Notes under the pieces: model-generated
Database searches by the model: none
The model's input: only the letters and a program-made list of their open reading frames with translations
What the model was told of the DNA's origin: nothing
In this document: positions 1-64,000 of the stretch, piece by piece
Position numbering within the stretch: position 1 is the stretch's first letter
Layout: the number at the start of each line of letters is the position of its first letter
NCBI GenBank assembly: GCA_965214095.1
Contig: OZ243938.1
Span: 1,920,001-1,984,000, forward strand
DNA: 64,000 nt
From: Candidatus Poribacteria bacterium
GTDB lineage: Bacteria; Poribacteria; WGA-4E; WGA-3G
Reading direction: 5' to 3'
Program-made: the position numbers and the translations under genes

Positions 1-1748
1 GCTTTAGCATGTTCAGGTTTTAGTTTAATTGCATGATTGTAATCTGCAATTGCACCATCAAAATCTTTGGACTTGCGTTTCGCATTACCACGATCTATAT
101 AAGCAAAGTAAGTGTAAAACCTGTCTTCAAGATTCAGTTCGATTGCATGCGTATAATCCTCTATGGCACCAGTATAGTCCTCAAGTTCTACTTTTACATG
201 CCCGCGAAGCCTGTAGGAATAAGGTTCTTTGGGTTTTAGTTTTATTGCTTGAGTATAGTCTTCGATTGCGGCAGCATACTCTCTAAGTTTACGTTTTGCT
301 GAACCGCGATTGTTGTATCCGTAAGTATCATTCGGTTGAAGCTTAATTGCTTCGGTAAAATCTTCAATCGCTCCAGTGCTATTACCACTTTCCAACTCTG
401 CACGTCCACGACTATTTATAATGAAGTAAGAGTCATCAGGCTTCAGTATTAGTGCCTGATTATAGTCTTCAATTGCCCCGATGAAATCTTTGAGTTTAAG
501 TCTTACCTGCGCGCGTTGAATATAGATGTTTCCATCTTGAGGATTATGCTTAATGGCTTGTGTATAGTCTTCAATTGCGCCAGTATCGTCTCCGCTCTGA
601 GTCTTCGCCCAAGCGCGTGCAGTATAGGCATTAACATCATCAGGTTTTAGTTTGAGGACTTGTGTAAAATCTTCTATTGCTCCCGCATAATCCCGTTTCG
701 CTGACTTTTCATGACCGCGTTCTTTGTAATTACTAACATCTTCAGAAGATCGTTCTGATTCAATAAATGTTCGTGTTATCGTTGTAACGACTGTACCATC
801 CTTACGTGACTGCACCTCAAGTGTCTTTCCCTCAAGTATCTTTTTTATCTCATCAAGTTTTTTTTGAATTTCAAGATCGGTCGGGATTAGTTTCAATACA
901 TGATTATAGTCATCTATTGCCCCTTTATAATCTCCAAGTGTACTTTTTGCGTCTCCACGTATCTTATAGATTTTCAGATCATCAGGATTCAGTTCAATTG
1001 CTTGATTGAAATCTTTTATTGCTTTTTCAACGTTCCCATCATAATATTTCTGCCATCCTCGCATGTGATAGAAATAAGCACGGACATTTTTTCGCTTCCG
1101 CCACTTTCCCAGAGGCTCCGTAGAAATAGAATCCTCTATCAATGCCTTGATTGCACTGGAAGGTCTCGCGTCGTAACCGTGTCCAACATGAATACCAATG
1201 ATTTCACCTTTGCTGTTTAACATTGGACTACCACTGTTTCCCGGATACGCATCAACGGTCGTCTTCAACCATTTATCGCTCTTGCGTATATCTTTGACAA
1301 CACCGTCTACAACCTTGAATTCTCCTAATTTAGGGTAGCCTGCAAGGAAGACGGTCTCTCCGATCTGAAGTGTATCAATGTCAGCCAATGGTAGTGGGAC
1401 ACCTTCACCTTTTATCTTCAGGATAGCAATGTCACTCTTGATATCAAATGCCATAACACCTTCTACTAACCAGATTGTTTCTTTGTGATTTAATTTAGCA
1501 GTAATAGGTCCGATTGTACATCCTGCTGCAACGTGAAAATTTGTTGCTATCATATCTGGTGTCACAAAGAATCCCGAACCACCACCAGGTAACCCGACTA
1601 TGCGTACAGTAGATTCCATTGCCATTTCCGATATTTTGTCAGTTTCTGTTGACTTTTCGGTATTTTCGGCAGTTTCCTGTGCATAAGAAAGTGAAAGAAA
1701 TAACCCAAGAACCAAGAACCACAATAAAAGATTTATGTAGCGTCTCAT
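1..1748 (-). CDS. Secreted trypsin-like serine protease with C-terminal TPR repeats (runs off the left edge)
   Basis: Hand translation: MRRYINLLLWFLVLG signal peptide, GSGFFV, TNFHV, DIAIL, GNSGSP triad motifs, then repeats such as DFDGAIADYNHAIKLKPEHAK. Absent from the ORF track because there is no stop inside the window. Confidence 0.88.
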   Translation of the reverse strand, partial: MRRYINLLLWFLVLGLFLSLSYAQETAENTEKSTETDKISEMAMESTVRIVGLPGGGSGFFVTPDMIATNFHVAAGCTIGPITAKLNHKETIWLVEGVMAFDIKSDIAILKIKGEGVPLPLADIDTLQIGETVFLAGYPKLGEFKVVDGVVKDIRKSDKWLKTTVDAYPGNSGSPMLNSKGEIIGIHVGHGYDARPSSAIKALIEDSISTEPLGKWRKRKNVRAYFYHMRGWQKYYDGNVEKAIKDFNQAIELNPDDLKIYKIRGDAKSTLGDYKGAIDDYNHVLKLIPTDLEIQKKLDEIKKILEGKTLEVQSRKDGTVVTTITRTFIESERSSEDVSNYKERGHEKSAKRDYAGAIEDFTQVLKLKPDDVNAYTARAWAKTQSGDDTGAIEDYTQAIKHNPQDGNIYIQRAQVRLKLKDFIGAIEDYNQALILKPDDSYFIINSRGRAELESGNSTGAIEDFTEAIKLQPNDTYGYNNRGSAKRKLREYAAAIEDYTQAIKLKPKEPYSYRLRGHVKVELEDYTGAIEDYTHAIELNLEDRFYTYFAYIDRGNAKRKSKDFDGAIADYNHAIKLKPEHAK

Positions 1749-1777
1749 TTTATTCTCTCCAAGCAGGTGTGCTAATT

Positions 1778-2848
1778 TTAAATAAAAGGCACCTTCACGA
1801 TTTTCGCAGGGTGCAATTTACCCCGGATGTCGATTTCAACCGTTTTCTTTGTTTTTACAGATATAGACGCAAAACCGATATTACATTTCAAACTTGGCGA
1901 CGGTGCTCCACTCGTCACCTTACCGATAGAACGACCATTCTTATAGACTTCATACCCACAGCGTGCAACAGCGCGGTCCAGCATTTGAAATCCTACTAAT
2001 TTCTTACGCAAATCACCATTCTCTTTTTGTGTAAGAAGAACGTCCTTACCAATAAAATCACCTTTGTCTAACTTAACAAAACGTCCAAGTCCTGCCTCAT
2101 AAGGTGTTGTGTCGTCATCCATATCCATGCCATAGAGACGGAGTCCAGCTTCAAGTCTTAAGGTGTCGCGCGCGCCAAGTCCAACTGGCAATCCTCCCGC
2201 TTCTATCACAGCAGGATAAAGAGCATTCCATAAACCTTCTGCACTGTTGGCATTAACATATAACTCAAACCCTATCTCCCCTGTATATCCAGTACGTGAA
2301 ATCGCAGTGCGAATTCCTGCAACCTCACCAATGACAAACCGAAAAAATGATATTTCAGAAACATCATGATCAGGAACAAAAGGATTTAGTATTTCAATTG
2401 ACTTTGGACCTTGAAGTGCGATAAGCGTAGTGTTTTCACTGTCGTCAGTAATTTCTGCTCCTGCGTCGTTTTGTGCTTTAACCCATGCGAGATCTTTTTC
2501 AATATTAGCAGCGTTAACAACAAGAGTGTAATCATTTTCAGCATGTCGGTAGACAAGGATGTCATCTACTATACCCCCGCTGTCATTACACAGCAGTGTA
2601 TATTGCACCTGACCATCAACTAACCGACTGACATCGTTTGTGCAAAGTTTTTGAACTAAATCGTCTGCTCCTCTACCTTTAACATCCAATTCTCCCATGT
2701 GTGACAGATCAAACAGACCAGCAGTAGAACGAACAGCGAGATGTTCCTTGACAATACTGCTATATTGTAGCGGCATTTCCCACCCACCGAATTCTGTGAA
2801 TTTCGCATTTAGGGATTTATGAATTTCGTAAAGCGTTGTTCTTTTCAT
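1778..2848 (-). CDS. gcvT: Glycine cleavage system aminomethyltransferase T
   Basis: MKRTTLY, FGGWEMPLQY, GLFDLSHMG, SRTGYTGE, GLGARDTLRLEAG motifs. Confidence 0.97.
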   Translation of the reverse strand: MKRTTLYEIHKSLNAKFTEFGGWEMPLQYSSIVKEHLAVRSTAGLFDLSHMGELDVKGRGADDLVQKLCTNDVSRLVDGQVQYTLLCNDSGGIVDDILVYRHAENDYTLVVNAANIEKDLAWVKAQNDAGAEITDDSENTTLIALQGPKSIEILNPFVPDHDVSEISFFRFVIGEVAGIRTAISRTGYTGEIGFELYVNANSAEGLWNALYPAVIEAGGLPVGLGARDTLRLEAGLRLYGMDMDDDTTPYEAGLGRFVKLDKGDFIGKDVLLTQKENGDLRKKLVGFQMLDRAVARCGYEVYKNGRSIGKVTSGAPSPSLKCNIGFASISVKTKKTVEIDIRGKLHPAKIVKVPFI

Positions 2849-3603
2849 CTCTCCAATCCATAGATACGCGCAAGATTATCACCAAAAATCAACGTTTCAG
2901 CATCATCACCGAGTTCCAAACGTTTTAGAGCATTGATAACTTGAATCGGTCTATATTCAGGTAAATTAGAACCAAACACTATCTGTTCCGGTCCGAGTGC
3001 ATCAACTGCAGACTTTACCTCTGTCGGAACAACTGTATCTGGGTCATTTCCCCACCGACGATGGAAACGTAAAATAGTTGTGCCGAGATAGATGTTTTTA
3101 TTTGTTTTTGCGACAGAGATCGCATCCTCTAAATCATCTGGAAATCCCATGTGATCCATAATCACTGGTGTCTCAGGTACCCAACTTGCAACGTTGCCAA
3201 TCCGATTTGGATGACAATTATTCGGTCCAGAGTGAATTGAAACGATCAATCCAAAGTCACGCGCAGCTTCTACAACAGGTCGCACGATTGGGTCATCCAC
3301 ATTATAATTGTGTATAGCTGGCATCAACTTAATACCCGGCATTTCCCATTCCTCAGCCGCATATTTGACCTGTAAAATTGGGTCAGGTTCTGTCGGATGC
3401 ACAAGAGCACATCCAAGTGTACGTTGGTTACCGCGTATCACATCGGCAAGCTCAGCGTTTTGAGGCGTCGGTTGCGGAGTTGGCATGACGACTGCTACAT
3501 CCATAGATGCTTCGTCTTCTAATTCAAGCAAGGCATTCAGATCTAAATTCCCAGATTCATCACGAAATTCATCATTGAGATATGCTTCAAAATCACCACG
3601 CAT
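2845..3603 (-). CDS. Amidohydrolase_2-like TIM-barrel protein
   Basis: GIKLMP, VSIHSG, IMDHMG, VFGSNLP, IFGDNLARI; start set at MRGDF after an AGGAAGG RBS. Confidence 0.8.
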   Translation of the reverse strand: MRGDFEAYLNDEFRDESGNLDLNALLELEDEASMDVAVVMPTPQPTPQNAELADVIRGNQRTLGCALVHPTEPDPILQVKYAAEEWEMPGIKLMPAIHNYNVDDPIVRPVVEAARDFGLIVSIHSGPNNCHPNRIGNVASWVPETPVIMDHMGFPDDLEDAISVAKTNKNIYLGTTILRFHRRWGNDPDTVVPTEVKSAVDALGPEQIVFGSNLPEYRPIQVINALKRLELGDDAETLIFGDNLARIYGLER

Positions 3604-3634
3604 AAGAACCTTCCTTAATCTATTGTTGTAGGTA

Positions 3635-4696
3635 TCATTCTTTGATAAGAATTGCACCATTTTCTATGTCAGTTTCAAAAAGCACATTTTCTGAGATCAG
3701 ATCATTGCGATACTGTGTATAAACCGATTCTGCTGAATCAATATTGGGAAAACGGATGACGAAGACATGATATGGTGTTGCGGTATTCTTAGAATCTTTG
3801 GTGTTGTATTGTGCCATAACCCCAATCGCGTTTTCAACCAATTGCGGAAACGTTTCAGGTAAAGTTTTATTGATTTGATGCAATGTCCAATCTGTCGTAA
3901 ATAACTTTTCGCTACCACGGATATATTGAGTAGGTAATAGTTCCAATAGCTGAATTTTTTGTTGAGGGTCTTTTATACGTTTTGCAGTAACTTGGGCGAG
4001 TTCTATCATTGCCTTCCGAATACCGGTTGCTATGGCATATCCTTCTATTTGTATGAAGTACTTTCCTTTCCAAAACCAGAGATTTCTCCCAGAAATAATC
4101 GCTTTGCAACCGACCCATTCATATTTTGGGTGTGGATAACTACTAACACTGAATATTCCGAAAGCATTTTCAGGGGTACCCATATCAAAAATCTCTAGCA
4201 GGATATATGGTTCTGAACCAAATTTGGGACTTTGGTATTCTACCTCTGCTTGTGCTTGAAATCCGTAATGGTGGTATATTTCAGGATATATTTCAGAGGG
4301 AACATATCTGTCTATATACAGTGTTTCAGTGTTATATGTTGTTGGTTTGTTAGCACGTACCCAATCATTGATTTCACCATCTTTAGGTAAGAGCGTTTCG
4401 GGTTTTGCCGTTGTCAGGTAAGGAAGTGTAGAATTAGTTGCAGCATCAGCATTATTGGGTAACGTGCTGTCCTGTTGTAGTGGTTTCTGCTTTTGAGAGT
4501 ACGACTGAATATTTTCTGAAATATCAGCTATGATTCCTTGAGCATTTTTGGCTGTGGGTGCTTTCCATACCCCATAAACATACCTATTCTCCTGATTAAT
4601 AGATGTCAAATTACCTTGTTCCGATCCACATGAAATGAAGATCGAAATACTGAGAAAGTATATACAGAATACATTGCGGAATTTCATCTTTACCAC
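3635..4696 (-). CDS. Lipoprotein, DUF6599-like
   Basis: Lipobox FISCG; LEIFDMGTPENAFGIFS and FWKGKYFIQI motifs. Confidence 0.6.
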   Translation of the reverse strand: MVKMKFRNVFCIYFLSISIFISCGSEQGNLTSINQENRYVYGVWKAPTAKNAQGIIADISENIQSYSQKQKPLQQDSTLPNNADAATNSTLPYLTTAKPETLLPKDGEINDWVRANKPTTYNTETLYIDRYVPSEIYPEIYHHYGFQAQAEVEYQSPKFGSEPYILLEIFDMGTPENAFGIFSVSSYPHPKYEWVGCKAIISGRNLWFWKGKYFIQIEGYAIATGIRKAMIELAQVTAKRIKDPQQKIQLLELLPTQYIRGSEKLFTTDWTLHQINKTLPETFPQLVENAIGVMAQYNTKDSKNTATPYHVFVIRFPNIDSAESVYTQYRNDLISENVLFETDIENGAILIKE

Positions 4697-5313
4697 TGTT
4701 CTGCAAGTTGATTGTAAAGGTCCTCAATGAGTTCCTCAATTATCAAATTTTTTGCCTGATCCACTGTTTCTGGCGGTTCCCCACGATTCTCCACTACATA
4801 AAAGTCGTGTATCTGCAGATGGTTATCTCTTTTTTCTATTATATTGTTTCTAATTCTATCAACAAATTGGTATTCCACTTGTAGACTCATCCGGACTAAT
4901 TCTACATTACCACTCGGTCCAAACCCGTGTTCCTTTATATCATAATGTTGTATCTTTATAGTGAGTTCTGAATCGTTTCCATCATTCCATTTCCTATTAA
5001 AACGTTCAGTTAGTTTTTCATGAATGACTTCATCAAAAGGTCGTTGTGAAACGTCATCGTAAGCGATATCGGCATCATTAACTTCAACAGGTGGTATGTT
5101 GATTGACTTAATATGCTCCAGATAGGAGGAGGTAGAGACATAACCACATCCGATCACTGCACTAAAGAGTGCAGATAAACATAAGTACAACACAACTGAA
5201 AGTACAATGTTACTATTATGAAGATGTCCTTTTCGTTGCTGCAATGTTTTCACAGATAATAAAGAGATTAATTGGAATAATCGTTTGTTATAAAGTGTCC
5301 ATTTGATACCCAT
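4690..5313 (-). CDS. LptE-like lipoprotein
   Basis: Hydrophobic stretch then IGCGY, followed by EHIKSINIPP and a C-terminal amphipathic helix; start uncertain. Confidence 0.55.
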   Translation of the reverse strand: MGIKWTLYNKRLFQLISLLSVKTLQQRKGHLHNSNIVLSVVLYLCLSALFSAVIGCGYVSTSSYLEHIKSINIPPVEVNDADIAYDDVSQRPFDEVIHEKLTERFNRKWNDGNDSELTIKIQHYDIKEHGFGPSGNVELVRMSLQVEYQFVDRIRNNIIEKRDNHLQIHDFYVVENRGEPPETVDQAKNLIIEELIEDLYNQLAEQW

Positions 5314-5578
5314 ATATATTCCCTTTAAATTTGAAGAAAAACTGGAGTGGATTGATAGGCTTAACCTGCGGACGTTCAGGCTGCTTTTCTCTCCCAAAAC
5401 GCAACACTCGGAAAAAGTCAATGATATATTTCTTTACAGGTGGAATAGATAAAACTACAAACAGGATGATAAGTATGATTAGGATGAATGCCAAAAGGTT
5501 TGTCATCCATTTCTGTGCAAGTAAATCACCTTTTTCTTTTTGAATTTGTCGCCTAACACGAGGGTTACGAGTTCTCAT
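5288..5578 (-). CDS. Small single-pass membrane protein
   Basis: Basic N-terminus and one TM segment; co-oriented with and overlapping the next gene. Confidence 0.5.
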   Translation of the reverse strand: MRTRNPRVRRQIQKEKGDLLAQKWMTNLLAFILIILIILFVVLSIPPVKKYIIDFFRVLRFGREKQPERPQVKPINPLQFFFKFKGNIYGYQMDTL

Positions 5579-5742
5579 TAGACACACCTATCGGTAATAT
5601 GGAAAATATAAGATTTAAATTCTGCTGAGAGGAACGAGATATAACTATTCAGACGGCGAACGCAATTGATACATTCGCCGTTGATTTAGTTGATCTGAAA
5701 TCAGATTTCTTCAGTTAATTTTGCAGATTGTGGATCGTCTGA

Positions 5743-8094
5743 TTAGAATCTGCCTTTCGGTATACGAGGTGACCTACGATTTCTGTTATCACGCGAGTTA
5801 TCTCTTTGGTCATATCGGTTGTTACGCCTATCCCGATTATCCCGTGAATCCCGTGAATCCCGATTGTCACGATTATCTCGTGAATCCCGATTGTCACGGT
5901 TATCCCGATTGTCACGGTAAGGACGATTCTCACGGTAATTTGACCTACCTTGTTCGCGTGGTTCTGGTTCCACATCTGAATCAGATGATGAGGTATCAAG
6001 CTCTTCTATTGGAACACCTTTGGCTGCAATAAGAGACAAGTCAACCCTTCCCTGTTCATCAATCGTCAAGATTCGCACAGTTACCTCGTCTCCAACCTGC
6101 ATAACATCTTCTGCTCTACGAACATAGCCATCACCCATCTGTGAGATGTGAACAAGTCCATCTTTCCCAGGCAGAATCTCAACAAATGCTCCGAAGGATG
6201 CTGTCCGAACAACCTTGCCTGTGTATTCTTTTCCGATTTCAGGCATCGCCGTAACTGCACGGACTTTTTCCTCAGCATTTTTGACACCCTCTGCACTTGT
6301 TGAAGCGATTTCAACTGTTCCGTCATCATCAATATTGATCGTCGTACCCGTTTCTTCCTGAATACCTTGGACGGTTTTACCACGAGGTCCGATGAGGTCT
6401 TTAATCTTCTCTGTAGCAATCTGGAGTGTGTAGATACGTGGTGCATAAGGTGACAATTCGGCACGAGGTGTACTAATGAGAGCGTTCATCTGCTCAATGA
6501 CAGCAATGCGTGCCTCACGTGCTTGGTGGATGGCTTTCCGCATCAGCTCAGGGGTAACACCGTCGATTTTAATATCCATCTGAACAGCAGTTACACCTTC
6601 TGTTGTTCCTGCTACCTTGAAGTCCATATCACCAAGGAAATCTTCAGTGCCAAGCATATCTGTCAGAATAACTTCGTGTTCACCTTCTTTGACAAGTCCA
6701 ACACCAATACCCGCAACCGGTCTTTTTAATGGAACTCCAGCATCAAGTAGTGCTAATGTTGCTCCGCACACAGTCGCCATTGATGAAGATGCATTGGATT
6801 CCAATATTTCAGATACTACACGGATGGTATAGTTAAAGTCCTCTTTGCTCGGAACAACAGGTTCAAGTGCTTTTTCAGCAAGTGCACCGTGTCCAATTTC
6901 TCTACGTCCTGGTCCCATCATGCGTTTGACTTCACCAGTGCTAAAGGGTGGGAAGTTATAATGTAAGAAGAAACCGCGACGGATTTCTCCATCCAATCCA
7001 CGCTGTACATCTTCATCACCAGAGGTGCCAAGAGTCGTGACACAAAGTGCCTGCGTCTGTCCTCGGGTAAAGAGTGCTGAACCGTGGGTGCGTGGGAGTA
7101 GGGCGACTTCACCCGAAATGGATCGTATATCTGTAACACCACGTCCATCAACCCGTTTGCCTTCATCAAGTATGGCTTGACGCATCTGCTCTTTTTCTAT
7201 ATCACTCAAGATAGAACGTGCATCTTTTTCTGCACTTGGGTCAATTTCTTCTGAGGCATCCTCTTGAATTTCGGCGAGGATATCCGCTTGAATCTGTTCA
7301 AGGTAATCTTCACGAAGTTGCTTGTCTGCCATTCCAATTGATTCGCGGATCCGAGCCGTTGCGAGGTCCCTGATCCTTGTATTTAATGTATCCTCTACTC
7401 CTTCTGATTGATATTCACGTTTCTCCTGACTACAGACAGCAACGATACCTTCTTGGAGTTTGATAATTTCTTTTATCTGTTCGTGTGCCGCGATGATTGT
7501 GTCTATTACTTCGTCTTCTGGAGTTTCGTGTCCTCCCCCTTCAACAGACATCACAGCATTTGATGTGCCGCTTACAAATAGTTCCATCTCTGAGGAATGC
7601 AATTCCTCGTAGGTAGGATTAATTATTAATTTACCATCTTTTTTCCCAACGGTCACGGCGGCTACCGGACCACTAAACGGAATATTGGACACAGAAAGCG
7701 CAGCAGAGGTTCCTATGAGTGCAGGCACATCTGCAGGATGCACACCATCTGATGAATATACAGTACATAATACTTGTACTTCTGCCTTAAATTCCTTTGG
7801 AAAAAGTGGACGTATACAGTGGTCAATCAAACGGGCGACCAACTGTTCTGAGGATCCGGGTCTCGGTTCACGTCTACCATACACCGTTGGAATACGTCCG
7901 TTAGCGTAGGACCTCTCTCTATAATCTACTGTCAATGGAAAAAAATCTAAATCGTTCTCCCTATCATCTGCTACTACAGTCACTAAGACAACTGTTCCAC
8001 CGTATTGTACCCACACGGCACCATCTGCCTGTTTAGCAACTTTCCCCATTTCAATCGATAAGTTTTCACTTCCGAGTTGCATTTCAACTTTCAC
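5743..8094 (-). CDS. pnp: Polyribonucleotide nucleotidyltransferase with an R/D-rich tail
   Basis: DFFPLTVDYRE, RRE.GHG, ESNASSSMA, GDMDFKVAG; KH and S1 domains. Confidence 0.98.
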   Translation of the reverse strand: MKVEMQLGSENLSIEMGKVAKQADGAVWVQYGGTVVLVTVVADDRENDLDFFPLTVDYRERSYANGRIPTVYGRREPRPGSSEQLVARLIDHCIRPLFPKEFKAEVQVLCTVYSSDGVHPADVPALIGTSAALSVSNIPFSGPVAAVTVGKKDGKLIINPTYEELHSSEMELFVSGTSNAVMSVEGGGHETPEDEVIDTIIAAHEQIKEIIKLQEGIVAVCSQEKREYQSEGVEDTLNTRIRDLATARIRESIGMADKQLREDYLEQIQADILAEIQEDASEEIDPSAEKDARSILSDIEKEQMRQAILDEGKRVDGRGVTDIRSISGEVALLPRTHGSALFTRGQTQALCVTTLGTSGDEDVQRGLDGEIRRGFFLHYNFPPFSTGEVKRMMGPGRREIGHGALAEKALEPVVPSKEDFNYTIRVVSEILESNASSSMATVCGATLALLDAGVPLKRPVAGIGVGLVKEGEHEVILTDMLGTEDFLGDMDFKVAGTTEGVTAVQMDIKIDGVTPELMRKAIHQAREARIAVIEQMNALISTPRAELSPYAPRIYTLQIATEKIKDLIGPRGKTVQGIQEETGTTINIDDDGTVEIASTSAEGVKNAEEKVRAVTAMPEIGKEYTGKVVRTASFGAFVEILPGKDGLVHISQMGDGYVRRAEDVMQVGDEVTVRILTIDEQGRVDLSLIAAKGVPIEELDTSSSDSDVEPEPREQGRSNYRENRPYRDNRDNRDNRDSRDNRDNRDSRDSRDNRDRRNNRYDQRDNSRDNRNRRSPRIPKGRF
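5822..5920 (-). repeat. 9-nt coding tandem repeats (RDN/RDS) in the pnp 3' end
   Basis: cccgtgaat/cccgattgt/cacgattat units encoding RDNRDNRDNRDSRDN. Confidence 0.9.
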
Positions 8095-8145
8095 TCAATT
8101 TCCTCCTAACTAATACTCTTACACAAAATGCCTACGGTGGAATAT

Positions 8146-8445
8146 TTAACTTCTTTGAGACCCAATTGTGTCGCGAATTCCAAGTTCATTTATTAAACGA
8201 TAATATCGTGGGACATCCTTCTTATATAGATACCTTAACAAACGACGTTGTTTTCCTACCAAACGAAATAGTCCGTATCTTGAATGGTGATCTTTTTTAT
8301 GTGTCTGAAAATGCTCTGTTAATTCCTGAATACGAGCATTTAATACCGCGACTTGCGCTTCAGGCGAACCGGTGTCTCGATCATGTATTTGGTGCTGTTG
8401 GATCAATTCCTGCTTCTTTGCTGCATCAATTGCCAAACTTTTCAC
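8146..8445 (-). CDS. rpsO: 30S ribosomal protein S15
   Basis: [21 protein letters not shown] motifs; lies upstream of pnp. Confidence 0.98.
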
Positions 8446-8573
8446 CTCCTGCTTCTTTAGAATTTACATAGAAATTATCAAATAATCTCTATGATATAAT
8501 AAAGCACGACGGATATAGTTTTGCCGTGCCTAATTTTTCTCATCTAACATAATATCATTCATATTGATGCTTA

Positions 8574-8602
8574 ATTATATCATAGAATAGTATGGATTTC
8601 AA
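8574..8602 (-). promoter_or_regulatory. Sigma70 promoter of rpsO-pnp
   Basis: TTGAAA-17-TATAAT with extended -10 TG. Confidence 0.75.
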
Positions 8603-8694
8603 GTATATTTCAGTTTTAGGGTATGTGCAGTTTTTGGCATGCGTTTTTCTGTCTAAATAACAGGTTATAGTGGATTTCACCAAATCAAGAGTAT

Positions 8695-8790
8695 TATAGT
8701 AGGTTTTGAAATTACTTGAACACTCAGCATCGGCGAGGTTAGGAAACCTCGCCTACCGTGGGTGTCAACTTATATTTATAATTCACTATA
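8695..8790. mobile_element. MITE-like element with TATAGT...ACTATA ends carrying a GTAG-REP-like hairpin
   Basis: Near-identical to 49458-49560; core ggcgaggttaggaaacctcgcctac. Confidence 0.75.
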
Positions 8791-8823
8791 ATAGATGTAG
8801 CATTCAACGGATTTTGCAGATTA

Positions 8824-9843
8824 TCAATCCCAATCCAACACAACCCCCGTCCAAACATCAGGTTCATCAAGCAATCCATCGTAAGCTTGCTTAATCTGTT
8901 CAGGCTTGAGACGATGAGAGATCAACGATTCAACATCCAACTCCGTGCGGGCAATCCAATCAAAAATAGTCTGCTGCTTACTCAATTGTGATACGCGATT
9001 GCCAGTATCAGGATACATCGGAACGCACCATTCCAACGCACCGCGGATCGTTATCCAACGTAGATGTGTATCAGAAAGAAGTTCTGTCAAATCTCCAGTA
9101 ACAGAAACACGTGGTGAACCGAGTATCACAAGTTGACCATAACTCGCAGTCGCGCGGAGTGCTTGCATAACAACACTGCTATGACCAACCGCATCAACAG
9201 TGATGTTCCCCAGTTCTCCATTGGTTAATTCTTGTATCTGTGCTTGCACTTCCTCCGCATCTCCTCCGACAGTATGTTCAATACCACACCGTTCCGCTAA
9301 TTTTCGCCGCTCCGCTACAGGATCCACACCGATAACACGACAACCGTGAAGTTGAAATATCTGCGATGCGAGGTTGCCAACCAACCCTAATCCGAATACA
9401 ATAACACGTGCATTAGTGCCAATCTCTGAGACAATAATAGAAGTCATCGCTACACCTGCCATCCGAGATGCTGCGACAACTCCTGGATCAATAGAATCAC
9501 TTACAGGAGCTATCAATCTATCTTGTGTATACCGAATAATTGAGGCGTGTCTTCCATAAGTAAAGACTCTATCACCAGGTGCAGCACGAGTAACATTTGC
9601 CCCGACATCACGCACAACCCCAACATTCGCATAACCGGACCGCCACGGATATGCACACCACGAACCTCTTTGAAATACTTTCGGTTCTCTACCTGTATAA
9701 TTTGCCAATTCAGTACCGCTACTGATGAATGTGTATTCTGTGTCTATCAATAATTCGTTAGGTGATTGTATAGATGCATCAAATTCATTGGTCTGAAGTT
9801 CTACTTTGTTCTGTCCAGTTACAACCACCTCTCTAATTTTCAT
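8824..9843 (-). CDS. Zinc-binding alcohol dehydrogenase (MDR) family protein
   Basis: ISSGTE, GYANVG, GLGLVG Rossmann motif. Confidence 0.88.
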   Translation of the reverse strand: MKIREVVVTGQNKVELQTNEFDASIQSPNELLIDTEYTFISSGTELANYTGREPKVFQRGSWCAYPWRSGYANVGVVRDVGANVTRAAPGDRVFTYGRHASIIRYTQDRLIAPVSDSIDPGVVAASRMAGVAMTSIIVSEIGTNARVIVFGLGLVGNLASQIFQLHGCRVIGVDPVAERRKLAERCGIEHTVGGDAEEVQAQIQELTNGELGNITVDAVGHSSVVMQALRATASYGQLVILGSPRVSVTGDLTELLSDTHLRWITIRGALEWCVPMYPDTGNRVSQLSKQQTIFDWIARTELDVESLISHRLKPEQIKQAYDGLLDEPDVWTGVVLDWD

Positions 9844-10159
9844 ATTCGTTTCCCTCTGCTAATTCTTTGAGCTTAATCTCACGAATGAGTGATTTCGTCT
9901 TATGATATCTATAAAGTCCAAGAAAAAAAGTCACAGCACCAATGAACATAAATAACCCACCTATTGCACCGTCAGCAATCGGTGAATTCATAATATGGAA
10001 ATGTACAAAGGATAATCCTGCAACAAATAGCGTCAAAGCCGTGCGGATGTAGGCGAGGAAGGTTCGCTCATTGGCAAGTATAGTTCTGTCCGCAGCCAGA
10101 TGATCCCGAAGTATCAACTGGCCCTTGATACTTTCATAAGGTTTCTCATGTTCTACCAT
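9833..10159 (-). CDS. DUF202/YidH-family membrane protein
   Basis: RDHLAADRTILANERTFLAYIRT. Confidence 0.9.
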   Translation of the reverse strand: MVEHEKPYESIKGQLILRDHLAADRTILANERTFLAYIRTALTLFVAGLSFVHFHIMNSPIADGAIGGLFMFIGAVTFFLGLYRYHKTKSLIREIKLKELAEGNEYEN

Positions 10160-10184
10160 TTAGTACAATATGTTCCTTTTTAAT

Positions 10185-10517
10185 TCAGATAAAAGAGACT
10201 ATACAGATTACACCGATGATCCAACCATAAAAGATACTCATTAATCGAACTATTTTCGCAGTTTTACGATAGTGCATCGTATACAGGGCAGGATGCTGCG
10301 AGTAAATCTCAACACGTTTTGAAATGGACAAATCAATTCGTGGTATTAGAATATACACGACAAGGACGACTATCGCAAGCGCAAGAATATTAATCTTAGG
10401 AAGAATACTCAGACATAAACCGAAAATTCCCCAACGCCATTTTGAAACACTTCTTCGCGCATCCGACTTTGCAGTGTTAATCAGCAGTGCTGAAGATGTC
10501 ATGCTTGAGTGTTTCAT
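10185..10517 (-). CDS. Hypothetical membrane protein
   Basis: Several hydrophobic segments; fills the gap in a co-oriented gene run. Confidence 0.5.
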   Translation of the reverse strand: MKHSSMTSSALLINTAKSDARRSVSKWRWGIFGLCLSILPKINILALAIVVLVVYILIPRIDLSISKRVEIYSQHPALYTMHYRKTAKIVRLMSIFYGWIIGVICIVSFI

Positions 10518-10536
10518 TTGTCTTTTCTGCTACCTA

Positions 10537-11280
10537 TCAACCATCATAACGGAGATTTTTGCCGTTGTCAGGTCCTCCCTGACCCCAAACCCAAACATTG
10601 CGGAAAAATGCCTGTTTTTCAGATGGTAACCCATCAATGATATGTTTTGGCACCGTCGGTTTGTGGAATTGACACCCAACAAAATTATAGCAATTAAACA
10701 CTGCAATTCGTGGACGATCCGGATTCTTCCAAGTGTCACCAGAATGACATAGGTTCTCAGTGAAGATAATCGCAGAACCAGGTGGACAACTATATGTCTC
10801 AAGGAGTGGTGAATCAACCTTACGATGTGTCTCTGGGATTTGGAAGTTCGATTTATGACTTCCGGGTAGAAACAGTGTGCCACCTTCACCTGCTTTCACT
10901 TCGTTCAATTCAAACACAACCCGTGTCAATGCTGAGTAAATTCTTCCATCATGGCATTGATAACTAAAGTTAGGGTTCACATTTCGCACACCACCGTGTG
11001 GTGGCGGTCCCCCATTTCCCTCAGACCTATAGGTGAACCAACTTGATTCCATACGAATTTCACCCAAAGTTTCTTTGAGAATATCAATTATAGTTGGATG
11101 GTCAATCAAGATTGAAGATGCACCGCCGGGAAATTGTCGCTCATGCGGAGGTAATGCCTCGGGATTTGTGCGAATTGTGTCAACTTGGGTTTTAATTTCA
11201 TTTATCTCTGAGGGTGTCAACACTTCTGGAATTAACAAATACCCTTTCAGATCAAAGATAAATTTCTGTTCTTCAGTCAT
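10537..11280 (-). CDS. Phytanoyl-CoA dioxygenase (PhyH) family protein
   Basis: FDLKGYL, GGTLFLPGSHKSN, FTENLCH; start MTEEQKF lies 9 nt after AGGAG. Confidence 0.88.
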   Translation of the reverse strand: MTEEQKFIFDLKGYLLIPEVLTPSEINEIKTQVDTIRTNPEALPPHERQFPGGASSILIDHPTIIDILKETLGEIRMESSWFTYRSEGNGGPPPHGGVRNVNPNFSYQCHDGRIYSALTRVVFELNEVKAGEGGTLFLPGSHKSNFQIPETHRKVDSPLLETYSCPPGSAIIFTENLCHSGDTWKNPDRPRIAVFNCYNFVGCQFHKPTVPKHIIDGLPSEKQAFFRNVWVWGQGGPDNGKNLRYDG

Positions 11281-11348
11281 AAGATTCATCTCCTCTAATC
11301 ATCGGGCAGGAGACCCCGCTGCTTTAGCACGGGGAGGAATGCCCGTTC

Positions 11349-12356
11349 CTATCTATATTGAAAGTTTAGTTTAGTTAACACCTTGAAATCTCTTTGTTTT
11401 GCACCCGTTGTCAATCGTTTCCCATCAATGCTATAGATTGAAAACAATCCTTTTGCGTTGACACCTGCTAATCTTGTCAATCCATATTTGATATGCTTGA
11501 CAAGTGTGTTCTTGACCAATCCTTCTTTTAGCAAAGTGCCACCATATCGTGAACGGATACCCCCTTTTTTCGGTTGTTCTCTGTGTAGATTGCGTCTGGC
11601 TATTGGTATAGGTGATATACAGAATATATCTGTCGTATCTGGTATGCTATCACCGCCGACAGTATGATAAGCAAGACACCAACTATCCACACAATGTGTG
11701 TCAAAGGTTTCTGCTAACTTCTGTTTAGACTTTTTCAACCCAAGCCTATCACGGATTTCCTTTGTTTCGTATCCTTGGAGTGTTAGCAGGTGCCATCGCT
11801 TCTTGATTTCAGTATAGAACCACTGCTTACCAACTTCCAATGGACTAAAAGATTGATTCCACTTTTTAGCGCGTTTGATAGTCCGTGCTTTGATGTCTTC
11901 TACACATACATGACTAATAGGATAGAGTTTAGATAACCAATTAAGTATCCTTAACTTCCAATCCCATCTCGCACGCGTGCCAGCAGGTAGACGTTCTCTG
12001 TTAGCAAGTTTGTTTGTCCTATTTTTCCGATTAGGACACTTCCGTGAACGCCTACATCTACGAAGTTCACGTCTTTTTTCAACCTTTTTACCAACCTTGT
12101 TATGTGCGTCTGCTTGCACATTCAGATAAGTATGTTTCTCTGATTTCACACTAAAGCCTTCTTTCTTACTACCAGGATCCACACCAACCACTATGTCTTG
12201 GAGTTCAGTGTCTGATGGATCAACATTTAGTCGGACGCAAAATATACCATTATTCCAAAAGGGGGTCGCTTTCCCTGTTTGTATCCAACGCCTCGCCCGT
12301 GAAGGTTTTGTAGGCATGAGAGGGTGTTGATTTTTGTCTATTACTGGAACTAAGAT
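11349..12356 (-). CDS. isrB: IsrB OMEGA RNA-guided nickase (RRXRR/PLMP, split RuvC, no HNH)
   Basis: PLMP, RuvC-I GVDPG, Arg-rich bridge RRELRRCRRSR, RuvC-II VED, RuvC-III HCVD; no HNH between II and III; ~335 aa from an ATC codon 7 nt after GGAGG. Confidence 0.88.
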   Translation of the reverse strand: MLVPVIDKNQHPLMPTKPSRARRWIQTGKATPFWNNGIFCVRLNVDPSDTELQDIVVGVDPGSKKEGFSVKSEKHTYLNVQADAHNKVGKKVEKRRELRRCRRSRKCPNRKNRTNKLANRERLPAGTRARWDWKLRILNWLSKLYPISHVCVEDIKARTIKRAKKWNQSFSPLEVGKQWFYTEIKKRWHLLTLQGYETKEIRDRLGLKKSKQKLAETFDTHCVDSWCLAYHTVGGDSIPDTTDIFCISPIPIARRNLHREQPKKGGIRSRYGGTLLKEGLVKNTLVKHIKYGLTRLAGVNAKGLFSIYSIDGKRLTTGAKQRDFKVLTKLNFQYR

Positions 12357-12560
12357 GTGTAAACCTCCGAAGAGTATATATTGCCCCATCCAGATCGGGT
12401 ATTCGTAGAGGAATCGGACTTGGGGAGCATCCGAAACATACATTGGACTGCCACGTTCAGAACACCCGATATATGACTGTAGAAAATAGTTTAACTTGTG
12501 GAGTGAACGCTTGGCATGCGCTTCGCACAAGCCCCGATGCTTTAGCACGGGGTTATTGAC
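12357..12560 (-). ncRNA. omegaRNA scaffold (guide supplied by the 5' flank beyond 12560)
   Basis: Lies between the element end and isrB; atcgggtgttc/gaatacccgat stem, cggatgctccccaagtccg hairpin whose CCCC loop can pair with downstream GGGG, terminal ctcttcggag hairpin. Confidence 0.8.
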
Positions 12561-12645
12561 CTCCTAAACACTGTTTTGGATTTTGAAGATTGTAGCAGGA
12601 TTCTACTTTAATTGGAAATGTAAAATGTTTAGGAGAAAAAAAGAC

Positions 12646-12674
12646 TTGACATCGGCGACTAACTCGGTTATAAT
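12646..12674 (+). promoter_or_regulatory. Consensus sigma70 promoter of argF
   Basis: TTGACA-17-TATAAT. Confidence 0.85.
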
Positions 12675-12737
12675 TATGACTTCTTTTCACAACTCCTCAC
12701 AACAAAACATACGAATATGACCATTGCGGAGGTTAGT

Positions 12738-13688
12738 ATGCACCTAATTACTTTAAAAGACTGGTCAGAAACAGAAATCCGAGAAACCGTAGAAAACTGT
12801 ATCAAAATCAAGAATCACCCTGAGAAATATAGGCATGCCGCGTCTGCATTGAGTCTTGCATTGCTATTTCAAAAGACATCCACTCGGACACGGTGTGCTG
12901 GAGAGATTGGAATCTTACAGTTAGGCGGACATGCACTTTATTTAGACTGGCGAACAACGAACTTCGGATTGGCAGATCTCGGAGACGAAATGCATGTCCT
13001 GTCCGATTACGTTGATATTATATTAGCACGTTTCTTGAAACATAGTGATGTCCGAAAGGCTGCGGATGCCGCATCTGTCCCAATCATCAACGGTTGTTGC
13101 GACAGATACCACCCAACACAAGCCATTGGTGATCTTATGACGATACAAGAACATCTCGGGAAGTTAGAAGGTGTTAAGGTCTGCTTCATAGGTATTCATA
13201 ACAATGTGTGTAATTCGTTGATATCCGCAGGGATGAATGTCGGACTTGAAGTAACCGTTATTGCTCCTGAAGTTAACCCTGCTGCCGTTGATGAAGAACT
13301 ATGGAGACAGGCGGAACAAAAAGGGTGCTATAAATCCATACCTACAGATCCACTTGACACAAATGCAGCACTAAAGGAAATTATTGCTGAAAACGATGTT
13401 GTCTACACAGATACTTGGTTAGATATGGAATTCTTTGCAGATCCTGACTTTGCGGAGGAACGGGAACGTCGTATGAAACTGATGATGCCCTATCAGTTGA
13501 ATCCTTCGCTTCTTAAAGGAGTTGACTGTAAGATAATGCATTGTCTACCTGCACATCGCGGTTATGAAATCGCTGGTGAACTCCTTGATGACCCACGTGC
13601 TATCATCTTTGAACAATCAGAAAACCGTCTGCACAGCATGAAAGCAATCATACTCAAATTGCTTGGACGTTCTTATAGTGAAATGTAA
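12738..13688 (+). CDS. argF: Ornithine carbamoyltransferase
   Basis: STRTR, HPTQ, YTDTW, HCLPA motifs. Confidence 0.92.
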   Translation: MHLITLKDWSETEIRETVENCIKIKNHPEKYRHAASALSLALLFQKTSTRTRCAGEIGILQLGGHALYLDWRTTNFGLADLGDEMHVLSDYVDIILARFLKHSDVRKAADAASVPIINGCCDRYHPTQAIGDLMTIQEHLGKLEGVKVCFIGIHNNVCNSLISAGMNVGLEVTVIAPEVNPAAVDEELWRQAEQKGCYKSIPTDPLDTNAALKEIIAENDVVYTDTWLDMEFFADPDFAEERERRMKLMMPYQLNPSLLKGVDCKIMHCLPAHRGYEIAGELLDDPRAIIFEQSENRLHSMKAIILKLLGRSYSEM

Positions 13689-13811
13689 AAATATGTGCAC
13701 ACTCCCCGGTAGATGCGGTTTCCTAACCGCATCTATGAGATTGAACAAACACCAGTTCGGTTAGGAAACCGAACCTACCATAGTATGTAAATAATTATGG
13801 TTTTTACTATA
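13674..13811. mobile_element. MITE-like element with a REP-like doublet, overlapping the argF stop
   Basis: TATAGTGAAA...TTTTACTATA ends; near-identical copy at ~41594-41730 and partial copy at ~28546-28635. Confidence 0.8.
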
Positions 13812-13894
13812 TCTTATATCAGGAGTTAGAAAGACGCGTTGAAGAAAGCAATAGAGAGTGAACGTGAATTGAGTTCACACAACGAAGGTGACAA

Positions 13895-14179
13895 ATGGAC
13901 TACAGAAAGTTTTTCATAAGCCTTGCTTTACTCACACTTATCACCATCGGACTTATCGTTTTCGTCACGTATACTTATACCGGTTATACGCCAGAAGGAA
14001 TGATCGTTTCTCTGTTTATTACAATATTGAAACTGGTGTTCTTTGGGTTAGTCGTTATTGCACACTTATATCTTACCTATCTTGTATTTCTATTTTTGTT
14101 CCGGTTGCTGCGAAAGTTACTCTATTTTATTTCCGCCACATTGCGGAGAATGTATCAGATAATTTGCGCCAGACGGTAG
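13895..14179 (+). CDS. Small hypothetical membrane protein
   Basis: 2-3 TM segments; GAAGG RBS-like sequence upstream. Confidence 0.5.
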   Translation: MDYRKFFISLALLTLITIGLIVFVTYTYTGYTPEGMIVSLFITILKLVFFGLVVIAHLYLTYLVFLFLFRLLRKLLYFISATLRRMYQIICARR

Positions 14180-14267
14180 CATCTATGAAAGCGTATACCA
14201 GTAAAGTGTTTCTGAGCTTACTCTCAATCCTGATATTGATTTATTTTTTAAATTTTCTGTATAAAGC

Positions 14268-15419
14268 ATGAATAACTTTCTACAACACCTTGAATGCAGC
14301 AGTTGTCGTGAAACGTACACATATTCAGAACCGCAGAACCTCTGCCATTCTTGTGGGAAACCTCTCTTTGCCCGATATGCACTTGACCAGTTGATTGATA
14401 CTTGGAAACCAAAACAGTTACAGTCAAGACCCAATACTTTGTGGAGATATAGGGAACTGCTCCCTATCATCAATGATAAACATATCGTGTCACTCGGTGA
14501 GACGATGACACCGCTCATCCACGCAAAGAGACTTGGGACACAATTCGGTCTGCAACAACTCTGGATTAAGGACGAATCCCGTTTGCCGACAGGTAGTTTC
14601 AAGGCACGCGGATTAGCAATGGCTGTTTCCAAAGCGAAAGAACTCGGTATTAAAAAACTGGCAATCCCATCTGCAGGAAATGCAGCAACTGCATTATCAG
14701 TTTATGCTGCATCTGCGGGGATACCGGCATATATTTTTATGCCGAAAGACACACCCACATATAATATTGAAACCTGTCAACTTGCTGGGGCAAACGTTGC
14801 ACTTATTGATGGTTTGATTAGCGATGCTGGTAAGTTAGTTGCAGAACGGAAAACGGATGAAAACTGGTTTGATGTGTCTACACTTAAAGAACCATACCGT
14901 GTGGAAGGGAAGAAAACGATGGGATTTGAGTTAGCAGAACAATTTGGATGGAAGCTGCCAGATGTGATTATCTATCCTACGGGTGGTGGAACAGGTATTG
15001 TTGGCATGTGGAAAGCTTTCACAGAATTAGAGGCAATCGGATGGATAGGTAAGAAACGTCCGCGTTTTATATCGGTTCAAGCAGAGGGTTGTGCGCCAAT
15101 TGTAAAAGCATGGAATGAAGGGAAAACGCATGCTGCACCTTGGCAAAATGCTCAGACCATCGCAAGCGGATTAAGAGTGCCGCAAGCAATCGGTGACTTT
15201 CTGATTTTAGATGCTATACGGGAAAGTGGAGGAACAGCAGTTGCGGTTTCGGATAATGAAATCAATGATGCTATGCAGATGCTACCATCAACTGAAGGGG
15301 TATTGACATGTCCTGAAGGTGCTGCGACTGTCGCAGCATTAAAAGAACTTGTTGCGAACGAAACAATCAAGTCATCTGATCAGGTAGTGTTGTTTAATAC
15401 GGGTGGGTATCAATCGTAA
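14268..15419 (+). CDS. thrC: Threonine synthase (PLP fold II)
   Basis: PTGSFKARG, SAGNAA, EPYRVEGKKTMG, PTGGGTG. Confidence 0.9.
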   Translation: MNNFLQHLECSSCRETYTYSEPQNLCHSCGKPLFARYALDQLIDTWKPKQLQSRPNTLWRYRELLPIINDKHIVSLGETMTPLIHAKRLGTQFGLQQLWIKDESRLPTGSFKARGLAMAVSKAKELGIKKLAIPSAGNAATALSVYAASAGIPAYIFMPKDTPTYNIETCQLAGANVALIDGLISDAGKLVAERKTDENWFDVSTLKEPYRVEGKKTMGFELAEQFGWKLPDVIIYPTGGGTGIVGMWKAFTELEAIGWIGKKRPRFISVQAEGCAPIVKAWNEGKTHAAPWQNAQTIASGLRVPQAIGDFLILDAIRESGGTAVAVSDNEINDAMQMLPSTEGVLTCPEGAATVAALKELVANETIKSSDQVVLFNTGGYQS

Positions 15420-15429
15420 GAAAAGAAAT

Positions 15430-15464
15430 ATCCGTGAGCACGAATACAATCACACCCACGGATA
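15430..15464. terminator. Hairpin between convergent genes
   Basis: tatccgtg...cacggata inverted repeat. Confidence 0.45.
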
Positions 15465-15470
15465 ACAACC

Positions 15471-16238
15471 TTATCTATCTTCTTCAATATAATCGTATTT
15501 CGGTTTCTTTTCCTTCGTTGGCTCTTCTTTTTTCGTAGTCTCTGCTTTTGGGTTATTTGAACTGCTGAATGTTCGGTTGCCAATTTTATAGTCGGTAACT
15601 TTCAATATTGGATAGGGACCATCAAAACCAACGATTCTACCTTGTACTTCTACCACTTCATTCTTCTGCGCAGCATCAATCCGCAGTTGATCATATTCTG
15701 GCGAGGCAGTGAATACAAATTTCTGATCATCTTTACCGGTTGTGAGCGCATGTAACTGTTCAGAAGTATGCGGTCTATGTCGTGCCCATCCCGGTATATC
15801 CCGTATGCTACTACGTGAGAAACCTGGATATGCAAACAAACGTCCCTTCACTGTGGCTTCAGTTTTTAGCAGATGGACCTGACCTAATCCGTGTCGTCCA
15901 CGATAGCGGGAGTCTTTCAACTGTCGCATTATGTCATAGACATCAAAATGATGTGTTTCGCTATACTTTGAAACGCCTCGTCTCGGTTTCACTTCTACAA
16001 CTGTAGAAAAAAGTCTTTTCTTACCGTTTTTATCTATTGGTGCATGAAAGGTAACATCTTTTGGATCTGCCCACGGTGTCAACAGATGACGAATTTTGAT
16101 CGCATCCGCGACAGATATTACATCTGTAATCTCTATTTTCAAGGATTTTAGTTCGGCTACACTGAGTGTACTAATACCACAGATTAGAAACATCAATAGT
16201 GCAACACGAAAGATACTGCTGAAATTTGTGCGTTTCAT
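15471..16238 (-). CDS. Secreted hypothetical protein
   Basis: AAGGAG RBS, signal peptide MKRTNFSSIFRVALL. Confidence 0.65.
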   Translation of the reverse strand: MKRTNFSSIFRVALLMFLICGISTLSVAELKSLKIEITDVISVADAIKIRHLLTPWADPKDVTFHAPIDKNGKKRLFSTVVEVKPRRGVSKYSETHHFDVYDIMRQLKDSRYRGRHGLGQVHLLKTEATVKGRLFAYPGFSRSSIRDIPGWARHRPHTSEQLHALTTGKDDQKFVFTASPEYDQLRIDAAQKNEVVEVQGRIVGFDGPYPILKVTDYKIGNRTFSSSNNPKAETTKKEEPTKEKKPKYDYIEEDR

Positions 16239-16299
16239 AATGTGCTCCTTGCTTATATTATCTATCTTATATCCATTAAGTCTATTATACATTGATTAA

Positions 16300-16548
16300 C
16301 TAAATTGTGCAAATGATATTTGTGTTTGTATTACTATTTCTCGTGAGACCTAAAATAATACACCTGTCGCCCCGCTGGGGTTTGCATTGGTCGTGGCACA
16401 TTTTCTATACACATTCCGCCCCGCTGGGGCTGCTCATTTTGATGTTTTCACACTTTTTCATCAAAGTATTATCCTATCCAAAACTCACAATATATTGCAA
16501 ATGCCAGCAATATCAGTATGTAACCAAGAGAAATTGTCCAAACTATAG
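16300..16548. mobile_element. Degenerate copy of the 60267-60508 MITE
   Basis: Two gccccgctgggg hairpins and the right end ttgtccaaactatag; left end decayed. Confidence 0.75.
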
Positions 16549-16606
16549 TATGAATTAGTCTGATATATGTACTAACGTCCATACCACCCAATAGTTGACA
16601 GGATAC

Positions 16607-19600
16607 TTATTCTTCAGCACTACGTTTTTCCACAAGGTAATACAATGCAGGCAAAACAAGCAGTGTCAAAAAGGTGGCAGTAATCATACCACCGCTGATA
16701 ACAATTGCGAGCGGCTTCTGTAGTTCCGCACCTGAACCGTGTGCTAACGCAAGGGGGAGCATACCGAGTCCTGTGGTCATAGCGGTCATTAAAACAGGAC
16801 TAATCCGCTCTGATGCGCCTTTCATCACAGCATCATATAATGACATACCTTCGGAACGTAGTGCATTGATATGTGAAACCAAGATGATACCATTTCTCAC
16901 AGCAATTCCGAACAATAGAATGAAACCGACCATTGATGGAATACTCAATACGCCACCTGTTAAGAATACGCTGACTACCCCACCAATTAACGCTAACGGC
17001 AGGTTCAGTATTACCAGTAGTGTCAGTTTCATGGATCCCAATGCCAGAAACAATAGAATAACTATCCCGATTAAGACAAATCCTGTTTGTATGATAATCC
17101 GTCTCTGTGCTCGCTGTTGACTTTCAAACTGTCCACCATACGTGAGGAAATACTCTTCTGGTATATCAATCTGTGATTCAATTTTATCCTGAACTTCTGT
17201 AATAAAGTTCCCTAAGTCTCTATTTTGAACATTACATTGAATTACGATGCGCCGGGATACATTTTCACGGTTGATAGTATTCGGTCCCTTTCCAAAATTG
17301 ATGTCAGCAACCTGTCTTAATGGTATGAATGCACCTGAAGGTGTTTTGAGTTTTAGGCTGCCGAAGGATTCAACAGTTTTGACAAGTGTCGGGTCAATCC
17401 GAACAACGAGGTCGTATTGACGTTGTCCTTGAATTATCTGACTGACTGTTTCACCTTTGAATGCAGCCTCAGCGAAATGTGTGATGTCTTGAACACTTAG
17501 ACCGTATCTCGCCGCTTCAAACCGTTTTACCTTGATCTGAAGTTGATCGACCATCACCTGTTGTTCAACATGCAGATCAGCAACCCCGTCAATGTTTGAC
17601 AATACACCTTCAATTTCCTGTGCTTTCTGTCTTAACATATCAAGGTCAGGACCGAACAATTTCAATGCCACTTGTGCACTTACACCAGATAGGAGATGAT
17701 CCAGACGGTGCTGAATTGGTTGACCAACGGAGACCAAGACACCGGGGAAATTCTCTGTGGAAAGCAGTTCACGCACTTCTTCAAGTAAATCTTCACGAGT
17801 TTTCTCACGATCATCTGGCGGTTTGAAATTTACAACAATCTCATGTGTATTCACATCGTGTGCATGTTCATCCGCTTCTGCACGACCTGTCCGACTACTA
17901 ACACTTATGACATCTGATATCTCGTTTTTCAGTTTTATTTCCATTTCACGACCAATGCGTGTGGATTCTCCTAGCGATGTTCCTGGGGGTGAAAGTACAC
18001 TGATTGTAAATGTTGCTTCATCCATTACGGGTAAGAATTCCCTTCCTAATCTCGGTATTGATACAACTGTCAGAATTACCAATATCAATGCCACAGTCAC
18101 CACAAGCCAACGTAAACGTATGACGAGTGCAAGAATAGGACGGTATACATGTTTTATCCACATCACAACAGGCTGCAGCGTCAATGCCGTCTCAACATCT
18201 GAATCTGGTGCTAATGCAACAACGAATAGTCTCCATTGCACCACAAGATTACGGAAAAAATTGGATATGCTCCTAATCCAACCAAACATACCGCGTTTCT
18301 GCGTCCGGTCAACACCAGGGATGGTATCTTGCAACGGTATGTCTCTAACACGTCCTAACAGTAAATCACTAAGCACAGGAACGACAGTCAGAGCTACGAA
18401 CAATGATGCCGCCATTGAAATCACAACTGCCCATCCGAGTGGTCGGAACATTCTACCCTCAATTCCGCTCAGGCTAAACAGTGGTAAAAATACAAGGATA
18501 ATTATCAAGGTAGCAAATACGATAGACACGCGCATTTCATCACTCGCACGGGTCACAACCTGTGTCGGTGTTTCCGTTGATTCATTCCCTAACTCGCGGA
18601 GATGGAAATACTCTTGTAATCGCCGAAATATGTTTTCTACATAAACGATTGCATCGTCAACCACCATACCCACAGCAATTGCCAAACCAGCAAGCGTCAT
18701 AATGTTTAGGGTGCCACCTTGTAAAAGCAGAACAATAATTGCGATGATCAGAGATAAAGGAATTGCTGTCAGTGTAATCAGTGCTGTGCGGATGTTAAAG
18801 AGGAAGATAATCAGAACAATAACAACAAGGATTGCTCCATCACGCAATGCTTCTTTGACAGTATCTACTGCGCGACGAATCAAATCCGCTTGGGCATATT
18901 CGACTTCAACCTTAACACCATCGGGTAATGTTTCTTCAAGCGATGCCAATTCGGCTTCAACGCTATCGCTGAGTGTAAGCGTATTGATACCGGGTTGTTT
19001 CACGACTTTACCTAATACTGTTTCCTCACCATTCCGACTTCCTGCACCACGACGGATTTCAGGAAGCGTTCCAATCTTCACTGTTGCAATGTCCTTGACC
19101 AGAACGGGGGTGTTATGTTCGCGGACATCAATTACGACATTCTCAATATCTTCTACCGATTCAATTCTTCCTAAACCACGAATCATTAGTTCTTTGGCAC
19201 CCTTAATTAAGAATCCACCTGCAGCGTTGTCATTGCTCTTTTCAAGGGCATGGGCAACATCTTCAAGTGAAATACCGTAACTCACCAAACGTTCAGGATT
19301 GACAAAGACTTGAAACTGTTTAACATATCCACCAAGGTTAATTACATTGGCAATCCCACCTTGCGATTGGAGTCGATAACGGATGATCCAATCAGCAATA
19401 TCCCGCATCTCCATGGGATCAAGTTTATTATCCTCACTTGATTCATCTACGAGTGCATATTCCATTATCTCACCCAAGAGTGAAGATGTTGGTAAAATAA
19501 TCGGTGTATCAACTCCTTCTGGCAAATTGGGACCAACAAGTTGAAGCCGTTCATTTACCATCTGACGGGCAAGAAAGATATCCATTCCCCACTCAAATTC

Positions 19601-19885
19601 AACAAAAACGAGCGATAATCCAATTGCAGACGATGAACGAACACGAGATACATCAGGAGCACCGTTCATTGAACTTTCAATCGGTAATGTTACCAGTGTT
19701 TCCATCTCCTCTGGCGACCATCCATGTGCTTCGGTTAGGACAGTAATACGTGGTGGATTAATATCAGGGTACACATCAATCGGGGCAGTTTGGAACATCC
19801 TGAAACCAATAATGCCCGCAGCGATAAGTCCACAAACAACAAGGAGTCTATTCCTAAGTGAAACTTCAGTGATTTTTGACCACAT
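16607..19885 (-). CDS. czcA: CzcA/CusA-family heavy-metal RND transporter
   Basis: PIDVYPDI, GMVVDDAIV..EN, GRMFRPL, PVLMTA; periplasmic AEADEHAH. Confidence 0.92.
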   Translation of the reverse strand: MWSKITEVSLRNRLLVVCGLIAAGIIGFRMFQTAPIDVYPDINPPRITVLTEAHGWSPEEMETLVTLPIESSMNGAPDVSRVRSSSAIGLSLVFVEFEWGMDIFLARQMVNERLQLVGPNLPEGVDTPIILPTSSLLGEIMEYALVDESSEDNKLDPMEMRDIADWIIRYRLQSQGGIANVINLGGYVKQFQVFVNPERLVSYGISLEDVAHALEKSNDNAAGGFLIKGAKELMIRGLGRIESVEDIENVVIDVREHNTPVLVKDIATVKIGTLPEIRRGAGSRNGEETVLGKVVKQPGINTLTLSDSVEAELASLEETLPDGVKVEVEYAQADLIRRAVDTVKEALRDGAILVVIVLIIFLFNIRTALITLTAIPLSLIIAIIVLLLQGGTLNIMTLAGLAIAVGMVVDDAIVYVENIFRRLQEYFHLRELGNESTETPTQVVTRASDEMRVSIVFATLIIILVFLPLFSLSGIEGRMFRPLGWAVVISMAASLFVALTVVPVLSDLLLGRVRDIPLQDTIPGVDRTQKRGMFGWIRSISNFFRNLVVQWRLFVVALAPDSDVETALTLQPVVMWIKHVYRPILALVIRLRWLVVTVALILVILTVVSIPRLGREFLPVMDEATFTISVLSPPGTSLGESTRIGREMEIKLKNEISDVISVSSRTGRAEADEHAHDVNTHEIVVNFKPPDDREKTREDLLEEVRELLSTENFPGVLVSVGQPIQHRLDHLLSGVSAQVALKLFGPDLDMLRQKAQEIEGVLSNIDGVADLHVEQQVMVDQLQIKVKRFEAARYGLSVQDITHFAEAAFKGETVSQIIQGQRQYDLVVRIDPTLVKTVESFGSLKLKTPSGAFIPLRQVADINFGKGPNTINRENVSRRIVIQCNVQNRDLGNFITEVQDKIESQIDIPEEYFLTYGGQFESQQRAQRRIIIQTGFVLIGIVILLFLALGSMKLTLLVILNLPLALIGGVVSVFLTGGVLSIPSMVGFILLFGIAVRNGIILVSHINALRSEGMSLYDAVMKGASERISPVLMTAMTTGLGMLPLALAHGSGAELQKPLAIVISGGMITATFLTLLVLPALYYLVEKRSAEE

Positions 19886-19910
19886 AGATTTACCTCATTT
19901 CCTTTGAAAA

Positions 19911-21806
19911 CTAATGTGCATGTCCAGCATGTGGATCATCTACAATAGCTGTGCCTGCTGATGCTCTCATGAGTTGATGTGTTCCTTGGATGACTACCAT
20001 CTCACCTGCATGCACACCGTCTTTGATTTCAATATACTGGTCATCTTTTACTCCAACTTTTACTTCATGCTTGAGATATGCGTTATTAGATTCAACAAAC
20101 ACTATCTGTGTAGCACCATCTTCTATGACTGCACTTAACGGTACTGACAGGACATCATCTATCTTGTCTATAATAAGGGTCTGTTCGGCAAACATTCCCG
20201 GTTTCAGTTGACGATTGGAATTATCTACCTCTGTCCAAAAATGTACTGTGCGTTTTTCTGGGTCTACCTCCGCAGAAATTTGGGATATCTTACCCGTGAA
20301 TACTATTCCTGAATAGGCGGGTACACGAATTCGCACTTCACTACCTACATCCCACTTGTTGTGCAAAAGTGCAAGTGAGTCTTCATAGGCTTCACCTTCA
20401 ACCCAAACAACATCGGTATCAAGTATTGAAAATAAAGTGCTGTTTCTGTCAACGGTTTCGCCGAGTGATACATCTTGCTTGGTGATTTTTCCGGTGGCTG
20501 GAGTTGTTACATATAATCGGGAATAGGGTTTTCCTGTTTGGATTATCTTATCAATTTCCTCTGATGTCATACCATACACTTCAAGTTTCTGTTTCACCTT
20601 TTGCAATACAATGGCAGCGTTACGCTGTGCCTCTTCCGTTTGTAGCAACGCTTCTAAAGTCTCAGAATTCGTCATGAAGGGCGCGTAGTTTTCAATTAAT
20701 GCATCTATTGTGATGTCACTAAATGAAGCGATCTTGCCGGTATCCATCAGTGTCTTCAGTTGCATTTCTGACAATCCTGCAGCTAATGCGCGTTGTTTGT
20801 GTGCATTAACTTTGATTTCAGCCAAATTGAATGCTGTTTCTGCATCTACAAGTCCAGTTGCCTCTTCTATGAGTGAAATATATTTTAATGCTGGATGACC
20901 ATCTTCTTTATTTGAAACAGAATTAACTTGTCCAGTATCTTTCCTATCCTGATGAAGCAGTTTAAGGATAGGTGTTTTTCCATCATCGTCAAGTATCTTC
21001 TGAAGCAGCTGATCATTGACACCAAGCAATCGGAATTGCCGTTTTCCACCAGCAAATGCATTTATCGCTTTCGTGTATTCTGCTTTACGTGCCACAAGTT
21101 CCTTCTGTGCAGAGATTCGCATCTCGGTGAGGGATTCAATACGTTCCAGCGTGTTCTTAAGCAATTTCCGTTCAACATCGGCTATGATCAGGTCAACACG
21201 CATCTGTTCCAATGCGGAAACAGTCTTGGCAATAGCAAGTGATCTGTGCTTAAGATATGCTGTTTTCTGCTGTTGCATTTCCGCAATTGATTCCAGATAG
21301 TCAATCTGTCGGGTTTGTAGTTCCAGACGAATCTGTTTGGCAAATACAGATCTCTGTTTTGCTGATTTGGATTCTAATGATTTCTGTTGCCGCACTGCTT
21401 CTATGAGATCAATCTCTGCCAATTGCAGGTCAAGACTCTCTAATTCAAGTAAGACATCTCCTTCCTTAACCGCATCACCGAGGTTGAAATGGATTCGTTT
21501 TACGATTCCACCAATCCGAGGTGTGACAATTGCTTGTCTTCCAGGATGTGCAATTATATTACCAGTAACTTGTACTACCTTTTCAATTGTATGTAGGTCT
21601 GCTTCAACAGTTTTCAAACCGATATTTGCTTTTGCCTTATCGGAGAGAATCACTTCGTTATCTTCAGTATGTGCTCCAGTTTCGTTGTTAACCTGTTCAT
21701 CTTCAGCAAAGATTTCTGTTATACTATAATCGGAAACATACAGGCTGCTTACTGCAAATACAAAAATGACGAACAATAGCCATGAATAACAAAATGGGCG
21801 TAGCAT
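19911..21806 (-). CDS. RND periplasmic adaptor (CzcB-like), unusually long
   Basis: TPRIGGIV lipoyl half, LKPGMFA, VPLSAV, C-terminal DPHAGHAH. Confidence 0.88.
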   Translation of the reverse strand: MLRPFCYSWLLFVIFVFAVSSLYVSDYSITEIFAEDEQVNNETGAHTEDNEVILSDKAKANIGLKTVEADLHTIEKVVQVTGNIIAHPGRQAIVTPRIGGIVKRIHFNLGDAVKEGDVLLELESLDLQLAEIDLIEAVRQQKSLESKSAKQRSVFAKQIRLELQTRQIDYLESIAEMQQQKTAYLKHRSLAIAKTVSALEQMRVDLIIADVERKLLKNTLERIESLTEMRISAQKELVARKAEYTKAINAFAGGKRQFRLLGVNDQLLQKILDDDGKTPILKLLHQDRKDTGQVNSVSNKEDGHPALKYISLIEEATGLVDAETAFNLAEIKVNAHKQRALAAGLSEMQLKTLMDTGKIASFSDITIDALIENYAPFMTNSETLEALLQTEEAQRNAAIVLQKVKQKLEVYGMTSEEIDKIIQTGKPYSRLYVTTPATGKITKQDVSLGETVDRNSTLFSILDTDVVWVEGEAYEDSLALLHNKWDVGSEVRIRVPAYSGIVFTGKISQISAEVDPEKRTVHFWTEVDNSNRQLKPGMFAEQTLIIDKIDDVLSVPLSAVIEDGATQIVFVESNNAYLKHEVKVGVKDDQYIEIKDGVHAGEMVVIQGTHQLMRASAGTAIVDDPHAGHAH

Positions 21807-21856
21807 ACTATTTCTCCTTATGTGTTCTATGGATTTTTCTCATGCTGTTAAAACCA

Positions 21857-23101
21857 TTATTCAACCGAACTAATGGATGTTCCGATAGCAGTCTCAAGTG
21901 CAGCAAATGCTTTAATATAGGATGCAATCGCATCAAGATATGCAAATCGTGTTTTGACAAATTCGTTCTGTATCAATATAAGTTCAAAGAGTTGTGCTTC
22001 TCCCAATTCGTAAGCACTACGGGTACGTGTTAGATTTTCATTGAGTAACTTCATTAAATTGTCATCATAAAATTTCAGATTTTGTTGTGCAGCATTCAGA
22101 GAAAGATACGCTGCCATCACTTCACGAACAATCTGTCTTTCAATATTGCTAATTTGGGCATTATCCACATGCTTCTGTGCCTTTGCTGTATCAATCTTAG
22201 CACGATTCCAATCAAACAACGGCAACGGTATTGAAAACTTCACACCAAATCCCATCTGACTGGAACTACGTTCTGCAATACCGCCAATATTCAGATTTGG
22301 TATGTTTGCAGCTTTTGCAAGACGATATGTACTCTCTGTCAATTGTAAATCTAATTTCTGTGATTTCAGATCTGGACGGTGGGTGAGTGCGCGGGATTTC
22401 AAATCTTCAAGTTTCAAACTTCTTGACTTTATTTCATCATATTTTCCAGTGGCAGTAGGGGTCGCATCAAGAGGTGTTCCCATCAATCCATTTAGGTTAA
22501 GTTGTGCTAACTGCAAATCATTTTCTAATGTAGCATGTTCTCTTCGTGCAGATTGTAATTGAATGTTTGCCAGTCCTACTTGTGCCACAGGTATATCACC
22601 CGCAGCGAATTGAAACTGTACCATCTCAAACATCTGTTGATTGTGACCGATAATTTCTTTTGCTAATTTTAATTTCTCTTGGTTAAGAACAACTTGATAG
22701 AAAGCAAGTGTAATGGATTTTCTAAGCTTCCGCACTTCATCAGTAAGTTCAAGATTGACTTTTTCAAGGTTTATCTTTGCTATCTGTTTACGGTGTCTAC
22801 GTTGTCCACCGAGTTCAAAGGATTTTGTTAATTCAAGGATTTGTTCTGCATCTTCGCCTCCGATAAATTCGCTTTCTAATTCAGGATTGCTTAGCAGTGC
22901 GATACCGTCAAGTTGTGCTTGTGCAACCTTAACTTTTTCACGGAGTGCCTTGAGTGCGGGGTTTTCCTGCACCGCAGTATTTATTGCTGATTCAAGTGTT
23001 ATTTTTTCATGTGAATCTGCCAATGTGTTCTCAAAGAATCCACATAAGACAAATATGCACATCACAATGAATGTGATAATTAAATGTAATCTGTTTTTCA
23101 T
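21857..23101 (-). CDS. TolC/CzcC outer-membrane channel
   Basis: NPEL, FELGGQR, IPLPLFDWN, YELGE motifs. Confidence 0.9.
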   Translation of the reverse strand: MKNRLHLIITFIVMCIFVLCGFFENTLADSHEKITLESAINTAVQENPALKALREKVKVAQAQLDGIALLSNPELESEFIGGEDAEQILELTKSFELGGQRRHRKQIAKINLEKVNLELTDEVRKLRKSITLAFYQVVLNQEKLKLAKEIIGHNQQMFEMVQFQFAAGDIPVAQVGLANIQLQSARREHATLENDLQLAQLNLNGLMGTPLDATPTATGKYDEIKSRSLKLEDLKSRALTHRPDLKSQKLDLQLTESTYRLAKAANIPNLNIGGIAERSSSQMGFGVKFSIPLPLFDWNRAKIDTAKAQKHVDNAQISNIERQIVREVMAAYLSLNAAQQNLKFYDDNLMKLLNENLTRTRSAYELGEAQLFELILIQNEFVKTRFAYLDAIASYIKAFAALETAIGTSISSVE

Positions 23102-23307
23102 CTGTATTGTGCTCCTCACAAGATTGATGATATAAATACACACGGGTAATCGAATAAAACAGTGATGTAGATTACATCCCGATAACCACGTAATTTTATA
23201 TATTAGTTTTCAGCGAGGCATTAACGTTAATGCAATACCTATCTGAATACAATAATAGTTCTTGTAGAATTTCTCTTTATATAATGCATGAATTGCACAT
23301 GGAAAGA

Positions 23308-23751
23308 TCAAATGAGCAGCAATACAGTACGGAGAGTAATTAGAGTGGGGTTTATAAATGGTGGAATATCAGAAGCGTGGTTGTTAGAAAGATTGAGAGT
23401 ATTACTTGAATGATATGCAGGCAGTGTATATGAGGATGGGGCGGCGTGAAGCTGCGGCACTTCATTGTTTGAGATAATGTATAATTCACTGTTCAGAGAT
23501 GCAAAGATAGGTAAGTCAACACAATCGCCACAGTGGTCATCATCAGATTCAGAATGCACTCCATCGTGATCTTCATTATGGGATGGAATGTCAGTACAAC
23601 TCCCGTTGATAGCGAATTCTAATTCAACATGTCCATCCTCACCAATGCATAAGACATAGTTTGACAACTGCATCGGTATCACAGCAGAATAGACGAATAG
23701 ACAGAATAGGGTGATAATGAATGTGTTTTTTCGTATCTTTAGAAATGTCAT
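23308..23751 (-). CDS. His/Cys-rich small protein heading the czc operon (CzcI-like)
   Basis: LCIGEDGHVELE, HCGDCVDLP, LRTVLLLI C-terminus. Confidence 0.6.
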   Translation of the reverse strand: MTFLKIRKNTFIITLFCLFVYSAVIPMQLSNYVLCIGEDGHVELEFAINGSCTDIPSHNEDHDGVHSESDDDHCGDCVDLPIFASLNSELYIISNNEVPQLHAAPSSYTLPAYHSSNTLNLSNNHASDIPPFINPTLITLRTVLLLI

Positions 23752-23809
23752 CAGCTAATTTCTCTGATATATTACAAAGTTGGATTTAGATCTGTTGTTT
23801 ATTGTTTCA

Positions 23810-23838
23810 AGTATATACTATATTTTATTTGTTGTCAA
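23810..23838 (-). promoter_or_regulatory. Sigma70 promoter of the czc operon
   Basis: TTGACA-17-TATACT. Confidence 0.75.
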
Positions 23839-23868
23839 GCAGAATGTTGGAATCGGACTGATAGATAA

Positions 23869-24195
23869 TCATAGTGCAACATCTAACGTCTTTAGGCGAT
23901 CTTGCCGTTTCTTCCAATCTGGTAGATATGTAGACATATACCCCTTAAACAACTGACCGTGATTCGGTACGAGCAGATGTACCAATTCATGCACAATCAC
24001 AAATTCTGTCAACGTTTCTGGCAGATTTAACAGTTCCGTGTTGAGCGTCAATCTGCCGTTGGTTGAAATAGATGCCCATTTTTTTCGCATTGAACGCAGA
24101 TGTACCTCCCGCACTGTGACACCGATACGTTCTGCCCACTGCTCTACTGCACCTTTCAAATCTGTTGGGTTATCCAATACCTTTTCGGTTTTCAT
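23869..24195 (-). CDS. Short YgjP/M48-like (DUF45) metallopeptidase
   Basis: MRKKWAS, FVIVHELVHL, NHG; overlaps the hsdR stop. Confidence 0.85.
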   Translation of the reverse strand: MKTEKVLDNPTDLKGAVEQWAERIGVTVREVHLRSMRKKWASISTNGRLTLNTELLNLPETLTEFVIVHELVHLLVPNHGQLFKGYMSTYLPDWKKRQDRLKTLDVAL

Positions 24196-27059
24196 ACCCG
24201 TTTCAACTTCAGTAACTTGTTTGTTGTTTCAATGAGATTATTTGTTCCAATTGTTGGGCTCAATGTCTTATACAACATACTACGTAACGCTTTCGCTTGG
24301 TGTTCGTCCCACTGATGGTCTGGATATTTTTCAAAGATTTGATTGACAGACTGTGCTTGTTCAGGCGTAATATTGTCTTTAACATTTCTTAGTACAGTAA
24401 AAATAGCATAGGCGTTATCGCCTAATTCAGTATCGTTTTGTTCTCTTTCTGCGCGTGAGATTTCTATAGCATACTTCATGAACTCAGTTAATGCATCTTT
24501 TGTACCTAACTGACGATTGTCCAAATTTTCTATAACTGCTTCTGTGCGTTCGCCAATTGGGATCAGGAAAGGTTTTGCTTCACTTTCATTTGCAACTGTT
24601 CTCCGTAATACTTTCCGCAAATTCAACACTTTAACGGTATCAGATACATCACTCTGACTTAATTCCATCAAGCTTGTTTCGTTCAATTCATAAACATCAT
24701 CGGTGACATCTAACAAATTGCCTTCCGTTTCTGTCTGTAAAAGTTCCTGCGTTTTAGCTACCAACTCTTTATCAACAGGAATATTATCTGAATATTTATT
24801 GCGAATCAATCTATATAGGGATGCTAAGGCTTTGTAGTCCTCTAAAAATGGGTGTAAGAAGGGGTCAGGGGATATGATGTTGTAGAGATTCTGTAACTGT
24901 TTGAAGAACGTGAAAAATGTCTCTCGGTCATCCTTATCTGCAAAATATTCAATAGCACGTTTTATTGCTTTATCGTCGGTTCCTTCGGTTCCTTCGGTAA
25001 GGGGTAGATACTTCTGCGCGTCTCCTTGCATCATTTCCTTAAATCTGTCTTTGATTTCATCAATGTTTTGAAGGACGCTTTCCACTTCGTCCGAATCAAA
25101 AGCGAGTGCCTTTTCTAATTTCTCAAAAATACCAACAAAATCTAATACAAACCCCGCAGGTTTTACTAATCCATCATCATCTTCATAAGGTCTGTTAACA
25201 CGTGCAATTGCCTGTAATAACACATGGTCACGCATCGGTTTGTCAAGATACATGCAGTAAAGGATAGGAGCATCGTACCCCGTCAACAATTTTTGGGTTA
25301 CAATCAAGATTTTAGGTTGTGAATTTTTGTCAATGAAATTTTTACGTATCTCCTTTTCCTGCTCATCCGACAGGTGATAGTTTTTCATCAACTCGTTATC
25401 GCTATTGTTTTTAGAATACACAACCGTCGAATATTCGGTGGGTAGGTATTTATCTAATTCCTGTTTGTATAGTGCACACGCCTCGCGGTCAACACCGACT
25501 AGAAATGCCTTGAAGTCTTCTGCGACAAATTTAGCAATTGCCTCAACTCTGTTAGGTGCTTTCATTATCACTTTTAGACTTACTGCGTCGTCAAGGATTG
25601 CATTGAGTTCATCTGGATCACTTATCCCTTCCGCTGCTGCAAGGCTTAGAAATTCACTGTCCAATGTCTCTGGATCAATTCGTAAATTTGATGGAGCAAG
25701 AGCATAATTCAAACTTAGTGTTGTGCCGTCTTCAATAGATTCAGCAATTCCATATTTATCAAGGTATCCCTTCTCGTCGTCCTTACCGAATACCTTAAAA
25801 GTTCCTTCGCCTTTTGATAGAGTATCAATCGGTGTTCCTGTAAATCCGATGTAGGTTGCATTTGGTATAGCGGCCATCAGGTAATTCCCAAAGTCCCCAC
25901 CTGTGGTTCTATGTGCCTCGTCTATTAACACAACTGTATTCTCGTGAGTGTTAAGATTGGCAGGTCTCTTATCAAACTTGTGAATCGTGGATACAATCAA
26001 ACCACGATAACCTGATGATAAGATACTTTCAAGGTTATTTCTGCTCTGGGCAACTTCAAGTGTAGTTATTCCGTAAGCGTTTATGTTTTTAAAGAGTTGA
26101 CTTTCTAATTCATTGCGGTCAACCACCATCAACACAGTAGGTTTTTCAGTTTGCTCTCCACCTCGTAAGAGTCTTGATGCAATTGAAATCATGGTGAGGG
26201 TTTTACCACTGCCCTGTGTATGCCAGATAAGTCCGTGCTGTTTAGCAGTATCATTAACTCGATCAATCACTTTTTCTACTGCCCGTGTCTGATGTTGACG
26301 TAAGACAACTTTAGAAAGTTTCTCGTCTCTGCTCTGAAAAATTACAAATCGATGCAATACTTGAAGTATACGTTCACGGTCAAAAAAAGTTTTCACCTTC
26401 TGCTCATAGTTTGCAGATTCGTCCGATTTCCAATTGAAGATATTTTTTCGGTTGGTGTTCCATGTCACACTATAGAGAAGATTCAGCATGTCGGTGACAG
26501 CGAAGAGTTGTGCAGTGGTAAACATTTCAGGCGTTTCGTTGTGGTATCGGAAAATTTGATCTACTCCATCTTCTAACCCGTCCCGTTTGTCAGCAGGTTT
26601 CGTCTCAACAACTGTAACAGGAATCCCATTAATGAGGAGGACAACATCCGCACGGTTGGTGTAGACAACTCCTTTCTGTTCCCATTCATCGGTAACATGA
26701 AATAGGTTATTGTCAGGATGCTCAAAATCAATGAGGGTAATGTTACGTTGGCGGTTTTCACTGTGAACGAAAGTTGATTCCTTACCGTGCATCCATGAGA
26801 TTGCGTCCTGATTTCCCTCAAGTGTTGCTTTAAGTGAATCAAGGCGGCGTATAACGTCATCACAGTTAGAATCGTCTATAATTCCCTTGTTAAGTTTTTT
26901 GAGTTGGGCATTCAGTACATCTGTAAAATAAAGCCCGAAGATATTACCACCACGTAGTTGCATGGCTTCTGCTCTGGACACGCGCGTCCATCCGATTTCA
27001 TTAGCATATTTGAGTAGTGGTTCTTGGACTGCAGATCGTTCAGGCATAATCGTTTCCAA
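24192..27059 (-). CDS. hsdR: Type I restriction endonuclease subunit R
   Basis: RADVVLLINGIPV..VETK, WHTQGSGKT, DEAHR, GFTGTP, LLTGYDAP, QAIARVNR. Confidence 0.95.
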   Translation of the reverse strand: METIMPERSAVQEPLLKYANEIGWTRVSRAEAMQLRGGNIFGLYFTDVLNAQLKKLNKGIIDDSNCDDVIRRLDSLKATLEGNQDAISWMHGKESTFVHSENRQRNITLIDFEHPDNNLFHVTDEWEQKGVVYTNRADVVLLINGIPVTVVETKPADKRDGLEDGVDQIFRYHNETPEMFTTAQLFAVTDMLNLLYSVTWNTNRKNIFNWKSDESANYEQKVKTFFDRERILQVLHRFVIFQSRDEKLSKVVLRQHQTRAVEKVIDRVNDTAKQHGLIWHTQGSGKTLTMISIASRLLRGGEQTEKPTVLMVVDRNELESQLFKNINAYGITTLEVAQSRNNLESILSSGYRGLIVSTIHKFDKRPANLNTHENTVVLIDEAHRTTGGDFGNYLMAAIPNATYIGFTGTPIDTLSKGEGTFKVFGKDDEKGYLDKYGIAESIEDGTTLSLNYALAPSNLRIDPETLDSEFLSLAAAEGISDPDELNAILDDAVSLKVIMKAPNRVEAIAKFVAEDFKAFLVGVDREACALYKQELDKYLPTEYSTVVYSKNNSDNELMKNYHLSDEQEKEIRKNFIDKNSQPKILIVTQKLLTGYDAPILYCMYLDKPMRDHVLLQAIARVNRPYEDDDGLVKPAGFVLDFVGIFEKLEKALAFDSDEVESVLQNIDEIKDRFKEMMQGDAQKYLPLTEGTEGTDDKAIKRAIEYFADKDDRETFFTFFKQLQNLYNIISPDPFLHPFLEDYKALASLYRLIRNKYSDNIPVDKELVAKTQELLQTETEGNLLDVTDDVYELNETSLMELSQSDVSDTVKVLNLRKVLRRTVANESEAKPFLIPIGERTEAVIENLDNRQLGTKDALTEFMKYAIEISRAEREQNDTELGDNAYAIFTVLRNVKDNITPEQAQSVNQIFEKYPDHQWDEHQAKALRSMLYKTLSPTIGTNNLIETTNKLLKLKRV

Positions 27060-27246
27060 ATGTCAATTAGAGTGATATAGTGTTGATACTTTTAGGTAAT
27101 TGGTAATTTTTTCTGTACACGGATCCTGTCTATGACTGGGTTTTTCCGATCAAAAAATTACCAATTTTACCAATTAGTAATTTAACGTAAATTGAGTAAA
27201 TATCGGATATTTATAGTGAACATTGAAATACTACTACTTCTAATAG

Positions 27247-27775
27247 ATAAGGTGTCATTGTGCATTTGTAGGTTTATCTTCAGTTGTTGAATGTCCGAGG
27301 CGCAATGAATTGCGCGACTACGAACAACTATTTCTTTATTGGTATATTCTTTATTAGAAATGGTATTACAACTATTCTTAGAAAAACAAGGACATTCTTA
27401 CTGAGATCACGGTAACTCATTCCTGTTTCCATTTCTCTGTTTCTTAATATAAGGGGTACTAAAATTTTGAAAAACCCAAACATGCCGTAAAGCTGATGCC
27501 TACGCAATTCAGTCAAAATTACAGATGTTCATTTTTTTAGTACCCTCCCCTAATTTGCGAACTACAATTTATTGTCAGATTATACCATTTCTAAAAAATG
27601 ATTTTCTCTTTTCATTTAAATGTCCGAGGCGCAATGAATTGCGCGACTACGAACAGCTATTTCTTTACTGGTATATTCTTTATTAGAAATGGTATAAGGT
27701 ATCATTGTGCATTTGTAGGTTTATCTTCAGTTGCTGAATGTCCGAGGCGCAACGAATTGCGCGACTACGAACGCC
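27247..27775. repeat. Cluster of three REP-like hairpins in ~118-bp repeated units, interrupted by a small TIR element
   Basis: tgtccgaggcgcaa(t/c)gaattgcgcgactacgaac at ~27292, ~27621 and ~27739 with repeated intervening sequence; gggtactaaaa/ttttagtaccc element at ~27452-27547. Confidence 0.85.
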
Positions 27776-27885
27776 GCAATTCTTAAGATAATTTTCACTT
27801 CATTTAATAATTCGCTATAAACACAAAGACCGGACACATCCTGCTCATTCGGTGGCATTCGCCGGAATACAATTGTCCTATCATT

Positions 27886-28527
27886 TTAATCTGTGTTGTT
27901 GCTTTTGGAAGTATCGGGTAATGCTTTTGGTGCCTCCGATGTATTGGGTAATGCTCCTTGTGCTTGGATATCTGCAGCTTCTATTTCTGCAACGATTAAC
28001 TGGCTATCAAGTGCGGGTAGGATATCAAACGTAGTTTCAGTTTCGGGTTGATGTGCCTCAGCTATGGATTGATACAACGAAACCGCAGTTGCAATATCTT
28101 TTGTGATAGATGCGTATTCTTTGATCGTTAGTCCTTCGTGGAAATTGAAACCTGTTTTTTCAAGAGCGAAGTTCAAATTATCTATATGCCTATCAAATGC
28201 ATTGAGTAAATTACTCCCCATAGAACGTACATAAGATAGACGTCCCTCACGATACACAGCACCGTACTTTTTGGTGCAAAACTTTTTATCATTTGGATTG
28301 CACGTGCGTATGGTTTCACGTAGAATAGATTTGGCATTCTCATCGTTCAAGTCTTCAGAAAACTCATATATCTCTTTATAATATTCAATTATACTGTCAA
28401 GTACATCGCCTATTTTAATTCCATTGCCGATAGCATACGCCACATATTCTCTCATACGCGTGGGTATTTTCTTTAGTTGTTCGGCGGTGAGTTCCTCTTT
28501 GTTTGTCTCCGTTGTCTTCTCTGACAT
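27886..28527 (-). CDS. Hypothetical protein (213 aa)
   Basis: AAGGAG RBS, own promoter; no family recognised. Confidence 0.7.
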   Translation of the reverse strand: MSEKTTETNKEELTAEQLKKIPTRMREYVAYAIGNGIKIGDVLDSIIEYYKEIYEFSEDLNDENAKSILRETIRTCNPNDKKFCTKKYGAVYREGRLSYVRSMGSNLLNAFDRHIDNLNFALEKTGFNFHEGLTIKEYASITKDIATAVSLYQSIAEAHQPETETTFDILPALDSQLIVAEIEAADIQAQGALPNTSEAPKALPDTSKSNNTD

Positions 28528-28760
28528 TTTTGTTCTCCTTAATAATATAGTGAAATGTAAAAACACGGGCACACTACTCGGTAGATTTGATTTCCTAACC
28601 GCGTCTTTGAAACTGAACAAACATCGGTTCGGTTAGATAAAGATTAAGAATTAATATCGGCAATATGAGATCAAAGTCCAGCGCGCTTAGAAAGTGCCTA
28701 CGGGTTTTGAGTGAAAATTAGAATTACCGATTCACATTCCGCTCATACGATTAATAAATT

Positions 28761-28822
28761 TATAACATATCATCTATTTGATATGTTATATTTATTTTAA
28801 CACATATATTTTAGGTTGTCAA
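28761..28822 (-). promoter_or_regulatory. Sigma70 promoter with an adjacent 12-bp palindromic operator
   Basis: TTGACA-17-TAAAAT; TATAACATATCA-6-TGATATGTTATA just downstream of -10. Confidence 0.7.
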
Positions 28823-29113
28823 GGGAAAATTGAGGATTTCTCACTTTGGTTACCTGAATCACTGATTAGTCGGATTTCATGGATGCTGCGGATTTTAGTT
28901 TTGCGTTTGTTCAAATCAACCTAAGCTTTCCAAAAGCTACCATGCGGTAACTTTTTTGCCTTTAGGTGCGAATTCGGTTTATCCAACCTCAAAGACATTA
29001 TTCGGTATCGTGTTTATTAGGACGTTTTGCACGTCACAGTGATGTGCAGATGTCAAGTGGTACAAGGAATGTGATGTGTTTTCGCGTCTTTATTTTGCAA
29101 CATCGGGTAATGA

Positions 29114-30505
29114 TTACTGACTAAGACTGAGTAGTCGGAACTTAATATTGGTTTCATCTTTGGTCTCACCAATTTCAGCGAATCCTTGTATCTCAGCAAT
29201 ATATGACTTACTTACTGTAGCGTTCTTTACGATTTCAGTCTCATAAGCTTCCTCTACGATTTTTCCTTTAAAAAAGTCTTTTTCATACAAATTATCATCA
29301 GACGTTTCTATCTCAAATGATTTGGATCTGAGAGATATACCAACTAATGTGCCCTGGATTTTGATTGTTTCTAATGTTTCTTCTTGAATTTTCTCAAGAA
29401 TATCAATAGCCTTTATCATTTGCGATTGTGAAAGTTGGGCTGTTCCACCACGGTCTGGATGTGGCGATGTCCACGTGAAGCTGGTATCTTCTACAGATTC
29501 GCTAAGTGGTTTGAGAAACTCAGTGTAATCCTTTGCTACCCTTGGTCCAAATTGCTCCATGAGTGGTTTCAGTTGGTCTTGGTTACATCCAGAATTAAGG
29601 ATTTTCAGAAATTCATTTATTGCATTTCCAAGATCAGATTCCAATAAACCGCCATATTCTGTTGATGCAAGTTGAATTTCAAATGAACCTGCACCAACTT
29701 CCAACATTGAGATACCAAAGGGATTCCGGATGTCTTCAAGTATTTTCTTATATGTTGAATTAACACATTTCGCACCGACTCTGTTAATTACTTTTTGTAA
29801 ACTAGTAAGTATATTGCCTAAAGAGTCTATCGGTGCTTCTGTTCTAAAAACTCCAAGATATTTGAAAGTAATCTTAAAAAGATCACGAGCAATAGACGAT
29901 GCTATTTCTTGTGGACTTCGGAGTGGTGGAAGTGTATCGGTTTTTAGTGCGAGGCGTTCACCTGGCAGCGGTAATATATCATCGACGATCTGATTTGGCT
30001 GGATGACTTCCGGGTATGGGTCTGTTGAATCATCGTGTGGAATTCTCATCTGGAACAGGATACCATTTTCAGTTTCGGTGAACGCATTACGCAGATCTAT
30101 TCCACCAGATCGGATGTGATTTAAACGATCTTTAGAGATTCCAACGCGAAGCCATATTTTTTCTTGATCGTTTTCGCCAACGGTAACAAGGTAAAGATGA
30201 CCTGCAGAGTCTTTACATGAAAAGAGAACTGGATCGTCGTTCTGGACATAGTTTTCGATGACTTTGTGTACACCAAGGTATGGAATATCATACTGAATAG
30301 GGATGTTTAAAGACGGTTGCGGAACATTGTCACCGTCTTCTTGTAATCCTTCAATATGAAATTCGATAGCTTCTTGGATTAATGTTTGGACTTCTTCCAG
30401 TGTCTCACCTACGGTGATGCAACCGGGAAGGTCTGGCACATAAGCACCATAACTGCTATCACCCTTTTCATAAATTACAACATAATCCATTCGTTTATCC
30501 CTCAT
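29114..30505 (-). CDS. HicB-like antitoxin domain fused to a ~400-aa DUF6575-like region
   Basis: YGAYVPDLPGCITVGETLEE..IQEAIEFHIE, then PVLFSC...WLRVGIS..RL..IRSG.IDLRNAF; no stop between them. Confidence 0.78.
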   Translation of the reverse strand: MRDKRMDYVVIYEKGDSSYGAYVPDLPGCITVGETLEEVQTLIQEAIEFHIEGLQEDGDNVPQPSLNIPIQYDIPYLGVHKVIENYVQNDDPVLFSCKDSAGHLYLVTVGENDQEKIWLRVGISKDRLNHIRSGGIDLRNAFTETENGILFQMRIPHDDSTDPYPEVIQPNQIVDDILPLPGERLALKTDTLPPLRSPQEIASSIARDLFKITFKYLGVFRTEAPIDSLGNILTSLQKVINRVGAKCVNSTYKKILEDIRNPFGISMLEVGAGSFEIQLASTEYGGLLESDLGNAINEFLKILNSGCNQDQLKPLMEQFGPRVAKDYTEFLKPLSESVEDTSFTWTSPHPDRGGTAQLSQSQMIKAIDILEKIQEETLETIKIQGTLVGISLRSKSFEIETSDDNLYEKDFFKGKIVEEAYETEIVKNATVSKSYIAEIQGFAEIGETKDETNIKFRLLSLSQ

Positions 30506-30690
30506 TGCTCAATATCTGCTTGTTTCAGAACGCTTTTGCGTGTGCCTATCGGGACATCTTTGCCCATTTTACCGGGAATTGTCACTTTGCCTTTTTTTGT
30601 TGGATGTTTAAATTGCTGATGACTGCCTTTCGTCTTTATATAATACCACCCATCATCTTCAATCAGTTTTATGAGTTCTCTTACCTTCAT
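30502..30690 (-). CDS. hicA: HicA mRNA interferase toxin
   Basis: IEDDGW, KGSHQQFKHPTKKGKVTIP, GT..SVLKQA; ATGA overlap with the partner gene. Confidence 0.93.
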   Translation of the reverse strand: MKVRELIKLIEDDGWYYIKTKGSHQQFKHPTKKGKVTIPGKMGKDVPIGTRKSVLKQADIEQ

Positions 30691-30785
30691 AAACGCAGCC
30701 TTCCGGCATTCCTACACCTGCACGTTAAACAGATACAATAGCACGTAACGCTTGCAAATCTCAATCATTTTGCTGTGTGATAATA

Positions 30786-30814
30786 ATCTTAACATATACA
30801 ATTTCGTTTGTCAA
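30786..30814 (-). promoter_or_regulatory. Sigma70 promoter of hicA
   Basis: TTGACA-17-TAAGAT with extended -10 TG. Confidence 0.7.
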
Positions 30815-30830
30815 GAAAAATTGAAAATCC

Positions 30831-32123
30831 TCATACGTCCATCTCCTCAATTAGTGGCACAGCAGACCGTTGTCCTGTCATCAGTTCATCCAGCATGGCG
30901 TGGAATAGCTCGTCTATAAGCTCAATTTCTCGTTCAAGGGCTGCTGTTTTATCATCTATTGCTCGGAAAATGTTGGCGATGGTGTGTTGTTCGGTAAGTG
31001 GGGGTAGTGGAATTTCTAAGTTTACAAGTGCTTCTTTGTTTAACCGCTGGCGACCAGTCGTGCCCTGCATTTTCCCCGCCAGCGATGTGCGTACGGTTGG
31101 AAGCAATAAGTAATAGAAAAGGAATGATATATCGCTAACACCTTCAACTTCCCGAATTGGAATTACTTCGGTTGTAGCAATACCAAATGGTGTTGGCAAA
31201 TTCTTAAAAATACACTGTTTCCCGTTTTCAAAAGATGGTGTAATTTTGGCAAGAAGAATGTCTCCAAGTTCAAAGTAAGTTCCACTCTTTAGTTCATCAT
31301 TCGTTTTTAGAATGAAATCTTCAGAATAATGTTTGGCAATTGGAATCAACTCCATTGGGACAAATGGTATTTCTTTATATTCTGAATATCGTAGGTCCTT
31401 TGGTTTCTTTGTAAATATAACCGTATCCAACAATCTCATAACTTCCCAACTCTCAGGTATCTCACCAATTTCTGTCTGTTTGCGGGGTTCGTCCTTCGTG
31501 CCGTGAGAAAAGAGAAAATCCATCAATGCTGCTTTGCGTTCGCGTTCTAATTCAATTTCGCGTTGTCGGGTGAACTTTGCTTCTTGGATTGTGTGTAGGA
31601 TGTGGGCAATGGCGCGTTGTTCGGGGAATGGGGGCAGGGGAATTGTCGTGTCTTTGTAATCTTGAAACATCAAGTTTCTAATTCCAGTTGTCCTTTGTTG
31701 TAGTTGCCGAGTTTTTCCAGAGTCATGAAAATATAAGAGATACAAAAAGAGATAAAATGGGTGGACTTTCTTCTTATCAATAATCCTTAAGCGACTTGTG
31801 AAATTACTAAAACAGTATTGTCCATCATTAATGTTAAAAAACACGACCCTACCAACAGGTTGTTTTGGACCTCCACCAGACCGCTCAATAACAATATCAC
31901 CCCATTTCAGTTTTTTCTTGGCTAAATACCTCTGTTCTATAGGTAAGACTGCTACATCTGTTAAGTCAAGGTATCCATCGCTGGTGAAATTAGTGTTTCT
32001 TACAACAGCACATTCCTCAAACGGCTCTTTTTTTCCTTTCCAAATACCACTTTCAAAACTGAATAAATCTTGATTTGATAACTTTATCAATTCCCAATGA
32101 TCAGGCAAATTCATTTCATGCAT
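30831..32123 (-). CDS. hsdS: Type I R-M specificity subunit
   Basis: Two TRDs, two IPLPP..EQ..IA motifs, GEIPESWE linker. Confidence 0.95.
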   Translation of the reverse strand: MHEMNLPDHWELIKLSNQDLFSFESGIWKGKKEPFEECAVVRNTNFTSDGYLDLTDVAVLPIEQRYLAKKKLKWGDIVIERSGGGPKQPVGRVVFFNINDGQYCFSNFTSRLRIIDKKKVHPFYLFLYLLYFHDSGKTRQLQQRTTGIRNLMFQDYKDTTIPLPPFPEQRAIAHILHTIQEAKFTRQREIELERERKAALMDFLFSHGTKDEPRKQTEIGEIPESWEVMRLLDTVIFTKKPKDLRYSEYKEIPFVPMELIPIAKHYSEDFILKTNDELKSGTYFELGDILLAKITPSFENGKQCIFKNLPTPFGIATTEVIPIREVEGVSDISFLFYYLLLPTVRTSLAGKMQGTTGRQRLNKEALVNLEIPLPPLTEQHTIANIFRAIDDKTAALEREIELIDELFHAMLDELMTGQRSAVPLIEEMDV

Positions 32124-35100
32124 TACGAATCTCCGAATGCTTTTTGGATGTCGTGATATGTTTTAACTTCCTGAAAATTTTCATACGGATCATTGGGATT
32201 TTGGGATACTTGATGTCTATTTCCCCATATTACCCAAATTAATTCACCACCTACTTCTGTTAAAAACCTATCTAATAAATCTTTGCGTAGATATGTAAAG
32301 TGCTGTACGTTTCCCCATATTTCGCCATCTCGAAAACTTATTGAAGCCCGTTTACCGTTTACTTTCTCAAAAAGATCAAAACTTTGAGGATGTCCATATA
32401 GGTCTAAACTGTCTGCAATCTCCCTCGCTGGTATAGCAATTGACCGATGTGGATTTGCTGCACTACAAGATTCCTCCCAACAGTTATCTCTTACCGGTAC
32501 CAATGCCTCAAATTGTTGATATTTGGGTTGCTCTACTTCAACCATTTTTTTCTCTATTTTAAGATTTTGTTCACTTAAACGTGCTTTAAGTATTTCCTCA
32601 TCCTCTATTTCAATTAGATCCGGTGCACTATGCCAAAATTGAAATTCCTCATATAAGGATATAGGTTCCCCATCCCTAAGCAGCTCCAACTGTTCGTGGA
32701 GAACAATATCCTTTTCTATTTCAAACGAAAAATCTTCCCATCCGTTTGTTGGAAAAGTATCACTCCAGGGTATTTCTCCTGCATAAGTTCGATAGTCCTC
32801 TGGGATAAATGGTGCGGTGTGTCCGTCAATATTCTCTTGTCTATTCAAGATATCAACAATTTCCTCAACTTCATCAGATTTTACAATCAATCCTTGCAAC
32901 CAAACAAACATACTACGGTTGACCTGTTTATCTTCTTGGCTTAGGTATCCCTGCAAAAGCACCCAAGAACCTTGTTCTTCACAAAGTTGGTCAACATTCA
33001 AATACGGTGTTAAATCTGGGTGCGGTGTCTTCAATACCCATTGTTCTGTAGATCCTTCACGATCACCTAAATAATCTTCTTTGACTAAATTATACTCACG
33101 GTGTTCATCGGGAAAACTTGGATCAATATCTGCCCCTGAAATACGACCTTCGTCATAGCGATCCGGTAATAAATTGTTATCTTGCCGAAATCCTGCAAGC
33201 TCAAAAAAAGCAATCCACGAGTATTTTTTGCCGTACCTGTCTATTTTTCTGCCATCTCCCGATCTAGCAAACTTTCTATAGTTGCCTTCTGCAAGCCAGC
33301 CATCAATTTCTCCAAAACTTTCCAATGAAAATCCTAAATCGTATATCCTCCAGCGAATATTTGCTACAACACGCTTGTATTCGGGATGTTTGTTATTATA
33401 GGGTGCTCTACCTTTTACTAATGTTCCAAGTGTGTAATTCTCAAAATCCATCTGTAATGGAGCAGGACCTTTTTCATATTCACCTTTATTCTTATTTTCA
33501 CTTTCACCCCAATCTCGTATGCCACCATCTGTAAAAGGTGGTTTTATACGTAACTTTTCGTCATCTGTTAGTAAGTCAGGTTTATGTATCAACGCTATGT
33601 CAATAGTTCGTTTTGCATAATCACGTGCTAATATATGCGTTGTTGCATACGGAGCGTTAGGTTCAAATATGCTTTCATACAATTGTTTTGCATATTTAGG
33701 TAACATTTCATTTACAAAACTGGTATCATCAAAATCGTTTTGCCGTGCCATTGCAATCCCATAAGTTGCAGCTAACATCCGTTCAGGAACATAAGGATCG
33801 TTAATAGTGAAAGATTTAAGGACTAAATCAAAAAACTCATTGGGGAAACGTCTACCATACCAATAAAGAGCGCGTGTTGCTATATCACGTAATGGCCTGA
33901 CTGTTGACGTAAATATCCACATAATGTATTCTGCTAAAAGATGTAGACGTTCTTCTGATACGTCTTGAGCGTTTCGGCAAGTTTTTTCAAAACGTATTAC
34001 TATCTCTTCAAAACTATAACGGTTACGCCGGACATATTCTGTCCAGCTCAGGTCTCGTTCTGACATAGACAGTCCCAAAAGTCGTTCTGACCAAAACGAA
34101 GCATTGAACGGATGATTGGGGTGTCCAACGGTAGTTTCTGCTAACTGAAAGAACGTTTTTCGGTTCTCAGGCACTTCAAAGAGGGTGACGATTAGATTAA
34201 TACACTTTTCGTTTATATTTCTTGGGGAAATTTCAAACAAAGCGCATATTGATAGACCCAATATCTTTTCATTATTTGAAAGCTCGTGCAGAAAATGCCC
34301 TGTCTTGGCTGGTAAGAGTGCAGCCAGACATCTGCTAATGTCTTCGTGCATTGGATGTAAGGTTTGGTGGTCTTCACTAAATAATGCTCCTACTACCTCC
34401 TCACTATTTATGTATCCTTGCACATCGCCATCAGCTTTTTCAAGCAAATATTTGGCAATGAGATAACCTCCGAGTAGGTCGTAGGTAAAATGCATTACTT
34501 CACCAACACCTGTCCAATCTCGATAGACTAACAACCCTTCACTTTCTATGGCATGCGTTTTTGATGACGGCCAATCCAAATGTTCACGGGGTTGATCGTC
34601 TACAATACGGACCAATTCCTCAAAAGGGATCTCGCGACTGCTATGTTGCCACAAGTACTCCGCCATCTTGTTTAAGGCTGACTGAATTATAATTGTTTTT
34701 GGATGACGCTTCAGACGATCGCATATTGCTTTGTTGCATTGCTCCAGATACTCCTCAAAAACTTCAAATAGTGTTTCTTCACCTACATAAATTTCTTTCT
34801 CAATCTCACGTTCACGATTTTTGGTTTCACAGAAAATCTTAAGGAAGATAGGATGTCCAAACTGGCTCAATGATGCCAACGTAAGATTAGCAGTAATTTT
34901 GTACGCTTTGAAGTACTTTTTAACTGCAGGCTCTACCTCCTCGGATGGATTAAAACCGTCGGCATAAGTCAAATTTAGTGAATCCTTATCTTTCCAAATT
35001 ATCTTTCCCCGAATGATATCTTCTCGTGGACTCACCTCTTTCCAAATTGCATCTTTATAGCTCGTGCGACAAGTTGTAATTAACACAAGGTTCTCTGTTT

Positions 35101-36520
35101 GTACAATCTCTTGAACAAATCCTTTTAGTCCAAAGTCCCATATATTTGAAAAAGTCCCGTTATGTACCGATTCATTAAGTCCATCAATTATCAACGGAAT
35201 ACGGGTATGGTATGCTTCAGCAGCGGCTGATAGTGCTTGCAAAAAGTCGTGCCAACTATAGGATGGCGGAATGTCAAGAAGCTCTCGCAACTGAACTTCA
35301 ACTGCTTGATCGGTCCTAAATTGGCTTCCACGAACAAATAGTGCGGGTAATCCGTTTTTCAATCGGTCTTCACAGATATTGCAAGCGATGTGCGTTTTGC
35401 CAATTCCAGCATCCCCAAGGATATGCAGATCCGACTCGTTGATAAGTCCGAGTTGCCAGATTACAGATGGAAAAAATTCATCCATTAATCTGGCAACTAA
35501 GTTATCCGGTCCATGAACAATCGTGCTTGCATAGTTTAAAACTTGATCTTCATATTGCTTTTCAGTAGTACACTTCATCTTTGTTGGGCCAGATTCCCTC
35601 ACAACCTCTCCATAGGCATCAAAAGTTTTGTGAAGCTGATCAAGTGTAAACCTCCAATCTATAGACTGCACCTTTGAGAAGTCTTTTTCAACCAAAAGAT
35701 CTCCTGTTTGTTTCAACTGTATATTGATGTTTAGCAAGAAATCTTGAAGTGATTCAGCTGCCTTGATGACCTTAGACCTTTCTTCTCCATCCCATTCAAT
35801 ATACGGAATTGGAGAATTGATCTTATTAATCGCATCCTTTAAATCTGTGAGTTCTTCTTCAAGTTTTACATTCCATTGATCAATCTGTTGCACAAATGCT
35901 TTATCACCTAAAAGCGCGTGAATTTCAGCATCTACGTTAGTTTCGGTATGCAATGACGAATCAAATTTTTCACCCACGCCAGCCATCTGTTTGTCAAAAT
36001 GTGTTTTAAACCATTCAAGATCAAGTTCCAACTCACCGAAAAAATAGTGCCGTTTTCCACTAAAGCGAGATTTACTCATCCAGTCGTTGAAGTCACTGTC
36101 TCCCCAGTGTTCAAGATCGACATCCATATTCGGTGGAATCGACTGTCGAAGCGTGTTATCAAACCAAACCTGCTCGCCTTGACTTCTCCCCTTTCTGGGC
36201 GTAAAATTAGTGGGCGTACACAAAATCCATTTTTTCAGGTGTGGATGCACTTCACAGGCTTTTTTTAGTGATTTTTTGATTGATTGCTTACGACTATTGT
36301 TCAAGCGTTTATCAGGAAAGTAAAACTTGGCTTGCCAGCCCCATTCGTCTCCGTTTTCCAAGGTCAGATAGAATTCTACTCCGTCACCACCGCCACTATC
36401 GTCTATGGAAGTAAAACGTCCTTCATCTCCATGTAGTCCTTTTGCGATTTGATAACATAATTCCTCAAAACTTCGGTATTTATTGTTTTCATAGGGTTTG
36501 AGTTCTGACCAATCAATCAT
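32123..36520 (-). CDS. Avs (AVAST)-like antiviral STAND NTPase with an N-terminal restriction-like nuclease domain
   Basis: FEELCYQ..GDGVEF..GWQAKF; Walker A GDAGIGKT; Walker B LIIDGLNE; NDPYVPERMLAA, RYGKKYSWIA; 1465 aa. Confidence 0.8.
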   Translation of the reverse strand: MIDWSELKPYENNKYRSFEELCYQIAKGLHGDEGRFTSIDDSGGGDGVEFYLTLENGDEWGWQAKFYFPDKRLNNSRKQSIKKSLKKACEVHPHLKKWILCTPTNFTPRKGRSQGEQVWFDNTLRQSIPPNMDVDLEHWGDSDFNDWMSKSRFSGKRHYFFGELELDLEWFKTHFDKQMAGVGEKFDSSLHTETNVDAEIHALLGDKAFVQQIDQWNVKLEEELTDLKDAINKINSPIPYIEWDGEERSKVIKAAESLQDFLLNINIQLKQTGDLLVEKDFSKVQSIDWRFTLDQLHKTFDAYGEVVRESGPTKMKCTTEKQYEDQVLNYASTIVHGPDNLVARLMDEFFPSVIWQLGLINESDLHILGDAGIGKTHIACNICEDRLKNGLPALFVRGSQFRTDQAVEVQLRELLDIPPSYSWHDFLQALSAAAEAYHTRIPLIIDGLNESVHNGTFSNIWDFGLKGFVQEIVQTENLVLITTCRTSYKDAIWKEVSPREDIIRGKIIWKDKDSLNLTYADGFNPSEEVEPAVKKYFKAYKITANLTLASLSQFGHPIFLKIFCETKNREREIEKEIYVGEETLFEVFEEYLEQCNKAICDRLKRHPKTIIIQSALNKMAEYLWQHSSREIPFEELVRIVDDQPREHLDWPSSKTHAIESEGLLVYRDWTGVGEVMHFTYDLLGGYLIAKYLLEKADGDVQGYINSEEVVGALFSEDHQTLHPMHEDISRCLAALLPAKTGHFLHELSNNEKILGLSICALFEISPRNINEKCINLIVTLFEVPENRKTFFQLAETTVGHPNHPFNASFWSERLLGLSMSERDLSWTEYVRRNRYSFEEIVIRFEKTCRNAQDVSEERLHLLAEYIMWIFTSTVRPLRDIATRALYWYGRRFPNEFFDLVLKSFTINDPYVPERMLAATYGIAMARQNDFDDTSFVNEMLPKYAKQLYESIFEPNAPYATTHILARDYAKRTIDIALIHKPDLLTDDEKLRIKPPFTDGGIRDWGESENKNKGEYEKGPAPLQMDFENYTLGTLVKGRAPYNNKHPEYKRVVANIRWRIYDLGFSLESFGEIDGWLAEGNYRKFARSGDGRKIDRYGKKYSWIAFFELAGFRQDNNLLPDRYDEGRISGADIDPSFPDEHREYNLVKEDYLGDREGSTEQWVLKTPHPDLTPYLNVDQLCEEQGSWVLLQGYLSQEDKQVNRSMFVWLQGLIVKSDEVEEIVDILNRQENIDGHTAPFIPEDYRTYAGEIPWSDTFPTNGWEDFSFEIEKDIVLHEQLELLRDGEPISLYEEFQFWHSAPDLIEIEDEEILKARLSEQNLKIEKKMVEVEQPKYQQFEALVPVRDNCWEESCSAANPHRSIAIPAREIADSLDLYGHPQSFDLFEKVNGKRASISFRDGEIWGNVQHFTYLRKDLLDRFLTEVGGELIWVIWGNRHQVSQNPNDPYENFQEVKTYHDIQKAFGDS

Positions 36521-36524
36521 TGTC

Positions 36525-38159
36525 TTAATCTTCCTTGTTCAATCCAAGTTGCATGAGTACTTCTTCCAATGCGTTATCCGCTTTTTCGCGAGCAATACGC
36601 GCCTCTGTTAAGTCTGCCAAAATTTCATTCATTGGACGGTGTTCAACTTTATCACCGACATCTACAAACTGAGAGGGACTTAGGTTGTAATCGGTTTTCT
36701 GTGCCTCTTCAAGTGTAATAACGTTGCTTAACTTTTCACGCGATTCCCATGATTCATAGACTTCAGTGGCTGCTTTAATTCCATCATCAGTTAGGACGTT
36801 TTTCGGTTTTCCCTTTTCAAAATGCTGGGATAGGTTGATAAGTAGGATCTGATCTCTACGTTCTTCCGGTTTGTTGCGGTTTAGCAGCAATATAATGCCC
36901 GGTGCGTTTGTGTTATAAAATAGATTTTCGGGTAGCAGGACAACACCATCAATCAGGTCTTTTTCAACAAACTTTTTACGTATATCACGCTCGCGGCTGG
37001 TCTGCTTTGCACCAGAACCGCGGGAGACTGCGCCAGTGTCAAGGACAATCGCTGCACGTCCGTTATCTTTCAGAGAAGCGAGCATGTGCTGTACCCATGC
37101 CCAATCTGCAGAGGAACTTGGTGGATTTCCGTGAGAAAATCGGTTCCAACTATCGTTATCATAGAAATCTTCATCGTATTCCTTCTGATTCCACATCGGA
37201 TTTGCTACCACATAGTCAAAACGTTGGAGTTTTGAATTATCGGAAACAAAACGGGGATTGCGGAAAGTGTCTCCTATCCGAATATCCGCGCCGATAAAAT
37301 CGTGTAGAAAAGCGTTCATCTTTGCCATCGCGTAGGTGGTAGGGGTTAATTCTTGTCCGTAGATGCGGGGTGCTTGGCTTTTTTCGTCTGGGTGCGTTTC
37401 ATCAAATTGTAACCGACCTTTGATAAGTAGGCCACCTGATCCGCATGCTGGATCGTAGATAGTGGAATAGGGTTCGGGGTTAAGCAGTTTTGCCATTAAC
37501 CATCCAACCTCTTTTGGTGTGTAGAACTCGCCTGCGCTCTGTCCTTGTCCTTCTGCGAATTTCCGTAATAGATACTCATAAGCACGTCCTAGAATATCCG
37601 GTTCTGCATCTTCAAGTCCCAGCCGATGTTCACTTATAACTTCAATCAGTTTCTCAAGGCGTTGGTCGTCAATAAGTCGTTGTCCGCTTTGTGTTTCGCT
37701 AAAATCTTCTACATTAATCACGCCTTCTAAGCGCGGGTTTATCTTTGCCACCTCTTGCATTGCGTCAGTTACAAACTGTCCTAACCGCCCATCCGCGGGC
37801 TGGTTTCGGAGTGCTTCCCAACTATACTCTTGTGGAATATAGAAACGGACAATCGGGTTGCGCTCAGATTTAAGTGCGTCCTCATGGTCTGCTTCAATTA
37901 TCTCTCGTGCTAATTCTTCATCACCGTACTCCGTTTTCTGTTTTTGGAATTCGTCATCAAACACATCGGAGAGTCGTTTATAGAAGATTAGCGGTAAGAT
38001 GAAATCCTTGAATTTAGGTGCATCGGTTGTACCGCGTATCACACACGCAGCATCCCATAGCCATGTTTCAAGTGTGGAAATGTCTAAATGTGCGTCGTTA
38101 TCGGGTTCCAGCAGGAGTGTGGTTTGTGCGGTTTCGTTTGGGGTTTTGTTTTTTGACAA
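36525..38159 (-). CDS. hsdM: Type I R-M N6-adenine methyltransferase
   Basis: LWDAA, GEFYTP, DPACGSGG, ANPMW, LFYNT. Confidence 0.95.
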   Translation of the reverse strand: MSKNKTPNETAQTTLLLEPDNDAHLDISTLETWLWDAACVIRGTTDAPKFKDFILPLIFYKRLSDVFDDEFQKQKTEYGDEELAREIIEADHEDALKSERNPIVRFYIPQEYSWEALRNQPADGRLGQFVTDAMQEVAKINPRLEGVINVEDFSETQSGQRLIDDQRLEKLIEVISEHRLGLEDAEPDILGRAYEYLLRKFAEGQGQSAGEFYTPKEVGWLMAKLLNPEPYSTIYDPACGSGGLLIKGRLQFDETHPDEKSQAPRIYGQELTPTTYAMAKMNAFLHDFIGADIRIGDTFRNPRFVSDNSKLQRFDYVVANPMWNQKEYDEDFYDNDSWNRFSHGNPPSSSADWAWVQHMLASLKDNGRAAIVLDTGAVSRGSGAKQTSRERDIRKKFVEKDLIDGVVLLPENLFYNTNAPGIILLLNRNKPEERRDQILLINLSQHFEKGKPKNVLTDDGIKAATEVYESWESREKLSNVITLEEAQKTDYNLSPSQFVDVGDKVEHRPMNEILADLTEARIAREKADNALEEVLMQLGLNKED

Positions 38160-38312
38160 GGGAGATGCTCCTTCGGTTTTCTATTAGTGAATTATAGCAT
38201 CAAATTCAAATATTATCTAATGTTTTTAGTTATGTATCAGGGCTTTTTAGTTTTATAAATTGCCAGTTGATGAGTTTTGCTAAGAGTTAGGTTTGAATTG
38301 TAGCGATGCATA

Positions 38313-38379
38313 GTAGTAGGCACACGCCGTATGCCGTAATTTCCTCTCAGGTGAACGGCACGCGGAGCGTGCCTACTAC
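38313..38379. repeat. Inverted GTAG-REP-like doublet
   Basis: gtagtaggcac...tgccgt / acggca...gtgcctactac. Confidence 0.75.
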
Positions 38380-38613
38380 CATGATGGATTCGCACTTAAC
38401 TTGATCTACAATACATTAACGGCTACGGTATTGGTTTTAATTGGTGGATTGCCTGATGTTTTACAAGTTTCTAATCTGAGAAATCTGTGTAATTCAGTGT
38501 TAATCCGCTATTACGTGCACCAAAGTTTTCACTTGAAAATAAAAATGGACGTTTGGTATACTCAATATACAATTTAAACCGGCAAAATTGCGATTGTGAG
38601 AGGAGGCAGATAT

Positions 38614-39678
38614 ATGAAATGGGAAGGTAGAGAAGCATTCATTTACACAGAACCTGTTAGTGAATTAAAAAAGTGGATTCCATCCTTTGATAGGGTGCCA
38701 TTCAAACTGCATAATGGTGGCACCAATAAATACCTTGACAATATTATACGCCAATCGCTCAGTACTGATGCTGAGTTTATTAGAGATCGTCAGGACATAC
38801 CCGTAGGTGTTGCTACCAAGCGATACCATCTTTTTCAACATCAGGACGTATTCCAAGCATTAGTCGGCGGATTGAGATTATCAAAGTTATCTGATACTGA
38901 TATACAGTCGCTTGTAGCCACTTTGAAAATAAAAGAATATGGAGAATCTATGTGGGTGAGTTTCACATTAGCCAACCACCAATTAAACGAAGCCTCCCAT
39001 TTTCCATTTTTATTGGAAGTTAGCGGTTTAAACACAGTTCTTGCTGGAAAAGCTTTAGATGTTCGATTAAGTTGGTATGAACCGCAATACAGAACAAGAA
39101 TACCTTTCGGTATGTTAACTCGACAAGAGGTAAAATTTAAAAAGATAAGTATCAAAAAAGCGAAAGCGTTAGACTCAGTAGCATTCACTGATGAAATAAT
39201 ATCATTTTTGCTTACACATTTCGATATCATTTCAGGCGAGAGGGAACTATACAATCGGTGGATAAATGCAGAGGTAAGCCAGCATACATTGGCAGGTTGG
39301 ATAGATATGACTGTTAAGAACAAATGGAATTATGAATTGGCAGCAAGAGCATACAATATCGCGATAAATGGATACGATATCCAAGTTAAAAAGTTAGCAG
39401 ATAATGATAACGACCAAGACACTGAGAGGCGAAAAAAGTATTCAAACCCCTCACAACTTACCCGATATCTTCCCGCACCGCGCTTTTATGAGCGAAAAAA
39501 GGATGCGCCAGCAAAATTCGCACCGGCCAGAAACGCATTTGATGTTAGTTTAGCCCTGAGTTGGTTATTAAGTCAACAAAACACCATACCGAAGCAATTA
39601 AAATGGGTTGAGATCCCAGAACTAATGGAAGCGTTAGTAGCTGCAGATGAAAAACTTCGGTTTTCTTTGAAAGCTTAG
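38614..39678 (+). CDS. DUF932-like protein
   Basis: PVGVATKRYHLFQHQDVF, EYGESM, NAFDVS pattern; TTGAAA-18-TATACT promoter at 38533-38562. Confidence 0.6.
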   Translation: MKWEGREAFIYTEPVSELKKWIPSFDRVPFKLHNGGTNKYLDNIIRQSLSTDAEFIRDRQDIPVGVATKRYHLFQHQDVFQALVGGLRLSKLSDTDIQSLVATLKIKEYGESMWVSFTLANHQLNEASHFPFLLEVSGLNTVLAGKALDVRLSWYEPQYRTRIPFGMLTRQEVKFKKISIKKAKALDSVAFTDEIISFLLTHFDIISGERELYNRWINAEVSQHTLAGWIDMTVKNKWNYELAARAYNIAINGYDIQVKKLADNDNDQDTERRKKYSNPSQLTRYLPAPRFYERKKDAPAKFAPARNAFDVSLALSWLLSQQNTIPKQLKWVEIPELMEALVAADEKLRFSLKA

Positions 39679-39934
39679 GAAACCTTGTTCAAATGACCTA
39701 ACAGAAAATGGTTGTGTAGGGTTTGGGAAACCTAACAACTGAATATAAAAAAAGCATTGAAGATTTTGAACAGAAAACCGGTATTCAGTTGCCAGAAGAC
39801 ATCGTCGCACTGCTAACCCACCCGTAGGTTTAGATGTACTAAATCTGTTTGTTTAGTAGGTTGTCTGAGGTTACGGACTTTAATCCTCAAATTAGAATTT
39901 ACCTGTTGAGAGAATAAATCAAGATTGTCTGAAC

Positions 39935-40288
39935 CAGGATTTTTAGATTTTCAGGATTTTTAGATTTTCAGGATTGGGAGTTTCTATTATCTGAGTGCAT
40001 TGCATAAGATAGACTTTTCTGAATATATACCTGTCGCCCCGCTGGGGCTTTGTATGTGTGAGTTGCACGTTTCTATACACCTTCCGCACCGCTGGTGCTA
40101 TACACAAATACCATTTAGATTTATACCATTATCTGGCATTTATAGTAAAACTTGCAATTAATGAAACATATTGTCCCAATTGCCTATTCAAATAATGTCC
40201 GAGGCGCAATGAATTGCGCGACTACAAACGCGTTTTTCTAAATGTAAAGTGTATTGTTAATTTCAAATTTCACTATAAATAACCCTGG
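39935..40288. repeat. Intergenic mosaic of repeat families
   Basis: Tandem caggatttttagatttt; gccccgctggggc pair at ~40030-40100; TATAGT...ACTATA element at 40141-40277 with a gcgcaatgaattgcgcgactac hairpin; aaataaccctg end. Confidence 0.7.
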
Positions 40289-40568
40289 TTATGTATTATG
40301 TCACCTTTATCTGTGTTCAATATGTGAACAGAGATGTTCAAATTCTTACCAAATCTCTTAGCAATCAATAACCAAATTGTGGTTGAAAACGAAATTGACG
40401 ACAATTCCGATTGGTATCATTCTTGCACATACTTATGATATAGATCGGACATCTATTTTGCAAACAAAACACCTTGATAATATGTTTGAAAAATGCTAAA
40501 ATCTTATCTATAAGTTCTACTACGAAATTGTTTATATAAATAAAGTACAAGCGAAAAGGATAGAGAAA

Positions 40569-41528
40569 ATGAAAAAAATGGTTTGGGCAGCGATGCTGCT
40601 CTTGATGTGTGTATCTTTTGGTCACGCTGAATATAATGGTGAATGTTGGATTGTTAGTAGTGGTATGACTGTTTATAGATTACATGCCAATGGGGAAGGA
40701 GACCCCACCGCAATAGAAAATTTGACAAATGCAAGTGATGTTCAGGTCAATCCTGTCAATGGTATTGTATGGATTGCAGTCTCCGCCTCTAATACTGTGT
40801 TTAGATTTGACCCTGCAGCTGGTACATTCACGCAAACGCCAGCAATTAAATCGCCTACTGGGTTATCTATTAACCCCACTGATGGTGCTATCTGGATTGC
40901 TGGACTTGATGGGGTCAGAAAGGTTTCAGCAGATGGACAAAGTTTTCTTGCCGAAATCATACCGCCAGATGGACCAGCGAATTTGGATGCGGGTAGGTTC
41001 AGTGTAGCCGTAAACCCAAAGGATGGTAGCTGCTGGATTGCAGATGGAAAAGGACCAATTGCACGCTATGATGCTGATGGGAATAAAGTTGCAACTGCTC
41101 CCCCGATGAATGAGCCAAAAGGTGGGATGTCAGTTGACTATCAAGGAAATGTTTGGGTCGCTGACACACAAAATAATGCGCTTGTCCGACTGTCTCCTGA
41201 TGGTAAAGAGTTGGTAAAACTTTCAGACATTAAGGCACCGGTTTCACCCAGTGTGAACCCTAAAGATGGCAGTGTATGGGTAGCTTCAAACAATAATTTG
41301 TTACTGAAAATTTCTCCAACTGGCACAACAGAGCAGACCCATGAAGTAGGAATGGCAATCGTGGCTGTAAGTTATTCTCCAGCGGAGAATGAAATTTGGA
41401 TTGCGGATATGCTTGGATCAACTTTTTCAGGTGAAGTTAGTAAATGGACAGCAAATGGTAAGAGACGTTTCGCAATTGCCGTACCACAACCCTCTAAAGT
41501 TTCAATCGGATTTTGGGAAGGGAATTAA
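40569..41528 (+). CDS. Secreted NHL/beta-propeller protein
   Basis: Signal peptide; repeated VNPxDGxxWIA blades. Confidence 0.8.
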   Translation: MKKMVWAAMLLLMCVSFGHAEYNGECWIVSSGMTVYRLHANGEGDPTAIENLTNASDVQVNPVNGIVWIAVSASNTVFRFDPAAGTFTQTPAIKSPTGLSINPTDGAIWIAGLDGVRKVSADGQSFLAEIIPPDGPANLDAGRFSVAVNPKDGSCWIADGKGPIARYDADGNKVATAPPMNEPKGGMSVDYQGNVWVADTQNNALVRLSPDGKELVKLSDIKAPVSPSVNPKDGSVWVASNNNLLLKISPTGTTEQTHEVGMAIVAVSYSPAENEIWIADMLGSTFSGEVSKWTANGKRRFAIAVPQPSKVSIGFWEGN

Positions 41529-41593
41529 GTTTAAGATTTAGTGCTTCTTGGAATGAGAATTGGTTTGATTCTCCGTGTCTCGTCCCTTATCTG

Positions 41594-41730
41594 TTTATTA
41601 AATGTAAGAGCACGTGCACACTCCCCGGTAGATGCGGTTTCCTAACCGCATCTATAACACTGAACAAACACCGGTTCGGTTAGGAAACCGAACCTACCGT
41701 AGTGTGTAAATAATTATGGTTTTTACTATA
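41594..41730. mobile_element. Copy of the 13674-13811 MITE
   Basis: gtgcacactccccggtagatgcggtttcctaaccgcatc...ttttactata. Confidence 0.8.
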
Positions 41731-41791
41731 ATTAATAGACCTCTATTCAAACAAATTTGATATAAGTCAAATTATACTTGTAAGGTGTATC

Positions 41792-44185
41792 ATGCGAAAA
41801 TTATGTACTATGACATTTGTGCTTTGTCTTGTAATCTCTGTTGCTGGGAATACTTATGCGCAGCTTCCGGATTTTCAAATTGATACCAAGAGTATAACCT
41901 TTTCCAATCCTACACCTATTGAAGGTGAGCAAATACTCATCTGGGTTGATGTAAGAAATGTTGGTGCTGTGGCACCTACGATGAACGAAGATTTAGTTGT
42001 AGACCTATACGAAGGAGACCCATCTACTCAGCCGCTACAAATATTGAGTCCTGGTGTAATCTTGGAGCTCATGCCGGGTGATATTGGACGTATTACTGCG
42101 AAATGGCAACCGCCACTTGGTAAGACCGATATCTATGCGGATGTTAACCCTAAAGGTGACAAACATATCACAGAATTGGATTATACGAATAACAGAGCAC
42201 ACGCAACAATAGTAGCAACAGCAAGAACGTTCCCAGATGTATCAACGGAACAGATTCAAACTGCTATTGACCAAGGTGTTGCATGGATAGAATCACGTCA
42301 AGGCAAGACAAGTCGCACTTGTCTGCAATGTGGCACAGAGAATCAGATCGTCTTATCATGTTTCATCTGTCAAGCCAGTTTAAAGGGACTTGCGGAAAAT
42401 TTTGTACCGGGTCCTGAATGGAATTTCGGAGAAGACCGTATACAAGAGACCTCATTAGCGTTACAAGCACTACTCGCTGCTGGTAAAAAACCTTCTGATC
42501 CATCTGTTCAACGAGGTCTTGATTTTATTTTAAGTGAGGATTGGAATACACTTGCTGTATATCAGTATGCTGTCCTTATTCCCGTATTAGTAGCAACTGA
42601 GAACAGGGAGTATAGAGGAAAAGCGCAATTTGCAGTCAACAAATTAGTTGAAAAGCAACTGCCAATTAAAAACGATGAATTTGCCGATGAACGTGATGAT
42701 GGTGGATGGGGCTACGGATACACAGCAGATGGCGCACACATGAACATGGTTATCTATGCTTTATACGCCGCAAAACAGTGGGGTCTTGATATTCCACAGG
42801 ATACATGGAAACGTGCTGAAAAATGGATTCGACGCAATCAAATAGAAACAGGTGGATGGCTCTATAATTTAGTTGATCAAGGTTCACCTTGGGCAATTGG
42901 TGTTTACGGAAGTATGACAGCGACTGGGTTGTGGGCATTGCGTGCATGTGGTGTGCCTGTTGAAAACATGCAAATTCAAAAAGGAATGGAGTGGATTCGG
43001 AAGCATTGGTCACTTACACGAAATCCTGGTTCGAATTCTTGGTTATACTATTACCTACTTTCTTTACAACGTTTTTGCGACATACCACCTAAGTTAGATA
43101 CGTTGGCTGGTCACGATTGGTATAATGAAATTTCAGCAATGATGGTATCAGAACAGCAACCGGATGGTCGATGGCATGGTGCGGAGAGTGATTTTTTGGC
43201 AAGCTGTTTTGCTGTGATGACATTGAGTCATGCCCTTGTTGGACCCACGGAACCAAATATTGGTATAGTGCCAAATAGTTTGCGGTATTCACCCCCATCA
43301 CCACGGGTCGGAGAAGCCGTAAAATTAACTGCCACACTCAGAAATAGCGGCACACCGCTTGATAAAACTTTGAACGTCATATTCTATGAAAATGATGTTG
43401 AAGTGAAATTAACTGAGGTATTATGGTCACCTACGTTGAATGAAACTGATGTTACGATTGATTGGGTGCCAAAACAGGAAGGTGAAACGACAGTCTCAGT
43501 CGTTGTAGAACTTGAGGACGCTGACGAAAGCGATAACAAAGCCTACGTAACAGTTAAAACATATTCAAAATCAACTTCTGCTACAGATGCAAAATTGGGG
43601 ATACCTAAGAAAATTGGAGAAAACCTACATCAATTAGGTACTGTGGTATTAAATACGAACACAAAAGAGATAACTATTCCGGGTGAAATTAACATAGCAA
43701 CTGATGACACCATAATTGAATTTTTTGCCTGTGGAACACTTGGTAAATCTCATGAGAGTATTCTAATCATTGATGTGGAACCAATACACTTATTTATCGC
43801 ACTTGGTGGATTACTTGAACTTGAACCCGGTAGAAACCTCGCAGTGCAAGGGGATCCACACGAACCGAAGGGTTCCCAAGTTCAGATATGGGTTGAATGG
43901 AATAGAGGAGATGATGTTGCCACCCATAATGCGCATGAGTTGGTATGGAATGCCATCACTGGACAACCGATGCAGAAAACACATTGGATTTTCACGGGTG
44001 GACGTCTTATAAACAACCAGCTTACCTCTCAACTTTATCATAATTTAATCGCCGTTTATCGAGATCCCGATTCACTAATAAATAATCCTTTACCCGGTGG
44101 TACAGATGATAGTACATATCGCGTCAATACAGATGTCATTCCACCTAAAGGCACAAAAGTAAAAGTAAAAATTCGTCCTATATAA
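41792..44185 (+). CDS. Secreted CARDB + prenyltransferase/squalene-cyclase-like repeat + YdjY-like protein
   Basis: PDFQI..SNP / E.DYTNN CARDB pattern, CxxC...CxxC insert, DGGWGY, Q..TGGWLY, QQPDGRW, KSHESIL, WIFTGG. Confidence 0.7.
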   Translation: MRKLCTMTFVLCLVISVAGNTYAQLPDFQIDTKSITFSNPTPIEGEQILIWVDVRNVGAVAPTMNEDLVVDLYEGDPSTQPLQILSPGVILELMPGDIGRITAKWQPPLGKTDIYADVNPKGDKHITELDYTNNRAHATIVATARTFPDVSTEQIQTAIDQGVAWIESRQGKTSRTCLQCGTENQIVLSCFICQASLKGLAENFVPGPEWNFGEDRIQETSLALQALLAAGKKPSDPSVQRGLDFILSEDWNTLAVYQYAVLIPVLVATENREYRGKAQFAVNKLVEKQLPIKNDEFADERDDGGWGYGYTADGAHMNMVIYALYAAKQWGLDIPQDTWKRAEKWIRRNQIETGGWLYNLVDQGSPWAIGVYGSMTATGLWALRACGVPVENMQIQKGMEWIRKHWSLTRNPGSNSWLYYYLLSLQRFCDIPPKLDTLAGHDWYNEISAMMVSEQQPDGRWHGAESDFLASCFAVMTLSHALVGPTEPNIGIVPNSLRYSPPSPRVGEAVKLTATLRNSGTPLDKTLNVIFYENDVEVKLTEVLWSPTLNETDVTIDWVPKQEGETTVSVVVELEDADESDNKAYVTVKTYSKSTSATDAKLGIPKKIGENLHQLGTVVLNTNTKEITIPGEINIATDDTIIEFFACGTLGKSHESILIIDVEPIHLFIALGGLLELEPGRNLAVQGDPHEPKGSQVQIWVEWNRGDDVATHNAHELVWNAITGQPMQKTHWIFTGGRLINNQLTSQLYHNLIAVYRDPDSLINNPLPGGTDDSTYRVNTDVIPPKGTKVKVKIRPI

Positions 44186-44187
44186 CT

Positions 44188-44415
44188 GAGGGGTGTGCAT
44201 AAATAATCGGTGGATCAACATAGATGGTGACACACGTCACAAACCTCTTCATGTGGATGGGTACCATTCTTAGTGCAAAAAGGACAAGATTTTGTAGGTC
44301 GGGTAGAGTTTGCGAAATCCGACATGCAAGACTGGATACGATTGTGTCGGGTTTCACTGCGTTCTACCCGACCTACGACATAAGTTTAGAATCAAATTTA
44401 TTTATGCACACCCTC
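44188..44415. mobile_element. MITE with GGGTGTGCATAAATAA TIRs and a REP-like doublet
   Basis: Flanked by ATATAAC(T/C) direct repeats; internal gtaggtcgggtaga...tctacccgacctac. Confidence 0.85.
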
Positions 44416-44476
44416 ATATAACCAAATTTCCAAAGGATATGGGTCGACGGAATGTTGAGGACATTAAGAGGATATT

Positions 44477-44755
44477 GTGAGAGATTCAACTGTATATCAA
44501 GTAATCATAGAACGTGGCATTGAACAAGGCATTGAACAAGGCAGACAAATTGGAGCAAAGGAGTTTGCTATCAACCAGATATTGGACACACTCAATAACC
44601 GTTTCAATATGAATACAGCTGCAACTTTAACCTCTTCACTTGAAGAAATTGACAATTTAGAAGATTTTAAAGAACTTATACGGGAAGCATCGGTATCAGA
44701 ACATTTAGAGGATTTTGTCCACGCTTTAGATTCTTGCCGTAATGGTTCACAATAG
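44477..44755 (+). CDS. Stand-alone C-terminal domain of an Rpn/DUF4351-like protein
   Basis: MRDSTVYQVIIERGIEQGIEQG, L..RF, LEEIDNLE..KEL; GAGG RBS. Confidence 0.65.
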   Translation: MRDSTVYQVIIERGIEQGIEQGRQIGAKEFAINQILDTLNNRFNMNTAATLTSSLEEIDNLEDFKELIREASVSEHLEDFVHALDSCRNGSQ

Positions 44756-44772
44756 TTCTTGGAAGGTAAGTT

Positions 44773-44955
44773 ATGCCAATTTTTGAATATCACTGCAAAA
44801 CATGCGAAACCAACTTTGAAGTATTACAACGTACAAAAGATGTCAAAGCACTCCCAAAATGTCCTGATTGTGGCAATCAGAATACAAAGAAACGTCTCTC
44901 TTCTTTCGCCGCTAAAGGGACGCAAAAGGTAACCGTTCAAGATAATGCTACTTGA
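44773..44955 (+). CDS. FmdB-family zinc ribbon protein
   Basis: MPIFEYHCKTC...FE...CPDCG...LSSF. Confidence 0.88.
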   Translation: MPIFEYHCKTCETNFEVLQRTKDVKALPKCPDCGNQNTKKRLSSFAAKGTQKVTVQDNAT

Positions 44956-44984
44956 GCAATTCCAAATATTGGCAGTTAGTCATC

Positions 44985-46391
44985 ATGAAACAGAATCCAG
45001 AAAAAAAGATAAATGTTCTCCGTGAAGTTGGAGACAACAAAGTTTTTCCGGTATATCTACTCTGTGGTACGGAAACGTTTCTGATTGAAGGTACACTTAA
45101 ACAGGTGCTGGATAAACTGCTATCACCGGACACACGTGATTTCAATTTAACCATTTTAGATGGAAATAATGTTTCTGTGCGGGATATCCTTAGCAATGTT
45201 GAGTTATATCCGACAATGTCGGATTGGCGTGTTGTTGTGGTAGAAAATTTTTCTGCATTTAAGTCAAAGAAACGCACCACATCTCCACTCACTGTAGTTC
45301 GAGAAGCAATGAAGTCTGAATCAGAGGATGTTCAAAAATGTGTGAATGTTGTCGCAAAACTTATTGGAATTTCCACACAACAAATTGCTGATGGGAATAC
45401 AGATTTCGTCAGTGCAATTGATGAGATTAGTGAAACGCTTGGTAGCAGTGTGCCAGAAGATATCCAAGCATTTTTCAAGCGATTACCACAACTTGCCAGT
45501 CAACTTGATGAACATCAAGAAGTTAGAAGCAGCAACGAAGACACAGAACTATTATTGGAATGGCTTGAAGGAGACCTGCCTGAGTCAAGTGTTCTCATCT
45601 TTGTGGAAAAGAGTGAAGTAAGTAGTAATCATCGTATTTCAAAAGCAATTCAGAAAGTTGGTAGGTATGTCTCTTATGATCCATTGGAAAAAGGCAGTTC
45701 ACTCAACAAGGATCCACTTTATAAGAAAGTAGTGGAGAAGTTTGAAACTTATGACAAGAGAATAACACCGCGTGCTTTTGAACAACTACGGAATCGGACT
45801 GGTGGTGACATGCACATGATTGCTGAAGCTATCAACAAGATTATCAACTTTGTTGGAGACAAACAACAGATAGATGAAGTTGATGTCCGAAATATTGTAT
45901 CTCAGTCTACTTACGATAGGATTTTCGATTTGACCGATGCAATTGGTAAACGTTCAATTCGCCAAGGATTGAAAAGTCTACGGGAAATATTAGCCAGTGG
46001 TGTTAACCCAAATATGATTGCTGGTGCTATCGTTAGTCATCTACGTTTGACCTTACAAGCGAAATTAATCGCGAAGGAAAAAGAACTAAAACCGATTAGT
46101 AGGCAGCTACGTTACAACGATTTTATTACAAAGATATTTGAACCGTTGGCTGAGGAATTGGGCGAGTTGCTACCTAATGCATCAGAACATAACATATTAA
46201 AACGCAATCCGTATCCGGCATATAAGATATTTCAAACGTTACACGCATTCACAACAGAAGAGTTGGTGTCTGCGATGGAAAAAACTTTGGAGATGCAAAT
46301 CCAATCCAGAACAACACATACTAATGAGGAACTTCTGCTTGAACAGTTAGTCTATGAAATTTGTAACGATACCAAACCGAGATGGAGTTAA
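44985..46391 (+). CDS. holA: DNA polymerase III delta subunit (with a large insertion)
   Basis: PVYLLCGTETFL, DFNL, RVVVVEN, EAINKI..F, IFDLTDAIG. Confidence 0.82.
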   Translation: MKQNPEKKINVLREVGDNKVFPVYLLCGTETFLIEGTLKQVLDKLLSPDTRDFNLTILDGNNVSVRDILSNVELYPTMSDWRVVVVENFSAFKSKKRTTSPLTVVREAMKSESEDVQKCVNVVAKLIGISTQQIADGNTDFVSAIDEISETLGSSVPEDIQAFFKRLPQLASQLDEHQEVRSSNEDTELLLEWLEGDLPESSVLIFVEKSEVSSNHRISKAIQKVGRYVSYDPLEKGSSLNKDPLYKKVVEKFETYDKRITPRAFEQLRNRTGGDMHMIAEAINKIINFVGDKQQIDEVDVRNIVSQSTYDRIFDLTDAIGKRSIRQGLKSLREILASGVNPNMIAGAIVSHLRLTLQAKLIAKEKELKPISRQLRYNDFITKIFEPLAEELGELLPNASEHNILKRNPYPAYKIFQTLHAFTTEELVSAMEKTLEMQIQSRTTHTNEELLLEQLVYEICNDTKPRWS

Positions 46392-47128
46392 TGTGTCAGT
46401 GTATATATGACAGAATTGATTCCTATTTTCAGTGCGATATTTGAATATTCGCGAGGATATGAAGCCATTGCAGCGTGTTCCCAAGCATCGCCCAAATCAG
46501 AATTGAAGCAAATCAGCATCATAAGTTTTCCTTTATCATCAGTCACACCGAGATATTTTGCTGGATGACCGTCAAAACGTTCATAAGTCCTTCCACTGTA
46601 GAGTGCGCGTAAACCGGGTATTTGAATCAGTTTTTCAATCTTGTAGAAGCATTGGAAAATTCGGTGTGTAACTGGTATTTCAACCGGTTCACGGTTCGGA
46701 AAAATCTTTTTGAATTCTTTATAGAACCGCTTCCACTCTATCCCTCCGTGAAAATCATCAACAAAGAGAAAACCGCCGCGTAATAGATATTCACGCAGAT
46801 TTGCTGCTTCTGCATTACTCAGCCGCATGCTGCCTACTTCAAGGACATAAGCAAAAGGATAATCAAATAGGTCTTTTGAACCGACTGAGATATGAATACT
46901 ATCAGGTGCAACACTAATATTGGTCTGCTTTTTGAGTTGATAAATAAAGTTTCGATCAGAGGCAGGATAATCAACTTCCCAATTACTTAGCTGTGTGAGT
47001 CTACCACTGTATTTTAGGCGTACGAAGGCGAAATCGTATTCAGGGTTAGCATCTGAAATTACAATTACATTCGGAAAGACGATTGTAAAGAGGATAGATA
47101 AAACGATAGTATTTCGCATTTTTATCAC
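46388..47128 (-). CDS. DUF4159 protein
   Basis: W..DYP.SD.N, LREYLLRGGFLFVDDF, DLGDAWE. Confidence 0.88.
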   Translation of the reverse strand: MIKMRNTIVLSILFTIVFPNVIVISDANPEYDFAFVRLKYSGRLTQLSNWEVDYPASDRNFIYQLKKQTNISVAPDSIHISVGSKDLFDYPFAYVLEVGSMRLSNAEAANLREYLLRGGFLFVDDFHGGIEWKRFYKEFKKIFPNREPVEIPVTHRIFQCFYKIEKLIQIPGLRALYSGRTYERFDGHPAKYLGVTDDKGKLMMLICFNSDLGDAWEHAAMASYPREYSNIALKIGINSVIYTLTH

Positions 47129-49443
47129 TAAAAACTATAACTCCATCCAAAAGATGTATTGTAACCTTGCCATGAATCCAAAGTTTTAGCAATATTAAAC
47201 CTAAAAAAGCCGGCATCATGAAACTGTAAACCGATGCCTACATCTGCTTTGGGGTCAAAGGAGAACGTTGAATCAGACACATTCCATACTTGTCCTTCAT
47301 CAAGAAAGAGGACAAAAAAGAAATTCTTGAAAAAATCCCGATTAACCAAGTTTTTTAAACGGTGATGATATTCAATGTTCAGCAAGAATCCACCGTCACC
47401 CATAAAAGCATATTTAGAGGAACTTACCTCGGGTGTTGTAGCAGTCTCATTTGCTGATTCAAAGAGAGGGTATCCTCTCAAACCACCTAAACCACTAATT
47501 GCAAACTGTCTCTGTTCGGGTAATGGGTTATCAGAGAAACCGAATAGTAACCGAGTTCTGACGCGGTTATCATCTAAAGGAAAAGCATAACGCAGATGTA
47601 TTTGGAGGCGAGTAAAATCAAAATCTGAACCGAAAGCAATGTTACTATGTTCAACAGACATTGTATTATCCCAACCAAGATATTCTTGCTGTGTGTTGAA
47701 ACTGTAATTCAAGGTAAGGCTGTGTATACGTCCTGGTGTGATAGCAGGATTTTGTCTGGCTTCAATATGTTTTGATACCCATTGCGAAATATTCCAATCA
47801 GTGCTTTTTTGAAGACTTTCGTGTGATTCTGCGATCATTGACATATTGAACGTATGTTCTGGTAACCTTGGACTCCATTCTAATTGGACTTCAAATCCTT
47901 TTCTCAAATAGTAATTTGCTAGACCAGGATATCCTAATATGTGTTGAAAAGTGAAGAATCCCTGTCTATAGTTTGGAAATAGTTCAGGAGCTACTACATC
48001 GGATTGACGGTGGACATGTCCCATCAATCCGAATTTCCATAGATATGGTTCACCCCAGTTTATTCTACCACCGAATCGATAATGGAATTTGGGATTTCCT
48101 AATGTAGTGCTAATTCTACCAAATAGGTTATATGTGCGCGTATTTAATAAATGCGGCACATTCCACTGCCATAATGGTCCAATTTCTGTAGGTTTTCCAA
48201 TTTGAAATCCTGTGCCGAATTCCCAGTCGGTAACACGGTTGAACCCCAGAAATAGAGGAGGGCGAAACCCAAGATATAAATCCGAAGACAGAGGTTTTTC
48301 TGCCAATGTGATCGTTGCAACACGACTGTAGTTCTCTTCTTTAACCCGCAGTTTTATCTCAGAAAAATAGGGCATTACTTTGAATAAAGTTTTTAGAGCT
48401 TGTTCAATATTCTCCGATCCGTTATTTAGATGTCTGCGAATATCTTGTTCTGATATTTTCTGATTTCCAATAATCCTTATCTCGTGAATAGGCGCATTTG
48501 CTGCTTTGAAACGTGTTGCCTCGTCTGGAAATAACTCATCAATCTCAAGATTGGAAGTGGTTGATTTTATTCGCCGATGTGTTCCACTATGATTGATCAT
48601 GAGCGATCTTAATACTGATACTGATTTTGAACGTTTCCGATTCTTCATAGTAAGAATTGCTATATTCGCTCCATTTTCCTCGGTGACCTTAACAGAAACA
48701 GTCCGGTGAGGTGGGAGCGATTTAATGATCATCGGTAACACATTTTTGAGATCACCCGAACCTTTCTCAAGAAACTTAAATATTTTGTTTTCCTCATTTC
48801 TCTGTGTATTTTGAATGATGAAATCATCAATTGGTAAGCTATCGTAATGCCAAGATGAAATCGGTGGATCAAAGGGTATGTCCGATGAAGAACTTTTCTC
48901 TTTCTTCAATGTCTCTGTTGTTGGTGGTACCACAACAGAATCAGGTAACTGTCTAAGATTTTCCAATTCTGTTATATCAATACCGAGTTGGTTAAGGTTT
49001 CTTATTATATTTACTACTTGTTTGGGTGGAATTTCTCCAGTGATATTTATCAGATACACTTCCTCTCCACTACTTACAATAATGAAGATTCCAACAACAG
49101 AGTCATTTTGTGTGAGTGTGAAAAGATACAATTTCTCATTTCTCTGATATGTGCTCCATCCTCGTGTTATTAGTCTATTATTATAGTAGTTGAGCATTTG
49201 CTGATAATTAAGACCTTTTCTATGATAACTTCGCAAATATAGGTTGTCAACGTGGCTAAATGATGATGTAATGTCAGGGTTTGGATTGTCCATCACATCA
49301 GTAATAGTCCTGTGGTCTAAGTCAAATTCAAATTGTGGCGAAGGTGAATTCTGCCACTTGAATGCGACTTTACCACTATTGGTTTGTGCATTTACAGCAG
49401 TGCATATTAATAGTATAAAGAGTATATTTATTTTGTACTTCAT
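47128..49443 (-). CDS. Outer-membrane beta-barrel protein (BamA/TamA-like C-terminus, POTRA-like middle)
   Basis: IRIIGNQKI, GGLRGY, FLDEGQVW, DVGIG, terminal SF. Confidence 0.7.
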   Translation of the reverse strand: MKYKINILFILLICTAVNAQTNSGKVAFKWQNSPSPQFEFDLDHRTITDVMDNPNPDITSSFSHVDNLYLRSYHRKGLNYQQMLNYYNNRLITRGWSTYQRNEKLYLFTLTQNDSVVGIFIIVSSGEEVYLINITGEIPPKQVVNIIRNLNQLGIDITELENLRQLPDSVVVPPTTETLKKEKSSSSDIPFDPPISSWHYDSLPIDDFIIQNTQRNEENKIFKFLEKGSGDLKNVLPMIIKSLPPHRTVSVKVTEENGANIAILTMKNRKRSKSVSVLRSLMINHSGTHRRIKSTTSNLEIDELFPDEATRFKAANAPIHEIRIIGNQKISEQDIRRHLNNGSENIEQALKTLFKVMPYFSEIKLRVKEENYSRVATITLAEKPLSSDLYLGFRPPLFLGFNRVTDWEFGTGFQIGKPTEIGPLWQWNVPHLLNTRTYNLFGRISTTLGNPKFHYRFGGRINWGEPYLWKFGLMGHVHRQSDVVAPELFPNYRQGFFTFQHILGYPGLANYYLRKGFEVQLEWSPRLPEHTFNMSMIAESHESLQKSTDWNISQWVSKHIEARQNPAITPGRIHSLTLNYSFNTQQEYLGWDNTMSVEHSNIAFGSDFDFTRLQIHLRYAFPLDDNRVRTRLLFGFSDNPLPEQRQFAISGLGGLRGYPLFESANETATTPEVSSSKYAFMGDGGFLLNIEYHHRLKNLVNRDFFKNFFFVLFLDEGQVWNVSDSTFSFDPKADVGIGLQFHDAGFFRFNIAKTLDSWQGYNTSFGWSYSF

Positions 49444-49457
49444 AATGTTACGTATGA

Positions 49458-49560
49458 TATAGTAGATTTTTAAATTACTTGAACACTCTGCATCGGCGAG
49501 GTTAGGAAACCTCGCCTACCGTGGGTCGAAAGTGTCAACTTATATTTATAATTCACTATA
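49458..49560. mobile_element. Copy of the 8695-8790 MITE
   Basis: Near-identical sequence and ends. Confidence 0.78.
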
Positions 49561-49566
49561 ATATGT

Positions 49567-50664
49567 CTATTTTTTGACTTTCTGTTTTAATGATTTCAAT
49601 GCATCTGGCACTTCAGGTTTTCCGGGATGGAAGATAACTTCTGCCGGTACAATTTGTCTTGGACGGTTAGGCGGTTTATAAAACCATTGTAGTGCAATTT
49701 GGAAGCGCGGACCTTGGAAATAGTGTATCTGAACAGGGTGAAATCCAGCATTCAGTCTAATGGAGGATCTTCTGCTGGAAGGACCGTGAGTGCCATCATG
49801 ATTAACAACCAATTTTCCGTTGATGTATAACTTGAATCCATCATCAGAGAGCATTTCGAACATATAGACTCCAGGCGTATCCACTGCAAGTTTTCCGTGG
49901 AAGTGGATAGCAAAGTTCTCAAGTACTTCCTGTTTCTTTGGTGTGGGAAAACCTTCTGTATAGTGTCTTGCCGAAACATCTAAATTCGCAGTGGTAAAGG
50001 AATAAACAGGTGTCATTCTTTTGAAATTTGGCAATCGGTGGATAGGCGTATCAGATATGTAGACTTTACCAACTAAACCGTGTCCAGGCATCACATCAGT
50101 GTTAAAAATACCAAGTCCCGTATCTCCTTCTGTGTATCCAATTGAAGGCAGATCGTCTGTGTTAGATATTCCTGCTAATCTCTTCCCCATGCCACCTTCT
50201 TTTCCGGAACCTGATCCACCGCGACCTACACCGCGTTTGGTTCCTCCTGCTCCACGAAATTCAGGAATTACGACGGGACCTGCCGCATCTGTATCTTTTC
50301 CAAAACTTGCGTTGGGTAAAGAAGATGAATTCGTTTGTGGAATATCAGCAAATGTTACAATTTCCGGGGCAAGGTCATCGTAGATTGGTGCTTTTGGCGG
50401 ATTCATTTCTGGAGCATATTTCGGTGCAGCACGAGTAATTGATGGTGAACCGCTATCTGTTCTAATTTTTGGTTTAACAGACTTATGTTCAAGCTTTGTG
50501 CGTCGTTTTATACGTTCAGGTGATTCGACCTTAAAGAACTCAAGAGATAAAGGATTTTCAAATTCATTGAGATGTTTTACGATAAATGGTGATATAGATA
50601 GGACTAAAATGAAATGAATACATAAGGAGATCAATAGTGATATTTTATTTCTGTTACTTTTCAT
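49567..50664 (-). CDS. Membrane-anchored PA14-domain protein
   Basis: ISLCIH TM anchor, Gly-rich linker, SDDGFKLYING..V.HDG.H, GFHPVQIHYFQ. Confidence 0.85.
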   Translation of the reverse strand: MKSNRNKISLLISLCIHFILVLSISPFIVKHLNEFENPLSLEFFKVESPERIKRRTKLEHKSVKPKIRTDSGSPSITRAAPKYAPEMNPPKAPIYDDLAPEIVTFADIPQTNSSSLPNASFGKDTDAAGPVVIPEFRGAGGTKRGVGRGGSGSGKEGGMGKRLAGISNTDDLPSIGYTEGDTGLGIFNTDVMPGHGLVGKVYISDTPIHRLPNFKRMTPVYSFTTANLDVSARHYTEGFPTPKKQEVLENFAIHFHGKLAVDTPGVYMFEMLSDDGFKLYINGKLVVNHDGTHGPSSRRSSIRLNAGFHPVQIHYFQGPRFQIALQWFYKPPNRPRQIVPAEVIFHPGKPEVPDALKSLKQKVKK

Positions 50665-50704
50665 GGTTTTGTTCCCTCTCTATTTTGATGTATCCGTTCT
50701 ATGT

Positions 50705-50980
50705 TATAGTGAAATCTATAATTACTTGCACACAATTGTAGCGCAAACTGCATGAAGATTAACAAATAAATAGGGTAATTTCCTTGAGAAGTCCGGTGCG
50801 GTTAGGAAACCGCACCTACCGGGTTTGGGAAAATGAGAATTACCCGTTTAATAAATTAATCTTCATCCAGTTTGCGTACCACTACTGCACAAACTGGCAG
50901 TTTGTGCTACGGCACAGTCCAGGTCTGTTGGTTTAGGTCTCACGTACCAAAAGTGTGCATATATTTTGTATTTCACTATA
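50705..50980. mobile_element. Nested MITE: TATAGTGAAAT element whose REP is interrupted by an ATGAAGATTAA-TIR element (50752-50866)
   Basis: Perfect 11-bp outer and inner inverted ends; the split REP can be rejoined. Confidence 0.82.
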
Positions 50981-50996
50981 ATGTATATGTAGACTA

Positions 50997-53298
50997 CTAA
51001 TAACTATAAAAAAACATGAGATTATATTGAATGTCTTGATCTGACTCAAAAGCTTGTGCAACATTAAATCTGAAAATATCCACATCCGAAGAAACCTGTA
51101 ATCCTATACCAACACTACCTTTCGGCTCAAAATCCCATTTATCTCTATATTCGTTCCAAACCTGTCCTATATCAACGAATAGCACAGCATGGAAATCCTT
51201 TAGAAAATCAAGTTGATTGATGACAGGTAAACCTAAATTAAATTCTACATTGAAGAGATACCCTTCATCACCGATAAATGAGTTGAGTGGATATCCGTTG
51301 AGTGTTCCAAGTCCGCCGATGATAAATTGGCGTTGAATTGGCAAAAGCGTATCACTTGCCTGATCTTCTGTTTTTTTACCAAACACCGAACTAAACACGA
51401 ACCTGCTCCGAATTTGGTGTCGTCCGAAAGGATATGCATAACGAATATGTGCTTGAGCATGTGTCCAATCATAATCTGAACCAAAAACTGGATTAGAGTG
51501 TTCAATGAGAAGCGTGTTATGCCATCCGAGGTAGTTTCTTCTACTGTTGAAATCAGATTTGAAAGTGATACTTCGGATGTTTGCTGGTGTTATATCAAGG
51601 TTATCACGCACTTTTGAAGCAGAACGCCAGTTAAGGATATGCCAATCAGTTGTTTTACGTAGGTTTTCATGTTTTTCTGAAGCCAGAGAAATCCTTACAG
51701 TATTTGACCAAGTTGGTTGCCAATGGAATGAGACCTCTGTACCATTTTTTAGATAATAGTCTTGGTGGTCTGGCACGCCAACCAATCTTAAGAGAACCAA
51801 TCCTCTTTCTTCATAGCCAGCAAAAAGGTCCGATGATATAGTAGTGATTGCGCGTTGGTAGCGGCCACTTACTCCGATGTTCCATTTTTCTCTTTTTCCC
51901 CAGATTTGGTTACCACCTATTGAGTAATAACGTTGCTTATTCCCAAATCCGTAACCGAATTGTGCAAATAACTTTGGATTGTCTCTTGTGAGTGGTACTT
52001 CTCTGTTCCAATCATAGTCAATTGGTGTGGCATCCTTTGATGGTTGCGAGTGTAATCCTGTTTCAACGCGTGCCCCCAGTTCCCATCCTGATACACGATT
52101 AAATCCTATCCGTGGCATAGCATTTACATAGGGTTTCTGGACAATTGGTTTTTCCAGTAGGACAGTGATTTTTGCAATCTTACGTTGACCAAAATCTACT
52201 GTTTCTATGGTCGCGGTATCAATTTCTGGAAATGTGTCAGGTATAGTTTTCATAAAATAGTCAATTTCTGATGGACCCTCATTGAGAACAGACTTGAGTT
52301 TCTTCAAATCAAATTCTAGATTACCGTATAGTTGTATTTCATGTATAGGGTCATCTTCTTGCGTGCGCAACTCTTGTGAGAGCTCAATGTAATCACCATC
52401 CTGAACTTCCTCCAAATATAATTGTATCTGCTTCTCATCCGTATCCACGGTAATTTTCTGTATATAAACCGACAAATCTGAATTCAATAATCTGTTCAGC
52501 AAAATGGCAAAGTCAACAGGTCCATCTTGCTGTATATTTCCACCAAACAGCATATCTTTTATTGCATCAATTCTCTGTTTCTGTGATTCTCCTTGACTCT
52601 TTGTGTGTGATTTAATTGAGACCTTTGAAATAGGCTGTGAATTGTATGTCCAGTTTCCAAGATGTGTTTCTTGCATTGTGCCAGAAAACTTTGATAGTGA
52701 TTCTGTGGATTCATTAAATATTCGGAGTATTGTTGTTGAATTATAGTTTAAATCTGGATCATCAGCACGCCATACAATTGACTCGGTATGCGGTCTTTCT
52801 GTTTGTATCTGTTCACCAAGCGATCTTAGGTATCCATATTCCCAATTGGTTTAGATTCGCCAATAGTGTCCCAACTTGTTGATATGGTATTTCTCCAACG
52901 ACATTGAGCAGATATATTGAAAAATTGGTTTTGATGATAGCAAATATACCTACAACCTTTTCATTGTTTTCATCTGTATTAACAAGATAGTATATTCGGT
53001 AGTTTACATCCTCGGCAAATTCATCCCATCCATTCTCCGATAATATATCTTCATAGTATGTTCCCAGTTTGTCAAAGTCTTCATCACTCTTTTGGTATGT
53101 GTGGACATATATGTCCTCAACCGAGTTGAAAATTTCAGCAGTGGACATAAATGCTATCAGTTCCTGAGTTAGGTCAAACTCAAAAATTGGTGGATCGACA
53201 TCTGGACAATCTAATGGAATTGTTCCTAATCTGGTTTCGGCATGTGTAGATACAACACCCCATAGCAAAAGAGAAAATATGAAAATGTAATATCTCAT
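50997..53298 (-). pseudogene. Frameshifted paralog of the 47128-49443 outer-membrane protein
   Basis: ORFs 52813-53298 and 50997-52676 match the N- and C-parts of the paralog; the downstream frame is open back to ~52830. Confidence 0.8.
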
Positions 53299-53510
53299 TT
53301 TAGGATAGAATCTCAGTGCATATTAATTCTGACAAGTTATTTCTTATGATTTATGTTTTGAGAGGGTTATTATTAGAACGAGAAACAGATGTGATGACAA
53401 GATATTAACTATATTAACAAATTACGGATGCGTTTGTCAAACCGTGTTGAAGGGTAGGGTAAAGTTGATAATTCCTTAAAACTAAATACCACTGCAACAA
53501 ACGTAATTAT

Positions 53511-54239
53511 TCATGAATTTCCGCATATTGCATCTGCACGCAAGAGTTCATAATACGGCAAACATTCAGATAGGACACTGTTCAATTCTTCAGGAAACGG
53601 TTCAGTTTTCGGTTGATACGGTGCAAAACCATTGCTCTGATGTACGTTGTGATACCAATATGGTGCCCACACACCATCAGATGGATGTCCATCTTGTGAC
53701 CACGACAACATTGATTCATCAAAAGGAAGTTCTAACCGACTACAGAGTGTTGATAGTACATTCTTTGGTGCAAGCAATAATTCTCGCGAGTCCAAGATTG
53801 GCGGAGATTGTCCTATTTCTTGCAATTCCGATAACAGTTCAGTTTGTAATTTATAGCCTGTATCCTTTAGTTGTGGAATTCCGATTACTTTTGTTAAAGA
53901 GGGAAGCATCTCTTTTGGATCGCGTATTAGCAATATATTTTGTGTTTTTTGCATGAAAGACCTGTCAACGTCAACAAGGTGATGTGCCATCTGTTTCATA
54001 AAGAGGACAGGTTTCCTACAGGGACCGAGAATAACATCACGAATGACTTCCGCTGCGTCATTTTGCATAGATTCCATCACCTTTTCACGTCCTGGATGCA
54101 TTGCACCCGTTACACGTAGGTAGTGTGCATATAAAGGTTCGTCAACGATTTGGGTATCACTTCGTTGTCCGAAGGCATACATCAATGCTGTTGATACGTT
54201 TCTTGGTCCAGACCAGAGACAGATTCTTTGTGTTTGCAT
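53511..54239 (-). CDS. Sulfotransferase-like P-loop protein
   Basis: LWSGPRNVSTALM, DEPLYA, LIRDP, GVWAPYWY. Confidence 0.85.
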   Translation of the reverse strand: MQTQRICLWSGPRNVSTALMYAFGQRSDTQIVDEPLYAHYLRVTGAMHPGREKVMESMQNDAAEVIRDVILGPCRKPVLFMKQMAHHLVDVDRSFMQKTQNILLIRDPKEMLPSLTKVIGIPQLKDTGYKLQTELLSELQEIGQSPPILDSRELLLAPKNVLSTLCSRLELPFDESMLSWSQDGHPSDGVWAPYWYHNVHQSNGFAPYQPKTEPFPEELNSVLSECLPYYELLRADAICGNS

Positions 54240-54344
54240 GTAATTTCCTTACTGCATATAGTATAATCCTTGCCAATATAGGTGTCAACTGTTAATATAT
54301 GATCATCAACATACAGGACGAGTCCACACATAATCATACACAAC

Positions 54345-54530
54345 CAGGGTTATTTAGTTTTAATAATTTTCAATTGATGAACGTTACTAAGAGTTTATAT
54401 CGTAGGTCGGGTAGAGGCACGAAACCCGACACGTTCAATGCTTGTCGGGTTTCGTGCCTCTACCCGACCTACAGGTGTTATATTGAAATGTGAAAAATAT
54501 AGCAGAAAAACCGAAAACTAAATAACCCTA
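54345..54530. mobile_element. MITE with AGGGTTATTTAGTTTT TIRs and a REP-like doublet
   Basis: Flanked by ATACA(C/T)AAC 9-bp direct repeats; long internal palindrome at 54402-54471. Confidence 0.85.
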
Positions 54531-54562
54531 ATACATAACTCACATATACATTTCTATTCGTT

Positions 54563-55657
54563 ATGTCAAAACGTTCTATTCTCACAACAATTATCATACC
54601 TATACTACTGATATCGGGGTTGATAATATTCCTTATAAACAACCGACGTGAATATCCAGGGGAGTTAGTGCTATCTCAAGAGCGACTTGATTTTGGCACT
54701 GTTCCAGAATGGAAAGGTCAGGTATCACGAACGGTATTAGCACGAAATGTTGGCAAAAGTCCGATACATATTACCAAAATTCAAACAGGTTGTAGTTATG
54801 CTGATATTGAAGGTCCAACGGTGATTTCACCGGATACAGATGCAACATTCAGTGTTCTACTTGAACCACAGTTCATGCCAGACAACACTAGCATAGCAAC
54901 TGCGATACTTTTTACTGACAGTCCTAAAACACCACAAGTTTATCTTACAATTGTTGCAAATGCCAAACGATTTGCAACTTTGAGTGCAGAAATATGTGAT
55001 TTCGGAGAAATCCTACCTAAGATACCTTATGAGAAGCATATTAAACTGTGTGTTAATGCTCCGCTCAATCAAGAAGATATCCGTATACTACCAACAGAAC
55101 ATCAATTGTTAAAGTGGAAGTTGACACCTGATCCAAATTCAGAATGCTATATTATAGATTTACAATTAAGGATACCGAAAAGGGGTATCAAGGATGTCAA
55201 CAAGACCTCACCACTCCATGCGGTTGAACTATTTTCATCTTCATTGACAATTGCTTTTCCAAATGATAGAACTTTGACATTACCAATAATAGCAAGAATC
55301 GTAGAACCTGTAATTGTTAAACCTGAAATTCTTTCCTTTGGTATTGTAAGAAGTGGAACAAAACCCACATTGAGATTTATGTTACTTTCAAAATCTCATT
55401 TTCAAGTATTGAACTTGCAAGTACCAGAATACTTGAAGGTAAAGGAAGTTACCAATTCATTATCTGTAGACACGGATATGTCAGATGTCGTGAAACATTT
55501 TGAAGTTGCTTGGAACATACCAAAATCACCTAAACTATTACGTGCCAATATTGATATAAAGATTTCAACATCACCTAATCCCATCCGGATACCGGTTTAT
55601 GGATATATCCAGGACGACCACGCAACAAATCCTTCTCCATTTCAAGAAGATGAATAG
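54563..55657 (+). CDS. DUF1573-domain protein
   Basis: DFGTV, NVGKSPIHI..IQTGCS, TDSP. Confidence 0.75.
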   Translation: MSKRSILTTIIIPILLISGLIIFLINNRREYPGELVLSQERLDFGTVPEWKGQVSRTVLARNVGKSPIHITKIQTGCSYADIEGPTVISPDTDATFSVLLEPQFMPDNTSIATAILFTDSPKTPQVYLTIVANAKRFATLSAEICDFGEILPKIPYEKHIKLCVNAPLNQEDIRILPTEHQLLKWKLTPDPNSECYIIDLQLRIPKRGIKDVNKTSPLHAVELFSSSLTIAFPNDRTLTLPIIARIVEPVIVKPEILSFGIVRSGTKPTLRFMLLSKSHFQVLNLQVPEYLKVKEVTNSLSVDTDMSDVVKHFEVAWNIPKSPKLLRANIDIKISTSPNPIRIPVYGYIQDDHATNPSPFQEDE

Positions 55658-55756
55658 TGATTTCTCTGATATTGGATTTTCAGTTTTGTTTGATCTGGAG
55701 ATAGGATTGGACTGAACTGGTATCCGTTGAAATACGGTGGGACTGTGCCAATAATG

Positions 55757-55939
55757 TCATTCTTGCTTTTCTATAAGTCTTCCAACGAAAAAAATGACAA
55801 CACCGAGTGCTAAGAACCCCATCTCAACCCCCATAGCTTTAGCTTCACTATAACCAAAAGGGTTGAAAACACCTAAAAACAGTGCAGCAGCAAGGCATGT
55901 TATTCCCATGAGTTCTAAGGATTTACCGATATAATACAC
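55757..55939 (-). CDS. Small two-TM membrane protein
   Basis: GAGG RBS, two hydrophobic helices. Confidence 0.7.
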   Translation of the reverse strand: MYYIGKSLELMGITCLAAALFLGVFNPFGYSEAKAMGVEMGFLALGVVIFFVGRLIEKQE

Positions 55940-55960
55940 TTGTTCCTCAAAATGTAAAAA

Positions 55961-56003
55961 GGCAATTCCAACAATTGTTGATATATCATTGTAAGAATTG
56001 CCT
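55961..56003 (-). terminator. Putative intrinsic terminator
   Basis: ggcaatt...aattgcc stem followed by a T-run on the minus strand, just after the 56013 stop. Confidence 0.5.
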
Positions 56004-56012
56004 AAAATATTA

Positions 56013-56717
56013 TTAGTAAAGGCTCTTAATTTGTCCCCATCTGATTAATTTTTGTTGGGCATTTGGATTGATCCTCGCCGTGAAAACGAGATCAGGGATC
56101 AAGTTATCTTGTTCCGTATATCCATCTGGTGCCCAGGCGATTGTATTTTGTAATTGACCGTTATCAACATCATCATAAGCGATACTAAAACCGATAGTAT
56201 TGTCTTTACTTGCAATATCTCCAAGTCGGAAACTGAGTTCACATGTTTGTCCAGCATTTCCCCAAGCAACTGATGTTAAGGGTGATTTGAGGACACCTTC
56301 TTCTGTTCCGATTGGAATTTCATAACGGTATAGTTCATTTTTAAGTCTATCGTGATATTGATCGATATATAGGATCAGTTGATCCTCTCTGAATAGTTTT
56401 GATTGATATTTTTCAAGTTTATCATCTTGTATTTTAATTGCGACATAAAGGAATCCACTACGCCACACCGCTTTGAAGGAGCCGGTAAAATCGTAGGATT
56501 CATGCCATTCATTTCCAGTAATAATGTCTTGTTTTAGTTTTGCTGGTAACACATCGTCCCATACGGGGTCATCAAGATACCCATCTACGATAGGTGCCAC
56601 AGAAACAAGTTCTGCATTATATTGAAAGTTCTGAAGATTTTCATCTCTTAGATGCCCTAAAGCATAAGAGAATACCGTCAACATCAGTATACCAGTCAAA
56701 AGAATCTTTTTACGCAT
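56013..56717 (-). CDS. Secreted CBM9-like sugar-binding protein
   Basis: APIVDGYLDDPVW, W...FLYVAIKIQDD, IGFSIAYDDVD; C-terminal KLIRWGQIK. Confidence 0.7.
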   Translation of the reverse strand: MRKKILLTGILMLTVFSYALGHLRDENLQNFQYNAELVSVAPIVDGYLDDPVWDDVLPAKLKQDIITGNEWHESYDFTGSFKAVWRSGFLYVAIKIQDDKLEKYQSKLFREDQLILYIDQYHDRLKNELYRYEIPIGTEEGVLKSPLTSVAWGNAGQTCELSFRLGDIASKDNTIGFSIAYDDVDNGQLQNTIAWAPDGYTEQDNLIPDLVFTARINPNAQQKLIRWGQIKSLY

Positions 56718-57083
56718 AGGAGACTCCTCCATTAGACATGATTGAATTTAGTATATCATAGTGAATTTGCTGATGTCAAATGAAATTTACTGAGTGTTTT
56801 TGGCATAACCATATTTGTAGCGTCAATACGAACAAAATGCCATGAGTTTAGGTCTATATGTTGATTGAGACAGGATTCTTTCAAATTCAGTTGATATTTA
56901 GCAAAAAGTGTGTTATAATTTGCTAAGAGAGAATTATGCATGTATTGCTATAACAGACACAGCACAACAAAAAATATAAAATAGTCTGACTGTACTCAAA
57001 ATTTGAGTGTCTATCCTTGATGTATGCAAAAGTCTACAGCATACTAAGAAGTCCAATTAACTTTGATATAGAAAACGAGGCGA

Positions 57084-59003
57084 TTGGTTGTGAACAAAAA
57101 CACAAAAAACATGTTCGTATGGTTTATCTTGGGTTTGGTCGTTGTTGTCACTATCTATCAAATCATCAACCGTGGTGATCAAATATATGAGATGCCAACA
57201 TCAGATTTTCATAGGCTCATTTCTCCGGAAAATATAGATAATAGAGTCAATCCTTTTGACGGTTATCTTATTCTTGATGACGAATGGGTTGAAGGTAAGT
57301 TTCATCAGGAAGAAGTGAAAGATCGCGTGCAACAGGAAACATCGCTTGAAAACTCCATATTTCCTCGCAATTGGAAGGGAAATTTTAAAACAAGTCGCGA
57401 CACGAGCGAAGATTATGGTCTACAAGCGAAATTGGACGCGCGTGGTATCCGTTATGAAATAAAACCTGGATCAAATTTTCCCGACTGGGTGCTTATTATT
57501 GGTACTACAGTCGTTCCACTATTGATATTCTTGGGTTTGATGATTTTCCTATCCCGCCAGATGCAGGGTAGCGGCAACCGGGCACTTTCTTTTGGGAAAA
57601 GTCGTGCAAAACTACATACAGAAAACGAAAAACCGATAACCTTTGAGGATGTCGCTGGTGTTGACGAAGCAAAGGATGCGCTTGAAGAAGTCATTCATTT
57701 TCTCAAAGCCCCGAAAAAGTATGAACGTCTCGGTGGCACAATACCTAAAGGTGTTTTGTTAGTTGGTCCTCCTGGAACTGGAAAGACGATGTTGGCGAAA
57801 GCGGTTGCCGGTGAAGCTGATGTCCCATTTTTTAGTATCAGTGGCTCCGATTTTGTTGAGATGTTTGTTGGTGTTGGTGCTTCAAGGGTGCGAGATTTAT
57901 TTGAAACAGGTAAGAAAAACGCGCCGTGTATTATTTTTATTGATGAATTGGACGCTGTTGGTCGACATCGGGGTGCAGGTATCGGTGGAGGACACGATGA
58001 ACGGGAACAGACTCTGAATGCCCTTCTTGTTCAAATGCAAGGATTTGAAGAATCCGAAACAGTGATAATGATTGCTGCAACGAACCGTCCAGATGTTCTG
58101 GATCCTGCATTATTGAGACCCGGCAGATTTGATCGGCAGGTCATCGTTGATTTACCGGATGTACGGGGTAGAAAAGCAATTCTTGGGGTGCATACCAAAG
58201 AACCTTATAAGATGGCGGAAGATGTCAACTTAGAGATTTTGGCGAGAGCAACTCCAGGGTTCTCAGGTGCGGACTTAAAAAATATGGCGAATGAAGCCGC
58301 ACTGCTCGCGGCAAGAGAAGATAAGGATAACATTGACATGGCCTGCTTTGATGAAGCGAAGGATCGGGTCTTAATGGGTCCCGAACGTCGAAGTTTAGTC
58401 ATTAGTGATAAAGAAAGACGTAATACTGCCTACCATGAAGCAGGACATGCACTCCTATCACATTTTGTCCCTGAAAGTGATCCTAACTATAAATGTACAA
58501 TCGTGCCCCGTGGTAGAGCTCTCGGTATTACTGCACTCCTCCCGCTTGAAGAACGTATTAATCCTAATCGCAAGAAACTTATTGCAGATATCATTGTATT
58601 TATGGGTGGACGTGTTGCGGAAGAGATTATCTTTGGTGAACAGACGACTGGTGCCCAGAATGACTTTGAACGAGCAACACAACTTGCACGGCATATGGTT
58701 ACGCGATGGGGAATGAGCCCGTTAGGACCTTTAACCTATGGCAAAAGAGACGAACAGATCTTTCTGGGTAAAGAATTAGCTGTTCATCAAGATTACAGTG
58801 AAGAAACGGCTATTGCGATTGACAAAGCAGTACATGACATCGTTATGGAGTGTTACGATAAGGCGCAAGAGATTATTGAGACAAATCTTGACGGTTTGAA
58901 GCACCTTGCCAATGCTCTATTAGAACGTGAAACACTTATTACCGAGGAGATTGAAGAAATCCTTGGTCCCCGGCCACAGTTGCCAACAAGCCCCCTCACA
59001 TGA
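57084..59003 (+). CDS. ftsH: ATP-dependent zinc metalloprotease FtsH
   Basis: [28 protein letters not shown]. Confidence 0.98.
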
Positions 59004-59827
59004 TATGCAGAGGTAAAAAGCTCGAATTTGGCGACAGCACTCATATCATGGGTGTTCTAAATATTACTCCAGACTCATTTTCAGATGGTGGGATATATTT
59101 TAACCTTGACAGTGCTCTTACACACGCTAAAAATATGGTAGCAAATGGTGCTACTATCATTGATATCGGTGGGGAATCTTCACGACCGGGTGCGGAACCG
59201 GTACCTGAAGTCGTAGAATTAGAACGGGTGATACCTATTATCAAAGCAATTGCTTCTGAACAATTAGATGTCTTACTATCCATTGATACCACAAAGGCAG
59301 TTGTGGCAAAACAAGCGATTGAATCTGGTGCACATATTATCAACGATATTACAGCATTACGAGGTGATGATGATATGGCACACGTCGCAGCAGATACGGA
59401 ATCAGGTATCATTTTGATGCACATGAAAGGAACACCTCGCACCATGCAAAGTGCCCCGAAATATGTTGATGTCGTTCAAGAGGTGTATGAGGCATTAGGA
59501 CAATGGATCAGCGATGCAACACGTAAAGGTATAGACTCTGATAGAATTATTATAGACCCAGGCATCGGATTTGGAAAAACTATCCACCAAAACATAGAAA
59601 TATTAAGAAAACTTGAAGAATTCAAACGTCTAAATAAACCTATACTAATTGGCACCTCAAGGAAATCCTTTATTGGTAACCTGTTAGATCTTCCCGTAAC
59701 TGATAGAGTTGAGGGAACGCTTGCCACTGTTTGCTGGTCAATTACGCATGGTGCAGATATTGTGCGTGTTCACGATGTAAAAGAAACTGTCCGTGTTGCA
59801 CGGATGACTGATGTCCTTCATAGATAG
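59000..59827 (+). CDS. folP: Dihydropteroate synthase
   Basis: [31 protein letters not shown]. Confidence 0.97.
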
Positions 59828-59851
59828 AGTATTACCAACTCAGCTAAACTG

Positions 59852-60247
59852 ATGTTTCAACAAAAGATTCAAGGAATTGGCATAGATATTATTGAAGTAG
59901 AACGGATTAGACGACTTTCTCTTAGATGGGGAAGTCGGTTTGAGTCGCGTGTCTATACACCGCAAGAGCTTGAATATTGTGGCAAAACAGCAACACGTTA
60001 TGGAAGGCTCGCGGCGCGGTTCGCTGCAAAGGAAGCAACTCTGAAGGCACTTGGCACAGGTCTAACAGTTGGGATGAATTGGCAGGATGTAGAGATTTGC
60101 GCTGATTCTGTCGGGAAACCATCACTTATTTTACACGGAAAAGTTCAGCAGTGTGCGTCAGAATTTGGAATTGTCAGTACCTATGTAAGTCTATCACACA
60201 CCGCTGATTACGCAGTGGCACAAGTCACCTTATGTTCTAATGAATAA
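59852..60247 (+). CDS. acpS: Holo-ACP synthase
   Basis: GIGIDII, RFAAKEA..KALGTG, VSLSH. Confidence 0.96.
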   Translation: MFQQKIQGIGIDIIEVERIRRLSLRWGSRFESRVYTPQELEYCGKTATRYGRLAARFAAKEATLKALGTGLTVGMNWQDVEICADSVGKPSLILHGKVQQCASEFGIVSTYVSLSHTADYAVAQVTLCSNE

Positions 60248-60266
60248 GAATCTATACATCCATTAA

Positions 60267-60508
60267 CTATAGTTTGGACAAGGAGAATCACAGTCATCGG
60301 ACCTATTTTTTCAATGATACACCTGTCGCCCCGCTGGGGCTATAAATCGTTTGTTCACGATGTGCTATACACATTTCGCCCCGCTGGGGCTGCTCATTTT
60401 GATATTCTAACACATTTTCGTCAAGTTATTATCCCATTGCAAACGGACAAAATATTGAAAATGCTAGAAATATCAGTATGCAACCGAGAGAAATTGTCCA
60501 AACTATAG
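60267..60508. mobile_element. Intact 242-bp MITE
   Basis: Perfect 15-bp TIR CTATAGTTTGGACAA, perfect 8-bp TSD TCCATTAA, two gccccgctggggc hairpins. Confidence 0.92.
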
Positions 60509-60595
60509 TCCATTAAACTAACACTACCATTACATTTCCATCAGCAATCTTATTCTAATGTTATTACCTATTTTTATCTCTGGAGGAGCATTAAA

Positions 60596-61744
60596 GTGGA
60601 AAAAAGATTGAACTCCATAAAAAATTGTCTTAATTTTGTACAGAATTATGTGGTATTATTGATTGTATGTGTAATTCTAATTATCGGTGTCGTCACGTCA
60701 GAAGCATTCTCAGAAACAAACACAACAGCAGAAGTCGATAGATTTCTCAAGCAGTTGCTTGGTGCTGAATATCGAGGCATGGGTGGTAGTTTTGTCGGTG
60801 CTAGTACTGGAGCAAATGCTCTTGGTAATAATCCTGCAGGTATAACGAATGCTAAAGGAGATAGGTTTGCCCTTCACATGACACGTTTTCCGCGCACAAT
60901 TGCCCTGTTGTCTCAACCTAATTTCAATGCAGATTACGAGGACACTATAAGATTTGATCAACGCGCATCTGGGATTGAGACATTGAATTGTGCATTTCCA
61001 ATGGGAAAATTCGGAACTGTAGGTGTTGCATTCTCAATGGCACATGCAGGTCCTTTTCGTCGTGTTAATCATCAAGGCAAAGCCCTAAATAATTTTCCTG
61101 AGAATAACCTTGCAATTGGTTTGGGTTACGGTATAAATTGTTTTGGAGGAACCGTGGTTGGTTTTGACGCTCGGTGGTTACGTTCAAAGATTACAGATGC
61201 ATCTGACACAGAACATTTCGGACGTGGTTATGCATACAACATCGGACTCATTCAACATATAGGTAATACACTACAATTAGGTGTTGTAGTACGTAATTTA
61301 AGCAATGGTTTATCATTCATTGATCCAACTATTCCGGACAAAATTCACCGTGATGTTATCGTAGGAGTGAACTATCAGCGAGACATATCTATCATAACAA
61401 CCCGGATCGGAGTAGATATTCATCCACCTTTTCAGGATGGGGTACGTGCTAACATCGGTGCAGAGATATGGTATCGTGACCGAATGGGTGTGAGAATAGG
61501 TTATCTTAGAGATACAGAGAACCGTTATGCGTCTGTCTATCTCTTGGATGATTTGACGTTTGAAATGGAGGAGCGTACTTGGAAAGCAGAAGGACTCTGT
61601 TTAGGAATGGGTGTTCGTTTAGGAAATATCATAATTAATGCTGCATACACGCCACAGTTTGAACCTACAGTATCGGAGGATGAACGTATTCATATTGTTC
61701 AAGGTACTTCTATATATTCTTTTTCAGTTGGTCAAGATTTCTAA
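60596..61744 (+). CDS. PorV/FadL-like outer-membrane beta-barrel protein
   Basis: FL...GA..GMGG...NPAG N-terminal motif, G.VVRNL, GAE.W, R.GY, terminal F. Confidence 0.65.
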   Translation: MEKRLNSIKNCLNFVQNYVVLLIVCVILIIGVVTSEAFSETNTTAEVDRFLKQLLGAEYRGMGGSFVGASTGANALGNNPAGITNAKGDRFALHMTRFPRTIALLSQPNFNADYEDTIRFDQRASGIETLNCAFPMGKFGTVGVAFSMAHAGPFRRVNHQGKALNNFPENNLAIGLGYGINCFGGTVVGFDARWLRSKITDASDTEHFGRGYAYNIGLIQHIGNTLQLGVVVRNLSNGLSFIDPTIPDKIHRDVIVGVNYQRDISIITTRIGVDIHPPFQDGVRANIGAEIWYRDRMGVRIGYLRDTENRYASVYLLDDLTFEMEERTWKAEGLCLGMGVRLGNIIINAAYTPQFEPTVSEDERIHIVQGTSIYSFSVGQDF

Positions 61745-61814
61745 ATGTTTGTCAAAAAATAGATTAAACCATATATCTATAAAATGCGTATTGTATTGAT
61801 AACGTTTTAGTCAA

Positions 61815-62417
61815 ATGTCAACAGATTACCAAACGATCACTGGAATTGCTGCGGCGAAGCATGTTGTAAAGAAATCAAGGTTTTTTGCTGAAGCGACAGC
61901 TATAGAAGACCGCGCAGCAGCCAAGCAGTTTGTTACGGATGTCCAAACACGTAACCGTCAAGCCACACATTACTGTTATGCCTATAGACTTGGAAGCGGC
62001 GATGAAAAACTGGAATATGCTACAGATGCAGGTGAACCGACTAACACCGCAGGTCCTCCTATTCTTGCTGCAATTCGGTCTGCGGAATTAACCAATATTA
62101 TCGTCGTTGTTGCCAGGTATTATGGCGGAATTAACCTTGGCATTGGAGGATTGATTCGTGCGTATGGTGCCTGTGCAAGAGTCTGTCTCAAAAACGCTGA
62201 CTTGGAAACACGAACCTTTTACCACAAATTACAAGTAAAAGTCTCTTTCTCTCAAATCGGAACAGTTGTAACACTATGTAAACGTTTAGGAGGAAAGGTA
62301 ATTAACATTGAATATGACCCAAACCCAAATATTACAATTCGGATTCGAAAAAAAGATTTGACTAATTTCAAGGAACAGATCAAAGGTATTGAAACAACAG
62401 GAACAGAATTAAAGTGA
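61815..62417 (+). CDS. yigZ: YigZ/IMPACT family protein
   Basis: KKSRF, ATHYCYAY, DAGEP..TAG, RYYGGINLGIGGLIRAY. Confidence 0.92.
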   Translation: MSTDYQTITGIAAAKHVVKKSRFFAEATAIEDRAAAKQFVTDVQTRNRQATHYCYAYRLGSGDEKLEYATDAGEPTNTAGPPILAAIRSAELTNIIVVVARYYGGINLGIGGLIRAYGACARVCLKNADLETRTFYHKLQVKVSFSQIGTVVTLCKRLGGKVINIEYDPNPNITIRIRKKDLTNFKEQIKGIETTGTELK

Positions 62418-62426
62418 GAAATCATA

Positions 62427-62876
62427 TTGTTGGAGGAATGCACTTTGAGCACAGTGAAATATACAACAACACATGAATGGATTGAAGTTATTGACACAGA
62501 AGGAACTGTCGGATTAACCGAGCGCGCCAAACTTATATACGGTGAGATTATTTATATTGATGTTTCCGCTGAACTTGAATGCGAACAAGGAGAAATTATT
62601 GGCAGAATTGAAACAGAAACCGGTGGTAACTTTTATTTATATGCCCCCGTTGCTGGAGAAATCTACGAAATTAATCCAGCAATTGAAGATGATATTGATA
62701 TTGTCAACAGTGTACCAGAAGGCGATGGTTGGATATGTAAAATGAATATTGACAATCCAAATGAGCTTGATTCATTGATGGAATTAGAAGACTATGAAGA
62801 CTATGAAGAAGAGGAAATTAACGAAGATGAGTATTTACCCGAAACGGATTTCTTTGAGGATATAGACGACTATTGA
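62427..62876 (+). CDS. GcvH-like protein apparently lacking the lipoyl-lysine
   Basis: YT..HEWI, VGLT, APVAGEI.EIN, P..DGWI; IETETG in place of ESVKA; acidic tail. Confidence 0.75.
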   Translation: MLEECTLSTVKYTTTHEWIEVIDTEGTVGLTERAKLIYGEIIYIDVSAELECEQGEIIGRIETETGGNFYLYAPVAGEIYEINPAIEDDIDIVNSVPEGDGWICKMNIDNPNELDSLMELEDYEDYEEEEINEDEYLPETDFFEDIDDY

Positions 62877-63805
62877 TCGTCACTGGAGGTAATAAAGACC
62901 CGTCGGATCAGACGCAACTTTGGAACAGGGATTATATTTTCAACTTTATATCCTAAATCCTCCAGTTGTTGAGATAGATCACGAGTATCAATAAATGCTG
63001 CTTTTGGGGAGCATGTTCGTAGGTTAGTAAGGATTTCTGCAGTTGCGACAGTGTCCTTAACAAGACTTATACCGTAAGGTAAATCTGTGGCAACTGCATC
63101 AAATTTGCCATCTATAATTCGTGCGTCTTCTAATCGGACATCAGCCTTGAGGCCATAATGCTGAAGGTTTTTCGTTGTAGCACCTATCATGCGCGGATTG
63201 ATATCCGTACCTGTTGCCCGAATGCCGTAATGGGCTGCAGACATTACGATTGTTCCTGTACCGCAACATGGATCCAGAATATGTTCTCCGGGTGAAGCAA
63301 CCAAATTGACAAGGGTAAGGGCTAACCTTGCAGGAAGTGAACTGGAAGTGACATAGGGTCGTTGATTAAATTCTTGCCACATTCCATCAGATTCTGAGAG
63401 GACACGGCCGAACCATATTTTATCTGAAGTTACAACGGTAAGAAAGACAATTTTCGGAGATGAAAGGTTCGGTTTGCCTCCGATGAAGCTGCCAATTTTT
63501 CGTGCCAATGCCATTGAGTCAACATCAAGAGAACGGGGTTTTTTCACTACAGAGACCCGAAAATCATCCGCATATAAATCAGCGGAACGGAGATACACAC
63601 AGAGTTCGTTGATGCTTGTAGTTTCAGATAGGATTTCGGTGCAATTTTTAAGGTGAGCACCCCGTCGTGCATCCACACATATATCTGATATTGTTATGCC
63701 GTGTGCATCCGGTGCAGCACCTGTCAACGCAACTGACTCAGCAGAAACCAGTTCTGATTGTTGAAACGGAATTGCCATGAGGTAAAGGTATTTCTTAGTT
63801 GACAT
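62870..63805 (-). CDS. SAM-dependent RNA methyltransferase (Trm11/THUMP-like)
   Basis: LDPCCGTG, TDLPYG. Confidence 0.75.
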   Translation of the reverse strand: MSTKKYLYLMAIPFQQSELVSAESVALTGAAPDAHGITISDICVDARRGAHLKNCTEILSETTSINELCVYLRSADLYADDFRVSVVKKPRSLDVDSMALARKIGSFIGGKPNLSSPKIVFLTVVTSDKIWFGRVLSESDGMWQEFNQRPYVTSSSLPARLALTLVNLVASPGEHILDPCCGTGTIVMSAAHYGIRATGTDINPRMIGATTKNLQHYGLKADVRLEDARIIDGKFDAVATDLPYGISLVKDTVATAEILTNLRTCSPKAAFIDTRDLSQQLEDLGYKVENIIPVPKLRLIRRVFITSSDDQ

Positions 63806-63858
63806 TAGTTTATGATACCACAAACAAATAAAAACAACAATAATAGTAGGAGAACAGA

Positions 63859-64000
63859 ATGACAGAAACAGAGATAATTAGAATTGGACATAGTCCAGAT
63901 TCTGATGATGCCTTCATGTTTTACGCACTTGCGAAGGGACATATTGAGGCAGCACCGTATAAGATTGTGCATGTGATTGAAGACATAGAGACATTGAATA
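63859..64000 (+). CDS. MqnD-like (MqnA/MqnD family) protein, N-terminus only
   Basis: AGGAG RBS; hand translation IRIGHSPDSDDAFMFYAL...DIETLN. Confidence 0.8.
   Translation, partial: MTETEIIRIGHSPDSDDAFMFYALAKGHIEAAPYKIVHVIEDIETLN

Follow-up and report, generated by a model that had tools for sequence, protein, structure and literature searches.

A non-autonomous element, very probably of IsrB type, in Candidatus Poribacteria with a short omegaRNA scaffold supported by covariation

The stretch of Candidatus Poribacteria DNA analysed here (64,000 nucleotides, hereafter the window) carries on its minus strand, at positions 11290-12560, what is very probably a 1,271-bp non-autonomous element of the IS200/IS605 family and of IsrB type. 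As part of the same overall explanation, and with the same high confidence, the gene of this element encodes a 335-residue IsrB that has an N-terminal PLMP domain, a split RuvC domain with a bridge helix and a predicted C-terminal TAM-interacting region, and that has no HNH domain. The leader upstream of the gene is a real RNA scaffold, as demonstrated by covariation among relatives. Judged from sequence against the description given in PMC9581776, its architecture is the known group A, nearest to subgroup A2 (BbIsrB), and not a new kind. The principal features of the locus are the following.

12589-12618, minus strand: promoter-like sequence TTTCCA-18-TACAAT with a TG-extended -10 (consensus scan, 9 of 12 matches)
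12561-12580, minus strand: flank supplying the predicted guide segment (20 nt by analogy with DtIsrB; PMC9581776)
12365-12560, minus strand: omegaRNA scaffold (52-sequence alignment, pair counts and HEARO match)
11349-12356, minus strand: isrB, 335 codons, from ATC at 12356-12354 to the stop codon at 11351-11349 (start set at the position of the relatives' ATG)
11295-11348, minus strand: gene-distal element end (sister copies and their empty sites)
11290-11294, minus strand: AGGAG, five extra bases found in the window copy alone (compared with sister copies, the G021 empty site and G005)
11286-11289, minus strand: ATGA, insertion-site motif and predicted TAM, outside the element (empty sites of three copies)

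The extent of the element follows from comparison of its copies. The genome to which the window belongs (5.25 Mb, four contigs) contains five of them, three being 99% identical to the window copy and one 93% identical, with unrelated flanks. All five start with identical bases at the position of window 12560 and are preceded there by five different flanks, so that the guide-side boundary at 12560 is exact. On the opposite side, the element passes the stop codon at 11349 and continues through a hairpin to ...GATTAG, its canonical last bases, at 11295; the same gene-distal end is found in 67 loci of relatives, and position 11290 includes the five extra bases of the window copy. The original prediction had therefore placed one end, 12560, exactly, but the other end lies at 11290 and not at 11349, where it had been set. 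Similar subterminal hairpins occupy both ends, at 12552-12532 (SL1) and at about 11346-11303 (with a CTAAAG loop). Together with a fixed tetranucleotide at the insertion site and the lack of target-site duplication, these hairpins give the element the features of the IS200/IS605 family, the window copy with its five duplicated bases being the exception. The isrB gene is the sole gene within the element, and no TnpA is encoded inside these 1.27 kb. In contigs from four runs, both junctions are intact in two (X1 and X2) and the element depth is about 4x that of its flanks; no empty-site joint is present in the contigs of these four runs, a material that cannot show RNA ends.

Empty sites in sister genomes, found for three of the five copies, locate the insertion point exactly 5' of ATGA (insertion point marked here by a slash). 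For the window copy, G021 has ...GGAG/ATGA, and for the copy L002 the same genome has ...CCCG/ATGA. The empty site of the copy L003 reads TAA/ATGA in four genomes, while G000 shows TAA, the element and then ATGA. The sister copies display no target duplication at the insertion site, and ATGA is present at the junction in all five copies of the window's genome. Among the relatives, the 67 loci whose distal end could be located show GATGA at the distal junction in 52 cases and GGTGA in 9, the six others being GACGA, GATAA (twice), GATGG, CAATGA and one truncated end. A longer target motif that would include the G, GATGA, was considered and rejected, since the TAA/ATGA empty site of L003 puts this G inside the element. 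The published IsrB TAMs are NTGA for DtIsrB, NTG for four orthologues and NTGG for BbIsrB, and a figure legend of the same paper lists ATGA among the TAM substrates assayed with DtIsrB (PMC9581776). Empty sites, junction counts in relatives and these published NTGA and NTG motifs all agree with the TAM originally proposed, an ATGA at the junction opposite to the guide.

The window copy departs from its sisters by the AGGAG at 11294-11290, which lies between the canonical end and ATGA and repeats the flank bases 12565-12561 beside position 12560. The element interrupts a host gene of the PhyH family, and the AGGAG provides this gene again with a ribosome-binding site, 9 nt ahead of its ATG at 11280; the start at 11280 is supported as the true one by G005, which is without the first ATG. 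A consequence of the additional AGGAG is that a canonical excision joint would read AGGA and not ATGA next to the guide match. With these bases between its canonical end and ATGA, the window copy may be poorly mobile, immobile or unprotected.

The protein belongs to the IscB family and is of the HNH-less type. The open reading frame spans 11349-12548 on the minus strand (399 codons), and its IscB-family part is read from VPVIDKNQHPLMP onward; residue numbers below are counted from the ATC codon at 12356. A PLMP motif and an arginine-rich stretch can be read directly in the frame, the former aligning with the N terminus of DtIsrB and the latter with its bridge-helix region. A Pfam search returns RRXRR (PF14239, E value of 9.6e-35) as the sole family at E <= 0.1, with no HNH family at that threshold. 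The best solved relative is DtIsrB of Desulfovirgula thermocuniculi (8DMB, E value of 3.8e-37), and a profile built from 24 sequences matches the same entry at an E value of 9.7e-43 over profile positions 3-326 of 342, whereas for eight IscB structure entries the match is confined to the N-terminal 110-160 residues. All 24 aligned homologues share the RuvC residues D60, E153, H221 and D224, which align with the DtIsrB motifs. Because only 67 residues separate E153 (motif II) from H221 (motif III), there is no room for an HNH domain between them. An AlphaFold model computed from the shallow alignment of 24 sequences is poor (mean pLDDT of 52.5, pTM of 0.35, with pLDDT values of 76-87 at residues ~280-320), and the sequence profile was for this reason compared with the protein data bank in place of a fold search. 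These results bear out the identification of the gene from the letters alone as an IsrB with PLMP and intact RuvC motifs and without HNH.

The start of the gene is less conventional than had been supposed. At 12356, where a canonical ATG had been expected, all five copies carry ATC. The corresponding codon is ATG in most relatives, and ATC, CTG or GTG in others. The ATC is preceded by a GGAGG sequence at a distance of 6 nt, and 11 codons upstream the conserved RNA contains an in-frame ATG (12389-12387). Given the ATC codon, translation may be inefficient or may use this upstream ATG as its start. Between the copy of the window and the one of 93% identity there are 42 synonymous and 24 non-synonymous changes, corresponding to a dN/dS ratio of 0.14, which indicates purifying selection on IsrB and implies that the protein is produced.

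The uniform ATC could also be the mark of a decaying relic, in which the change from ATG has abolished the production of IsrB, the five extra bases have frozen the copy, and only the ends and their hairpins still matter, as substrates of TnpA; the AGGAG, which makes AGGA and not ATGA the tetranucleotide beside the canonical end, is in keeping with this reading. However, all five frames remain open over 354-409 codons, the low dN/dS ratio is that of a constrained protein and the catalytic residues are invariant. The strong GGAGG and the upstream ATG offer means of initiation, and other relatives likewise dispense with ATG. Moreover, the 99% identity of three sister copies to that of the window implies recent transposition. 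We regard a relic as improbable.

The RNA upstream of isrB was examined through its relatives. The distance from the element end at 12560 to the codon at 12356-12354 is exactly 204 nt, with the end fixed by the five copies, which makes precise the value of about 204 nt given in the original prediction; the start position lies at 206-209 nt in relatives, and, counted from the same end, the final helix is complete at 196 nt. Among 271 matched stretches in species-representative genomes, 231 encode relatives. Eighty loci were kept, 78 from records named as Poribacteria and two from records of an 'uncultured bacterium', and a BLAST match to the leader is found in 79 of the 80. The alignment comprises 52 sequences, namely those of the window, the 93% copy and 50 relatives less than 95% identical to each other, chosen from 70 loci in which the first base could be placed. 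The helices are listed below in the order of the RNA, with names that follow the text and legends of PMC9581776.

12560-12554 with 12488-12482, minus strand: S1
12552-12532, minus strand: SL1
12531-12495, minus strand: SL2
12516-12512 with 12453-12449, minus strand: predicted pseudoknot 1, between SL2 and SL4
12479-12477 with 12393-12391, minus strand: S2
12470-12460 with 12404-12394, minus strand: S3/S4
12457-12446, minus strand: SL4
12437-12411, minus strand: SL5
12425-12422 with 12387-12384, minus strand: predicted pseudoknot 2, between SL5 and the linker between S2 and SL7
12374-12365, minus strand: SL7

RNAalifold predicts 31 pairs in this alignment, 20 of them compensatory. The full assembled structure (59 pairs in 11 helix segments, with two pseudoknots) is paired in 92.5% of cells, against 82.9% in shuffled alignments, and 32 of its 59 pairs have changed on both sides, against 17.8 in the shuffles; none of 500 shuffles reaches the observed value of any measure. 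When the partners are slid by 1-3 columns as a control, pairing falls to 31-45% of cells. The pseudoknot between SL2 and SL4 is paired in 90.3% of cells, and its pair 49-145 covaries (GC in 32 sequences, AU in 17). The pseudoknot between SL5 and the linker, CCCC with GGGG, pairs in 99% of cells and is invariant, so that covariation is uninformative about it. SL7 is seen in 51 of the 52 sequences when these are folded singly, with several stem variants, and its 3' strand is the ribosome-binding site. S1 contains two mismatches in the window copy, and likewise in 30 of the 52 sequences of the alignment. The folding energy of the window RNA taken by itself is marginal (-58.3 kcal/mol, z value of -1.73, 12 of 200 shuffles as good).

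Rfam gives no match at the gathering threshold across the whole window. A permissive scan finds HEARO (RF02033), today recognized as the omegaRNA of IscB type; the match occupies 12327-12560 of the minus strand and extends over the full model (1-211) with an E value of 8.2e-4. The score of 29.5 bits is far below the gathering score of 83, but the match starts exactly at 12560, the first base of the element, covers the whole model and has the orientation and position relative to the reading frame of a HEARO RNA; in loci of relatives, scores of 33.4-38.5 bits are obtained for six of eight. That the whole model is matched at the expected position speaks for kinship with HEARO, not for curated membership of the family. 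The cmscan alignment itself was dropped as a source of structure, since it mis-registers S1 and mis-pairs the closing stem. The structured leader that had been proposed directly upstream of the gene, reaching the element end, is thus substantiated by covariation and by this sub-threshold match, while of the covariance-model search and folding put forward as its check, the first remains below threshold and the energy of the single sequence is marginal.

The scaffold is short, as had been predicted: its 204 nt are about 58 nt fewer than the 262 nt of the DtIsrB scaffold, which together with a 20-nt guide makes up an RNA of 12 helices, and the IsrB RNAs in general are given as 'roughly 300 nt' (PMC9581776). 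The length, and HEARO scores of just 29.5-38.5 bits, might be taken to designate a new and distinct small-scaffold class of IsrB omegaRNA. Against this, every helix maps to the core set S1-4 and SL1/2/4/5/7 that the paper describes as common to six orthologues. What is missing corresponds exactly to the peripheral SL3, SL6 and SL8, whose positions hold only 6-8 unpaired nucleotides in the window RNA; according to the paper, some orthologues lack these elements or have degenerate forms of them, which in BbIsrB of subgroup A2 applies to all three, and they are partly dispensable, a truncation of SL8 being tolerated (PMC9581776). Their absence next to a complete core is what distinguishes subgroup A2 in that account. 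The predicted pseudoknot partners are likewise those reported for group A, namely SL4 for SL2 and, for SL5, the linker that precedes SL7 (PMC9581776). Finally, a 25-nt hairpin occupies the SL3 position in two of the 52 sequences (L036 and L074), a link to subgroup A1 that connects the clade with the A1/A2 pair already described. A class of its own is accordingly unlikely; of the predicted small-scaffold variant, the small size stands, and the architecture is the group A one of the published description.

That the conserved leader should be merely a cis-acting 5' UTR or a transposase-binding end, and not a trans-acting guide RNA, is hardly credible: SL1 does resemble the hairpin at the opposite element end, as recognition by TnpA would predict, and SL7 does contain the ribosome-binding site, but ~196 nt of covarying helices with a covarying pseudoknot pair far exceed the needs of a TnpA end, and the architecture matches that of the solved IsrB RNA as described in PMC9581776.

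For a guide RNA of this type, the guide would be provided by the flank 5' of the scaffold. The predicted guide flank of the window copy ends in ...CAGTGTTTAGGAG beside the scaffold, and the guide sequence in the original prediction (...aaaacagtgtttaggag) had been correctly read. A flank-derived guide is supported by the difference of this flank in each of the five copies, as expected of such a guide. The promoter-like sequence listed above is one of four such sites in the region, where shuffled sequences give 4.1 on average. The empty sites of G021 and G005 retain this sequence, which is probably part of the host gene that was interrupted. Transcripts initiated from it would begin ~21 nt before the scaffold, which we mention as a hint only.

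Target choice in the IS200/IS605 family is set by the DNA of the element and not by its protein. Genes for the Y1 (HUH) transposase TnpA exist elsewhere in the genome, as four full-length genes with products of 141 aa and one partial match, and each of the four shares an element of 1,826 bp with a neighbouring tnpB gene (PF07282, PF01385 and PF12323). These resident elements are flanked by GGTGA. The similarity of their ends to those of the isrB element, judged by eye, is one of hairpin design, and a BLAST comparison of the isrB element ends with the tnpA loci shows no similarity. With such flanks and dissimilar ends, mobilization of the isrB element by a resident TnpA is an assumption.

A mechanism can be proposed by extension from DtIsrB (PMC9581776) and from the GstIscB and GstTnpB systems, for which homing and mobilization in trans have been modelled (Meers et al., bioRxiv 10.1101/2023.03.14.532601). 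Transcription would enter from the flank, here probably via the promoter of the interrupted host gene, and the RNA would therefore carry ~20 nt of flank as its guide. TnpA, acting in trans, would excise the element and re-insert it. The rejoined donor site would then present the guide match followed by ATGA, IsrB with its omegaRNA would nick the non-target strand at this site, and repair or recombination from the sister chromosome would return the element.

With DtIsrB the Poribacteria element shares the domain order, the PLMP, RuvC and bridge helix, and C-terminal parts aligning over nearly the whole length, the lack of HNH, an RNA encoded 5' of the gene with the predicted guide at its 5' end, and a predicted NTGA-type TAM (PMC9581776). 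It differs from DtIsrB by the shorter scaffold devoid of SL3, SL6 and SL8, and by its pseudoknots: DtIsrB, of group B, is described with SL2-SL5 and SL4-linker pairings, which are swapped here to predicted SL2-SL4 and SL5-linker pairings (PMC9581776). The ATC start is a further difference, as is the host, a marine sponge symbiont here and D. thermocuniculi for DtIsrB. According to its records the Poribacteria host is a sponge symbiont, and it is assumed to be mesophilic. BbIsrB, which has been shown to be active (PMC9581776, section 8), resembles the present system more closely in its RNA, which is described as having core helices only, the SL2-SL4 and SL5-linker pseudoknots that are predicted here too, no SL3, and unpaired linkers where SL6 and SL8 would be; it prefers NTGG, whereas the insertion motif of the Poribacteria clade is ATGA or GTGA. 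GstIscB and GstTnpB of Geobacillus stearothermophilus are similar in the organization of their elements as reported by Meers et al. (bioRxiv 10.1101/2023.03.14.532601), being non-autonomous, with a transposon end that bounds the omegaRNA, with tnpA located elsewhere and short non-coding derivative elements alongside, and with the same proposed role in homing. Those enzymes are double-strand cutters, whereas by analogy with IsrB the enzyme here would be a nickase.

The element is an intact, ordinary copy of a known type of selfish element, and the present results are mostly confirmatory. They also show that a reading of the sequence made with no tools correctly called an IsrB element together with its guide and its TAM. 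Our literature search found no paper linking Poribacteria with IscB, and the IsrB, IscB or HEARO literature that was searched yielded no mention of Poribacteria. A more specific proposal, based on sequence and held only tentatively since we think it rather doubtful, is that the Poribacteria clade has among the smallest natural IsrB ribonucleoproteins (335 residues with a core-only scaffold of ~196 nt, active at ATGA or GTGA sites), and that in the window copy a captured host promoter, with a start ~21 nt before the scaffold, would directly set the length of the guide, while an AUC start kept under purifying selection would throttle the level of the nuclease. The large clade offers a rich natural covariation set for a minimal IsrB RNA, and by analogy it could supply a compact nickase with a guide RNA shorter than that of the solved DtIsrB.

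The distal end of the window copy of the IsrB element shows five additional bases, AGGAG, past the canonical end (...GATTAG, window 11295), and the same bases form the flank at the opposite junction. Insertion of IS200/IS605 elements does not normally duplicate the target, and no such duplication is present in the sister copies of the IsrB element, unlike the window copy. The AGGAG restores a Shine-Dalgarno site 9 nt ahead of the ATG of the host PhyH-family gene. The sister copy L003, in the same genome, is inserted precisely between two genes, directly after the stop TAA of the first and before the ATG of the second, and its empty site reads TAA|ATGA in four sister genomes. On the other side of the window copy, a carbamoyltransferase-family gene is preceded by a perfect match to the sigma-70 consensus, TTGACA-17-TATAAT, which is divergent from a promoter-like site facing the IsrB element.

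11280: ATG of the host PhyH-family gene
11290-11294: AGGAG past the canonical end
12354-12356: ATC at the isrB start position
12561-12565: AGGAG flank at the opposite junction
12646-12674 (+): sigma-70 consensus
12717: carbamoyltransferase-family gene
G000:C1:172740-174011: sister copy L003

The ATG start of isrB in relatives is replaced by ATC in all five copies of this genome (the same codon in L002-L005), despite which isrB shows a dN/dS of 0.14. Non-ATG codons also occupy the start position in other relatives, namely ATC (L084), CTG (L083) and GTG (L042, L063). Within the omegaRNA, two of the 52 aligned sequences (L036:1269-1518 and L074:1268-1517) have a hairpin of 25 nt at the SL3 position, where it separates S2 from S3; the remaining 50 have none there.

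A search of 40 relatives' genomes shows that the copy number of the IsrB-element family differs widely within the genus, with between 15 and 134 first-look candidates per genome; in the six genomes searched from one family within the same order, the element did not turn up.

The genome of the window also contains IS605-type elements encoding TnpA (141 aa) and TnpB (421 aa), as well as short derivatives and probable remnants.

C1 ~80.3-82.2 kb, 2.169 Mb, 2.384 Mb and 4.229 Mb (L110-L113): 1,826-bp IS605-type element, four copies
L010, L011, L012 (~1217-1561), L014 and L015: 345-bp non-coding element, five copies
L006-L009, L016 and L017: solo fragments of the IsrB element's distal end, ~43-63 nt matched

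The solo fragments, followed by GATGA in L006-L009 and by GATAA in L016 and L017, are probably leftovers of lost elements. In L111, the loop of an IS605-type end hairpin hosts a ~110-nt insertion with inverted repeats at its borders, which has the look of a small mobile element nested in another. The 345-bp element is a PATE-like derivative whose distal end is similar to that of the IsrB element and whose opposite end is similar to that of the IS605 element on the tnpB side; it may carry a TnpB guide RNA. GGTGA flanks all five of its copies and each of the four IS605-type copies, and the end hairpins of the IS605-type and IsrB elements have CTAAAG loops in common. The IsrB and TnpB elements seem to use a common transposition system.

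Follow-up and report, generated by a model that had tools for sequence, protein, structure and literature searches.

A hicA gene coupled to a HicB domain fused in frame to a DUF6575 module between hsdS and hsdR of a sponge symbiont: a candidate composite toxin-antitoxin cassette

Why should a small toxin gene of the hicA type be followed by a 463-residue protein of which only the N terminus resembles its HicB antitoxin, and what might the rest of that protein do? The locus that raises this question lies in a 64,000-nucleotide stretch of DNA (herein the window) from a poribacterial sponge symbiont. A first-pass annotation had described hicA, a HicB-like N-domain and a DUF6575-like module in one frame, set inside a restriction-modification (R-M) operon. 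The architecture was borne out, ATGA overlap included, and Pfam matches for hsdS and hsdR confirm that the cassette (hicA plus the 463-residue ORF) sits in a type I R-M operon, with hsdS on one side and hsdR on the other. The features are as follows.

36525-38159, minus strand: hsdM
32123-36520, minus strand: Avs2, near the cassette
30831..32123, minus strand: hsdS, 430 residues, directly upstream of the cassette (Pfam Methylase_S, E 2.4e-27)
30814..30786, minus strand: promoter-like site TTGACA-17-TAAGAT, TG-extended (upstream TG), ~95 nt upstream of hicA
30502..30690, minus strand: hicA, 62 residues, HicA toxin (dsRBD-type RNase; Pfam HicA_toxin, PF07927)
29114..30505, minus strand: 463-residue fusion ORF, HicB N-domain plus a complete DUF6575 (PD-T4-10B-like) protein
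30302..30505, minus strand: HicB N-terminal antitoxin domain, residues 1-68, partial RNase-H-like fold (PF15919)
29972..30301, minus strand: DUF6575 N-domain, residues 69-178, β-rich (PF20215 profile positions 8-116)
29906..29971, minus strand: linker, residues 179-200, motif LPxPGExLxLxTxTLP, columns conserved family-wide
29381..29905, minus strand: α/β middle domain, residues 201-375, weak ferredoxin-like resemblances only
29117..29380, minus strand: C-terminal OB fold, residues 376-463 (VIA-align)
27886..28620, minus strand: 244-residue gene between the fusion gene and hsdR, an optional neighbor
24192..27059, minus strand: hsdR, 955 residues, downstream (Pfam HSDR_N, SWI2_SNF2, ResIII, T1R_D3)

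The HicA protein matches PF07927 over profile positions 2-58 of 58 (E 2.4e-21). Its G22-S23-H24 motif, the histidine of which is the catalytic residue, does not vary in any of the 17 relatives aligned; an intact HicA-family RNase is strongly supported at the level of sequence. The hicA stop codon (TGA, 30504-30502) overlaps the start codon of the fusion ORF (ATG, 30505-30503) in an ATGA at 30502-30505, read GCA ATG AGG on the minus strand, and an adjacent, co-oriented and coupled hicA-hicB arrangement recurs in 10 of the 13 related loci with a full-length fusion. Residues 9-65 of the fusion ORF match HicB_lk_antitox (PF15919; E 3.9e-14). With VIA-align, the modeled domain superposes on 2dsy (Z 9.4, rmsd 1.9, 67 aligned), on HicB3 (6u0i, Z 9.0) and on 6g1c (Z 8.0; 36% identity over 70 aligned residues).

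Modeling of HicA with the whole fusion protein gave a score of 0.80 against 0.00 for the best control; among solved complexes 116 of 157 score this high, among mismatched pairs 2 of 215, and, as HicAB complexes have already been solved, the score may mirror likeness to them. Three runs agreed in at least 97% of contacts, with a partner pLDDT of at least 88. The predicted contacts involve residues 11-59 of the fusion (plus 90, 180 and 183) and, on the HicA side, include residues 21-24, with the G22-S23-H24 motif covered, so that in the prediction the HicB domain shields the active site of HicA.

The cassette resembles HicAB systems such as Yersinia pestis HicA3-HicB3 (4p78) and Burkholderia pseudomallei HicB (6g1c/6g1n) in that hicA comes first and overlaps hicB, in the GSH motif of HicA, in the fold of the HicB N-domain and in the predicted interface over the HicA active site. 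It differs in having no HTH/RHH domain and ∼390 extra residues, which form a complete protein of another toxin-antitoxin (TA) family: the Pfam scan of the fusion protein returned no HTH or RHH DNA-binding domain, and residues 69-463 consist of DUF6575, PDC-M63B-like and OB parts. A C-terminal HTH/RHH is a feature of the classical HicB classes 3 and 4 only. According to the available part of Gerdes (2024), class 1 HicB has no DNA-binding domain and forms devoid of one are common, so such a domain does not define HicB. The span of ∼70-140 residues that the first-pass annotation gave as normal for HicB is likewise too narrow, since the hicBA classes 7 and 8 in the same portion of that survey reach 216-356 codons. 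These share with the window protein a long HicB and no recognized DNA-binding domain but have the opposite gene order, and their extra domains are DUF1902 repeats, not DUF6575. Neither the 14 HicA contexts of the survey, in its available part, nor the two papers that mention DUF6575 include a description of hicA with HicB-DUF6575, which agrees with the early suggestion that the system is undescribed.

The name DUF6575, used in the first-pass annotation, was right: residues 75-244 match PF20215 with 74.1 bits against a curated gathering cut-off of 26.6 (E 1.4e-20). The same source had called this remainder unrelated; it is instead a complete member of the DUF6575 family (1146 representative clusters at E<=0.001), whose stand-alone form is paired with a second gene, herein gene A. 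Residues 73-463 align over the full length, at 44% identity, with a stand-alone 392-residue DUF6575 protein that has gene A upstream, strongly supporting the assignment of residues ∼73-463 to a complete DUF6575 protein, probably of PD-T4-10B type. No stop codon separates the HicB and DUF6575 parts, and no ATG, GTG or TTG codon occurs at residues 59-80.

The DUF6575 N-domain (PF20215 profile positions 8-116) is the part retained in every short form, and the linker, where these short forms stop, is a recurrent point of truncation and fusion; pLDDT was low there in the first model. The N-domain itself is modeled with a pLDDT of 92.6, and its best PDB match reaches merely Z 5.4. The middle domain, also confidently modeled and inside the PDC-M63B match described below, finds ABM-like and RAMP-like rows at Z 5.0-5.2. 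In the wide VIA-align search of residues 67-375 these values (5.4 for the N-domain, 5.0-5.2 for the middle) were the best obtained, despite the model pLDDT of 92.6, and lie below the level that marks more than a common arrangement; a fold assignment is therefore withheld for this region. Foldseek of residues 67-375 against the PDB returned nothing at E<=0.001, and no catalytic fold or motif was recognized. Residues 376-463 resemble the OB folds of PriB, SSB and Rim1 at Z ∼8 (e.g., 3fhw, Z 8.3, rmsd 2.5, 77 aligned); Foldseek likewise returns OB rows for the C terminus, and the whole-protein model (pLDDT 73.7) gives HicB and OB matches only. A tblastn search of residues 67-463 against 50,697 phage records yielded no match. 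In BFVD, one DUF6575 protein does come from a Siphoviridae contig (E 3.9e-14).

Gene A, which encodes ∼130 residues, precedes the stand-alone DUF6575 genes at tight spacing. It lies directly upstream in 86 of the 150 DUF6575 matches of the phylum and in 28 of 33 among the ∼400-residue forms. A-like genes match the PADLOC profile PD-T4-10_A in 12 of 14 tested cases (best E 4.5e-9), and the stand-alone B proteins match PD-T4-10_B in five of five (best E 2.8e-7); the window protein matches PD-T4-10_B weakly, in the N-domain only (E 0.054). The A-B pairing also occurs on plasmids of Oscillatoria (hhalign 99.9%) and Arthrobacter, and at the sampled loci the stand-alone pairs are flanked by housekeeping genes, not by R-M genes. 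In Escherichia coli, B of PD-T4-10 is toxic, A neutralizes B, and the system acts by abortive infection (Abi) against T-even phages, as given in the available part of PMC9519451. We infer that PD-T4-10B is the DUF6575 protein of Vassallo et al. (2022), an identity that is based on the PADLOC matches, as the paper text names no DUF6575-bearing system; “DUF6575” and “PF20215” are also absent from two of its supplementary files.

Gene A is absent within 5 kb of the HicB-fused cores (0 of 32), and its profile returned nothing at E<=1 from this genome (94.5% complete); the same query, as a positive control, finds A in 68 of the 176 genomes of the phylum. At the fused loci hicA and the HicB domain occupy the place of gene A upstream of the module, and gene A and the HicB domain exclude one another. 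The DUF6575 N-domain resembles PD-T4-10_B, weakly in the window protein and better in relatives, and the stand-alone relatives share with PD-T4-10 the A-then-B order and tight spacing; the cassette differs in having hicA and a fused HicB domain in place of A, and in that the C-terminal half of the fusion has its match in PDC-M63B, not in the remainder of the PD-T4-10_B profile. The toxic part of PD-T4-10B may therefore not be shared by the window module. An origin of gene A as a diverged HicA+HicB fusion, which would be of about the same size (62+66 residues), was considered and rejected, as hhalign of A2 gave probabilities of 0.1% against the HicB+DUF6575-N profile and 0.6% against the HicA profile. 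The 22 aligned A-like proteins have no Pfam family, and the best hit of the gene A profile among PDB sequences (E 0.22) is unusable.

The PDC-M63B likeness spans residues 225-430 of the window protein (PADLOC candidate PDLC04749; E 1.3e-10), with residues 225-412 aligned to profile positions 76-263 of 309; stand-alone relatives match positions 37-307 of 309. Proteins of the PDC-M63B type (e.g., P0126, P0132 and P0141, all without a Pfam family) differ in lacking the DUF6575 N-domain. No match to PDC-M63A was found among the four neighboring proteins scanned; HicA, the 244-residue neighbor and Avs2 gave none at E<=0.01, and the first two gave none even at E<=10. Deletion of PDC-M63AB in its native E. 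coli host NILS69 revealed no defense, according to the available part of PMC12409345.

Taken together, we tentatively favor, at slightly less than even confidence, a composite abortive-infection TA cassette in which a HicA:HicB pair has taken over from A the task of holding a PD-T4-10B-type effector in check. Judging by relatives, the stand-alone DUF6575 protein would act as the toxic half of a two-gene Abi system, with A restraining it. In the cassette, hicA and the 463-residue ORF would form one translationally coupled unit, an accessory insertion between hsdS and hsdR. At rest, the complex of HicA with the HicB N-domain would silence HicA and also restrain the DUF6575 effector tethered to it, whose ferredoxin-like and OB parts probably bind nucleic acids. 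Phage infection or decay of the complex could then free HicA for RNA cutting, activate the DUF6575 module, or both, and the infected cell would be arrested. Against this reading count the weak match of the window protein to PD-T4-10_B, confined to the N-domain, the lack of defense seen for PDC-M63AB, the failure to recognize a catalytic fold or motif, and five loci, described below, that keep an intact hicA beside a truncated fusion. If the reading holds, an antitoxin domain of one TA family (HicB) has been joined in nature to the toxic component of a second (PD-T4-10B/DUF6575), whose own antitoxin was dropped; this would be a clear case of exchanged partners among defense TA systems and would offer a handle on the control of the uncharacterized PD-T4-10 toxin. 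A context would also be assigned to DUF6575, a large family of so far uncharacterized function. The reach is that of uncultured sponge symbionts of one bacterial family, with every functional step inferred.

The full-length fusion architecture is present in 47 protein clusters among the 120 proteins listed, and HicB-fused cores occupy 32 places in 176 Poribacteria genomes, all in one family; the architecture is not unique to this assembly. dN/dS values of 0.09-0.32 across all segments indicate purifying selection, the HicB domain being the most constrained (0.09), with 0.20 for the linker and 0.31-0.32 for the middle and OB domains. Among 30 loci fetched from other genomes (L040-L069) the fusion is full length in 13 and linker-truncated in 17; only half of them, 15, have an essentially complete hicA, the gene being partial or lost in the others. 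An essentially complete hicA accompanies 10 of the 13 full-length fusions vs. 5 of the 17 truncated ones; hicA and the C-terminal module are mostly kept together or lost together. The five loci with an intact hicA beside a truncated fusion show that the C-terminal module is dispensable for holding HicA. Conversely, a 190-codon HicB+DUF6575-N core is kept in 12 loci where hicA is partial or gone, under constraint just as strong (dN/dS of 0.095 and 0.24), pairwise values that include the time before the hicA losses. The persistence of this core without hicA is unexplained by the composite-cassette model.

The extra region had first been read as a phage or stress sensor that releases HicA. We retain this as a rival that is unlikely, yet deserves weight: HicA would be the sole effector, the DUF6575 module would bind a trigger (e.g., phage nucleic acid or protein via the OB fold), and HicB would then let HicA go. 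Antitoxin domains bearing sensors are known, CapRel being an example. The strong constraint on the HicB domain (dN/dS 0.09), the C-terminal OB fold, a common nucleic-acid binder, and the position of the module where an ordinary HicB has its DNA-binding domain are all consistent with sensing, and loss of the C-terminal module beside an intact hicA in five loci fits a regulatory part whose removal is not lethal. However, the sole experimental result to lean on favors an effector over a sensor, because B of PD-T4-10 is itself toxic and A is its neutralizer, and stand-alone homologs pair with PD-T4-10A-like genes. A sensor would also not need the strict exclusion of A (0 of 32 vs. 86 of 150), and the fusions of the N-domain to nucleases and restriction enzymes resemble an adaptor on the effector side.

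These fusions tie the module to R-M enzymes beyond the window. In-frame joining of the core to a full HsdR is seen twice (a 1168-residue ORF in L071 and the 774-residue P0116), and the DUF6575 N-domain heads Type ISP enzymes of 1772-1785 residues in three genomes (one of them Pfam-scanned) and is also joined to Uma2 nucleases. Such repeated joining to restriction enzymes suggests a regulatory link between TA and R-M systems. In a broader reading, which we regard as rather doubtful, the N-domain (∼110 residues) would be a general gate through which a small keeper silences DNA- or RNA-targeting effectors; protein A would play this part in trans, and HicA would do so when bound by the fused HicB domain. 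The same gate would sit on the PDC-M63B-like module, on Uma2 nucleases, on HsdR and on whole Type ISP enzymes, so that TA logic would switch restriction enzymes; the window cassette would serve as a suicide back-up with two effectors, in physical contact with the type I enzyme next to it, PrrC-like but built of unrelated parts.

It is improbable, in our estimate, that the cassette instead guards the enzyme in the manner of PrrC and EcoprrI, with the core docked on HsdR or the type I complex and HicA, the C-terminal module or both set free when a phage anti-restriction factor disables the enzyme. The prrC gene is embedded in the EcoprrI type IC operon, and the enzyme sequesters PrrC until T4 infection, as described in the available portion of PMC3874165. 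The cassette is alike in placing a latent RNase gene inside a type I hsd operon, a likeness of possible mode of working only: there is no sequence or domain relation to PrrC, and neither cassette protein has a Pfam match to an ABC-type NTPase or ACNase. Guarding would account for the position between hsdS and hsdR, for the 25 of 32 related cores that have an orthologous hsdR at most 5 kb downstream, for the HsdR and Type ISP fusions, and for the continued constraint on the core after hicA loss. Against it, the core is present at 25 of 87 orthologous hsdR genes and at 0 of 26 outside family f1, which implies that the enzyme works without it; on the count of 25 of 87, the core as an integral part of the R-M operon was rejected. 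Moreover, the stand-alone A/B pairs lie among housekeeping rather than R-M genes, the in-frame HsdR fusions could be deletion accidents, and the operon attracts insertions of many kinds, among them Avs2, HNH, TPR-PIN, FRG and Uma2 genes. The 244-residue gene is probably another neighbor outside the cassette system: its product gave no match in Pfam and PADLOC scans, its relatives are found in some loci only (L001/L040 and L052; elsewhere the slot holds Uma2 or is empty), and it has a promoter-like site of its own (28822..28794).

Equally improbable is a selfish HicAB addiction module with no role in defense, whose captured DUF6575 protein stands where the DNA-binding domain would be and is functionless or merely dimerizes. 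The frequency of decay (17 of 30 loci linker-truncated, hicA incomplete or missing in 15 of 30), restriction to one family and the commonness of HicB forms without a DNA-binding domain (Gerdes class 1, in the part available) would suit such an element. The purifying selection on the middle and OB domains (dN/dS 0.31-0.32), the joint retention or loss of hicA and the C-terminal module and the defense-island setting beside Avs2 and R-M genes speak against it. An accidental fusion, the alternative entertained in the first pass, is rejected because of conservation and purifying selection; the fusion is maintained. An assembly or sequencing artifact, or a one-off fusion, is hardly credible given the 47 clusters, the 13 full-length loci from other genomes and four DNA runs that contain every sampled word of the stretch, among which may be the source sample.

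The TTGACA-17-TAAGAT site is present, and a promoter of hicA's own, as claimed in the first pass, is plausible from the sequence, but promoter-like sites in the region are not above shuffles (13 found vs. 13.7 expected), and an upstream alignment of 14 loci shows a partly conserved leader and no clearly common −35/−10. The RNA runs X22 and X23 leave parts of the stretch without cover (e.g., 29896-30023), gaps that are uninformative on transcription as these runs are contigs of relatives. Relatives of 85-95% identity are present in two RNA libraries, and one contig spans the hicA/hicB junction, a weak hint that the cassette is expressed.

The window carries a hicA toxin gene followed by a 463-aa ORF in which a HicB antitoxin domain continues in frame into a DUF6575 protein. 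The first-pass annotation had read hicA, an ATGA-overlapping HicB-like ORF with no stop at the junction, and a restriction-modification (R-M) setting; all are present, with hsdM, hsdS and hsdR on the minus strand around the cassette.

Features of the cassette and the surrounding type I R-M operon
36525-38159, minus: hsdM
32123-36520, minus: Avs2-type STAND NTPase, 1465 aa (PADLOC Avs2 E 5e-180; weak NACHT match)
30831-32123, minus: hsdS
30814..30786, minus: promoter-like site TTGACA-17-TAAGAT
30502-30690, minus: hicA, 62 aa (Pfam HicA_toxin E 2.4e-21)
29114-30505, minus: fusion ORF, 463 aa, downstream of hicA
Fusion aa 9-65, minus: HicB_lk_antitox (Pfam E 3.9e-14)
Fusion aa 75-244, minus: DUF6575 (Pfam E 1.4e-20, 74.1 bits; cut-off 26.6)
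29906-29971 (aa 179-200), minus: linker, with the motif LPxPGExLxLxTxTLP (aa 179-195) conserved across 83 diverse DUF6575 proteins
Fusion aa 225-430, minus: PDC-M63B candidate component (PADLOC E 1.3e-10)
27886-28620, minus: gene for a 244-aa acidic protein, between the fusion gene and hsdR
24192-27059, minus: hsdR
23869-24195, minus: short YgjP-like peptidase gene, 108 aa, overlapping the hsdR end

By sequence reading, the fusion ATG and the hicA stop codon share the ATGA, and neither a stop nor a start codon was found at the HicB/DUF6575 junction (aa 59 through 80). Promoter-like sites at the hicA region are not commoner than in shuffled sequence. The name DUF6575, suggested for the extra region in the first-pass annotation, proved right, since Pfam matches aa 75 through 244 above its cut-off. 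Aligned over their full length, fusion residues 73 through 463 share 44% identity with a 392-aa protein from this phylum that stands alone, so the fusion contains a whole DUF6575 protein rather than a fragment.

The DUF6575 family comprises 1146 representative clusters (E ≤ 0.001), most of ~400 aa and starting at the DUF6575 N-domain. ESM Atlas neighbors come from Pseudomonadota and Bacillota, and members also occur on Oscillatoria, Arthrobacter and Rhodococcus plasmids and on one viral contig. A model of aa 67 through 375 based on 83 diverse relatives is confident (pLDDT 92.6, pTM 0.85), yet nothing in the PDB resembles it convincingly: top Z values were 5.4 for the β-rich N-domain and 5.0 to 5.2, with a ferredoxin-like resemblance, for the α/β middle domain. 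The whole-protein model has a HicB fold at aa 2 through 68 (Z 9.4 and 9.0) and an OB fold at aa 376 through 463 (Z about 8 to PriB/SSB). The linker motif region is unstructured in the first model despite its family-wide conservation, and the linker is the break point of truncated and re-fused forms.

Stand-alone DUF6575 genes in Poribacteria have a small gene upstream, here gene A (~125 to 150 aa; alignment A2), whose products have no Pfam family. In PADLOC, 12 of 14 tested A proteins match PD-T4-10_A (best E 4.5e-9) and the N-domain of all five tested relatives matches PD-T4-10_B (best E 2.8e-7); the fusion protein matches the latter weakly (E 0.054). Vassallo et al. 2022 (PMC9519451) place DUF6575 among the new domains of 21 E. 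coli systems and describe PD-T4-10 as two overlapping ORFs whose abortive infection (Abi) defense acts on T-even phages; in their tests B proved toxic, expression of A alongside it neutralized it fully, and A was not deletable. The PADLOC matches suggest that PD-T4-10B is the DUF6575 protein, an identity that their text does not state.

Crossing the genome-wide DUF6575 and A tables of 176 genomes of the phylum gave at least 150 DUF6575 matches in 97 genomes (up to 6 per genome among the matches listed) and gene A in 68. Among the 150 matches listed, A sits 27 to 69 bp upstream in 86; for open frames of 300 to 444 aa the count is 28 of 33. Short, N-domain-only frames make up about two thirds of these 150 (62 below 190 aa and 37 of 190 to 299 aa), and 54 of the 99 retain A upstream. 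Farther afield, a hypothetical gene 9 bp upstream of the DUF6575 gene on an Oscillatoria plasmid matches A (hhalign 99.9%), and an unannotated 138-aa ORF on an Arthrobacter plasmid, paired as A, overlaps the DUF6575 start. By profile comparison, A is not a disguised relative of HicA or HicB.

A 195-position profile of the core, that is, the HicB domain plus the N-terminal part of DUF6575, matched the same 176 genomes at 32 places, almost end to end at 30 of them and partially at 2. These places fall in 31 genomes, all of one family and two genera; some are the same genomes as the fetched loci L001 through L007 and were counted once. No A match lies within 5 kb of any of the 32 HicB-fused cores, 13 of the 31 core-bearing genomes have no A anywhere, and A was not found at E ≤ 1 in the source genome (completeness 94.5%). 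A and the HicB domain are mutually exclusive; A being missing beside the cores, hicA and the fused HicB domain therefore occupy its exact place in this lineage.

HicA looks active by its residues: 17 of 17 relatives keep G22-S23-H24 unchanged. A predicted complex of HicA and the entire fusion protein, a check proposed in the first-pass annotation, placed HicA on the HicB domain with a score of 0.80 (best control 0.00). Solved complexes attain this mark in 116 of 157 cases, mismatched pairs in 2 of 215; because HicAB complexes are already solved, the result indicates likeness rather than proof of binding by this copy. Three runs share at least 97% of contacts, with a partner pLDDT of at least 88. 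The predicted interface, which is strongly supported, involves fusion residues 11 through 59, with minor contacts at 90, 180 and 183, and covers HicA residues 21 through 24.

We tentatively favor a composite abortive-infection toxin-antitoxin cassette in which the HicA:HicB pair replaces A as keeper of a PD-T4-10B-type effector. The HicB domain would cap the HicA RNase and at the same time tether the effector, the pair standing in for its normal keeper. We infer the toxicity of the DUF6575 module, its control by HicA:HicB and what triggers the cassette. The first-pass annotation proposed that the module could be a phage or stress sensor that releases HicA; we regard that reading as unlikely. 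The available portions of the literature on DUF6575, PDC-M63, PD-T4-10 and HicA/HicB phage defense hold no description of the architecture. The cassette is a variant assembled out of two known kinds.

Across the 176 genomes, orthologous hsdR gave 87 hits, spread over 86 of them. For 25 of these hits, all in the core-bearing family, the core is found no more than 5 kb upstream; in two sister families it precedes 0 of 26 hits. Since it accompanies only 25 of 87 hits, the cassette is an accessory insertion and not a constant subunit. Other defense genes are inserted in the operon as well (Avs2 in the window; HNH, TPR-PIN, FRG and Uma2 elsewhere). The Avs2-type gene, inserted between hsdM and hsdS, has its stop abutting the hsdS start, which marks the type I operon as an insertion hot spot for defense genes. 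Stand-alone A/B pairs (B being the DUF6575-type partner) are flanked by housekeeping genes. The cassette's layout within the hsd operon recalls that of prrC in the EcoprrI operon, whose type I enzyme, according to a review (PMC3874165), sequesters the latent RNase PrrC until T4 infection; the cassette's proteins have no sequence relation to PrrC. That the cassette guards its type I enzyme in the manner of PrrC is improbable.

The 244-aa protein gave no family in Pfam or PADLOC; its gene has its own promoter-like site (28822..28794) and relatives in only some related loci, a Uma2 nuclease gene filling the slot in others. The 825-bp gap between this gene and hsdR holds three copies (27247-27813) of an ~80-nt repeat with a GC-rich palindromic core, GCGCAAT..ATTGCGC, which looks REP- or MITE-like. 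The YgjP-like metallopeptidase gene keeps its position in related loci (L001 by Pfam; like-sized ORFs in L002 through L007).

Decay was surveyed by tblastn in 30 loci (L040 through L069, the window's own included), with hsdS upstream in 20 and hsdR downstream in 20, counted within 1.5-kb flanks. Among 13 full-length loci, hicA is essentially complete in 10, partial in 2 and absent in 1, where the fusion gene has an internal stop; among 17 truncated at the linker (about aa 185 through 237), the counts are 5, 4 and 8. Some truncated cores are fused to Uma2 (L053, L063). In one locus the core is fused in frame to a complete type I HsdR (L071:849-4355, plus strand, 1168 aa), and a separate cluster holds a second such fusion (P0116, 774 aa). 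In another, a 150-aa PIN_3 toxin gene takes hicA's place directly upstream of the HicB-DUF6575 gene (L066:1048-1500, plus strand). Outside the HicB lineage, a DUF6575 N-domain (aa 23 through 139) heads a complete Type ISP R-M enzyme (L070:1033-6351, plus strand, 1772 aa; Mrr_cat_2, ResIII/helicase, ISP_coupler, N6_Mtase and Type_ISP_C domains) just downstream of a PD-T4-10A-like gene (L070:651-1052); in two more genomes A precedes comparable open frames, of 1778 and 1785 aa. Another N-terminal partner is seen in P0206 (710 aa), where a CHAT protease domain precedes a complete DUF6575 protein. In the 12 short loci where hicA is partial or absent, the first 190 codons (HicB and DUF6575-N) have dN/dS of 0.095 and 0.24, a constraint equal to that in complete systems; the evidence is soft, since the time that preceded the losses also enters pairwise values. 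A plain addiction module is improbable.

Among 5.8 billion clustered proteins, 147 matched the fusion. The best 120 comprise 47 full-length HicB + DUF6575 fusions (446 to 469 aa, 63 to 93% identical), 53 stand-alone DUF6575 proteins (374 to 395 aa, 46 to 54% identical over 83 to 84% of the query), 13 proteins joining HicB and the DUF6575 N-part to a Uma2 nuclease domain (378 to 386 aa), 6 shorter pieces and 1 with HsdR domains. All eight genome loci found with the fusion protein are in Candidatus Poribacteria MAGs (sponge symbionts). Median pairwise dN/dS (13 full-length genes, 76 pairs) is lowest in the HicB domain, at 0.09; the linker has 0.20, and the DUF6575 N-domain, middle and C-terminal domains have 0.30, 0.32 and 0.31. 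The search for the architecture elsewhere that the first-pass annotation proposed thus returned at least 47 full-length clusters, and this recurrence, together with the dN/dS of 0.09 to 0.32, excludes an artefact as well as the accidental fusion it had offered as an alternative. Architecture, homologies, the exclusion of A and selection are shown or strongly supported.

Relatives 85 to 95% identical occur in two metatranscriptome libraries from different studies, one 560-nt contig spanning the hicA/hicB junction; because DNA can contaminate such libraries, they give only a hint of expression. One DNA run contains a variant that skips hicA, joining 30505 to 30847, which fits the hicA-less loci.
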